From assembly GCA_025603075.1 (NCBI GenBank), contig MU626258.1, positions 73,457 through 137,456 on the forward strand: 64,000 nucleotides of DNA, read 5' to 3'. Shown piece by piece: positions 1 through 64,000 of this stretch. Source of the DNA: Neoconidiobolus thromboides FSU 785 (taxonomy: Eukaryota > Fungi > Entomophthoromycota). Position numbers and translations under genes: made by a program. The notes below the pieces were generated by a model. It did no database searches and was not told the DNA's origin. It saw only the letters and a list, made by a program, of their open reading frames with translations. The stretch's first letter is position 1. Every line of letters starts with the position of its first letter.

Positions 1-92
1 TATATCAAAATCGAACTTTCTTACGCTTTTTAATTTGACAAAACAAGAATGAGTACAATTACGAAAGCTAGTAATAAAATAAAAATAGTTAA

Positions 93-980
93 TCATTTAA
101 GACGTTGGGGATTAGGGCAAGAGCGAGATATTTCAATTAAAGTGTGAGCAGCCTATAAAAATATTAGCACTTATCTCTATAAATAAACCTAAAAACTTAC
201 TTCCATCAATTGAACTTGTTGGCTTTTAGGAAGTGATAGCTTAGCTACCTCTTTCCAATGTGGGTCATGTTCCCATTCATGCTTAGAAAGGCAGCTCATC
301 TGTTTATATGATTTATTACATACCCTACATTGATAAGTGCCATTGACCATCTTTGGTTCACTACGTCTGTAATTGCATGTACGTGGGCTTCTTTCCTTCT
401 TAAGTTTATTTGAGTAACTTTGTGGCAAAACTTGATCTAGCATCTCTTCACCATGGTGTTGATAACTTTTTAACATCCCATTGTTTATCCTGCTGTCCCC
501 GTTTAAGCCATTATCATGGCTTTGACTTGGTTCTGGATGCAATAAATTAGCAAATGAATATGGTTTATATTCGTAGTTATCGTTGCTACGTTCACCCTGA
601 ATAATTGGCAAATGCTGGCGCGTTAGTGGTGGGAGCTCATTTGTATAACCAGTACTATTATGTTGGTTAGTTTTAAGAGAGATTGGTGGTCGATGACTAT
701 AAGAATAATTTGAGTTATTGTTATGTGTGTTATATTGGGGTTGATCGAATGTTCTTGGGGGTTCTGTAAAGCGTGGAAATTGGGATGAGCTTTGTAATGG
801 TGGTAGACTAGCCATATGTGTGGAGCCTCTAATAGGGGATGGTTCAGTTTGATTTAGTTTGTAATCTCCAGAATATTCTTCCAATTTCATGTTTCCACGA
901 CTACTTGCTAACAATGGAGTATGGTGATAATTATTGTTAAGTTGTTGTATGTTTTTTTCAGCTGGATAAGATTCAGACAT
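93..980 (-). CDS. Fungal C2H2 zinc-finger transcription factor of the 'KHxWEH...QQVQLxEAA' family; 2 exons (980..201, 152..93)
   Basis: CRVC-x12-H-x3-H finger (CRVCNKSYKQMSCLSKHEWEH). A GTAAGT..TAG intron at 200..153 joins QQVQLME to AAHTLIEISRSCPNPQRLK*, completing the conserved LEAA motif. Confidence 0.85.
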
Positions 981-3979
981 CTAAATAAAAAGACCATATT
1001 AGTAATTAGTTTAATGGATCTTTGAAAAGAGAAATATTGAAAATAGATACTTGAAATTGATTATGTTCAAACTATACAAAGTATTATTATTTTAAACTAT
1101 ATCCTATTTTATTTATACTCTTTGTTTAAATAATTAACACAAACTGTTTGGGCTGTATAGATTGATCTAATATGCATCTCAAATTTAGTTATTTTTAAAT
1201 AACCTACCTCTATTATTTGAGTATGAAAATGAAAAAAATGGAGTAAAATTAAGAAGGATGAAGTTTAAAACTTAAATTCTGTAAACTTAAATTTCAAAAG
1301 CAGAATAAAAATTTCTTTTTACAAAATTAAGAATTTAAATAAAATCATTAAAACAAGATTTGGTTCAAGTTGAATCTGATTGGTTAGAGGCTTGGCTTAT
1401 TTCAACAGATAACACATTATTTGCTATTTCTTAGTGGATCCTCCTTAAGTTGTTTCTTGAATAAAAAATAATGCATAAACTTGAAATCAGCTGATTTTTG
1501 AAGATTTTATTGACTTTGGTGGCGGAAGGGATTGCAAAACAGCTATTATGGAACGACTACTACCCTCTGTTAACTAGCATATAATTGTCTAATATTAAAT
1601 CAAAGCTTAAAACGCTCTATCTACTTCAAATCATCAAATTAAAATTAAGCATTTATTCTCCAATTTCGATTTTCTGGTAAATTGAATCAAAATTGAGTAC
1701 TTTTATTTCTCCCCACTTTATATTTTTAAAGTTTTATTGATTGAAATTTCACAAATTGGTAGCTTAAGAATTAAATTGATTATTTTATTCAATTTAAGCC
1801 AATGGCAGTGCTTACGAATGACACCTAGCCCAATACTCACTTTTTAGCTATTTATAGGGGGGTGGTTATCATAATTTGCAAGCTTAGTTAATTTGCAGCA
1901 CAAATAATGAATATTATCATATTAATTTAATACGATAGTATATTCTTATATTAAAAATGGACTTTGTTTAGATGTAATCGTGTAGCAATAAGGAATTGCA
2001 AATATTGGAAATTCACTTTTTGAATTGTTTTGCTACCATCCTATATTATTTAACACGGTGATTATATCAAATGAACCATACTAATTACTGTTTGTGATTA
2101 ATTATTGACTTGTTCTAACATTTCATATATTTTTAACTGCAACTTTACAATTGATAACATTTAAAAGTTAAATCGTTATTTTTAAATTAATAATAATCTT
2201 ACTTTATAAAGTGTTTAGAGAAAAGGCTGAAAAATCAATTGTTCTTGATACTAATTATAATATTTAATTCCTTTCAAAAATTTTAATTTCAATATTTTGA
2301 AATTCATAAAATCTATGATTTATAAATTCAACAATTAGCCTAAATTTGTATTATCTAAATCTTGAATTTGAAGGCTGAATTTATGTTAATTTATTATAAC
2401 AATATTTTAAAATTCATACTTTCAACAAAAAGAACACAAGAGACATAACATATAGGGTATAAGCACCTTATATAAAGATCTGTCGAATAACTGCTATTTT
2501 ATTAAAAGAAATGAAAACCTAGCGTAGATAGCGTTGATTTGATTATATAATCTTTCTAATATTTATTTTGTCAAAGATATTTCAAATGAGTATCTTAGTG
2601 AGATTGAAAGTTGAATAGACCATCATGTTCTTTTTGGAAAAGACAGTCCACGATACATGATTGAACTGTTATTAAATAGATTGATTGTATTGTTATTCAA
2701 GCTATCATACATAATATAATCGGAGCATTGGCAAAAGCATCATGTATGCGTGAATCATTTTTAATCTATAACTAATAAGCATTTAAGATTAAATTGGCCT
2801 TAATTATAAAAATGTATTTTGTGAATAAAATTTATTCTTATTAGAAACTATTATAAATAATAGTATCAATATAAACATAAATAAATGACATCAATTTCTA
2901 TATCTAAATATTTATTTCTATTTAAAAATATTTGAATAAGTTAGAATTATAATGTTTATTTTCTTTGTAGTTATATTATGTAAAGAGTATTATAAAAATG
3001 TATGTGCTGTGTATGAATGAGGAGAGTAAAGGACAATGGTTAGAGAATTTGCCCAAATTATTAACACTTTATGAGCCTGGAAATATTATAGTAATGTAGG
3101 CATTAACAATGATGATTCTTTTAATTTAATTCCTCACACATTGATCTGACACCTCTTATAGCATTTTGTTTATTATAGTAAATTTTTCAAATCACTTTTA
3201 AAAAATCTATTATGTAATTTTTGTCTTTATAAGGATTTTTTATTGATATCAAATAAAATATTTTGCTTCACATTTATTTTTAGTAAAGTTTTTAGAAATT
3301 ATTTTTTTAATCATTTTTTTAATCATTGTCAAATATGACACCTTTTTAAAGGAATTTTTATTAAAATTAAAGTTAATTTAATAATTAAATTAAAAGCTCA
3401 TGCTTGTTATAATTATTTTTAATACATTTTTGTTTTTAGACTATAATAATTTATGGAATTTAATCACTATTATGTTATTTAAGTTTTATTCATGTCACCG
3501 AGTATAAAAAATTATATGTATATTTCATGGGTATCAACATTGACCAGTTTTGTTCTATTAAATAATGGTGACATTAAAATAAGTAAAGCTTTACATAAAG
3601 AAATTTAAAATAATTTTAACTCCATGGTCCAATTTCTCCTTATTTTTTTCATAATTTAAATAAATATAATGAAGCACTACAACGGTCAAAAACTCCACCC
3701 TGTTCCCCTCCTTTAGTTTCGACGTTTATTACTACCCTCAATTTGATATAATTTAAAAGATAATTTGCTATAAGCACTGATGCAATAGATAATCTATAAA
3801 ATCAAGTAGCAGTAAAGCTACACAAAATAGGCAAGAAGCAATTTACAAAAAAACTCAAAATAAACAGATTATCTTATATTTAATAAAACAAAAAAATCAA
3901 ATATCAAAGCTACATTAAAATCGATAGGCTTCCACTTAAATTCTTGACGAAGGGAATGCATAAATTATTAAGAAAACAA

Positions 3980-4843
3980 TCAATTATCTTTGTTACCCTT
4001 ACCAGGCAATTGCGGAATTCCTGGGCTTGGTAAAGGAGACCCTGAAGCTTGTGAAGACCAGTATTCTGTTGTTCCATTTGGTCCAAGTTTTGAAAATCCT
4101 TGAGCTCCATAAGGTGAAATTTGGGGAGGTGTATACATATTACCAATGTTTGTATTTACACTGAGTGGCCCAGGACTATGTAAATTTGGCTGTGGGTAAT
4201 GAGAAGCATATCCAAAATAACCGGAATTGATTGCTGGTGGAGGCGCACAAGCTGGTGTCATGTTATTTTTATCAGGTGAAGATTTGGTAGCATCGTAAGG
4301 CAATCTATTTTGAGATCTATTGACTTCGTTATAATACTGATAATGATTAGCGGCAGCGGCAGCTCTTTGTGCTTCTAATTGCATGGTTTGAGGATCTGGA
4401 ACATTTAAGCATGCTTGTATAAGCCCTTTTCCTTCAGGCTTGGTTACAATAGGTTGTAGCTTTGGAGTAGTAAAAGTGTAAACTAAGCCAGTTTCGGATA
4501 CAACAAGCAATAATACTTGAGTACCGGTTAAAACAGAGAGCTCATATGCTTTCTTCATAATCCCTGCTTTCCTTTTAGAAAAAGTTATATGACGACGACT
4601 CTTATCCTTAATATATTCAATTTTAATCTTTCTCTTATTCTCTTTCCCATCTTTAATTCCATCTGAATCCACATCTTCTTCATTTTCATATGGCTTTTTA
4701 AATGAAAAGTTATTATCGTTTCCATAGTTATCTGGACGTGGTGGCAGATTGGAAGTTATAGTATTACCTTGTGAGTATTGATATTGGTTATTATTAGCAT
4801 AGTAAGCTGTCTCGTTAGATTGGTCAATAGTAGTAGAATTCAT
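3980..4843 (-). CDS. MCM1: SRF-type MADS-box transcription factor (Mcm1)
   Basis: RKIKIEYIKDKSRRHITFSKRKAGIMKKAYELSVLTGTQVLLLVVSETGLVYTF is the SRF/Mcm1 MADS domain. Confidence 0.95.
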   Translation of the reverse strand: MNSTTIDQSNETAYYANNNQYQYSQGNTITSNLPPRPDNYGNDNNFSFKKPYENEEDVDSDGIKDGKENKRKIKIEYIKDKSRRHITFSKRKAGIMKKAYELSVLTGTQVLLLVVSETGLVYTFTTPKLQPIVTKPEGKGLIQACLNVPDPQTMQLEAQRAAAAANHYQYYNEVNRSQNRLPYDATKSSPDKNNMTPACAPPPAINSGYFGYASHYPQPNLHSPGPLSVNTNIGNMYTPPQISPYGAQGFSKLGPNGTTEYWSSQASGSPLPSPGIPQLPGKGNKDN

Positions 4844-7707
4844 AGTAGTTATTTATGTAAAAAATTAATCGTAAATTAAATGTGTGAAGTTAGCTTCTCA
4901 TAAACAATAAAAAAGGAGCAATAAATATTTAGAAATAAATACAAAATTTCTATTTAATGGTATATATACTTGTTAATAATATGAGTAAAAAGCCCTTGAA
5001 TTTAGGAGCATTGGGGAAAGGGGTCTAAATAAGTTTAATCATTACTTCATAAATTGAAATTTATTAATAGTACTATATTTTTTATACTTCAACATACTAT
5101 ATTGAATGTACCTAAAGTGAAAAAATACGCAATTGAACCAATTATATGTATTTATTATGTCGTTAATTATAATTAACCTAATCCCTCGCACAAGATAATA
5201 AATTTTTATATTTCTAACAGTAATTTGAAGCAGTATGGGCAATAAAATGATGAAGTGATTGTGATCTTTAATTTTCGGCTTAATTTTCAATTAGGGGAAA
5301 TTTACTTGGATTTTTTGGCTTCTTGCAAAATCACACCTTGACTTTCAAAGTAAAAATTGTTTAACGCCTAACTTATAAAGGGTTAACCATATTTAGTAAA
5401 CAAAATGGACGTTAAAAATTAAATTTTTAATAAAGAAGGGTGGATAACTAATAAAATCTATAGAATGCTAATTCCGCTACTTTACACCCTATATTAAGTT
5501 GTTAAATATCATTTTTGTTGATTCTACCTTCTTATTAAAAGTAGTGAGAGAGTTTACCCCAGCCAATTGAAACTTTAAATTTTATCTTCTCCATTCAGTT
5601 TTTAATAAATGCTGGCCAACCCCTGATACAGAGGTCAATATACTAACTATATATGGTCAATTTAAAGAAAATTATATGATAAAAGCTATTTTTAGACCAG
5701 TTCTTATTAGTATATTTAATATCCTTTTATTTATTATTCAAACTTAAAAAACATAGAATACGAGTTGATTTTTCGCTTTATATTTTTTTAGTAAGATATA
5801 ATTGGAGAGTTGTATGTTCTATTAGTATTAAAATATTTTTATTGTTTACCATTTATATTTTCCTTTATAAAATTTAGTAAGCTTGTGATTTAATAGTTTA
5901 TTATCTAAATTCTAGTATAATAGAGTAATTCTCAATGTATAATATATAATATACAATGTGAAATGTTCATAATCATTAGATAAATAATATCCTATTTCTC
6001 TTTTTGGTTACTTTTATAAATTGATACAAATTGAGTATCAGTAAAATTAAAACTATGTCACAATGAGATACCACGATAAAATTCTAGTTATTGAAAAAAC
6101 AGTTAGATGAGTTGTAAATTAAATTAATAAAAGGTAACTTTAAAAAATCAGTGTGTGATATTAAAAGATTTTTCATAACGACATACGTTTTCAGATTAAA
6201 TGAATTGATAGTTAAAATAAATGAATTATTAATCAAAGTAGGTAAATTATTAATGATTGAAGTATAAATATTCAAAATTTAGTTTATCTATTTCTAACAA
6301 AGTAAAATTCATATAGCAATTTATCTTATTTTGATAACTAAAATATTAAAGGGTTAGTTTAAGCATAACCCTTATTTTAGGAAAATAAAATTTTAAGCTT
6401 ACTATTTAAATTTTCGTAAAGCATAAGTTTACTAATATACTACTACTTTTATTATATTAGCTGCTACTCTTCGGTCTAGTATGAACTTCCTAAATAGTTA
6501 TCTAAATGATTTGAAAACACTAAACTATTAGGTTTTATATTGATATAATAAAAAATATTATAATCAATAAAAGTATACTTTACAATAGTCATACATTAGA
6601 ACAGTTAAAATCGATTCTATTTTTATCTACAATCTTATTTATGCTATAATAAATTATAAATATTCTGATGTTTGTTAAAGCAGCGCAATAATACATACAA
6701 GTTAATATTGGAACTAAACTTGAAAAATATTAACTTTTACTGTTATTGCTATATTTTATTAAACATCTGTGTGCTTTAATATTTAAATTTCTTCAATCAA
6801 AATTTCTTTAGCAAAATTAAATATCTAACTATACCTAATTGAATTTAATGTATGTTTAAAAATAAAAGCTATGAACTATTTATTACTTCGTTTATATCTG
6901 CCTCTTGTATCTTAAACCACTATAACTTGAAGAAGGTTAAAGCTTTATTTTAATATTAAGCCTACACTACTTTCCAGTATTTTTATCCACAAAAACTCTA
7001 TCATAAAATAATTTTTATCGAAAATACTTTTAAGCCTACCTAGATTATAATAATAAAATTTTATCTACTGTAAATATCCATTTTAATAGAGCCAAATTAT
7101 ACTGAAAACATTTGTGGTCTATTCGAATTACAGCATTATTAGCACATATACTTATATTGGCTCCAATTGCCAAGCTTAACATACAATAATGAGCATTTGT
7201 ATGCTGAAGCAATGTTAGGACAGCTTTCTCTTTTTTTATCTATTAGAGCACATTATATAAATAAGAGTGGTCTTAGTTAAACTAAGTTGAGCTATGTTAA
7301 TAACTAGCTTTATAACAATCAAGTGTTTTGCATTTTGATATATGTATGTTCGGGTGTAATTTCTATTACTGTTGTAAAAAATGAATTCATTTTAAAAAAC
7401 ATGTCTATTAGAACATGTTGGCATAAATAACGTCTTTTTCATCCACAGAATACTCTTTTAAATGGCATGTTAATTTAGAAACGACACTTTTTATTACTGT
7501 ATTTTAATAATAATGTATAATACTTAATAAACAATGATGCAATAAGAAAATTGATAGTAGGCATTTCAATATGAAAGCTGTTGTCGTAATTAGCATTCAA
7601 GTTAAATGAATATATCAAATAACTTTATAAAATCAAAAAATGATATTAAAGAATGAACAATTAGCATATTTATTAATTAAATAGTATCAATAAGTACCCA
7701 AGTCACC

Positions 7708-7908
7708 CTATTTCTTGCGTCTTGATGAGTCAACAGCTCCTTTGATAGCTTTACCAACTCTTAAGGCCCCAAAAAGAAGGGGTAAAAATCTTGGTTGATT
7801 GTTAGATTGTGCAGTATCTAAAGCTCTAGTATCAAACTTGGTGCCAATAGATAATGCATTAGAAGAGGAGATTACAAATAGACCAAATAAAACTGAAGTG
7901 AATTTCAT
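7708..7908 (-). CDS. Small secreted prepropeptide (66 aa) with a putative cationic amphipathic mature peptide
   Basis: Signal peptide MKFTSVLFGLFVISSSNA, then a polar propiece ending in PR, then FLPLLFGALRVGKAIKGAVDSSRRKK. Codon usage is gene-like against the AT-rich background, and TATATAAAG lies about 55 nt upstream. Confidence 0.8.
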   Translation of the reverse strand: MKFTSVLFGLFVISSSNALSIGTKFDTRALDTAQSNNQPRFLPLLFGALRVGKAIKGAVDSSRRKK

Positions 7909-7961
7909 GATTAGTTACTATTGAAGAGAATGGATTTTGGATTATTTAAATGTTTTTTCTA

Positions 7962-7970
7962 CTTTATATA
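7962..7970 (-). promoter_or_regulatory. Putative TATA box of the secreted peptide gene
   Basis: TATATAAAG on the minus strand about 55 nt upstream of the ATG at 7908. The AT-rich background lowers certainty. Confidence 0.4.
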
Positions 7971-8525
7971 CTCTTTTTTTAACTATATCAATTCAATTTT
8001 AAATTCAATCATTTGGGCTCAAAATTTATTAAAATTATATAAAAAAACCAAATTTGGTAAATATAGGAAAAGCTAATAAATGATAAAGTATCTCAAATCC
8101 ACAAGGTGATAAAATTGTCTTTATAAATAAAAAGATAATTGCTTTACTATAACCACCTTTGAATTTCTTATTATACACAATGACTGACATAAGATGATAT
8201 ATATAAAAAGCTTTATAGTTTATATTATATCTTAATCATCAAATAACATCTTTACAAGATACAAGAAAATAATAAGTGGAAATATTATTACAAAGGCAAT
8301 GAAGCATTTTGAAGTATAATTTCAAATATTTGGTTTGTTTTTAAATCGTGATATAATTCATAATCTATTAATTTTTTCCCAAATTTGGAGTATTTCCTTG
8401 GCTCGAAATATTAGATGAATGGTCAATAAAATATACACTAATGGAAATAAATCATATATTAAGGTTGAGATTGATTTCATGTGACATTAAAGTTTTATTT
8501 CCATTAATAAGTACTCATTTAATAT

Positions 8526-8632
8526 TCTAAATATGTTTTTTTTTATTTCATTACTTTTTCCATTTTTTAAGCACTATTTGAGTGGAAAGATTGTTAGTAA
8601 AATCCTTAAACAAAAAAATACACTCCCATATA
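8526..8632 (+). mobile_element. MITE-like dispersed repeat, copy 1 (left end degenerate)
   Basis: Core TTTCATTACTTTTTCCATTTTTTAAGCACTATTTGAGTGGAAAG...ACACTCCCATATA is shared with 8 other copies. Confidence 0.75.
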
Positions 8633-8781
8633 TTAGAATGAAAAAAATCAAATATTTGCTGTTTTGACTAAATTAGCTTAATAAATATTTTTATAGTTGC
8701 ATAAATCAATATTAAAAAATTTAAGCAGTTAGAAAATGCAACTTTCAAATTTCAAATTTCCAGCTTTTAAACTTTAGTACA

Positions 8782-9893
8782 ATGGGGAAAGCAAAACCAA
8801 AGTTGAAAGCCGGACTACAGAAGTTAAAGCAGCAACAAAGCATCCAGCAGAAACTAGAAAAAGCAAGCGATGCCCAAAGTTCAGCCAAAAAAAAACGATT
8901 AATGAATCGGAACGAAATAAATGTTGTGTCCTTAAAATCGAAACTGGAAGGTATGACTGAAAGTGAAATTGGTGCTTACAGAGCTGAAAAGCTAAAGCAC
9001 TCAAAAATACCTTATAACGCCGAAGACAGAATATTGTTGATAGGAGAAGGTAAGGTGTTATATATATATATATACAATCCTGTTTTAAACATTCATATTT
9101 AAAGGAAATTTTAGTTTTGCAAATGCATTATGTGAAATGTTTCACAGTGGAGAAAATATTTTCGCTACTGCATATGATAGTAAAGACGACTGTATCAAAA
9201 AGTATGGCGAAGAAACTACCAAGAATATTAAGAACATAGAGGATATGGGAGGAAAGGTATTCTTTGATATTGACGCTACATGTCTAGATAGACATAAAAA
9301 ATTCTTGTTTAAAGAGTGTCAAGAAGGTTTGTATGGTGATGAGATTTATGAGGAATTTGATAAACAAGCAAAAAAATTAAAGATAAACAAGCCTAGCTTT
9401 TGTTTTGATAAAATTGTTTTCAACTTTCCGCATACTGGTAATGATTCCTTAAAATAAAAGATTTATTTAATGTTTTTAAATAGGTGCTGGAATAAAAGAT
9501 CAAGATCGTAACATTCTAAACAACCAAAAGTTGTTACTTGGATTCTTCAAAAGCTCTAAAACTTTAGTACATCCATACCATGGCGAGTTACATGTTACAG
9601 TAAAATCTGGTTTACCATATGATTTATGGAAAGTTACAAGTCTCGCTAAAGAAGGCCAAATATGGAAAACAAAGCAATGTTTTCCATTTAATCCTCTACT
9701 TTATCCAGGATACGAACATCGTAGAACATTAGGGTTTAAGGATGGACTATCTAAAGGTGACAATGAAGAATTAGTTGATAAATTCCCTAATACTTATATA
9801 TTTGGTTTTTTAAATCCAAATTCTAAAGAAAGAGGTATAGTAGAGCAGAGGTTAAATCCCCCTAAAGCGAGAAAACAATACAAAAATAGATAG
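8782..9893 (+). CDS. BMT5: 25S rRNA (uracil-N3) methyltransferase Bmt5 (DUF2431); exons 8782..9049, 9105..9437, 9484..9893
   Basis: Splicing restores ILLIGEGNFSFA and IVFNFPHTGAGIKDQDRNI; GYEHRRT motif present. Confidence 0.92.
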
Positions 9894-10217
9894 TGTATTA
9901 ATCATAATAAAAATAGAGCATTTAAAGTATTATTTAATAGAATTCACTTAATCTCATGTAGGGTTAAACTTGACTTATTTTAAAGAATCATTTATTTCAG
10001 TTTTAATCGTTGATATATTTGGTTAGGGCTAATGTTTAATTAAAGATGTTATTGGATTATTCAATATAATTTTTAATATATATAAAATTGTATGCTACTT
10101 CAAAGGATTAAAGTAATACTGAAATACCAAGTTTGGTCATTATAAATGATAAACGAATAGCTTTGATTTTTACTTTTAAAATACTCAAAATATTTACAGA
10201 AATAATAATCAGCAAAT

Positions 10218-10985
10218 TTAATTTAACCAAAGGTTATATTTAGCACATGGTATATTATCCACTTTCAAGGCTGATTCAACAGATGTTACCACATGCTCAT
10301 GAACATCTTGGATAGATAATTTGGCATCAATAAACTTTTTAAATTAAAATTAAAATATTTGATGATTGCATATACAGTACCTTCCAATGGCTCTCTTTAA
10401 TAAGCTCAAATTTTTCCCTAACTTTCATCTGAAAGTCAAGTTTTTCATAGATTTCACCACCAAAATCCTTTCTTGTTTTCATTGTTTGATTATCAATGTC
10501 TAAAAAAAAGATCAAATCTGGACTAAGCAAGCCTTTATCGCATGCCTTGCACCACTCTAAATCTAATCCCTAAAATTTTATGGAAAATATTGAATAATAA
10601 AAATTAGAACTTACTTTAGCTGCTGTGAATGCAGCACCAGAAAATGCATATCGATCCACTATAAGGTTTATTCCATCATCAAGCATACTTTTTAACTCAT
10701 GAATTACTTCCCATCTATTGGCTGAAAACAACAGGTGTATTGCTTGATCATTGAGCTTCTTTTCACCTTGTAAATAACTGTTGATCATTTTACCACTGAT
10801 GCTTGTACGGTCTTTTAAAATTAGTCATCTTTTTATATTCGAATATATTCGTTACCTGGAAACTTTACTAATTTCCATTCTAAATTCCTTTGTGTAAAAT
10901 ATTTAGCTAATAACTCTGTCTGTGTGCTTTTTCCTGCTCTATCACATCCTTCAAACACTATCATCAAACCTCTTTTTAAAGTCAT
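10218..10985 (-). CDS. CDC8: Thymidylate kinase; multi-exon
   Basis: MTLKRGLMIVFEGCDRAGKSTQ P-loop, spliced FPDRTS, LLFSANRWE, LIVDRYAFSGAAF and PDLIFFLD motifs. Confidence 0.95.
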
Positions 10986-11068
10986 TTTGGAAAAAAAAAA
11001 ACAAAAGCTTTTATTGGATTAAATCGGGTAAGAAGTCACAATTTTTTTTAAATTAGAAAGTTGTTTAG

Positions 11069-11881
11069 ATGTTATTAAATAAAATTAAAGTACTTAATAA
11101 TTCAACTATTTAAATAAACTACTAAATCTTTATACTAGAGGCTTGGGGCTATTTGTAAATTCAAGGATGCTTTTAGTATTAATAGAGTGGCATCATTTCA
11201 TAATAATATCACTTTATTAAAAGATAAAAGTGATGAAGGCAACATAGATCTAACAAATAGTATAAAGATTAAAGATCTTGATTGGATATCTACAAAGATA
11301 AACAATAAAAGTAAGCCTTTAAAGAAAGAATTTGTGAAAAAGGTGGAAAAAAAGGATGCAAATAAAAACAAATGGGCTAAGATTGAAAGACAAGACGATT
11401 ACATAAAAAGCGAAACCATAAATGAGGATCAAGATATACCCCACTGGAAACTAAGAAAACAAGAAATAAATAAAAAGTTTGGCGGTGAACAATGGAATCC
11501 AACAAAGAGAATATCAAGGACAGCCATGGAAAGGATAAGGTTCTTGGCTAAAGAGGTATTCAAGTAATTATTATTAAGGGACTAATATTTAACTATTTAA
11601 AGTTACCACATGACTGGCCTTTACTTAAAATTTCCGAAGAATTTAAAATAGCTCCAGAAGCTGTAAGGAGGATTCTGAAGTCAAAGTTTCAACCAAGTCA
11701 AAGTGTTATCGAACACCAAGAAAATAAAAGGAGAGAAAAAAGAATGGAGTTTTTGAAGAGCATTAAAGAAATTGATGGTTCAGATAAAAATGTGAAAGAA
11801 AAACGAATAAGCAATAGAGATGGCAGTAAAATGAAAAGGATGCCGTTAGAAGGCGTTAAAACTGGTTGGGAAAGCTTATAA
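11069..11881 (+). CDS. RRG9: Mitochondrial Rrg9/neugrin-like protein; exons about 11069..11089, 11139..11555, 11603..11881
   Basis: WNPTKRISRTAMERIRFL and ISEEFKIAPEAVRRILKSKFQP match neugrin/Rrg9. The start exon is inferred. Confidence 0.85.
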
Positions 11882-12505
11882 ATATAGATAATAGAAAACT
11901 TGACGTTACATGAGTTTTTTCTATAAAACTTAGTATTTTTGTTGGCCTTAGTTAACTGATAAGATATTTTAAATAATATTTTTAATAGAAATAAATGAAA
12001 TTTAGTTATGAATTATTGATAAGCTTTACATTCAAATACTAATTTTTTTTAAAAATTGTATATTAAATCACTTTTATTATTCCAAACAACTAAAAAAATC
12101 TAATACATGTATATCAAAAACTAGAAAGGAGTAAATTGGCTATATTACTTTTAACCTACATCCTACTATGGTGATATTGGCAAACAGGCAATTAAATCAT
12201 AGCCCTATTCCACAGAAATATATTGTATTTTAAAGAACATACTATATCTCTAAATGGATCAGAACAAAATATCATGTTAATAATATATAATAAACTATTT
12301 TTTTTATTTAAACTATATATTGATATTGTTGGTTTGTGCCATTTATAGCAATCACCTCATTTAATAGTAAAATAATAAAAAAATAATAATCGTGCTTTCA
12401 TTAAGATAAAAAAGCTGAAACTACATTTAAATATTTAAATAAAGCAAGAAACCCACTTTTATAATTATATTAAAATAAACTTTATGGTTATTGGAATTTC
12501 AAAAC

Positions 12506-12876
12506 TTAGTTAGTCTTTTCAAAGCTTAATAAAAACTTTTCGAGATCAAAGTTAGGGCTATCTGGATCAGAAACAACTATAAAATGGTTAATTATTTTAA
12601 ATATTTACTAAATAAATTAAATACCTGATGAACCTTGTGCAGCCTTCTTTTGAGCATAAGCAACCTTAGCGTCATGAATTAATTTTTCCTTACGCTTATA
12701 TTCATTTTCAGCTTGTAATTTGGCTTCTAGTTTAACTAAGGAGTTATGACGATTATATCCATAAAATAAACCACCACTAAGGGCACCCCAACGAAGGACC
12801 TAAATCATGTTAATTTTTGTCAAACTAATTATAGATCATTTACATTTAATAAAGCGTTTTGGGCAGTTGCTGACAT
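12506..12876 (-). CDS. ATP21: Mitochondrial ATP synthase subunit e; exons 12876..12844, 12799..12625, 12576..12506 (absent from the ORF track)
   Basis: Spliced product MSATAQNALLN-VLRWGALSGGLFYGYNRHNSL...VVSDPDSPNFDLEKFL matches Tim11/Atp21. Confidence 0.9.
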
Positions 12877-13094
12877 TTTGATAAAAGTTAACTTTTTTAC
12901 TAAAACTTTATTTTTGCTTCTATAGATCATATAAAATTATGGGATTTATTAGCTAGCAACTTGAATTTTCAGTAGAATAAAAAATTAATGAAGGCTGCGT
13001 AGTAAACTACTTTGTTACGCAGTCATTTTATTTTTATAAAATAGTATAAAAGGGATCCAATATATCAATCTTTGCTTTATTTTTTCAATAAACT

Positions 13095-16000
13095 ATGGCT
13101 GATAAAATAGATCAAAAGCTTATAGTGGATTTCAACACTCTTATTTCAACAAATGAGAAGTTAAGGATATCCTATGTTAATGAGCTAAAAAGTATTGAAT
13201 TTTATTATAAATTTAAAGAGTAAATTAAACACATATATAGCAAAATTAGAAGGCATGAGTGAACCAGATACCGCTAAGGTATTTCAAGGATTATTGTATA
13301 CATACCCTAGATACCTTGATAGACCAAGTATAAATGCAGTATTGGATTTTTGGACGACTGCTTATAAAACTAACTCGGTTTTGATGGCCAATTATTTCAA
13401 AAATGTTGTTGCCAAAGAGGCCACCAAGGTTTTAAAGATAAGTAAAGATAGTGACCAATGGTAATTAAATTAGTATTTTGAAAGTAAAGATTAATATTTT
13501 TTTAGCTTTACGAGCCCAGCTTTCAGTAGATTTGGTTTATTAGTATGGTTTATCCATTATTTTAAGCTTTTATGGAAGAGTTCGCCTTCACCAACACAAG
13601 AAAGCGAGGAGCTTTTAAAGTTTATTTCAAAGCTATTTGATTCTTTATCAAATCCACTATTTGTAAAACAGGGATTGATTCAATATACTTCGAAAGAAAT
13701 TAAGGGTTTAGTTTCCTTAGGTAATTCCTTTGAATATTTACTTTCAGTGGCAACAAAAGAACTTAAAGGTTATCGTGATTTTACTTTTCTTGGTTATTTG
13801 TTAAGAGGAAAAGCCGATGACATTACTGATGCACAGAAGAAGCAGATTTTAGAAGCTTATATAACCAATATAGTTAATTCTAAAACTCCTATTCCAATTT
13901 ATGTTAGTGATTCTCTTGGCGACTTTTTGAAAGGATATGTTAGTGAAGAAATACTTAGAAGTGAAATCAAGCCACCTATGGATAAGATGGTTTTGCGTTC
14001 TCCAGAAATTATTCTTCAAACTATGATCCCCCTTTTTAGAAATCTTTCATTTGATTTAAGTTCAATTCTTTCCAATAATTTAATTGATCAAATACTGTCA
14101 CTTTATCAAAGTTCTAATCCAGCTATTCGACAAAACAGCTTCAAATTACTCAATTTAGTTTGTAAGAAATCTAAAGATGAGGAAAATCTGAAAACAGCAA
14201 GTGATAAATTATTGAAGGCAGCATCAGCAAAAATTGCTTCATTAGAGCATCGTGTTGTATTATATGAGTCATGCTCAGCTTTAATTATTTCAAATAGTAG
14301 CCTTCCAATCACAGCCAATCTAGTTAAAGGAATGATTCCTTTAATAGCAAAAGAGTCAAATGAAAATGGACTTCAAGCTTTGATCGGATCTTTTACAGTA
14401 ATTTTCATAGAGTATTTAAATAATAAACCTTCTGAAAATGATTTGTTAAAATCATTAATAACCGCTTTCGAAAAAGGAATCAAGTCAGATAAACCAGGAA
14501 TTAGAAAAGGCCACTTCAAATCTATAGGAAAAATAGTATTAAGCTGTAAGGAAAATGCATATATTATGATTGATAGTTTAATTTCTCCTCTTTTAAATGT
14601 TTTTACAAAAATTCAAACTTCACCCATAGCATCCTCTACTATTCCTTTAGAGGCATATGTGATTTATATCGTTCTAGAGTATTCTAAAAGCACAAGCAAA
14701 TATAGTGATATTTTAGGAAACCATAATTACGTAGATCTAAAAATAACAACGCCTAAAACAAAAAATGAGACTTGCTTCTTGAATAATGAGAAAGTTTTAA
14801 GCAAAATTGTCTCGAATGAGGATATTGAATGGTTTTTGAGAGCCTTTAACGTTGTTTGTGAAAATTATGATACTTTTTCCCCAGAGACTCAAGAAGCTTT
14901 ATCTCGTTCGTTGATATCAGTTGCTATAAATGTTTCCTCTCAAAACAATATTAATTTGTTATTTTCTGTGGTTAATGAAATTTCAAAAAATCATTCACCA
15001 AACTTTATTCATTTAATCTTAAAAGAGATTGAATCAAGATTGAAAAATGATAGTAGTTTAGTTAAATCACAATACTTGGTAATTAGAAAATTAATGGTTA
15101 ATATATTCTCTTCAATATCCATGGATGAACATAAGGATTTGGGGATCGAAGTGTTGATTTTATCTAATTTCGACAAACTTAAATCGTCAGATGGAAGCTT
15201 CTTGTGGATTACTTTGATTTCCAAGGCAAATTTAAATATCGAAAGCCTTGTCACAGAAAAATCACACAAAATCACACAAGTTATTTTAAGTAACCTTATT
15301 GACGATTCATCTCAAGGTTGGAGAAATGCAGTGTTTGAAGCTATCAGAATGGTGACTTTTATTAATCCAGCAGTGTTTGGAAATGTTTTTATGAGTGAAG
15401 CAATTAAAGTATTTGGTGAATGTGATATTTCAACAATTACTATTGATGATTTAAATATTTGGCAAACTCCAGAAGGGACATTATACAAAGATGTTTTAAA
15501 TAAAGGAGGAAACAATGTCTCAGAGAACCGTAATAGAAAGAATTATGAAGAGGATAAATGGGATAGGGAGGTTCGTGAATCATTAGCAAGAAAAAGCGGG
15601 CAAAACAAACCAGTAAAATACACTAAAGAAGAACAAGAGGCTATTAAAAAGCAGCTGTTAATAGAGTCAAATATACGCTCAACAGTTTCTTCACTAGTAA
15701 ATAAAACTCGAAATGCTTTCTCAATAACTAGAAGTTTGGTTGAAGGTTTAAATATATCAGGGTTCTTATATGACGTTCCACAAACTTCGGAGAACTTGCT
15801 CTCTGAATTAATTGAGAAAGTATTCAACGTACTTAAAGATCAAAATTCTACTTTTATACTCAAAGAAAGTGGGGTTAATACCTGGTATAGTTTAAGATCC
15901 GTTTGTTCCACTGAGATGAATGATATCCCAGAACTAATATGTTATGCTACCCTTAGAAGCCATGATATTAAAGTTCCATCTGAATGGGAAAGCGAACCTC

Positions 16001-19000
16001 TAACTGAGCTCATATCAAGGTTATTGTTTAGATTACAGATGTATAGCAGTCGAGCCAAACTTTCTGCTTCAGCTTTAACATATACCTTACCTCTACTTAC
16101 TGAGATCCTTTATTCCGGCGGTATCGGCTTTGGCCCAAAGAAGTTGCGGAATCAAGCCAAGGACGTCGGGCATGATGATGATCAACCAAGTTCTGAGATG
16201 GAGCAGCTTCTTTTAGCGTTGGAAATCATTGGTAATCACTGCTCTGAAGGTGAAAATGACTCATTCCCAAGACGATTGATATTTTCTTGCTTAATTTATA
16301 CAATAACCTCACATCCTAAGCTCTATAATAGTGCATTAGAAAATTTACTAACTCTTGGAGAGGCTTTAGGTCAAGCATTAAATATTGACTATAAAGATAT
16401 TGAACCTCTTGTAGATGGTTTGTTGCATGAATCATCTAATATACGTAAAGCATGTCTTCAAGCGTTAGAACCAATAGATTTAGCTCCATTTAATGTTTGG
16501 GCAAATATTTTTATTGAGCAATTTGATATTGAAGATAAGGATGTAAACATAAATAAAAGGGAATCCGAGATTGCTTCTTTCTTATGGAAAGGAAATGAAC
16601 TAACAATACCAGATAATTTCGAAAGCACGATGTATAGTTTCCTTGGTCATGAAGTAGAGCATGTTAGAGTAACTGCAGCTTATAGTTTCGGATATTTATC
16701 TCAAACTTATACAGATAAAGTTGGTTCCATGCTTAAGAATATATACTCAATGTATATTGAATTCTCAAAACCTTTAGTACCGGAATATGATAAATTTGGG
16801 ATATTGATCAAATCATCATTGGAAAAAACTGATCCTTATGCTAAGAGAACCTCATTGGGTATAGCTTTAGGGAAGATTGCCATGAATCTGAAACAAGATT
16901 TAATTGAAAGCTTTTTGAATTTTATGATTTATCAAGAAGCTTTAGGTGATTTAAATGAAGAAGTACGTAAAATTATGTTAGATGCATGTTTAATTTTAGT
17001 AAATACTCATGGTGTTAAACAAGTTAAAAATATAATGCCAATCCTTCAAAATTACCTTGATCAACCCGATAGTAAATCTGAAAAACATGATTACATAAAA
17101 GAAGCTGTAGTAATTCTTTATGGGACTTTGGCAAAAGATTTAGGTGATAAAAAGAAAGAAATTTTGGTCATTATGGATAGACTTGTTCAAACCCTTGATA
17201 TTCCATCTGAAAGTGTACAGTATGCTGTAGCTAATTGCATAGCACCCTTGGTTCGATTTATTCCTGATAGATCTTCTGAATTGATTAAGGAACTATTAGA
17301 TAGGTGTTTGAATGGCGAAAAATATGCTATAAGGAGAGGAGCGGCATATGGACTTGCTGGACTTGTTAAAGGGAAAGGAATTAAATCTATAAAAGAATTC
17401 AGTATATTAGCTACTCTTTCTGAAGCAGCACAGGCTAAAAAGCTTGAACATAAGCAAGGTGCTATGTTTGCGTTTGAAACTATGAGTGAAATATTGAATC
17501 GTCTCTTTGAACCATATTTCAAACAAATCCTCCCACTTCTTTTATCTTGTTTTAGTGATGGTAGCGATGATGTTCGTAGAGCAACTCTCAATACTAGTAG
17601 AGTAATCATGAGTAATTTAAGTGAATATGGTGTTAAATTGATGCTCCCAACTTTATTGTCAGGTTTAGATGATTATCAATGGAGAACCAAACGTGGTGCA
17701 GTTGAGCTTTTGGGTTCCATGGCTTTCTGTGCTCCAAAGCAACTTGCCATATCGTTACCTACCATTGTTCCACATCTTATCTTAGTTCTTAATGATTCCC
17801 ATCATCAAGTTAAAAACTCCGCTGATAGTGCTTTAAATAGTTTCACCAATGTTATAAATAATCCAGAAATTAGATCTCTTATGCCAAAGATCATGGAAGC
17901 GCTTTCTGATCCTGATAAAAATACTCAAATGGTCCTTAAAGCCCTTTTGGAAACACCTTTTGTCCATTATCTAGATGCACCTTGTCTTGCTCTTATTGTA
18001 CCAGTATTACAACGAGGATTACGTGAAAGAAGTACTGACGTAAAATGCAAGGCTTCTCAGATCGTTGGTAATATGGCTTCTCTTACTGACCAAAATGACC
18101 TTGTTCCCTATCTTCCCGAACTTATACCTGATCTTAAGAAAATCCTTGCTGATCCAGTTCCCGAAGCACGTGGTACATCAGCTAAATCCATTGGAGCTAT
18201 GGTGTCTAAATTAGGAGAAATTAACTTCCCTGATATAATAGGTGAGCTATTAACAGTGCTTAAATCCGAATCAAGCAGTATTGATCGCTCTGGTGCTGCT
18301 CAGGCCCTTTCCGAAATTTTGGCAGGTTTAGACATTACTCGATTCGAAGGTTTATTGCCTGAGATTATTGCAAATACCAAAAGCTCCAAATACTACATTC
18401 GTGAAAGTTTTGTTACTTTACTCATTTACATTCCAGCCACCTTTGGTTTGGCTTTCAAACCATATCTTCATACCGCCCTTCCTCCAATTATTAATGGACT
18501 TGCAGACGAGTCTGAGTATGTACGTGATGCTTCTTTAAGAGCATCTCAAATTATTATTACAAGTTATTCAGATAAAGCTGTCGATCTCCTCCTTCCTGAA
18601 TTACAACGTGGTATCTTTGAGCCCAAATGGCGTATTCGTCAAGCCTCAGCCCAACTTATGGGAGATTTATTATTCAAGCTTATGGGTATTGCTGGTAAAG
18701 TAGAAATAGATGACGAGGATGAAGAGGATCAAGAAGAAAACGATATGGCTCTGGCTTCTTCAGAAGGCAACCGTAAGGCTCTTCTTGAAGCCCTTGGTAA
18801 AGAACGCCGTGACCTTATTCTTTCAGGTCTATTTATTATCCGTTTTGATGTATCTCCAAAGGTTCGTCAAGTTGCTTCCGCCATCTGGCATATGATTGTA
18901 GTGAACACACCTCGTACTTTGAAAGAAATTTTACCAATATTCTTGGAACAGGTTTTAACTTATATCATTTCCCCACATTTTGATCTTGAGCATATGAGTA

Positions 19001-20681
19001 AGGCTTCCCTCAGCGATTTGGTTAGAAAATTAGGAGATAATGGATTAAAAGAAATCATGCCAATCATTAACCAAAGATTTGAATCAACTGAATTCGAGGT
19101 CCGTCAATCTGCATGTTTGGCTCTCTCAGAAATTATCAATGTCCTTGGTAAAAGCGGTGCTGAAGATTTCTTGGATATCACTACTAATGCTGTTCTCAAA
19201 GCATTATGTGATGAATCTTCAGAAGTTAGAGAGACTGCAACCAAGACTTTCATTAGCTTAAGTAATAGTATTGGCCCAGTAGCAGTCGACTTCATCCTTG
19301 AGTCTCTTTTGAAAGGTTTATCTTCCAAGGGCAATCCAAATTCTTTGGAAGCTTTACGTTGTTTAGTTTCTGTGCGCCCAGGTTTAGTTTTACCTTCTGC
19401 TATAGCACATCTCTGTGTTGCACCTATTACGTTATTTAATGCAAAGGCTCTTTCTTGTTTGATCGAAGAAGGCGGTTCTTCATTAAATAATAGACTTAAA
19501 TCAATTTTAATTCCATTATTAGAGTCTACTAACCAAAATGATACTGATAGTATAGAAGCTATCTCAGAAACTATAGGAAGTCTTTTAGCTAAAGTAAATC
19601 AAAATGGTGTTGACGTTTTGATGGAAACGTTATTTGAATGGGTCTCATCAGAAGAAGAATGGAAGAAAATACAAGCTTTGTCAGCATTATCTACTTTCTT
19701 TATGACTAACGAAGAGGATATAAACGTACAACCATTTGTTGTTGAATGGATGCGTGTACTTGTACCTCTTTATTCCATTAAAGAAGGCCCTATCTTAAAT
19801 TATGGCTCACAAGCATTTTCGAATCTTGTCAAATCACTAGATAAATCTGAACTCGATCAGTTAGTGATTCCATTAAGACAGATCGTTTCAAAAGCATGCA
19901 AACAACTTCCTGCAAATACTAGTTTACCAGGCTTCTGCTTACCTAAGGTAAGTTAATTATATTTTTAATGATATTATATATTTACAAAAATTAGGGCGTC
20001 TCACCTTTCCTCTCCATATATCTCCAAGGATTAATGTATAGTACTTCAGATATTAGAGAAAGAGCTGCCGCTGCGATAGGTTTGGTTTTTTTAATTTTTT
20101 TAATTTCTTAATTTCTAATTTTTATAGGTGAGCTCGTGGATTATACAAGTTCAAGTGCTCTCAGACCATCTATAACTCAAATAACAGGTCCATTAATTCG
20201 TGTTATTGGGGAACGTTATTCTTCAGGTGTACGTGCCTCTATTTTAGATACCCTGCTAAAGATGTTAGACAAAGCTGGGCCTATGCTCAAACCCTTCCTT
20301 CCACAGCTTCAAAGAACATTCATTAAGAGCTTGGGAGATACTTATTCCGAAGCAGTACGTAGTAAAGCATCAAAAGCATTGGATGTTCTTATTGGCATGT
20401 TGCTAAGAGTCGATCCATTGGTAACCGAGCTCATTTCTGGATTCAAAAGTGCTGAAGAAGATACCATTCGTATGAATTATCTTGCTTCGTTAGCTACTGT
20501 AGTTGATAAAGTACTTGATAAAGTGTCACAAAGCTCTAAAGATTTAATAGATGGGTATTTGAATGAAATATTAACAGAGTTAAAGGGTAAGCTATACGTA
20601 TCTATGTTGTAAATTATTTATTAATAATTTTTAATAGGTAACTTAAGAACAACAGCAAAAAGCATATTGGACTCATTATAA
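13095..20681 (+). CDS. GCN1: eIF2-alpha kinase activator Gcn1 (HEAT repeats); multi-exon
   Basis: 2093-aa core ORF with WRTKRGAVELLGSMAFCAPKQLAISLPTIVP, RWRIRQAS-type and ALRPSITQITGPLIRVIGERY motifs. Flanking exons splice in frame from ATG 13095 to TAA 20679-20681. Confidence 0.97.
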
Positions 20682-21483
20682 AAAACTAATCAAATTAGAA
20701 TTGCGGAATACAGAGTGCGAGTGCTAAGATTGAAAAAATAAAGTGACCTTCTAACTTACCTATTCTTATTATCATAATATTTTGAAGTTATGTATTTCTT
20801 GATTATTGAAGATAATACTTTCCCATAACTATTGTCACAAGCTAAAAATTACAAAGCCGAGCCACTACATTTAATATTCTTACTACTAATTAGTGTTATA
20901 ACAAGAAAGTAGTATAGGTATCTAATATCAATGAAATGTTCGTTTCGAAAAAATACAGCTAAGTCTATCATTATGGCTGCTACATATTTTCACTATAGTG
21001 AAATTTAATTATTAAATAATTTATTGAATTTCGTGCTATAAAAATATAAAATATAAATTGAAATCACTTTAAACTAGGCTAAACGAGTTTAATTTGTTAG
21101 TAAAAAAGGAACTATTTTATGCTAACATTTAACTTTTTAGAGAGTTACAATAGCTAATGATAAAATGTCTTCATTTGTTCAAAACATCATTAACTGAAAT
21201 AAACGCAAATTAATAGTAACAAACATTGAGAATACTATACCAAAAGGTATAAAAATTACATAGAGATTGTCTGTAAGAATTAAAATAGACTCAATAAACT
21301 TACCAATCTAAATTTAAAGCATATAATGATACTAATGAAATTGTTTTTAATATTTAGTGTTTTTACAGTTCCAAAAAATTATAAATACAAAAATAGTATT
21401 TTATAGATATTGAATTTATCCTATTTTTAAAATACAAACCATAATAATTAGCCTATATCAGATTCAAAAATATTTAATTATAA

Positions 21484-21583
21484 TATGGTGATGTTTTGAT
21501 TTCGTTACTTTTTCCATCTTTTAAACGCTATTTGAGTGGAAAATTTTTTAGTAAAATTCTTAAATACAAAATACATCCCTATA
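21484..21583 (+). mobile_element. MITE-like dispersed repeat, copy 2
   Basis: TA-TGGTGATGTTTTG...ATACATCCCTA-TA with the shared core. Confidence 0.8.
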
Positions 21584-22805
21584 TGTTTATTTGTTTTATT
21601 TCACAAGACATACTGATTATCAATTATGTGTAAACTATATCAATAAATACATCTTAAACTACAGCATTGTCTTTAAAGATATAAATTGATATATGGATTT
21701 ATCACTAAAAACATAGCAAGCTTGACAATGTTTTAAAGAATTTTTATATAAATAGGCCAAATATTAAAAGATCAACTACAGTAAAAGGAGAGCTTTTTAA
21801 GTTTAGATATGACTTATTCAATTTTTATGAAGACTAATACTATAAATGGTTTGAAAGTTAAATTGATTAATAGTCATTTTAGTGAAAGCGATAGCTCACG
21901 TATACTGGTATTTAGGTTAATTAATGTATTGAAATATTATTAAAACCTTTTTTCTTAATTTTTATTATTTAGTTCTAAATTGGAAGATAAAACTAGTTAT
22001 TGATCGCAGCTATAAGTTGAATATAATCATAAAATTCACTATATTATATAGTGTGTATTTGACAATTTAATCCTAAATATTCAATTTCTACCCCTAACTG
22101 ATATAAATCGATATAAATGCTCACGTTATCTAAAATCTATTGGGAAAATTTTGATATTAGTGAAATTGAAATTTATTAATCATTACAAAAAATAAATTTT
22201 TATTTTTTTATTTTTCTCTTATTTGGTAATTACAAATTAAAATAAATTCAATTCAATAGAAATATGCTTTATTTTTCTTAATTATAAGTTCTCAATAGAT
22301 TGAAACCCATAAATGAAAGTAAGCACGGATTTTAATATAATTAAAGTAGCATTTTAATAGTAAAGTATATTGCTATAGATTAAAATAGGCATATAAAATG
22401 CACAACAGCCATAATCAAATGTATCAAATTTTTGTAAAATATCTAATTTAAATATTGAATAGCTATATAAGTACATTAAGTATTTAGTTACATATTAAAT
22501 TCACTGCCAAATGGATTATGGCTATAAAATAAATATTATTTATAATAATAGCCTAAACAAAACAATCTATTGCTCCTATATTATTCTTATTTATTTTACA
22601 TAAATAGAAATGTATTAATTTTTGATAATAAATTTTATCCTGAATACAGAATAAATTATTAATTTAATATATTTAATAATAGCAGTTTAAAGGCTCAAAA
22701 CAGACCTTGAATATATATAAATAAGAAAAAGCATAATCAAAATAATACAGAAATTTATTAGAAATAAATAGTTAACTTTAAATTATTATATTGTATATAA
22801 TAAAA

Positions 22806-24050
22806 ATGAATTCTTTCTTAACCACTATATTAGTAATTGTAGGATGGATATCTATGATTGCTGCAAAAAACAACGTGATTGTTGGATATTTCACTGAATG
22901 GGGAAGTAATAAAGTTGAAGATGTTGATTTCAACAAAGTAACTCACATCAATTACTCCTTTGGTAAATTTGATGAGCAAGCTTTAATGCCTTCCGTTGAA
23001 AATAGTGCTTTATTAGCCAGTGTCGTTGAAGCTGCCCATAAATCGGATTGTAAAGTATTAGTTTCTTTAGGTGGATGGACTGGAAGTAAATCCTTTTCTC
23101 CAGTTGTTGCTACTGCTGCTACTCGTACCAAATTCGCCACCAATATCAAACAATTCATCGATGCAAATAAATTAGATGGTATTGATATTGATTGGGAATA
23201 TCCTGGTCAAGCTGGTGATGGAAACAAATACGATAAAGCTGATACTAGCAACTTTTTATTGTTTTTAAATGAATTACGTGGTCTCGTTGGAAAAAAATTA
23301 ATTACTATTGCCGTTGGTGCAACTGTTTATGATGGAAGCTCTGATTTGAGTGGATATGGTAAGGTATTAGACTTGATAAACATCATGGCTTATGATATCA
23401 ATTTCTCTGGTTCCCCACAAAGCGGTCCAAACGCTGGTTTAGATTTTGAAGCAGGTAAAGCCGCTCAAACCTCTGTAAAGTCAAGTGTTAAAGCATGGAG
23501 TAGTGCTGGTATTCCTTTAAATAAATTAGTTGTTGGATTACCATTTTATGGTACAATCTCTAATGTTAAAGAAGACTTAAACGAATCTACTGGTATGTAT
23601 GGTACTCGTGTTGAGAACACTGGTAAACCAATTACTTATGCTGAAATCATGACCTCTGCTTTATCTGGAAGTGCTAAGGCAAATACTGGTGCTGGATGGG
23701 TACGTCATTTTGATAAAGTATCTCAAACACCTTGGTTATTTAATGCACAAACAAAATCTCTCATTAGTTATGATGATGCACAATCTCTTAAGGCAAAAGC
23801 AAAATATGTTTTGAGTAACGGCTTAGGTGGTGTTATGATTTGGGCTTTGAATCAAGATTACAAAAGTGAGTTACTAAATTCCGTTCAAATCGTAAAAAAA
23901 CCTTCAAAGGGTGGTAAACCAAAACCAAAAGAGAGAAGTTCTACTGAAGCTGCTATTGAAGTCGAAGAAACAGAAATAAGCGATATTACTCCAGAAGAAA
24001 TTGTAGAACCAGTCGGTCCCATTTCTGAAGATAATGATTCTGAAGAATAA
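22806..24050 (+). CDS. Secreted GH18 chitinase with an acidic C-terminal tail
   Basis: Signal peptide MNSFLTTILVIVGWISMIAA, SLGGW, catalytic LDGIDIDWEYP, INIMAYD and GGVMIWAL motifs. Confidence 0.95.
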   Translation: MNSFLTTILVIVGWISMIAAKNNVIVGYFTEWGSNKVEDVDFNKVTHINYSFGKFDEQALMPSVENSALLASVVEAAHKSDCKVLVSLGGWTGSKSFSPVVATAATRTKFATNIKQFIDANKLDGIDIDWEYPGQAGDGNKYDKADTSNFLLFLNELRGLVGKKLITIAVGATVYDGSSDLSGYGKVLDLINIMAYDINFSGSPQSGPNAGLDFEAGKAAQTSVKSSVKAWSSAGIPLNKLVVGLPFYGTISNVKEDLNESTGMYGTRVENTGKPITYAEIMTSALSGSAKANTGAGWVRHFDKVSQTPWLFNAQTKSLISYDDAQSLKAKAKYVLSNGLGGVMIWALNQDYKSELLNSVQIVKKPSKGGKPKPKERSSTEAAIEVEETEISDITPEEIVEPVGPISEDNDSEE

Positions 24051-24273
24051 CTCTAGCATATTATATATAAAAATATACAATCCTGGCGATTAATAAAAAT
24101 AATAATTTAATCAATTTATGATTTTATAAAATTTAAACTTTTTGATTCAAAAAATATATAAGATTATATGTGAAGATATATAATTCTGATGATTTAATAG
24201 TTATTTAACTAATTTATCTGACTAACCTTTTCATATGAAAAGTATACAATATTATAGAAAAATGAAAGTAAAA

Positions 24274-24355
24274 CGACACCCACAGGATTCGAACCTGCGC
24301 TCCCAAAGGGAAAAGCCTTAGCAGGGCTCCGCGTTAACCACTCCGCCAAGGTGCC
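24274..24355 (-). tRNA. tRNA-Ser(GCT)
   Basis: GGCACCTTGGCGGAGTGGTTAACGCGGAGCCCTGCTAAGGCTTTTCCCTTTGGGAGCGCAGGTTCGAATCCTGTGGGTGTCG: 82 nt, long variable arm, anticodon loop CTGCTAA. Confidence 0.95.
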
Positions 24356-24654
24356 TTCGACCTATTTACTGGTTATTATATATAATATATTAATATAACA
24401 AGTAATAAAATTTAGAATATATTCATTTAAAATACTTAAATTAGCTAATTCAATAGTATAACAGTTAAAAGTTGAATCTATACAATACAACAAAACAAAG
24501 TAAATAAATATCGTGTTTATGGTATTATTTTTATAATCTTGAGTCATAAATATAGCTTTTAAGTTATGCATTAAAATAAAGATCAATTCTAATTTTTTCA
24601 ATATTTTAGTTGATTAAAAAATCGAGAACAGTTTTTTTTTAGCAATTTGTTAAA

Positions 24655-26390
24655 ATGGATCATAAAAAATTAGGAATCTTAGGAGGAGGTCAGTTAGGTA
24701 GAATGATGGTTGAAGCAGGCCATCGCTTGGGACTTAATATAACTATCCTTGACGAGCCTAAAGATTGTCCAGCAAAACAACTATCTGCTTGCGTAGAACA
24801 CATTCATGGTGCCTTTAGAGATGGAGATTGTATTCGTGCACTTAAAGAAAAAGTCGATACAATTACCGTTGAAATTGAACACATTGATTGTAAGACTTTA
24901 TTTGAAATTGAACAAGAAACTCCAGGTTCAATTCATCCTACCCCAAATACCCTTAAAACTATTCAAGATAAATATCAGCAAAAAGTTCATTTAGAAAGGG
25001 CTGGATTGCCTTTACCTGATTTCAAGGAAGTAAAGTCAACCGTGGAAATAGAATCACTAGCTTCTGAATGGGGCTATCCAATCATGCTTAAAGCCAAAAC
25101 TCTTGCTTACGATGGCCGTGGAAATTTTGTTTTAAAAAATTCCAATGATACTTTAAATATGAAAAAAGCTTTATTAGAGCAACCTGATAACTTTTATGTC
25201 GAGAGATGGGTACCTTATGTTAAAGAGTTAGCCTGTATGGTCGTTAGGTCAACTTCTGGTGAAGTAGCTTCATACCCTATAGTTGAAACAATACAAAAGG
25301 ATAATATATGCCATGTTGTCATTGCTCCAGCAGCTATCTCATCAAACATTTCAAACAAAGCTAAGAAAATCTGTGAACAAGCTATCAAATCATTCGAAGG
25401 TGCAGGAATTTTTGGAGTTGAGATGTTTTTATTGCAAAATGATGATGTAGTTGTCAATGAAATTGCCCCAAGACCTCATAATAGCGGTCATTATACAATT
25501 GAAGCATGTCACACTTCTCAATTTGAAAACCATTTAAGAGCTGTTTGTAGTTTACCATTAGGTTCTACATCCTTAAAAGTTCCTTGCGCCGCTATGATTA
25601 ATATCTTGGGTGAATCTGAAGATATGCAAGAAATGCGTGATTCTATTGAGTCTAGTTTAAAAGTTAATGGTGCTACATTCCATTGGTATGGTAAGCGTGC
25701 AAATCGTAAAGGACGTAAAATGGGTCATGTAACTGTAGTTGCTAATGATGAAAGAGAGTTGAAGGATAGAGTTGCCCATCTTTTAGCTGGAATTCCAGGA
25801 AATGAAGATCCGGAAGGCTCTGCAGAAAAGTTTATAAAATTAAAACCAGAAGTAGGTGTGATTATGGGATCCGATTCTGATCTCCCAGTAATGAAAGCAG
25901 CAGCTACTATTTTAGAAGATTTTGGTGTACCATTTGAACTTACTATTGTATCTGCTCATAGAACCCCAGATAGAATGATGGATTATGCTCGTGAAGCTCA
26001 TAAAAGGGGTATTAAAACAATTATAGCAGCTGCTGGTGGGGCTGCTCATCTTCCTGGTATGGTTGCTAGTATGACACCACTTCCAGTTATTGGTGTGCCT
26101 ATTGCTCTTAAGCATCTTGATGGAGTTGATTCATTACACTCAATTGTTCAAATGCCAGTATGTTTTTTTATATATTATTATTTATGTATTTATTCATTTT
26201 TTAGAGAGGAGTTCCATGCGCTACTGTAGCAATCAATAACTCGACCAATGCTGCTCTTTTGGCTATAAGAATTTTAGGTTCATTCAACTCAGCATACTTG
26301 GATCAAATGTTGGTTTATCAACAACAAATGAAAGACCAAGTATTGAAGAAAGTTGATACGCTTGAAGAAAAAGGCTGGAAGGATTATTAG
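24655..26390 (+). CDS. ADE2: Phosphoribosylaminoimidazole carboxylase (PurK-PurE fusion); one intron at about 26158..26205
   Basis: [36 protein letters not shown] and SAHRTP motifs. Splice joins QMP to [20 protein letters not shown]. Confidence 0.97.
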
Positions 26391-26884
26391 ACCATTTATC
26401 AAATATCATAGAATCTTTAGTAAAACATTAGACTGATATTGAGATTTCGACAATTATCAAACTTTTTTATTAAGATTGAATTTTGAAATAGCTTTTTAAT
26501 TTTCTTATATCTAAATATATTTGTTATTTTTAAATAGCTAATTGATGCTTAATTTGATTTTATGAAATACAAATCCTTGTTTTTAAAAACTAATACAAGT
26601 ATTATTGTATTTCTTTTTGAATATTCAATATATAATATAATGAATCCATAACACATAAATAACAATGATTCGAACCCAATCAAATATATATTGATATTTA
26701 AGACAATAAAGACAAAATTGTTTGGTTACCTCTATTAAAATAGTATTAAATACAACAAATATTAGGAAATAGATGAGAAGATTAAACACTTATAAAAGAT
26801 AACAGGTTAAAAATCAAGGCTATAAAATTCAAACCATAATTGCCAATAGAATATTACTTAGACTTGAAATTTTATTCTCTAAAC

Positions 26885-29195
26885 TTATAAAGCATGAGCT
26901 AAAAAAAATTAATAAAATTATAATATAAATTATTATTAATAACTTACAGCGTAAAGGACATATTAAAGAAGAAGCATCTTTAATAATAACCTTATGTTGA
27001 GTACGATTAAATGTATAGATTACAAGAAGTTTTTTAGGTTCACCAAAACATGGATCATAAAATCCAAGGAGATTGGACTAACAATATTAATTAATAATTT
27101 TATTATATATTTATAATTTACCTTTGAACTTCCAGAAGATATATTTAATTGAGATTCTAATACTAAATTTTGTAAAGCGAGGGTAACATCAATACAATTT
27201 TCATTAAGTTCAGGGGCAGCACTATCAAATTTACCATAATATGCTTGTTGAATGATTAAACCTAAAAAAATAAATAAATAATGATAAGAATTTATGATAG
27301 AAAGTATTTACCATTCTTTTCTTTTTCAGCTTCAATTCTTCTAGTTAGATTATCTTTAAATAAGATTTGAGTATCTATAGCTTCTCTCTTTTTAGCATCA
27401 AGATAATCATGATTTAATTCCCTTAATTCTTTTAATTTACTACAGAAAAATTAATTTAATAATTATTATAAATATCAATAAATTTTTTTACTTCTTTATC
27501 TTATTTTTACGCCATGGTGACAATACCAATTCATTAAATAAGACCCATGATGAAATTGGAACAATTGTAGTAATTAATAATGTATTTAAATTAATTCCAT
27601 TAGAAATAGCAATTGGTAATGAAAATGATTGACCTAATCGATTTACACTAAAATAAAATGAGATTAAAAAGTAATAAAAATAAAAGGACATACCCAAATT
27701 TGATTGAAATACCGGTTGGGTAACCAATATTTAGAGTAGCTTCTAAGCTAGTTTTTGGTAAAATTTTCTGTTGAATACCAAGTCCACTACTTACACCTGA
27801 ACCATTTGAAAGAGTTGAAGTAGCAATTAATTTATTTCTAGAATCTATTTTCTTTTTATAAAATAAAGAAATATGAGATTCTTGCATACCAACTTGAAAT
27901 TCAGCTTGATATTCTTGTTCTTGTTTTTGGGATGCAATACCAATACTTAATGAGGAATTGGGTTGTAATTTGCGATGCGCTCCCCATCTTCCTAAATTAT
28001 AATTCCCTGTATTGTAATTTATAAACCCAGTGACACTTTCAGATAATTGTCTTCCTACTGTAATTATACTACTTGGTGGTGCATTAAATCTGGCTATAGA
28101 TGTACGTGTATTTATAAAACTAAGCTCAAAGTTATATATTTATTAAAAATGATTCAGTTAATTTACCTATCAGGGGTAGGCTGATAATAAGACTTTAAAT
28201 TAATAACACGGGATTTTATCAGAGAGGTACCATACTAATAAACTTTAGTAAATAGTAAATATACATATATTATTGTATTACTTCTAACGTTAATTTTGGA
28301 GAAATCGCATGACGAATGTTAACACCAACGTTACCACCCCCTTTACCTTGTTGAGCTAAAACAGTGCCAACTAAAGTTAATTGCATTGTATCATTTATTT
28401 GGGAATGATAAGAATGTTTCATAAAAATTCTTTGTACACTTGATTTTCTCATACCATATTCGAAGGATCGAATGGATGGAGAATAATGAAAGAATGGGGA
28501 AGCATCTGCTTGTATATCAATACTAGTCTATTTTAATTAATAAGTAAATTAATTTGAAAATAAACAATTTTTTACTTTTGTTTTTACTAAATTTTCTAGA
28601 TCTTGTTCTCTCTTTTTTTGAGCCATTTTTTCATACTCTTTCCTAAGCTTATATTGTGTTAATTTTTATTTTTGGATAAGTTAATAAAAACTTTACTTGC
28701 TCTGGTGTTTTAAGTGAATGTCCAACTGTCCAAGGCATAGTTAATCCCTTTTCACCATAAGTGTCATAAATTGCTCTGGTATTGGGATCACTTAAGACTA
28801 AAAAATTAATATATTAAAATTAGAATTATAATAATGTTTACCCTCATATGCTTTTTGTAAATATTGAAATTGACTTTGAGCCAATTTTCTTTTTTCAGGA
28901 TCGGAATGCTTATCTGGATGAAATAAACGAGAAGATCTTTTATAAGCTTCTTTAATTTCATCTAAAGTACACTATTAAAATAAAAATAAGTTTACAATTT
29001 AAAACAATTTAAAAATATTACATTTTTATTTAAATTAAATAAAGCATAATAATCTTTATTATCAATTCTTGCTTCAGCCAAATATTTATCTAGTTCTTTT
29101 TCAAGCTCTTCTTCATCATCCAAATCATCATCATAATCTTTAGTTAATAAAAATTGAAGCTTTTCTTCGTCTTCTAACCCTTGGAAATCGGTCAT
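26885..29195 (-). CDS. DNAJC11: DnaJ subfamily C member 11 homologue (J domain plus DUF3395); many short exons
   Basis: Spliced J domain [36 protein letters not shown]; C-terminal IIQQAYYGKF, CIDVTLALQNLV and GFYDPCFGEPKKLLVIY. Confidence 0.9.
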
Positions 29196-31319
29196 ATTCT
29201 TTTCTATTTATAAGATAAAAGAATTTCACTTTTTTGAAAGATTTTTAGCAATTAACGTAATCGAAAAGTGGCAATTTATCAATTGATTATGTGAAGCTAA
29301 AATTTTAGAATTGAGTTAATCTCAAAAAAATCTTAATAGAATGTATTATTATTGTTGTTACAATATATTGAATACCATAAGATGTGATGTTTTTCAAAAT
29401 AAATACTTAAAACAATATCTATTCTAAAGAAATAAAGGGATAATTGACATATAGTGTAAAAAGCTAAAAGGACTCAATAATACGACTTAAAATGGAGGAG
29501 TGGGACCAAAGGAAATTTCATTAGAAACGTTTTCACTTTTTTCAACCAAATAAGGCACAAAATGGATGAAAATGATTATTGCCATAGAAAATCTCTCTTT
29601 CCCAGAATGCAGGCCTAGAAAAGCATAAGATTATGTTGGAAAACAAAGACATGTTTACAATATTGTCTGTTAATAAAGATAAAATTTCAAATTTAAATAT
29701 TTGGCTTGTGTTATTTTTATTCACAATAAGATTTTAATGAAATGAGTATAAGCCATATTGGTTGTTTAAAGCGAGCCAAACTTAATTTGATGTAACAATA
29801 TTAATACGAATAGCCTACTGTTTTGTAATTAGCACTAATAAATTTTTTAAACAAAAATTTAATATGATTTTCTTAATCCTTTATTTTATTTTACATTTTC
29901 AATATTTACTATTATAAGAAGATGATTATAATTATACAGGAATAAAGTCATTAAAAAAAGAGCTAGAATAGGTTCCAAAGATTAAGTAGTAGAAGTAAAT
30001 CGATCATTTAAGTCTACTTTGTTAATAGTATAAAATCATTGGGTTTGGGAGTTTTAGGTAGTTAAGTTTTAACTTGACTATCTGGTTAAGATAGAAACAA
30101 TACCATATATAGCTAAGATTTACAGCAGGATAGGATTTAGTACCATATATCTTCATATCTAGCAATCATAGTGGCCAAGTTAGACTTTTATATTTTTGAA
30201 TTTCTATTTCTTTATTAGCTTTTGGTCTTTTCATGAAATTATTATCTGTCCTTAACTAATTTTTGAATGAGTCGTCTCAAAATGTCATTTTATTTCTTTA
30301 TTGGGCAATTTTTTGATTTTTGATTTTTGATTTTACTTTTATTTTAATTTTGAGCCTAAATTTTTAATTACTTAAATTTAGGGTGGCTTCATTTTTATAT
30401 CTTTTGACCTTGTAGTTTTTTGTTTATTTTATTGGCTAATTTTATATCTTGATTGCTATGCTTTTATTGCTCACTTTGGTCCCTATTTTTTTATTGAATA
30501 AAATTAAAGGATTATTTAATTTTTATCAGTGCTTCATGCTTAACTCTAACTCTTTAAAATGGATACTTGATACTTAGTTTGATGTCAAAATATCGCACTA
30601 TAGCAAGCATACACCTTTACATTTTAAAATTACAAAAACTAATTAATATTTGTAAATACAAATAACATTTACTACTGTAACCAGTAAGTATCCTTACATT
30701 TTTACAACTAAATGTCTCATAGAATATAGGAAGCCACAGTATTAAAAAATCCTACTGAATTTCTTCACTTAACAGTAAACTTTTATCAAGACTATTTTAA
30801 ATTTGTATAGGTATAAGTTTAAATAGTTTACTTCAATTTGAACAAGATCTTCATTAAATTTGATTAGTTTTGATAAATAAATTTAAACATTATAATAAAA
30901 AGTTTAAATAAAGAATAAATAGTCTATACTACTAATTTAAATTTATACATTTTAGTTTGATTTCAATTCATAATAAGAAACTAATTTTTAAAATAAAAAG
31001 TAGTATTAAAAGGCTAATATATTATTCTTTAGTATCATTTTTTTATTAGAGATAATACTAATTTATTCAGCTTATTTATTGATATTTTCTTGATTATTGG
31101 ATGTTTTTATTAATTTTAATAATCTCTAAATATATTAACCTATTTCTATTAACTAGCATTAAAGTGATGAATGTAAAACAATATCAAATGTAATTCAGTC
31201 TAATTAAAAACTATGTGTTTTTTTATTCTATGAAATTAATAGCACAAAACTAATATTATTAAAAAAATAAACTTAACTTTAAAATTTATAAAATATTATC
31301 CAAAATTAATTAACTAAAC

Positions 31320-31426
31320 ATATGAAGGATGTATTTTTGTGTTTAAGAATTTTACTAACAAATTTTCCACTCAAATAGTGCTTAAAAAACGGAAAAGTAA
31401 TGAAATCAAAAAAAACAGCCCCATAT
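31320..31426 (-). mobile_element. MITE-like dispersed repeat, copy 3 (reverse)
   Basis: TA-TGAAGGATGTATTTTTG...AAAACAGCCCCA-TA; reverse complement of the core. Confidence 0.8.
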
Positions 31427-31567
31427 GTATAATCATTTGTATCAATCAAAAAAATTCAAGTTTCTATCATTACATTATCTGACATTATAACAGGTTTTTG
31501 TAGAAGGACATAAGATTGATTGTTGGTCCTTTTATTTGAAGGATTTTAATGTTGATTCTTTTATACA

Positions 31568-31668
31568 AATGGGGATGTTTTTTTTGACTTCATTACTTTT
31601 CCATCTTTCAAGCACTATTTGAGTAGAAAGATTAGTAGTAACTTAAACACAAATGTACATCCTCAAAT
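31568..31668 (+). mobile_element. MITE-like dispersed repeat, copy 4
   Basis: ATGGGGATGTTTTTTTTGACTTCATTACTTTTCCATC...GTACATCCTCAAATG. Confidence 0.8.
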
Positions 31669-31856
31669 GTTGAATTTTAAACTTTTTAAAAATGAGATTA
31701 TTTCATTTAAATTGAATTTTTTTCATATTAACTCAGACACTAAGCAAGTAAGGGAATTATGAGAACCAATTAAAGTTAATGATGATAGATTATTATAAAA
31801 ATTGACGTTATTTATCCATCTATTTTTATAATTATAAAGAAACAAATATACTCAAT

Positions 31857-33345
31857 ATGCCAATTAAAAGTATTAAGACATTAAGCGAATATCAACAAGT
31901 GATAGCTAATTCAAGTGATAAATTGGTAATAAAATTCTATTTTATTAATCATTTATTAGTATATTGGAACAAACGATTAACTTTTTATTTTTAATTAAAT
32001 AGCTTATCATGCAATTCACCGCTTCATGTAAGTATATATCTTGTTTTGATTACACTTTTAATAAGTACTGATGAAATATTAGGGTGCGGCCCATGTCGAG
32101 CTATTTCACCAAGGATTATTGAACTTTCTAATAAAAATTTACATATTGGGTTTTATAAGGTAAGTTAGAGAAAATTGATTAAAATTTCAATTTTAATTTT
32201 AATTTTAATTTTAATTTTAATTTTAATTTTAATTTTAATTTATACTTATATGATTTTATTTTTTAGATTGATTTAGATGAAGCTGGGGTAATTAGGAGTA
32301 TTGAATTTAAAATAGGATGTTTTATTAATAATATAAAATAATTTAGGAAATTGCTTCTCATGAAAATGTAACTTCTATGTAAGTTTTTATTTTAATAATA
32401 ATCTGCTTATTTTATTTTAAATACTAATATTTGATTTTAGCCCCACTCTCAAGGTTAAAATGATGATTGTTTAAGGATTAAATTAAGTTATTAAATATTT
32501 AAATAGATTTATAAAAATCAAGGTATGCTTGAAGAACTTTCAGGAGGTCAATGTTTACCTCGACTTGAAGAATTAGTACGTAGTCATCAATCAACAAATG
32601 ATGATGCAAGTAGTAAATTTGGATTAACTGGACAGGTAAAATGATCTTTTCAGTTTTTTATATTATAAATTAATTGTTTTTATTTTTCTATTATAATAAT
32701 TATTAATAATATCAATATAAAATAGTCTGATATCACTAGTTTAATTCAAAAGAATCAAATAGAATCTTTAAATTTAAGAAATGAAGATAATATTAGTAAT
32801 ATATTTGATAATCAAAACGATAAAGTAGTTCAAAGTGATGCAGATGAACAAATTTTAATTAATTTACAATTTTCCCAAGCAGTCAAAATTCATTCAATTA
32901 AATTCCAAGCACCTTTAAGTAAGTAACAATAATAGTAATTCTATTATTATTATTTTTAATAAATGAATTAGTATTTTTATTTTTATCTTTATTTTAGATA
33001 ATGCCCCAAAAAATATTAAATTATTTAGTAATAAATATTCACTTGGATTTGATGATGTAACTTCAATGGAGCCAACTCAAGAATTAATATTAGAGTCCAA
33101 AGATTATGAAGAAAATTCAGTAACTAATTTAAGATTTGTTAAATTTCAAAATGTTAATGCACTTTCGGTAAGTTTCAATTATTTTATTAATATATTTCTA
33201 TAAAAGAGTATTTTAATCATTTTTAATAATCTAGATTTTTATTGAAGACAATCTAAATGAAGATGAGATCACTTCTTTAAAGAATATAACTATTTTTGGT
33301 CAACCAGTTCATACTACTAATATGAATGATCTAAATCGTAAATAA
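31857..33345 (+). CDS. TXNL1: Thioredoxin-like protein 1 (thioredoxin plus PITH domain); about 10 short exons (absent from the ORF track)
   Basis: Spliced FTAS-WCGPCRAISP active site; PITH region QSDADEQILINLQFSQAVKIHSIKF, LRFVKFQNV and IFGQPV. Confidence 0.92.
32191..32238 (+). repeat. (TTTTAA)8 intronic microsatellite
   Basis: Read directly in a TXNL1 intron. Confidence 0.9.
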
Positions 33346-33382
33346 AAATAATCAAAATTTACAAAAGCAAGTTGAATTTATT

Positions 33383-36307
33383 TTATGTGTCTTCATCATA
33401 AATATACCATGAACTTAATAACCTTCTATTTTTTAAATTCACTGCTGGATAATTAAATCCATAAGTAAATGGAAAGAAGAAGAAGTAGAAAAATAACACT
33501 ACTATTAATATTAAAGTATGTATAATATACTTAATTTTAGCTTTAAATTTAGATAGTAATAAAGAAATAGTATAAGGTGTCAACATAATAGCGAACATTA
33601 AAGGTGGGAAATAATGGTGTAAATAAAGGACACGTCCAATTACAAAGAAAGGTATATAATGAATAAACCAACCTAAATATAATGTTTGTCCAATAAATTG
33701 AAATTGATTCCATTCACCTAATATATAATTTATATTAATTATATATTATCATTATTATTTATTACCTTTGGTCCATTCAATAATACCATATTTAAATCTA
33801 ATTGAATATATAATATATAATATTGGATAAATTATTACTGAAAATGTTGATAGCCACCAAATAGATATGTTACCAATCATAAAAAATTTAATATCTTCAT
33901 CTCCCCAAGAAGACATTCTAATACCTAAATAAAAATATTATTATTTATTATTATTTATTATTATTTATTATTATTTATTATTATTTATTATTATTTATTA
34001 TTATTTATTATTATTTATTATTATTTATTATTATTTATTATTATATTAAGTTACCTTTAAATAATAATGGCCAATCTTTAGCTCTAGATTCAATAGGTTC
34101 ATCATGATCTACACTTGGTTTAATAATACCATGAATAGACCACATAGCATGATGAATTCTATATAAATCATACCAATATCTTCTTTTAAAATAATCTTTA
34201 TTAACCTTTTTAATGTTTTTATTTTCATGCTGAGAATATTCAATATTAAAATAAGTATCAATATGCTCATAATTTTTATCTTTAAAACAAACTAATTCTT
34301 GATATTCTTTATTTCTTCCAGGTAATCTTTTATCTGGATTACCTAATTTACATGAATTTTCTAAATTAATTAATTGGAATCTTGTTGTTATTGCATTAAT
34401 TTTAGTTGGTTTATTATTTAATTGTCGATCATCTATTATTTTAATTTTCCATAAATAACTTTTGTCTTTATTGTTTAATTCTTTAACAATCATCTGATAG
34501 CCTTTATCTTTAGTTAAATTAGCATTAAAATTTTCATTCACTTTTAGGTATTTATTTGTTTGTTGATTATAGAATAATACAATATCATTATCTTCAATTA
34601 GGTCAACCTTGTTCTTATCTAAATTATAAATCTCATCCTTTTCATTAGTATAATCATAATCATTATTATATTTGTATATAGTCCAATAAGAATTGGGCTC
34701 ATATAAATAATTTCCTGAAGCTATTTGTTCATTACTATCTTTATATGTTTCATTAAAAGTATATATCATTCTTCCTTCTAATTTACTTGCTCTTAATGTA
34801 ATATTCGAATGATTCGATACATCTAGTAAAAGAATTAATAAAAAACAAAACTACTATGGAATGTATAATATATAATATATAATATATAATATATAATATA
34901 TAGTATATAATATTTATATTTTTATATTAAACTTACATAAATTGATATCTGTTAAATTAGAGTTAGGTAATCTAGCTAAAAATACAGAATCCATCACATA
35001 AACATCATCACTTGGATTAGTTAAGGTTTTAAAATGAATTTCAAACGATATTAAATATACGATAATTGGCCATATAATTAATGCCCCTATACGTACTATC
35101 CAATGATATAAATATTCTTTCTAAAATTAAATAAACGAATAAATAAATAAATATTATTAATATTATTATTAATATTATTATTGTTTACCATCGTCATCTT
35201 TTTATCAAAAAACTTAGATCCTAAATCGTTAATAGTATACTATAACATAAGAAGCAGTAATTAATATTCTATAAATAAAAAGTTAAAAAATTCATTTACG
35301 ATTCCAACTACACTCATTAAAAACAAAGGTACTCCCCATTTAATACTATATAAAAAATAATCAACAAACATATTTGAATATAAAACATGAATCCTTACCT
35401 ATTATTTAACCCTACTGAAGTCCCTAAAGCAAATAAAGAAATCCACCATTGCTGACTAAATGGTCTAAAATAAAATAAATAATTGATATCTTTAAATATA
35501 ATAATGATAACTTACTTATCTTTGTATTCATTAAACCAAGCCAAACAATAAATAGATAACAATGAAAAAAATAATAAGAAAGGATCCAATAGTATGAATT
35601 TAGATATAACAATTAAGCCATTGTCTAGAATATTAATAGATTAATTTTACTATCATAATTTAACTTAAATTCATTACTTACCAAACGTCAACAATAATCC
35701 AGTTATTAAAGCAGTTGTTTTCTCCACTCCAATTTTTCTCAAAAAGGCAAAACCCAATGGTACAATAGCTATCCCAAAAATTGCACAAAATACTCTAATA
35801 CCTGTATAATTCATTCCCTCTGTATAGTTTTCATCCGATTCAAAATCAAATGTACCATCATAGCCCACTAAATAACCGCCTAATGCAATTAATAATTTCG
35901 CCAATGGTGGATGAACATCATTATAAAAATGTTTTTGAAGGTAAAAGCTGCCAAACTTTCCAAAATGCACTTCATCCCAAATTGGTCTATTGCCATAACT
36001 TACGTTGTATAATCGGGTGAGAAAAGATAAAAGGGTTAAGAAAAATAAAAGTTTAGTATCCGAAATGAAATAAAGTGGATCTGAGTTCTAAAAATAATAA
36101 GAGATTTAAGTTAATAGATAAAGTAAGTGAAAGAGTCAAACCTACCTTAGTTGAGCTTGGTTTAAAATTAAAAACTTGTTCTTTTTCCTCGATTTCATAT
36201 TTTTGTTTAGAGTCATAAGTATCAATGGATTCATCTTCTTTGATAGGGGGTTTAAGTTCACTATTGCCACCCCGTTGATAAAGAATTTGATTGGGGTAAA
36301 TTTCCAT
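33383..36307 (-). CDS. PMT2: Dolichyl-phosphate-mannose-protein mannosyltransferase, PMT2-like; multi-exon
   Basis: [33 protein letters not shown], a MIR-like middle region, [10 protein letters not shown] and the HHYFPPLMF terminal region. Subfamily assignment is less certain than family. Confidence 0.85.
33941..34040 (+). repeat. (TTATTTATTA)10 perfect tandem repeat in a PMT intron
   Basis: Ten exact 10-mers; they enlarge the intron to about 130 nt versus the usual about 50 nt. Confidence 0.95.
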
Positions 36308-36674
36308 ATTAAATTACTTTTCTTTTTCTTTTTAATGAAATAAAAAAGATAAGAAAATCAAGGATTCAAAAATTATGCCTAGGGTGGCTTATTTCCGAGT
36401 TTTTCTAATTTGATATTTTTGATTTGAAGTTTAGATATAGATTGTATTGTTCTGTTCTTCAGAACCAAAATTTGAATTGAAATGCAATTTGATAATGATA
36501 ATGATTTTAGTTATAAACTTTGGTCAAAAAATTAAGAAATTAAACTATTGTTTTTTATTCAAAATGGCGGCAGTAGTATTATGCTAGGGTAGCTCAGTTA
36601 GGGGTAATATTAAGACTTATAGATTTTAAAACTTATACAGGTATTTATTTATTTGTTTTATTTACCAATTATAT

Positions 36675-36746
36675 GGCTTAGTGGTCTAGTGGTATGATTC
36701 TCGCTTTGGGTGCGAGAGGTCCAGGGTTCAATTCCCTGCTGAGCCC
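36675..36746 (+). tRNA. tRNA-Pro(TGG)
   Basis: GGCTTAGTGGTCTAGTGGTATGATTCTCGCTTTGGGTGCGAGAGGTCCAGGGTTCAATTCCCTGCTGAGCCC; anticodon stem CTCGC/GCGAG. Confidence 0.95.
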
Positions 36747-37064
36747 TCCATAATGGAATTAATATTTTATTGAAATAATATGAATTACTTTAGATTCAAT
36801 ATATTTAGTTTTTTATGCCATTTTGTATTATAATGATACTATAGTTACTTTTGTTTTTATTTAAAAGTCAGATAATTTTAAACTAATAACACGTAAGATG
36901 TAGTATCAAAATTATTCATTTTAATAATATCATTATTAACTATAAGTTTAACTAAAGATATAAAATAGAACTTTCATGATTAACGATAACAATAAATAAA
37001 AAGGCAATTTTATACAATAGAAAACTAAACAGAATACTTAAAGCTAAGAACTATATTTTTTTGC

Positions 37065-38670
37065 TCATTTATCCAACTGATATAATTCCATATAAACATT
37101 ATCAATAGCATTAAATACTATCTCAAACACAGAATAAAAAATGCTACAAAAAACTTTCACAACTACTTGAATTTCATACGATTGATATAGTCTAATTACA
37201 AATTCCCTACTTATCACTTTAACATAATGTCCAATAATAGTCAAGAAAACTACAAAAGGTGCTAATAAGAAAACAAAAAAGAGGATTGTATATGCAATAT
37301 AGTTATTGATTGATTTGGTCTTTTGATAAATGAGTTTTTTGCCTTGAGATTTATTGAAGCTAGTAACAGCTTTGATACCATTGGTATTGTTGCTATTACT
37401 ATCACTAGTAATATCGTGATTATTGTTATTACTAGAACTAATAACATTAGTATTACTACTATTATTATTAACACTACCATCGCCGAAGCATAAATTATTT
37501 AAACTAGCATTGATTTTATCAAAATCTGTTTTGGTGTTATTATTAGTATCTTCCAAAACAGTCGAATAAATAGATAAACTAGATGCTAATGTTCTATAAG
37601 TATTTTCTACCGATAAATATCTTGAATCTGTATTGTTATAAGCCTCCAATCGATTTTGATATAACCTAGATACATTTTCAAAATCATTAGGATTGATCCT
37701 ATGTATGTAAGGATCAGGACGAGTTTCATCAAATCCAATGGTATTAATAGTTTTATTATGGTTTGGATGATTGCTAGATATAGGTACACTAAACCTGGAT
37801 GAGTGGATACTATTTTGATTAATGGTGTTATTAAATGAAATGGTCTTGGTTGAGTTGATATTATTGTCATACAAGTTGATGGTATTTGTAGTATTTACAT
37901 TATAATATGAAATGGTACTAGTTGGGAGAGCGTTATTACTATATGTTCTAGTGTTAATTGAGCAAGTATTATTACCACGTAATTTAGTACTAGTTGAGTG
38001 ATTATTGTTTACATACAATTTAGTTTTTTCTATAGTATCATCACCAGATAGAACCATTGATGGAAAGAAAGACTCTTGACCTAGAAACAAGCTATTAAAA
38101 CAATTGATGTGTAAAATTCTATATTTACTTTTAAAACATTCTGCTTGTGCACTTAGATAATCAAGGCAACTATTATTTACTATTTCAAACCCTTTCGATT
38201 CCCAGTCTATAGTAATAATAAATATATTGAATTATTTTTGGCTGTATAGAAATTCAAAAGTAGTCCTTACTGTTGAAATAATCAGCGTTTTGATTGACTT
38301 CATAAGATTTACCATTAAATTTAAGCACATTGGGTATAGTTGATTTACTATCTCTAGTACCAGAAAAGTGAAAATTTGAGTTAATAGGTTTGATACTATT
38401 CTTTGATACATTAAGTTGGTGATTATAGCTTAAAAAGTTCTTCATTTGTGAGTTTGCAAAACTACTGTTTTGTGAATTAAAAGAAGCGTTGACCTCTTCT
38501 ATATTAAAATTCTAGAAAAATTAATATATCGAGTTATAAAGCTAATTTGATTTTACTTTATTATCAGTTATTTCATCTTCAGGCCTTTGATAAGTTGACT
38601 TTCCTTCATTATTACGTTTTTTTCCACAAGCTTCCACATCACTTAATCCAGTCAAAGATCTTTGAAACAT
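37065..38670 (-). CDS. Hypothetical Asn-rich protein with a C-terminal transmembrane segment (about 498 aa); exons 38670..38557, 38511..38271, 38206..37065
   Basis: Two GT-AG introns link track ORFs 38254..38445 and 37065..38090 in frame; hydrophobic stretch YIAYTILFFVFLLAPFVVFLTIIG. Confidence 0.65.
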
Positions 38671-40271
38671 TTTTGAGTTGGTATTCACTAAATCTATTAT
38701 AAATAATTAGAAGATACTAATATGCTAATTTATTTTTCACATTTTATTGATTTTAAACACTAAGATTTTTCTTTGTCTTAGTTCTCTCTAATAGCTGTTG
38801 GTTAATTATATATCATTTAAATTATTAGCTAATTCATCAAATTATAAAAACTTCAGGGATGAACTGCATTAGCGAAAAAGCTATCATAATGTTTTTTATA
38901 AATTTCATGTTGCTTAAAAATAAACAAGGTACTGAATTAAAGAAATTTAAATGTGTTTTTCTATGTCAGTAGAGATGACGAACAAAAGTCAGTCTATGTT
39001 GACCATTTCTAGACTTTTAAAGTATCAATAAATATTAGAAAAGTGATCGATACAGATTCACTTTTGTCTATCATTATACTTGAGTTGAATCTTTTCAAAT
39101 AATAAGATAATTAGCTGTCTAACTAACAGCGTTTTTAACTTTTTCATCTAAAAAATTAGAACAAATTATTAGACAAATTAGTTTACAAGATGTGTAAAAG
39201 CGTCTTTTTGATTCCATTTATTTTTCCTTTTTTAAACACTATTAGATGGAAAAATGTTGGTAAATTTTTTACCTAAAAGTAAATATACTTTTCTCGTTTG
39301 ATATGATAATCGATTCAATTAATTCAACATCAGCATTAAAATATACAGTGTTGAGGACATATTTATTTCAAGAAGCTGCATCATAATCTTAAAGTAAAAG
39401 TAGATTTCTTAAATAGAAAGGTAGAAGATTCTGTCAAAATGGTAAATGCTTTACACACTACATGACTTAAGTAAATTACAAAGCGATTGTTATTTTTTTC
39501 TTGAAATAGCTTTAGAACTTTGAGTGGTTTATAAATAAATAAATAAAAATAAATAAGAAGATGATTGAAAGATGCCATAACTTTAAGATTTCTCTCCTAC
39601 TATGATTCCTGGATAACCAGGTTCTAGAAAACTCAAAGTTATTTACGCACATTACTTTACATCCAATATACAAAAAACTAGGTATTAAATATTATTAACT
39701 TCAAATTAAAAAATTGGCAGAGTTTATTTAATAGATAATTTCATCAAACGATAATTTAATGAACTAGATAGTATACTATGATAAATAAAATAAAATGTTA
39801 ACCAAAGTAGTTTAATCTATAACATGTTTTCAAGTATCACGATTTTTTTTTAAATTTATTACATTTGATTTAAAGTTACGATAAACAGAAATTAAAATTC
39901 AACTATAAATTCTACGTAGAATTCTTACAAGAAAACTGTTTTTTTCCACTCAATTCTAATCCAATTTAGGAAACTTGAAATATGCTGTTATTAATAATAG
40001 TAAAATTTAAAAACTGCAATTATTATTATAAATTAATAATTACTGTTATAATAAAATAGCAAATAAACCCTTTATGATAAAATAAAGCTAAGCGATACTC
40101 ATGAAAATTATATTAAATATATTTAAATTTCCGACTTAAAAATGAGGTAAACTAAATAAAAAATTTATCAAAAAATGTATCAAAAAATGGGCAGTTGTAA
40201 AAAAATTAAACTTAATTACTCAACCTATATAAATAGAGGTTTGTTAACTCCAATAAAAATTAAATTTTATC

Positions 40272-41021
40272 ATGTTTCTATTCTATTCATATCTAGCATT
40301 AACTCATTTATCTTTACTTATCACTTCAGCCACCCTAAACTCCACTTCCATTGATTCAGTGGAGCAGCAGGGTTGTATGCCATGGAGAGAAGATTTCAAT
40401 GGTGGTATGGGTCAATTTATTCCTGAAGGCCAAGCTAGTGTAGTTAATGGCAAATTAGTAATGAAGATTTCCTTGGGTAATACCCCTAACCCAACTACGG
40501 GAGTAATAATGGGGTATGGATCAAAAGTAACTTCTTCTAATAAAGTATTATATGGTACCACAACCGCTCGTATTAAGACAAGTCGAATGGGTGGAGTAGT
40601 AAATGCATTTATCTTAATGTCACCAGAAAAGGATGAAATTGATTGGGAATGGGTAGGAAAAAACGAATATTCTTCCCAAACGAATTATTATTATAAAGGT
40701 ATTTTAGATTATACTAAAGGTAATTATATTACCAATGGATTTAATACCCATGCTGATTTTCATGATTATTCTGTCAAGTGGACACCAACTGAAATCACCT
40801 GGATGATAGATGGAGCACCTGTAAGAACTTTAACTAAGTCTATGGCAGGTGATAATTTCCCTAATACTGCATGTAATATTTATTTTTCTTTATGGGATGG
40901 TGGTAGTAATGCAGCTGGTACTCGTGATTGGGCTGGTGGCTTGGTTAATTGGAATGATCCAGAATACACTAGAAATGGGTATATGTCTTCAGAAGTGGAG
41001 TATGTTTCTTATACTTGTTAA
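40272..41021 (+). CDS. Secreted GH16 Crh/Utr2-like transglycosylase (single catalytic domain)
   Basis: Reads ATG TTT CTA TTC on the plus strand (the track strand label is wrong). Signal peptide, GVVNAFILMS, KDEIDWEWVG catalytic ExDxE, FHDYSVKW and WAGG motifs. Confidence 0.92.
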   Translation: MFLFYSYLALTHLSLLITSATLNSTSIDSVEQQGCMPWREDFNGGMGQFIPEGQASVVNGKLVMKISLGNTPNPTTGVIMGYGSKVTSSNKVLYGTTTARIKTSRMGGVVNAFILMSPEKDEIDWEWVGKNEYSSQTNYYYKGILDYTKGNYITNGFNTHADFHDYSVKWTPTEITWMIDGAPVRTLTKSMAGDNFPNTACNIYFSLWDGGSNAAGTRDWAGGLVNWNDPEYTRNGYMSSEVEYVSYTC

Positions 41022-42965
41022 TATGCCTCATTCATCATCTTAAATATTTTTAATAAACAATTAATAATTTATGTCTTATTTTTTATGGCTCTTCATTATG
41101 TTTAATCTAATAGTATTAATAAAACTGGTTGCATTTGGATGCCTTAGATTTATTTTAATTTGTCGTGACATTTATAGTGAATGTATTAATAAAGTACTTT
41201 ATATAATTTGTAAATTTAATCTAAAAAGATTAACAATAAATTAAAGCTAAGACATCTAAATATAACCAGCTCTAATAAGTGAATTTTTTTAGCTCCTATT
41301 TATCATAAAATTTATAAATTGGTAGATTAAGAGATATAGAATATTAGTAGTTGCTTTTATATTTGTTTTATTGATAAATTAATAGTAAGTTATATTAATT
41401 TTTCTATGAGCATATAGTTTATTATATTCAACTTAACAAGCTGCTGTACTACTGTATATTTCAATGCTTACATACTGAATGTATGTCTAAGGTGGTGTTT
41501 ATGAATTCTATGAAAAATAATGAGTGGGATAAAAAAAATAAGAAGGCAGTTTAGTTGTATTTACATTTACAGCTTTGAAAATTATTATTAAAAAAGTCAA
41601 AATAATTGTATTTATTAACTGCAAAATATTACATGATGGGAGTTTGTAGCAAAGTGGTAAGTGTTGGTCGCATAGAAAACTAATTGAAACAACAAACAAA
41701 AAGTAAGTTTACAAAAAGGTGCGCAGAATTAACTTATTTTACAATAGTCCTAATCCACATATCTCCTATTCGAATCCAAGTAAGCCAAAAAATTAGCTAT
41801 TATGTATGGTCTCCAATCATGGATCTAAAAGTCTTACTATAAGTTCGGTATTTCTGGTGAATATCCCAGTGGAAATTCGATCCTGTTAAATCTTGGATGA
41901 TCTTGAACTTGAACAGAATTACTGGTAAATACAACTAACTGAGTTTAGTGAAATTCTTTCCATATTATAATATTGTCAACTTTTTGTTCTAAACCCCCTA
42001 CACTATGGCTCTTTACAATTTCTTGAATTTTAGGCTAGTAATTTATTAGTTAATCTGCTCGCTTAATGAATCCGAATAATATTAGAATAACTTCGGCTAA
42101 ATGCACATGCTTATGGCTAAGCGCTAGTAAACTCATACGCTATCAGTTATCTTCAAACGACATTAATCCTGTTAATTTAAATAAAAATCAAGCAGTATTT
42201 TAAAATTACTTATAATTACATTTTCAATATAAACTATTAAAGAAGATAGTAAGTAATAATAGTAATATAGGTTTAAACCTTTTATTATCGCTAGTTATAA
42301 AAGAACTTATTTTTAACCAGAGAAACCGAATTTAGTCTGCTTTGAATAATCGATACAGCTGTAGTCACTTTATTGAGATTTTATTGTAAACAGAAGAATA
42401 AATCAAATATTTTTGAAAACTTTTACTTATTAAAAGAAAAAACTGTCTTTGTTTCCTGGTCCAGTTTTACCCTTTTCCAAGACTATATTTTCAAATGGTA
42501 GACTTTCCTGGGAGAAGAGGCTTTCTTCTAGTCTTTCTGCTTCACTTCAGTCAGAAAAATAAAAGCACTCTTAACAAGAACTCCAAACCAACCTAGATAT
42601 TTAACACTCAATATTAAGTATCAAAGTTAACCCAATTATTTTTTTACTGCTTTTAATTCTTTTACTCTTCTAATAATTTTTCAAAATATCTTTTAGTGTC
42701 AAATACTTAAAAAACTGGTTAACTATTTTATTATATTAAATCAATTCAATTTTTTAAATATAAAATAGCTTGTTAAGTGCTTTTGATTTACATAATAACT
42801 GTAAAATTAGAATTAGTAGAAGTTTGCAAAAATAAAATTTACTAATATCCTTATTTACAATTACACTATTAAAAAAACAAAAAAACGAAAATTCACAGCT
42901 CAGTTTTATAAATGTATCTTTTTAATATTTATTTTAATCTCTACTTCGTCTTATTAGCTTTAACT

Positions 42966-44941
42966 TTATTGAGGGGATTCTGGATGAGGTGGGGTATCGA
43001 AACCAGGAGTGGAATTTGATTCATCAATCTTTTCAAATTCTTGGGATGAAAATTCATGAGATGAAGTTTCAAATGTAATCTTTTCCTCAACTTTAACATT
43101 TTCAACTTCTAGTTCTTCTTCAGGTTGTTCTAAACCAGCATCTTCAATTATTTTTTCCGCTGTTAAAAGATTCTTTTCCATCTCAGCTTCAAATAATTCA
43201 AGTGGTTCTTTGGATTCGACAACTACTTCTTCTTTAGTTTCAATTGTTAATGTTTCGACCACTTCAATTTTCTTTTCTTCTTCTACTTGACCATAAGTTT
43301 GTAAATAAAGTACATCTCCAGTTTGAATTGGTTTCAAGGCTACTAAACTTAATTTATGATTACCATCTTTAAAGACAGCTTTAACATTGGCTTCAGTTTT
43401 AGAAGCGGCAAGGAAACCACTAACTACGTAAAGGCCAAATGCATTGACTGGTTCTTCAGTAACAATTTTAATGCCTTCAGGGACAAGTGGGTTTTCAACT
43501 ACTTTATCTTCACTCTTTATAGTTGAAAATCCAAGGATACCTTGGCCAATCTTACTCTTCATATTTTTATAATAAGCCAAATCAACAACTAAAAAATTTA
43601 GATTAATTTAAATTTAATAAACAAGTTCAATATTAAAATTACCATGTTCAATACCTTGAGTTTCAACAGAGACGTATTGACGTAAATGGTCGAGTTCTTT
43701 AGTAAGAACATCATCTGATTCTTCAAAATCAATTGGAGCTAAACGCTCAACATGTTGCATGATAGTATATTTTTCTTTTGGTAAATTCTTAGCGGTACGG
43801 ATACTGTGCTCTTTGAATACTTTATTAAGTACTCGAGCCATAGTAACTGGGATTTTTTTGCCGGTTTTGTATGATTCTTCAAGGATTTGAATAGCTTCTG
43901 GTGATTTAATTAAACTTTCTTCAATGTATTCAATTTTGGAAGCCTCTAAACAAGCCTTAGAACAGAAATTTGATTTAAGATAACTGTATGTTGGTTTAAC
44001 TTCTTCTTCAGAGCTTAATTCTTTAAGACAATTTCCACAGAATCCTTTACCCTATTTATTTTTTAAACTTATAACTAAATATAATTAAAAATCAGCTTAC
44101 TTCATAAGCTGGTTCTAAAGTGGTGATAACTGGCAATTCAGTATAAATTTCATCACCTTCAGCAAACTCCTTCATAGTAGCAAGTTCATAGTCTTTGAAG
44201 GTAACGGCAGCAGAAACATCACGTTGAACTTTGGCTTCAACTAGTTTAACATTCATTTCAGGTGCTGGATTATCAATATAATAATCATTTAAAATAACTT
44301 GCATTTGTTCAAGCTGATAATATTAAATTAATATAAACTTATTATTTTATAGGATGTTTTTTACTTACCTCTAAAGCATAGATACTTGAAACAATTTCAT
44401 AACATTCTTCTGGAAGCATATTTTTAAACAAAAGAATGATTTCAACTGCATTTGGTACAACAAGAGCTGCACGAATAACGGCACAAGCACACTCTTCATA
44501 ATAAGCGGGACCTTTTTTGATAAGAATTAAGAATCATTTTTTAATAAATTAAATTAATAAACTTACCTTTAGTAGCTAATTGTTCAGCCATACTCAAATT
44601 ATAAAAAAGATAAGCTTCTACTTCTTTTTGAGATTCTGGAATTTGGTCCGCTTTTATTTTATCATATAACTGTTTATAACGAACTTTTTTATCTACTACT
44701 TTTTCTTCAGTTACAGTAACTTCTTCTTTTTGGATCTTTTTTTCTACTTCCTTATTTTTCTTTTCTAAAGTTGGAGTTAGTAGTCCATTTAAAATTGATT
44801 TATCTTATTCATATTACTTAAAGTTCTACGGAATTTAGCATCATTTCTACGTTTATAATCAAAGTAAATGGCATAAGATACACCACCAATAGCAGTGATA
44901 GCAATAGCCGATAAGAAGAAATTTTTTAAATTGAATTCCAT
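42966..44941 (-). CDS. TOM20: Tom20 (MAS20) fused to a degenerate SMYD-type SET/MYND domain (about 569 aa); exons 44941..44818, 44764..44567, 44511..44369, 44313..44101, 44051..43643, 43588..42966
   Basis: N-terminus AIAITAIGGVSYAIYFDYKRRNDAKFRRTL is the Tom20 signature. All five GT-AG introns keep frame (1710 nt) into EFAEGDEIYTELP, CGNC..FCSKAC and LSLVALKPIQTGDVLYLQTY. Confidence 0.88.
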
Positions 44942-45325
44942 CTTGAATAAAGCTTATCTAGAATGAGAAACCAAAAAATAGTAATTTATTGATTTTTTTA
45001 TTTAACTTTGTTCAATTGAAACTCCCATGACTTTGGGATTGATTCTAATAATTCGATAATTCCTTCCATTTCAAGTAACCCTTAGCTTATGATTTAATTG
45101 ATCAAATTATTTCTAAAATAAAAAAATAATTTAGTCGGGAAAATCTCGTATTTAAAACTCATATTTTAATTGGTTAACTTTTAAATTTTACCTTCTGCAG
45201 GAAATTGAAAACATTGATTGGCTCTGTCGAAAAGTGATAAAATTAAGCCAACCAACGATTCCAGCAATTACAAATTTTTTAAAACTTAAAAATTTTATAA
45301 AGTTTAACTTTTTAAATATTAAACT

Positions 45326-46814
45326 ATGGCATTAACTCATAATCTTGTTAAACAAGTCACTCGTCAATTAAAATCTTCTCCTGGTAATTATATTACTATA
45401 ATCATATAGTTATTAAAATATTTATTTTTTTATCAAATTAGCTGCTCGTTCCTTCTCCAACTCAGCATCTCGTAGAGGCTATGATGAAACTGTTAAAAAT
45501 ATGATGATCAACAGAGATACTAAAGTCATTGTACAAGGTTTCACTGGTAAACAGGTAATTTTAAAAAATGACAAAACCGAATTGATAACTTTATATTAAA
45601 TATTTATAGGGTACTTTCCATGCTCAGCAAGCTATCGATTATGGAACTAAAATAGTTGGTGGAGTATCACCAAAAAAAGCTGGACAAGAACATTTAGGCC
45701 AACCCGTTTTTGGCTCTGTTGCTGATGTAAATAATTATAATATAATTGATATTGAAGTTTTATTTATTTTGTAAAAAATTGGTAGGCTATGAAAGAAACC
45801 AAAGCTGATGCTAGTGTTATTTATGTACCACCACCAGGTGCTGCTGCTGCTATCCTTGAAGCTATCGAAAATGAAGTACCACTTATCGTAGCTATTACTG
45901 AAGGTATCCCACAACAAGATATGGTTAAAGTAGGTTATTTTCATATTCATTATTAATAATAAGTTAGAACACTAATTTAAAATTAGGTTAAACAAGCCCT
46001 TTTAACACAAAATAAGTCACGTCTCATAGGTCCAAATTGCCCAGGTATCATTAATCCAGATGGTTGTAAAATTGGTATTATGCCTGGTCATATCCATATG
46101 CCTGGAAGAATTGGTATTATTTTATTGTAATATATATAATATTGTTTATTTATTTTATTTTATTATTTTAGGTGTTGTATCTCGCTCAGGAACACTTACT
46201 TATGAAGCCGTTGACCAAACTACTCGTCATGGACTTGGACAAACTTTATGTGTTGGTATTGGTGGTGATCCATTCAATGGTACTAACTTTGTAGATTGTC
46301 TTAATGTTTTCCTTAAAGATGATAAAACTGAAGGTAATAATAATGAAATAACAATTTTAATAGATATATTAATTTGAATATATTAACATATGATTAATTA
46401 GGTATTATCTTAATTGGAGAAATTGGTGGTACTGCTGAAGAAGAAGCCGCTCAATATTTGATTGAGCATAATCTTTCACTTGCTAAACCAAAACCAGTTG
46501 TTTCTTTCATTGCTGGTCTTACTGCTCCACCTGGTCGTAGAATGGGTAAAATTTTTATGAAGTCTTGTTTTATATATAATATTAACTTATAATTTTATAT
46601 TAGGTCATGCTGGTGCTATTATTGCTGGTGGTAAAGGTGGTGCTCAACAAAAGATTGAAGCTCTTGAAAGTGCTAATGTTATAGTTTCTAAATCACCTGC
46701 CCGTCTTGGTGCACTTATGCGTCAAGTAAGTTTTATTTATTGTGTTTTTTAAAAGAGTATTAATTTTATTTTTTTCAATAGGCTTTAATCGATAATGGAA
46801 CCATTCAAGGTTAA
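45326..46814 (+). CDS. LSC1: Succinyl-CoA ligase alpha subunit, mitochondrial; multi-exon
   Basis: [49 protein letters not shown] and GRRMGHAGAII. Confidence 0.97.
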
Positions 46815-46896
46815 ATTTAAAAAAAAAGTAATTATACTATAAAAATAAATTGGGATTTATTTTAACCTTTAGTTCATTAATTTATTTAACTTTTAT

Positions 46897-48659
46897 TCAA
46901 GGTTTTGTTAGTTCAAAGTTTTTATGAATATAATGTAAATAACTCAAGATTCTTTTTTTAGCTGTGTTTAAATTAGGCTATATAAAAACAAGTAAATATA
47001 GTATTAACATAATCAATAATAATAGTTACTTTCATTACATGTAAACCATACATTGTTAATATAACTAATTCTTTTAATCCATCCCCATCAAAATCAGATT
47101 CAATTATACCATAAATTGGATAAGGCAATCTCTTTTGCCATGCTAATACATATCTTTCATTTTCTATTAAATCATTATTATTATATCGTTATATTATTAT
47201 GCTATTATATTATTATGCTATTATATTATTATATTATATTACCTAATTTATAAACCAGCAGTAATTGATTATACGTTCCTAAAAGTATTTCTTTAACCCC
47301 ATCTAAATCAATATCGGCTAATGTAGCACATAATATTGAATCCCCGTCAAATGGCAAAGTTAAATGAACTGGGCTACTTAAATTTAAATTTAAATTTCTG
47401 TTATATTCATTTAATTATTATCATTATTATTATTATTATATAAGATTACTTATAAATTAATCCTAAATTAACCGCTGTTGTAACTAATAAATTGATTTCT
47501 ATAAAAAAATATTAACTTAAATTATTAAATATTATATAATAACTCAACTTACCATCTAGATGAATGAAGAAAACTAAAGAAGATATAGGATAGAATATAT
47601 TTGATTTGGATATTAATGTATTTTCTAGATTTAAATAAGTAAATTTAATATCACAAACGAATATCATTATTAACCATACCATAACTTTTAATTTTATTTT
47701 TAACTTTAATAGTTTTAATTATTGTACAAACTAAACTACCATCTTGACACCCTCCCGCTACATATATCAAATCATTGTATACTTTAAATGTAAGCGATAA
47801 TATACTGATAAAATGTCAAATATTTAAAGAATAAATAATAATAGTAACAGCCTACTTTGTTTCTAGTTCCATTAAGAAACTTAACGGCTTATACTCCTTT
47901 TCAAAATCTACTTGTTCAAACTCAAACTCTAGATTATCCTAGAAACTTTAGTAAATAATCAAACAGTATTATTAAATAATATGTTTACTTTTTGCGAAAA
48001 TGCAGTTATACTTTGATTTGACATACAGACAATAAAACTAGGTTGCTGTTTTTGGTTTAATATACTTTATAAAAATAAAAAAAATTAAAGCCTCATCCTA
48101 ATAGATTAATCAAACTAAAAAAACTTACTCAATATGAGTAATCTTTAATACAGCAGCTTCCAACGTAATAGAATATCTATTAATAACCTCTAAAACGAAA
48201 ATGTCAATAAGCCCCTATTAACTAATCCCTCCTCAAAAGAACTCTTCACTTACCAATTCTACTCTTTTTACCCCCGACAAAAACCTCTTTTTCCACCTTC
48301 AATTTCGCAAAGTTAATAGAAAACATTTCTCCATTTAAACTTGCTTTAGCATAACAAATCAAAAAAGTGTCATCTTCAAAATTTGTTGGATAACAAGCAT
48401 CCAAGGATATAAACTCATCTCCATCGTCTACAGATTCTCCTATCGTACTCCACTTTTCTTCGTCTTCGTTTAAGATATAGACTCCATCGGATAAAGCTGC
48501 TAGGATATGTTTTTTGTTTATGAGATCTTTGTAGTTATCTAGTGGATGATCGGGAATTGCGAGGCTATAAAGGTTACTACGACCAGTATAAGATAAGCGT
48601 TTATAATGACATTCTTGGAGTAACTCTTTTTCACTCTGATCTTTGATGGTGGTATGCAT
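46897..48659 (-). CDS. KPTN: Kaptin (KICSTOR subunit) orthologue; about 10 exons
   Basis: Spliced segments are colinear with human KPTN as I recall it: GRSNLYSLA (SQSNVYGLA), EFISLDA (EIVSIDT), GGCQDG (LGCQSG), DSIYCATLADIDLDGVKEILLGTYNQ ([26 protein letters not shown]), LAWQKR..DFDGDGLKELVILTMYGLHVM ([27 protein letters not shown]). Confidence 0.85.
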
Positions 48660-49074
48660 TTTTTTGTAAATTTTTGAGTTTAAATGTGAAAAATGAGTCA
48701 AACTGTGACGAGGAAAATTAGATTTTGAATATTTCTTTTTTAGTTGACTTTCTATATATTTGATTAATAATAAATAAAATAAATAATATAACAGTTTTTT
48801 ATTTTTTTATTTTTTTATATATTTGTTGTTTATAAAATTATAGCTGAAAGGTGTTTGAATGTTTATATCACTTTACATATGTTAATATCCCCTGTTATTA
48901 TTCATCATAATTTTTATTATTAATACTTATTAGAATTTAAATGAGATTTAATTGACATTCACTCGTTCTAAAAGGCTATAAAATAAAGCTTCTATATGTA
49001 TGATTTATATTGTATACTTGCTATAGTTAATAATTTTGAATTTCATTTACAAAACGTAATAAAATAAAAGTATT

Positions 49075-49181
49075 ATATAGGAGTGTTTTTTTGACTTCAT
49101 TACTTTTTCCATTTTTTAAGCGCTATTTGAGTGGAAAAGCTATTAATGAAATTCTTAAACACAAAAATACATCCCCATATA
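49075..49181 (+). mobile_element. MITE-like dispersed repeat, copy 5 (in the KPTN/SSK2 divergent intergenic region)
   Basis: TA-TAGGAGTGTTTTTTTG...AAAAATACATCCCCA-TA. Confidence 0.85.
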
Positions 49182-49617
49182 CTGTCTTTTGACCATTTTT
49201 AATGTGATATAAAATTAAAAACTATGCTAGTTAAATATTGAAACATAAAAACATTAAAAGAATAATGAACTAAAAGAAATAAAACCAATTGATTTTATTA
49301 TTAATCCTAAGTTTATTATAAACTTAAAGCTTAAGCAAATAACTTAAGCTATTCATTCTGTAAATTTAAAATAAAAAATACATAATTTAAACTGTCAGAA
49401 AATAAAAGTGGATTAATAAACATTTTAATCACATCAACCCTAAAGCTTAAATTTAAAGCTTTATTTAAAAACCAGACTTTAAAGTCAACTCATAATCTTT
49501 ATAACCAATTTGATTTTTAAATTAGTTCACTTCCTATTTTTTAAAAATAAAACCTAAACACTTTTCTATTTAAAAAATATATCTCAACAAAAAGCGGGTC
49601 GAAACTGTAATAAGAGA

Positions 49618-52600
49618 ATGCAAGAGATAGACCTAGTATTAAAAGGAAAAATATTTTTCCTATTTGGTTTTGATATAATAAAGAAAAAGCAGCTGGAAGA
49701 TTGTATAGTAAGGTATGGTGGCAAGCTATGTTCTACTGTTTATAAAGAGGTAATATAATCATGATCAACTCACTGTTGTTTTTACTAACATTTATAGACT
49801 ACCCATTTCGTTACCACTTCTTATGAAGTACAACATATGAAAGGAGTAATTGATGAGATGATTGGTAACTTAACTATACCCATCATTAACGAAGATTATA
49901 TTTGGAGTTTTATTGATGAAGATTTAGAAGAGCAATATGAGTCTCCAATTTATTCAAAGTAAACATTATAATTTTTATTTAATTCATAAACTTAACATCG
50001 ACTAGAACCATTCAACCACCAACTACAGTATTGGTCGATTCTTCGTATCAAGATTTAGATGCAACTTGGGAAAATCCGGAAAAGATATCTGAACTTGGTC
50101 CAGAAAAAGATTTTTATCGCTATACACCTAGTGGAGAATTTAATTATCTAGCACATTATCTCTATGGGCAAAAAGATAATGTTAATATAGAACCTGAAGT
50201 GATTTCATTTACCCCTGAATCTGAACAACTGTTTCAGGAATTTGTTGAAGATAACGAAGATGATGATCATTTAGCTTTAAGTTTTAATATACCCTTACAA
50301 AATGAATCCATTATTGATAGTAACGTTAATGGGAATAATAATGAAAGCGAAGAAAATAGGGAAGATATTTATGCTAGTCAAATGGAAAGGATTGAATGGC
50401 AAGGTATGTTAGCTTCTGTATTAACAGGTGAAGTTATTGAGTCGGAGAAGAACCGAATTTATAAGACAATTAATGCCCATCAACACGAAAATGATCATTA
50501 TCAACGTTGGTTAGGTATACGTGCAGCGTTAAATAAACATACTTTAGTAGAAGAAAAGTTATATTTAGAAAAGGAACGATTTTGCGTTGATTTAATTATT
50601 GACGAAGTTATTAACTTTCGTTATGATCCAGAGAAATCATGTGAAATGACACAAGTAACTATATTATTAGATCAAGTATATTGGATTGAAAGTCTATATC
50701 CTTCAAGAAAAGTAATGATTCGAGAGAAACCAAGATACGGATCCGAAGAATTTAATTATAATTTAGATGCTTTGATTTCTTGGTGTACAATTAGTGAAAG
50801 TTTAGATACTCAATTAACAATTTTAAAAAATTGGACAGGTTCAGAAACTTTACAAATTGATGGATCTACAAATATTAATGGAGAAAACACAGAAACCTCA
50901 TCTTTTGTTGAAAAGATTTTAAAGGAAGACACATTACAACGTACTTTAGAAAAGAAAACATTAAAGAATTTAAGGACACTTTTAAGTAAAGCTAAAGAAG
51001 ATACCATTATTAATTCAGCAGTTTATCATAAAATCAATTTGTCTAGAAAAATATCCGTGGTTGAACTATTAGTTATTTTTCCAACTACATTAATTGTAGA
51101 ATTTTTAAAGCTTCGATTGAAATATGCTAATAAAATAGTAACACCAACCATTGCCATCGTAGATCAATTATTGGATGATTTCAAGTCTTCAATTTCATTG
51201 GCTTGTTCTGTAAAAGAAGAGTATGATTTTATAAGTAAACCAGCACCTGGATGGCATATGAGACTAAAGATTGATGCTGATTTTGATTCATTGTTATTTT
51301 CCTGTTTAAAATTTTATTTTAAATTACTTCACTGGAAAGTCAAATTAGGTTCCAAATCCTCCAATTTAAAAGAAGTAGAGTTTTTAGAAAGTGAATGGAA
51401 TTTTATTTCTGGTTTAATTTATAAAATTGATCGTTCTGAACAAGAAGTAGCAGAACAATTTTGTTCATTAACTTTAAGGATGCTTGGCAAATCCAATCTA
51501 AGTATAGGTGCTCAAATTAAAGACCAATCGTTACCTAATAAAGTCAAATCATACACCAGGCTATTTGAAAGCTTTCGTCTTCAAATTCGTAAGAAAACAA
51601 AGTTTGTTTCTATTTTAATGGCGAGATTCGAAAACTCCTCTGAATATGCTTTTGATGGTGCAAAATCACTATCCGAAGTCATATCTTTATTAGCTAAAGA
51701 TCACATCCTAATCAACCCCCTTAATCCAGGCCTAAAAGGAGTTTATTTCTTTTTAAGTTTAACGTTAGCTAATAATCCAGATCAAGTATCTTCTATATTA
51801 AATTCAGGATTTCAAAAAGAAGACGAAGTAGATCACAATGACTCAGGATATATATTAGTAGTATCAACGAAAGAAAAGATCAACTGGGAAGGGCAAAGTA
51901 TTGATCTAGCTTTCCACCCACCTTTTATGGATTTAAAACCTAATCGAGTACGTTTAGTTTCTGATTCAGCATCCACATTATCAATGAATAAATATAAATT
52001 TCAAAATTTGTTTGGGGATTTGGGGTTGATTATTTGCCATCCGAAAAGAGCCAACTTACCACGTATTCATCGAGAATTAAGTAAAATTAAGCGTATGTGT
52101 TTTAAAATATCCAAAGCCATTATAGATTCTGTAGCTAAAGTAAGATCTGCGACTGAAAATTATTCAGTAGATTTAATAGAAAATTGCTTTTTATTTGCTT
52201 CTGAATTTGGTCAAAGAATGATTAAAACAATGGATATTCCTATGCGTGCTAAATTAACTTTAAAGTTAATACGTTTGGCTATCGATTGGGTTAGTTTTGT
52301 ATTTAATGATTGTGTACCAACAGACAGAAAAACGTTTCGTTGGGTGGTGATTGCATTAGAATTTACTATGTTGATGACGAGTGGCAACAACATTGTATTG
52401 TTAAGTGAATCGGACTTTGATGAGTTGAGAGAAAATGTAGCAGGATGTATGACTCTACTTATTTCTCACTTTGATATACAAGGAGCTAGAGGAGCACAAG
52501 AAGATATGTTTAATAGTGTTCATACACCCAATAATATATCATTTGATCCCTATTGTTCAAAGCCTAGAGAATATTACTATTCAACAGCACGACCAGAAGT

Positions 52601-53873
52601 GATTGAAAAGCTAAATAAAGTAGAAGAAAAATTTACAGAAAGACAGATATCGATTGGTATTGCAGGTAGGGTACTTGATAGCGAACGGCCCGAAGATCGT
52701 ACATTAGCTTATCTTGCTTCTTTGTCGAACAATTTATCCATTCGTTGGCAGCAAGGAAAATTTTTAGGGGCTGGTACCTTTGGTACTGTTTATTTAGCTA
52801 TCAATTTAGATTCTGGGGATTTAATGGCGGTTAAAGAATTTCGATTTCCAGATCCATCTCAATTACTATCTTTATATAAATCAATCAATGAGGAGATGTC
52901 CGTCATGAAAATGTTACATCATCCTAATATTATCAATTATTATGGGATTGAAGTACATAGGGATAGAGTATTTATCTTTATGGAATATTGTCAAAATGGG
53001 TCTTTAGGCAATTTATTGGAACATGGTAGAATCGAAGATGAATCGATTGTTAAAATTTATACATTACAAATGTTACAAGGGTTAGAATATTTACATAGCC
53101 AAAATGTACTACATAGGGATATTAAACCGGATAATATCTTATTGGATCATGCTGGTGTAATAAAATTTGTCGATTTTGGAGCATCAAAAGTTATTGCACA
53201 AAACAAAACCTTAGCCAAAACAACGAAAGCCGGAGTAAATAAAAGTTTGACTGGTACACCTATGTATATGGCACCTGAAGTCATCACTGGTGGAGATAAA
53301 GGTAAAAAAGGAGCACAAGATATATGGTCATTAGGTTGTTGTATCCTTGAAATGGTAACAGGTAAAAGACCATGGCACAATTTAGATAATGAATGGGCAA
53401 TCATGTATCATATTGCTTCTGGACATCCACCCTTACCTGATACTAGTCAAATTAGTCCAAGTGGTATGGATTTTTTAAAGAAATGTTTTATTACTCAACC
53501 ACAACATCGACCCACTGCAAAGCAATTATTAGAACATGGTTGGTTCGATAATGTCGATATCGAATTATCTAATCATACTTTAAGCAATTATGCTACTGCT
53601 TCTATTAATTCTAAATATGATTCTTCAAATACAGCTACTTCATCACCCGTTAATTCTAATTTTTTTAATTATGATGAGAGCCATAGCCATAGTAGTAGTT
53701 TAGATATCAAAACTAATCATACTACATTGAATGGTGTAGAGAATATTGGGAGTATTAAAGAAGAGGTCATTAGAGAAGAAATTATTAAAGAGGAAGTATA
53801 CTTTAATAGAATGAATGGGGAGATAGTTGTGGATAAAAAAATTGAAAATGAGGTTAGGGAATCGGAGTTATAA
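49618..53873 (+). CDS. SSK2: Ssk2/Wis4-type stress MAP kinase kinase kinase with an N-terminal BRCT-like domain (about 1386 aa); exons 49618..49749, 49798..49958, 50006..53873
   Basis: ERIEWQGMLASVLTGEVIESEK (Ssk2 N-region), WQQGKFLGAGTFG, HRDIKPDNILL, DFG and LDNEWAIMYHI. Two upstream exons splice in frame (TACTAAC branch site in intron 1). Confidence 0.9.
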
Positions 53874-54154
53874 TGGACAGAATAACGGTAGCTTAATGAA
53901 TTTTTTTAAAGGGCAAATATATATGTCTTAATTAATATTGGATTAACAGAGGTTCTAGTAACCACTGGGGAGTGAAAGTTGATTTATTATTGAGTTAATG
54001 GTTGGTAAAGTAAAGTTTCAAATAAAAATAAATAAATAAATTTAAAGTTGTTAGTTTATATTTATTTTTTGATTAATTATCTATTTATTTAAGTTATTTT
54101 TTTAATTTCGAATGAGCAATAGTGTAGAAACATTTTTCGCTCAAGATAAATCAA

Positions 54155-54254
54155 CATAAGGAGATATATTTTATGTTTAAAAATTTTACTAACAATCTTT
54201 CCACTCAAACAGCGCTTAAAAATGGAAAAGTGATGAAACTAAAAAACACCTATG
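54155..54254 (-). mobile_element. MITE-like dispersed repeat, copy 6 (reverse)
   Basis: Reverse core TTTCCACTCAAACAGCGCTTAAAAATGGAAAAGTGATGAAACTAAAAAACACC. Confidence 0.75.
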
Positions 54255-54754
54255 AGGAAGATAAGTAGTTTACAATACGATTTTTTGGGTAGATCTCTTT
54301 AGTAAAAGTATTGAGCTGTCACAGTTAACTTTTTTACTAAGAGATTATTAAGCCATTTAAAATATCCCAGTATAAATTCATATAGATATAAAACCGCTAA
54401 CTATTGATTCTAACATCATTGAAGAATTTAAATTTAAATACATTTTTACAGTTAAAACTTTATCGTTGTGACTAAAAATCGACAGTATTTTATGCTCATG
54501 AACTTGTATTAGAGTATTTTGAACATAATATTTATTTCTTATAAGCTTTCAAAATTAGCAACTTTAATCATTAGCACTGGTCCGTTTGATTAGATCTAAT
54601 TTTAATCAATTTGGGTTTATGTGATAAATTTAAAAATTATACTAATAAAATTTACGTGGCGTTAAAAAAACTCCTATTTTTTAAATTGGATATTTTTTAA
54701 ATTACAGAGCATTTCAGCTATTTAATATCAATCAAAACATAAAATATACCGCCG

Positions 54755-56246
54755 ATGCATTCCAGTTTAAAGTACATATTAATATTACTCCAAATCGGGA
54801 ACATTTATACACTCCATGATTTATTTGAAGATCCCAAATTTGATGTTCGAATAGCGGAGGGTTTTATCATTGAGTCTTCTTTAAATAAATATTTAGAAGT
54901 GGATAAAGTAAATTAAATAATTTAACCAATATTTTAAAATCTAGCTGATGTTTTTTAATCTCTTTTATATTTTAGGGTTTACCTGGAGTTGGAGAAACTG
55001 AAAGTAGTAGTTTATCAAGTAAAAGGTTACTTATAAAAAATAATAAACAAGATCAATTTCTTTGTGATGTTATATCACCACCAAAGAAAGAAGAGACCAC
55101 TCAAGAGAATAGGAAGGATTTAAAAGAACAATTAGAGGATAGCAGGGTTCAAAATAAACAATTGGGACTTAGTTTAATTAAAAAAGAAGAAGGGAGATGC
55201 ATTACTACGGTAAATTGATTTGGATTATTTTATTTGTTTATTTATTTTGCTCTGATTCTAGAGAGCTAGTTGGTGGACGTATAAGTTTTGTTATAATGGA
55301 GAGGTCATTCAATATCATGAGCCAACAAGTGAAGAAGAAAGAAAGAATCCAAAATTAAATCAAGAATTTGTATTAGGAAGATATAGATATTCCATGCCAG
55401 TTAAAGAAGTTTCAGAAAATAAAGAATTAGTACCACATGAAAGTACAAGGGATTCTGGTAATGAATTGGCTATTATTCGCTTTGAAAAAGAAAAAAATGT
55501 ATTAGTGGAAAAATGGGGTGGAGGGGATATTTGTGATTTAACTAAAAAACCACGTACTGTAGAAGTTATTGTAAGTTTGATTGATTTATTTTAATTTTAT
55601 TTTATATTCACATTTAATATTATAGTATGAATGCTATCCACAATATATTGAAGGTATTATTGATCTAAAAGAATTATCTACATGTAATTATCAAATGATA
55701 ATTAATAGTGTTAAATTATGCGAAAATCCATTTTATACAGAAAAGAAACGATATATTACTTATCCGATCAATTGTGTTGAAGTTGTTAAAGAAGAAGATC
55801 TATCAAGGAAGCAAAAAGAAGCCGAAGATAAAAAGAAAAGACAAGAACTCAAATTACAAGAATTAGAAGATAAAGCAAAGAATCCCAAAATTATTCAATT
55901 AGATACTAATAAATTTGAATCACTTAACAATTTATTCAATAATAAAAAAGGGGATTCAGTATTAAATTTATTAACTGAGCTAAGTCGATTGTATGGTAGT
56001 AAAGAAAATAAATTGGAAAATAAAATTAAAGATAAAGAAAATAGTAATAACGAAGATGGGGAAATTGAGTTGGATTTATCTAAGTTTTTTGGATTTAGTA
56101 GAGAGGAGGAGGAAGATGGAGATAATCAAGGTTTAGATCAAGATCAAATTAAAAATTTATTTTCGTATGGTTTAAAAGAGACAATGGAATTATTAAAACA
56201 AGAAACTAGAAAAAATAAAGAAGAAAGTGAGTTAGATGAGGAGTAA
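54755..56246 (+). CDS. YOS9: ER lectin OS-9/Yos9 (MRH domain); multi-exon
   Basis: Signal peptide then HDLFEDPKFDV, SWWTYKFCYNGEVIQYH, FVLGRY, GGGDICDLTKKPRTVEVI-YEC and ELSTCNYQMIINSVKLC. Confidence 0.88.
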
Positions 56247-56566
56247 GATAGCAATTAAAGAATAGGCTTTTTTATGGTGTTTATATTATAAATAAAATTT
56301 CTAATAAATTTTAATTATAATTATTGATGAAAAATTAATAAGTTATTTTTGTATTGTTATTTTTAGGAATAATTGTAAAATTAAACAAATATGTAATTAT
56401 TTAAAACTAACATATTATATAGATACCGAATAATATTAGATAGAAATATAATAAAAACTTAACTATAATTTTTTAATTTTATTGTTTATATTATTCAGTC
56501 TATTATTTTTAATCTAAAATAATTCCTATTAAGATATTCAAAAGCAATATCCTTTACTTTGAAACT

Positions 56567-57475
56567 CTATTCTTTAACTTTTTCTATTTTAGTACCATAA
56601 CTAGGACGACCTAGTTTAGTGACCAATTCAGCAATAATATGAGAGTTTTCATCTGTCATTGTGATTCCTTCTTGTTTCAATTCATGTGCCAATTTATAAA
56701 TAAAAGGAAACCATTCTTCTTTTAAAGGGGAATTCAATAAGGAAGTCAATACTAAATCCGCAATTTCTTGATCTGGTTTCAATTGGTAATAAGGTAATAA
56801 ACCATAAGTCAGCAATACCTTTTCACCCCATTTTTTAATATCTTCTTGATTTCCACCTTCAGTTGGCATTTGATTAATATAAACTGCCAATAATTTTTGA
56901 AATTCTCGAACTCTAGGTTGAAGATTGTATCTATGACGATCAGCTAATAATTCAAATGCAATATCTCCTTGTTGAAATTTTTCAGCTAAATGGAATGGAA
57001 ATCGGCTAGCTAAGCCTGAGTATTTTAATTGCTGTGAACGCCAACGTTGGAGTAAACTAGGTATTAAAGAATATTCTTCTAATGTTTCAATTTTGGTAAA
57101 AAATTGATTTAATAAACTCGACTTCGGTCCATGAGAACTAGTGGTCGAAGGAGATGTTTTTGTTATAACTTCGCGGTAAATCGAATATATTTCTTCACTT
57201 ACTCCTGTTGGTGCAGTTTCATGTAACACAATGTCATCAGTAGTGGCATCTATAGAAAATATTAAGTTTTAATTTATTGTTTTTATATGAGAATAAATTA
57301 ATTTAAATTTACCTTTAGTTGAGTTAGTGGATAAAAATTGAGCAGTAACTTTATTGTTAATTGAGAAAACTAAAAAACAAATTAATATTATTGAATTGGA
57401 TTTATTTCATAATAATAATAAATTACTTTGTTTTCTTAAATTATTTTGTTTCAATATCCTTGTTATTAAACTCAT
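56567..57475 (-). CDS. Hypothetical mitochondrial helical protein (about 262 aa); exons 57475..57427, 57369..57313, 57249..56567
   Basis: In-frame splicing gives a basic presequence-like N-terminus MSLITRILKQNNLRKQIFSINNKVTAQFLSTNS, followed by a helical body. Confidence 0.7.
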
Positions 57476-57877
57476 CTTGGCTCTTTTTTATAAAAAAATA
57501 ATCAAAGAAAACTCAATCAAAATCCCAAATTTTAGTGGATTGGTAGGAATTTTTATTGGTAAAATTAAAGACTAGCATAAAGTATTTCTATATTTAGTAA
57601 AGTTTAGATCAATTATTGATTTTTATTTTATTAATAATAATATTAAATAATATAATAGAAATGAATATAAAATAATATTATTATTACAACTTATGTTTAA
57701 TATATTATTATTGCTATTATTTTGGTAATATTATTATTTTGTTTACTTTTAATACAATTGGCAATTTTTTGATAAAAATTACAAATCATGACTTCAATTT
57801 CATTCTCACTTCAAATTTTAAAGCTAAAATCAATTTTACTCTTCTTTCAATAAATTTTTATACATTCTAATTTACCA

Positions 57878-57924
57878 ATGTTTACGATCCTCCCAATCAA
57901 CAATGGTCTTAATTCAATAATGTT

Positions 57925-57968
<44 letters not shown>

Positions 57969-59230
57969 CATTTAATAATATTAATAATAATATTACAAAT
58001 TCATCTACTCAAACTCAAAACCCAGCACAAACTGTTGATATAGCTAGATTAGAGTATTTGCTATTAAAAAACAATATAACTAAAGATACTAAATTAGCTG
58101 AACTGCCATCTGAATTTTTAGATCTGTTTCAAAATACTAGGTAATATATTATTGTATTAGCAGAAATAATATAATGATACTAACTTATTTTATAAAGAAA
58201 TAAAATAGCAACCCAATACACACTTATAGAAAACATCCATAACAATGAGTCATATATCCATGAACATCTAGGCACTAATAATCTTCATCTTAATTTTAAA
58301 AAAGATACAACCGACTTAGGTACATTAGAAAAAAAGATTTCAAATATACAATTATCATTATCAGTATTCAATTATAAAACAAGTGAGGATGATATTAAAG
58401 TAACCAAATTAAAGCAAAAATCCATTCTAACTAAAGAAAAAGTAAAAAAATTAAAAGTATTAGTAGAAGATCAAATATTTTACAAAAATCATAATGTCAA
58501 GTGGAAAAGAGAAGATAGTGGTTTAAGTTTGGGATTAGGAGGAGGAAATGGAATGTTATCGAGATTAGGACAAAACGATATTGGTGTTAATTACTATTTA
58601 AGGAATAAACAAATTAATAAAAACTCGGATAAATTATCACCAGTTTTTAAAAAGGGGATGAAATTGAATGACAATTTACTAGTAGATCTAAAGGATAAAT
58701 TAGATACTAATGATAGTTTAATTGAAGTAATATAATACTTTTTTTATTGTCATAAAAGTATTAATGAAAACAATCTATTTTTTAGGAACTATGTGTTGAT
58801 TTAGATGGAGATATGGAATATCGTTCTATTTTAAATGTATTTGATATAAAGAGTAAGTAATAATTAATCTAACAATCGTGAATTAAAATCAATAATCATC
58901 TCTTATTTTTATTTAGTCTTCCGACAAATGAAATTAAAGTTTATAGAAGATATAGTCTGCATCTCCAATTTAACTTCTAAATTTAAAGAACAACAAGAGA
59001 TAAGAGAAAATAAATTACAAAAATTAACTAATGGTCGTAAACATAGCTTGAAATTCAATAATTTATTGACTACTGAAAATCAATGGCTAAGAGAAAGTAG
59101 TAGAAAAAAGGTTAATGATGATAAATTGACTTTGTTTCAAGTAGCATTGGAAGAGACTCCATTAACTCAAGAAGAAATTATTAAGTTAAGAAATTTAATT
59201 GTAGAACATTTTATTAAGTTGGGGTATTAA
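57878..59230 (+). CDS. Hypothetical polyQ/Asn-rich coiled-coil protein (about 390 aa); exons 57878..58140, 58198..58726, 58786..58852, 58917..59230
   Basis: Three GT-AG introns join three track ORFs in frame. Weak resemblance of TKLAELPSEF to the Nup49/Nup58 helical region. Confidence 0.7.
57926..57967 (+). repeat. (CAA)14 coding microsatellite (polyQ)
   Basis: Read directly. Confidence 0.95.
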
Positions 59231-60134
59231 GTAAACAGTAAAGATTTCTAACCATCAAAGTGAGAAAGTTTTTTTATATAATTAAAATATAGTATATATT
59301 TTATATTAGTTGAGTTGGGTTTAATATTATTTAATAATTATTTTATTTTATTTCTAAATATTAGTTAATAAATATCCAAGTATTTAATTTTCTATTTTTA
59401 ATAGTAAATGATATTGATAAGCAGTCAGTTGTATTGAAATATTATAAATAAAGTAATAAATATAGAGTAATGTTTGACTAGTTATCTATTTTTAAGCTAT
59501 TTTCTATTTTATTTAAAATATAACAAAACAATAAAATAAGGGAGAATAAAAACTAGTAAAAAAAAGTATGTAGGAAATATTCTAAATGAAGTGAATAAAA
59601 GGGGTAGGAGCTAAATCATGTTTTGTGAGGAACAAGTATCCTTAGGCTTACAAGGAAACTAACACTAATTTATTTTAGTACCACTTGGATTAAAATCATA
59701 AAAAATTAGGTTTCTATTTTAAAAAACTTATAAACATAACAATAAATTCCATCAAAATGAGCTACGTTATGTAATGCATAAAACGAAAGTGATGATAGTT
59801 CAGTCACATCTAGACTGACAGTAATATCCCATCGTATTACAAAGGTATTTCAATTGTTTAATCATTTATTTACACTTGAAATTTTTTTAATTATTATTAA
59901 TGTTTTTGATCAGTAAAAAGCCTTAGTATTGAATAGCTTACAAGGAAAAGACGTTCCCTCCATCATAACTTTTGAATAGTATCTACAATCCATCTTATAT
60001 ATTCTCCAGCTACATACTATTGGATATAATATTATCCAAGGAGCTAAACTCACACCGAAACTTATATCCATATGAAGCTAACTAAAGGAGGTTATCCTTT
60101 TAATCGATTCAATGATATTAGCTTTATAATTGAG

Positions 60135-60243
60135 TAAGTGGGGATGTCTTTTTTGACTTTATTATTTCTTCCATTTTTTAAACGCTGTTTAAGCGGAAAA
60201 TTTGTTAGTAAAACTCTTAAACATAAAAATATGTCCCCAAGTA
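60135..60243 (+). mobile_element. MITE-like dispersed repeat, copy 7
   Basis: GTGGGGATGTCTTTTTTGAC...AAAAATATGTCCCCAAG. Confidence 0.8.
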
Positions 60244-60634
60244 TTCAAGTAAATTTAAATACATGCGTTACTAAATTAATACTTTTTTTTCTAACAAATT
60301 ATAATAAAATACCACTTTTTACTTGTTAGACATACAAAGTTTTTAAGTTTTTTTAACAGCATTAAGTTTATAATAACAACAATTAAATTATTTTTTAACT
60401 TATAATTTAGGACTTTAACTTTATAATTGTTATATCAATCAATCCTTGTCTATTAATTTCATTAAGAGTTTAAAAATGATGGTTTATATCAAGATTTTCT
60501 CATTAAGATTTATTGAGGATAAATTTTGAAAAAAGCAAGGCTAAGAGACAGTAAAAGAAAGCATATTAAAACAAGTATTAAAATAAAAAAAATATTCAAA
60601 CCAAATAATGTCTTTATTAAACATTAAATTTAGG

Positions 60635-60741
60635 TATATGGGGATGTGTCTTTTTATTTAAGAATTTTACTGACAATTTTTCCACATAAATAACGCTTAA
60701 AAAATGGAAAAATAATGAAACTAAAAAAAACAGCCCCATGT
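60635..60741 (-). mobile_element. MITE-like dispersed repeat, copy 8 (reverse)
   Basis: TA-TGGGGATGTGTCTTTTT...AAAAAAAACAGCCCCA-TG. Confidence 0.85.
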
Positions 60742-61443
60742 TTTACACATTAAGTTTCAAAGCTTCGGCTTTAATAAAGTGTGTACAACAATTAAAGATC
60801 AAGTTCTAATGTAGGGATAAACTTAATAAGTAACAAAGGTTTATCAAAAGAAGGATAAGGTATACCTGGAGGACTGAAACTCTATACGTCAAGCTTTAAG
60901 TCAAATATCATTATAAAGCCAATTTTTTAATCATGAAAAATTAAACTTTTGGTCCTTCTTCTGGATAATCGATTTATGGGTGCTCGTTTTGTTTAATTAA
61001 GTTTTTCTTTATAAAGGTTGATTTTTACTTCTACCCTCCTCATCCTACCTCTGCTATCTCTGCTCAACTTTGAAAAGGACGGTTTTTTAATTATTGTCTC
61101 TAATTAAAGTCTTGGATTGAAATTATTAGTTTATTCTTAATCTTTTGCTTTTGTCACGAAATGTTACATGTAACGGTTTACTTTATATTATAGTCTTGTT
61201 TTTAATTATATAAACAATACAAGGATGACTTTTTGATTATTTTGTTCATTTTCTATACAATAAAAACTAAAAAAAAAGTTACTATTTAGTTATTAAAATA
61301 AAAAACATTCTCATCTATTTTTTACCATTGACTAAAAGTTACATTTTAAATTAAAATAAAGAAAACTGAATAAACATAGAAATATGAAGACAAAGATGCA
61401 AGATAGAAAATTCAAAATTATACAAAAATCAGCTTCATACTTA

Positions 61444-61545
61444 ATATGGGGATGTATTTATATGTTCAAGAATTTTACCAAATTTTCCGCTTAAATAGTG
61501 CTTAAAAAATGGAAAAATAATGAAACTAAAAAAAACACTCCTATA
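61444..61545 (-). mobile_element. MITE-like dispersed repeat, copy 9 (reverse)
   Basis: TA-TGGGGATGTATTT...AAAAAAAACACTCCTA-TA. Confidence 0.85.
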
Positions 61546-63657
61546 TTAGCATACAATGGAACTTAATTTTTATAATTTATGTATATTCATTATTAGTAAT
61601 ATCATTTCATTTAAGAAAATTAGCAGTGAGGGGATCTAATTTGACAGCAGATAATAATAAGTTTAAACTCCCTATTTTCTGCTGCTAAAATTACCGATCC
61701 TTTTGCTAAACTAGGCAACACTTATTGTTACTTTGCTTAACAAATCTTCTCATTTTATCAAACTGCTTTTAAACTATAAATTCAAATTGCATTGTTTATC
61801 GGAGCTTTATTAAATATTTGTAATATGATCACTATTTTAAAAATATTATAAATGCTTTATTTTATTCATTAGTCAAAAACTTATTATTAGCTTTAGTCGA
61901 CCTTTGATATTTATTTTATAAAGTTAGCATTTAAAAACCAGATATAAAGGATCAATTATTTTCTCTTCTCACTCCTTTTCATTCTCACCAATGTTTAAGC
62001 TATATTCCTCCTTTAACTTGAAATTTTCCCATATCCTCTTGTTATCTCATCAGCATTACTGCCACTTTGCATCTTGATGAGATAGCTAGAAGTCAATTCT
62101 ATTCAGTTAGGATTTATTTATTATTCTAAAGTTAATGGATACAGCATTGACTTTTTACTTTCAGTATAATTCTAAGCTTCCCATCTTATATTTTTTACGC
62201 TTATCTAACAGTTCTTAATTTAAAAGTAGAGCAACTTCAATGTTAAAAACAGATAAGAGCATTAATTCAATAGTCAATAATCGATTTTAATGTTTAAAAA
62301 ATGAATAAATAATGAAATAAAAAGATTACTTTGTCATTAATATGATTGAAAGCATAATCTTTAAAACTTACGCATACATTTTGTCCATTTATATTTAATA
62401 TAAAATTCTGAAGGAAATCTCAAATACTGAGCAAATACTGCCATATCGCTTCATTTTAAAATAACAATTCAAAATTCAAATGAAATAATTAATCAAAAAG
62501 AACAAATAGATAAATACTCAAACGAGGATCTAACTGTTTTTTTAATTTGTAATTTTTACAAAACAAATGAAATCACGTTAATATTAAAATCTTAATTTTG
62601 TTATTACATTAATATCTTTAGGTTACAAATTTTAAAAAATGTAACTCTGTCTAAATTGAAAGAGAGATATTTGTTTCTGCTCAGTATTATTATTAGGAAT
62701 GTTTTAATTCACCTTCTGCCCATTTTCAAGATCACAAGATTTTAAAGGGTTTTATTAAGTATCAAAAGATTTTATTAGCTTATTTTAAAACTAATCAAAA
62801 ATTTCATTTTATTTTCACGGCTTTAGTCCAAAGTTCAACCTTGAAAATATTAAAAATAAATAAAAGATCAATTTTTGTTTATACTAACCCAGATTTATCA
62901 AATGATTTGATATAAATTAAATGCAATTTCAAAGCATTTTAGAATCTATCAAAATAAAATAGGTAGTCAATTTATTTCAATAATTGTTAATGAAATGTCA
63001 TTATGTCTTATCAGCCCATTAGTCACAATATTGAATCAGCTCCCTCTTATCATATTTTTATAATCATTTCATCATACAGGTTTTGTTCAAGCAAAAGATT
63101 GTTTTTTTCTAATCCTTTTTTTAATCACAAAGAATCGCGCAATTTCAATTTTACGCTTAAAAATTTAATCCTTTAGAGTCGGAAAAATCCAGAACCCCTC
63201 TTTTTAACTAAGCTAACTCTTTACTAACTCTCTAATAGATAGTGAACATTATAATGTTGACAGATATCAAACTAAGACATTTATTAGAAAAGTACTTTTT
63301 TTGATAAGGAAGTTGGACTAAAATGCTATCTATTTTAACTCACTTGCTTATTAATCAATGGCTAGTTGACTCATCTATGAATTCATTTTGATCCAATTAA
63401 GCTTTTCTTATTCGATAATAACCAATGAAATTTCCTTCTTAACTAAATTATCGCTTTTTTCAGTAACCTTAAAATTTTTGCTTACCCCAAAACTAACAAA
63501 TAAAATATTTAAAAAAGCCCACCATCTTCAACGATGGGGCTAAAGGAAACACTAAGCGGTTTGACAGCTTTTATTTTATATATAAAAATAGATGAGATAT
63601 TATGACAAAAGAGAAATAATGTGATAAAGGGGGAGGGGTATCGGAGAAAAGAATAAC

Positions 63658-64000
63658 TTAACGGGAACTCTTTTCTAGTAAAAGAGAGCGTAACCATTTG
63701 TTTTCTTTTTCTAAATCTTTTACTTTTTGATTCAAGTCATCCACCTTTTCAGCTAGCTCTTTGGCATTCTTTTCAAGTTCTAATTCTTTTTGCTTCTTGC
63801 GAATACGGAAACGTGCTGAAGCCAATGTATTACGCCTCCTTTTATCGAGGACTGGGTCATCCAACCTGTTTTCATCATCATCTAAGAGTTCTTCTTCTAA
63901 TAATGGTTGAACACTCTTCTCTTTCTTTTTCTTGGATTGAGCCTGTGTTTGTTGTTGATGATGTTTAGCTTCGGCTTCAGCCTTTTGTTTACTTAAATCC
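63658..64000 (-). CDS. bZIP transcription factor, MetR/CYS-3-like (5' end lies outside the window)
   Basis: DKRRRNTLASARFRIRKKQKELELE...EKENKWLRSLLLEK; the frame stays open to the window edge. Confidence 0.85.
   Translation of the reverse strand, partial: DLSKQKAEAEAKHHQQQTQAQSKKKKEKSVQPLLEEELLDDDENRLDDPVLDKRRRNTLASARFRIRKKQKELELEKNAKELAEKVDDLNQKVKDLEKENKWLRSLLLEKSSR

Follow-up and report, generated by a model that had tools for sequence, protein, structure and literature searches.

Within the window, by which we mean the whole 64,000-nucleotide stretch of Neoconidiobolus thromboides DNA that was analysed, a single gene on the minus strand probably joins the mitochondrial import receptor Tom20 to a non-catalytic docking module derived from SMYD-type SET proteins and to an acidic tail. 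Tom20 is among the best-studied of all import receptors, and in fungi as well as in animals it is regarded as a small protein of one domain. A conserved and selected fusion of this receptor to a SET-derived pseudoenzyme would represent a new accessory module of the TOM complex, and also a new case in which a methyltransferase fold has been reused for binding. No paper describing a fusion of this kind emerged from a literature search for Tom20 together with a SET domain, SMYD, a C-terminal extension or Entomophthoromycotina, and this addition to Tom20 seems to be undescribed.

The gene runs from position 44941 to 42966, and its six exons join into one frame of 569 codons that ends in a TAA stop codon (1710 nt in total), as read from the sequence and checked by script (Table 1). 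An earlier note on this DNA had described six exons spliced in frame into one protein, with no stop codon after the MAS20 domain in the spliced frame, and both parts of that description are borne out. Introns 1 to 5 are 53, 55, 55, 49, and 54 nt long; all have GT..AG borders (three begin with GTAAG and two with GTAAT) and their G + C content is 11-25% compared with 27-36% in the exons. Any of the five, if retained, would bring an in-frame stop codon within 2-9 codons. At the composition of this DNA the probability of a stop is 0.085 per codon, so that the open stretches of 71 codons in exon 4, 136 in exon 5, and 206 in exon 6 would be expected by chance with probabilities of approximately 2e-3, 5e-6, and 1e-8, respectively.

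Table 1. Features of the gene for Tom20 and its SET-like extension, in positions of the window. P0001 and P0003 are the related proteins described in the text.
Feature	Position	Strand	Content	Basis
Exon 1	44818..44941	(-)	start codon 44941-44939; N-terminal membrane anchor and basic cluster of Tom20	Pfam MAS20
Exon 2	44567..44764	(-)	charged linker and first half of the Tom20 receptor core	Pfam MAS20
Exon 3	44369..44511	(-)	second half of the Tom20 core; phase 0 end at ...YALE	Pfam MAS20
Intron 3	44314..44368	(-)	55 nt, GTAAGT..CAG	border of the Tom20 part and the SET-like part
Exon 4	44101..44313	(-)	short conserved linker (YY..P.PE.NVKLVE) and putative N-SET strands (..GDEIYTE.P..TTL)	alignment to P0003 and P0001
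Exon 5	43643..44051	(-)	reduced MYND-like zinc finger, then putative helical I-SET region
Cys codons of exon 5	44039-44037, 44030-44028, 43964-43962, 43952-43950	(-)
Exon 6, first 100 codons	43287..43588	(-)	putative degenerate C-SET, without Cys	profile alignment to SMYD3 200-248
Exon 6, rest	42966..43286	(-)	acidic tail, probably disordered; stop codon TAA 42968-42966

The first three exons encode 155 amino acids, counting the two split codons, and these form a recognizable Tom20 with the membrane anchor and the MAS20 core of about this length that had been noted previously. Exon 1 matches positions 2-29 of the Pfam MAS20 profile with 36.7 bits (cut-off 27). Exons 2 and 3 match positions 30-90 and 94-130 of the 132 in the profile with 17.7 and 17.4 bits, which fall under the cut-off because each exon is a mere piece of the domain. 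The three matches are collinear from profile position 2 to 130, and their consecutive order validates introns 1 and 2. The anchor is a hydrophobic 19-mer (residues 8-26, mean hydropathy 1.74) and is followed by YFDYKRRND. In all of these respects, namely the N-terminal anchor with a motif of the YFDYKRRND type, the charged linker, and the core, the protein resembles the canonical Tom20 of fungi and animals (PF02064). Canonical Tom20 stops shortly past the core, at a total length of 145-185 amino acids; the protein described here, unlike it, continues for 414 further residues that comprise the SET-like module and the acidic tail, and its 569 amino acids place it outside the size range of Tom20 proteins, as is also true for Conidiobolus coronatus.

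Relatives of the extension were sought with HMMER, exhaustively, among 1.84 billion representative proteins using exon 5 alone (136 amino acids) as the query, and two true relatives only were identified. One of them, P0001 (1.3e-10), is KAI0223066.1 from Massospora cicadina, a protein of 391 amino acids named 'mitochondrial import receptor subunit tom20, partial'. The other, P0003 (3e-7), is an ORF of 644 amino acids from a JGI metagenome contig, named 'import receptor subunit TOM20', which starts with the last 35 positions of MAS20 and continues as a homologue of exons 4-6. Exons 3, 4, 5, and 6 of the window gene tile along P0003 without gaps, with exon 3 aligned to its residues 1-46. The N-terminal stretch of P0003 is identical over the overlap to KXN67946.1 from C. 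coronatus NRRL 28638, which indicates that the metagenome contig belongs to C. coronatus or a close relative. Protein homologue searches with exon 5 and exon 6 found nothing within the length ranges used, the sole matches in an alignment-based protein search were P0003 and the C. coronatus model that is truncated, and scans of metagenomes for relatives found nothing.

The gene structure was compared among the window and three other loci: the metagenome contig (L001), the M. cicadina locus (L002), and the C. coronatus reference KQ964604.1 (L003). Introns 1 and 2 have the same place and phase in the window, C. coronatus, and Massospora; in L001, exons 1 and 2 end at the positions and phases seen in the window, and the third exon (2213-4155) then runs without an intron up to the stop codon. 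The same unbroken ORF is found in L003 (633 amino acids counted from an internal Met), so that both C. coronatus sequences encode the second half of MAS20 in one ORF with the SET-like part and the tail. Any message for the second half of the Tom20 core in this species must therefore also encode the SET-like part and the tail. Introns 3, 4, and 5 occupy the same places in the window and Massospora, whereas intron 3 is absent from C. coronatus. The residues flanking intron 3 (marked by a slash) are LHLE/LETKQKEF in Massospora and YALE/LEQMQVIL in the window, and the three MAS20 exons of L002 lie immediately upstream of its SET-like part. By this homology, intron 3 of the window gene is probably spliced. 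A fusion of Tom20 with a part of SET/MYND type within a single gene, as proposed in the earlier note, is thus upheld and is conserved in C. coronatus and Massospora. The fusion is probably old within the Entomophthorales, being common to the window genome and to two further insect-associated species of that order, C. coronatus and M. cicadina.

These comparisons bear on the suggestion that two adjacent genes have been wrongly joined, namely Tom20 up to about 44369 and a SET-like gene whose start codon would be the ATG at 44304. This ATG lies four codons into exon 4, and the Massospora locus is annotated as two separate pieces. Such an arrangement would, however, leave an intergenic gap of only about 65 nt, and it conflicts with the ORF that crosses the junction unbroken in two C. 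coronatus sequences and with the place, phase, and flanking residues of the intron that are conserved in Massospora, where the split in the annotation comes after a frame break. On the unbroken C. coronatus ORF, the conserved Massospora junction, and the spacing of approximately 65 nt, two separate genes were rejected, and we consider this reading scarcely credible.

Another possibility is that one gene gives two products, so that retention of intron 3 or early polyadenylation would produce a Tom20 of approximately 163 amino acids as the main receptor, with the fused form being minor or conditional. Retention would bring a stop after eight codons of intron 3 and would yield a protein of the usual Tom20 length, and the deposited C. 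coronatus model, KXN67946.1 (160 amino acids, partial; L003:4001-4580), ends only five residues past MAS20. This model, however, has no stop codon and is flagged as partial, and so documents no short isoform; we read it as a truncated model rather than as a short form. In C. coronatus, which lacks intron 3, a short form could not arise by its retention, and in the window intron 3 resembles the other four introns. Two products are therefore unlikely, and a single fused protein remains the preferred reading. Beyond the end of KXN67946.1, the ORF extends for almost 600 further codons (L003:4431-6332).

The two C. coronatus-like ORFs (L001 and L003) also allow selection on the different parts of the protein to be measured. 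In the SET-like region (299 codons) dS is 0.227 and dN is 0.013, giving a dN/dS of 0.057 from 39 synonymous and 9 non-synonymous differences. The tail (288 codons) has a dS of 0.298, a dN of 0.041, and a dN/dS of 0.139, and in the MAS20 piece (46 codons) the values are 0.107, 0.000, and 0.000, respectively. These low ratios are signs of purifying selection, and they indicate that the extension is translated and constrained.

The Massospora locus contains two one-base frame breaks, near positions 4005 (3995-4010) and 4660 (4650-4672) of L002, the first of which adjoins a run of six A. They could reflect assembly error or recent decay. The two breaks account for the partial state of the deposited Massospora model and for its omission of a conserved strand. 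The model bypasses both breaks with a late start and an over-long intron, and MAS20 is missing from it.

Several lines of evidence were used to establish what the extension is. A profile built from the orthologues of three species was compared with the PDB, and its best match was SMYD3 (E 7e-4, 22 bits), to which some 230 residues align collinearly (SMYD3 residue 22 to about 248), and SMYD1 ranked second; single sequences compared with the PDB gave no SET or SMYD match. The span matched in SMYD3 covers the N-SET, MYND (44-93), I-SET, and C-SET elements and stops at the start of the post-SET segment (243-270; PMC3105404). The Pfam SET profile (PF00856, cut-off 22.4 bits) has no match on exons 4-6 of the window or on P0003, and reaches 22.3 bits on the Massospora protein (E 1.8e-4), just short of the cut-off. 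Features from the ESM language model for the first 105 residues of exon 6 gave 30 matches, all 30 of which are SET clusters (score 0.93), and the corresponding region of C. coronatus also matched SET clusters (0.94, with 173 shared features), nine of the matches being SET + zf-MYND clusters. An AlphaFold model of the C. coronatus SET-like region, made from an alignment of five rows only, had a pLDDT of 38; with this model, SMYD2 and SMYD3 fill the top 32 ranks in Foldseek, at non-significant values (E 0.03-0.7, TM 0.2) that we do not take as support for the fold.

Taken from sequence comparison, an origin of the extension from a SMYD protein is likely. By the profile match, the order of elements would be the one found in SMYD3, SMYD1, and SMYD2, with N-SET, a zinc-finger insert at the place of MYND, a helical I-SET region, and C-SET; unlike SMYD proteins, the module here is membrane-anchored through Tom20. 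Within fungi, yeast Set5 and Set6 are SMYD-like proteins in which the SET domain is split by a zinc-finger insert; they are soluble, and Set5 is an active enzyme. A protein of the Set5/Set6 type is, in our view, the likely source of the fused module. The earlier note had named the extension as a SMYD-type SET/MYND domain, and this stands insofar as the profile and the ESM features place SMYD proteins as the closest relatives, but does not stand as a full SMYD-type module. The proteins annotated as MAS20 with SET that it mentions were not encountered as such, the Pfam SET match being below cut-off and the public models truncated or partial.

It might be argued that the region following MAS20 is not derived from SET at all, and that a lineage-specific domain, carrying a small zinc knuckle, matches SMYD3 by chance. 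The E-values are only of the order of 1e-3, the Pfam SET scores lie at or under the cut-off, and the structural model is without confidence. Against this, the PDB profile search, the Pfam score on Massospora, and the language-model features on two separate pieces all lead to SET/SMYD, the match keeps its order along its whole length, and the positions of the four retained Cys correspond, in the MYND of SMYD3, to the first CxxC and the YCSxxC. We regard a chance likeness as quite improbable, and descent from a SMYD protein as the preferred explanation.

The module has nevertheless departed from SMYD proteins in its zinc ligands and in its catalytic residues. Exons 4-6 contain four Cys in total, all of them in exon 5 (Table 1), in the pattern C-x2-C ... 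C-x3-C. In the alignment, nothing corresponds to the middle CxxC or to the final H...C of the SMYD3 MYND. From what is known of the MYND cross-brace, the four Cys ligands presumably make up one site. A MYND domain has two interlocked zinc sites (PMC3136521), and with four Cys left, at most one of them remains; the C6HC pattern with two zinc sites that characterizes MYND is not found. At the place of the NH of NHSC in the SMYD3 alignment, the window has Ala-Ala (43409-43404) and Massospora has Asn-Ser, and C. coronatus has a longer, unrelated loop. Tyr239 of SMYD3 is essential, and its mutants Tyr239-to-Phe and Tyr239-to-Ala are inactive (PMC3105404); at this place there is Thr in the window (43298-43296), Thr in Massospora, and Lys in C. 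coronatus. In SMYD3 the post-SET zinc site is made up of Cys208, Cys261, Cys263, and Cys266, and the enzyme also requires Phe259 (PMC3105404). Exon 6 has no Cys, so this zinc cluster cannot form, and since nothing follows the C-SET save the acidic tail, Phe259 and the TPR-like C-terminal domain are absent. A GxG loop was not found in exon 4 when examined by eye against the N-terminus of SMYD3.

In comparison with SMYD proteins, the module therefore has one zinc site rather than two and is without the GxG loop, the NH pair, the catalytic Tyr, the post-SET cluster, and the TPR-like domain. The absence of the S-adenosylmethionine-binding and catalytic motifs, together with that of the post-SET zinc cluster and the TPR-like domain, gives it the look of a pseudoenzyme rather than of a methyltransferase, and most likely it no longer methylates anything.

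The opposing view accepts the fusion but holds that the SET-like module retains lysine methyltransferase activity, makes unorthodox contacts with its cofactor, and modifies precursors, TOM subunits, or chaperones on the surface of mitochondria. The strong purifying selection on the module, the retention of a SMYD-like order of elements, and the Asn of the NH pair in Massospora would all fit with this. An active enzyme would, however, have to work without the His of the NH pair and without a Tyr at the place of Tyr239, both of which are missing in all three species, without the GxG loop, and without the post-SET segment that is the source of Phe259 and of the zinc site needed for activity. Continued methyltransferase activity is thus very doubtful, and a non-catalytic module is the reading that we prefer.

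The C-terminal tail of the window protein, of low complexity, has 106 amino acids with a net charge of -24, a composition that confirms the acidic tail described in the earlier note, and the tail of C. coronatus has a net charge of -62. The motif SSQEFEK(I/V)(D/E) at the extreme end (window 42969-43050) is common to the window and Massospora and absent in C. coronatus; it may represent a short linear docking motif. In the C. coronatus tail (L003:5600-6250), a unit of about 35 residues with KSFAEVAAEEPAADAP occurs four times in tandem, and the Massospora tail has three looser SYA..(V/I) motifs. The tails of L001 and L003 differ in length by 11 codons.

In the arrangement that we propose, the membrane anchor would be followed by the MAS20 core as presequence receptor, and then by a conserved linker that places the SMYD-derived module about 20 residues past the end of the core. 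The module itself would consist of N-SET, a MYND remnant with one Cys4 zinc site, a helical I-SET region, and C-SET, with the acidic tail of approximately 100 residues behind it. Tom20 sits in the membrane in the N-in orientation and exposes its C-terminus to the cytosol. By this topology, the module and the tail would lie on the cytosolic side of the TOM complex, beside the presequence groove. The dead SET fold would keep its peptide groove which, in combination with the negative tail, might offer an extra docking surface for basic segments of precursors or for partners such as chaperones. The earlier note had suggested precursors, chaperones, or ribosomes as what the module may bind.

Similar roles are known for other parts of the TOM complex, in which the acidic cytosolic domain of Tom22 holds basic presequences and the TPR clamp of Tom70 docks chaperones. 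The extension has no sequence relation to either, and any likeness would be one of role. We put forward as a tentative possibility that, throughout the order, a dead SMYD-type fold and an acidic tail have become permanent parts of the main presequence receptor and provide it with a second unit for docking precursors or chaperones. If so, recognition by the TOM complex in these fungi would differ from that in yeast and animals, for example through part of the role of Tom22 or Tom70 having been taken over.

The fusion also highlights a problem of annotation, in that public data hide it: the proteins carry Tom20 names but are represented by truncated or partial models, and Pfam is silent on the SET part. 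In the vicinity of the gene, the exact sequence of a neighbouring single-exon GH16-like ORF (40272-41021) is absent from a collection of 15 billion proteins. On the other side, a divergent gene on the plus strand starts at 45328, leaving approximately 390 nt (44942-45327) between it and the start of Tom20, and the two genes probably have a common promoter region.
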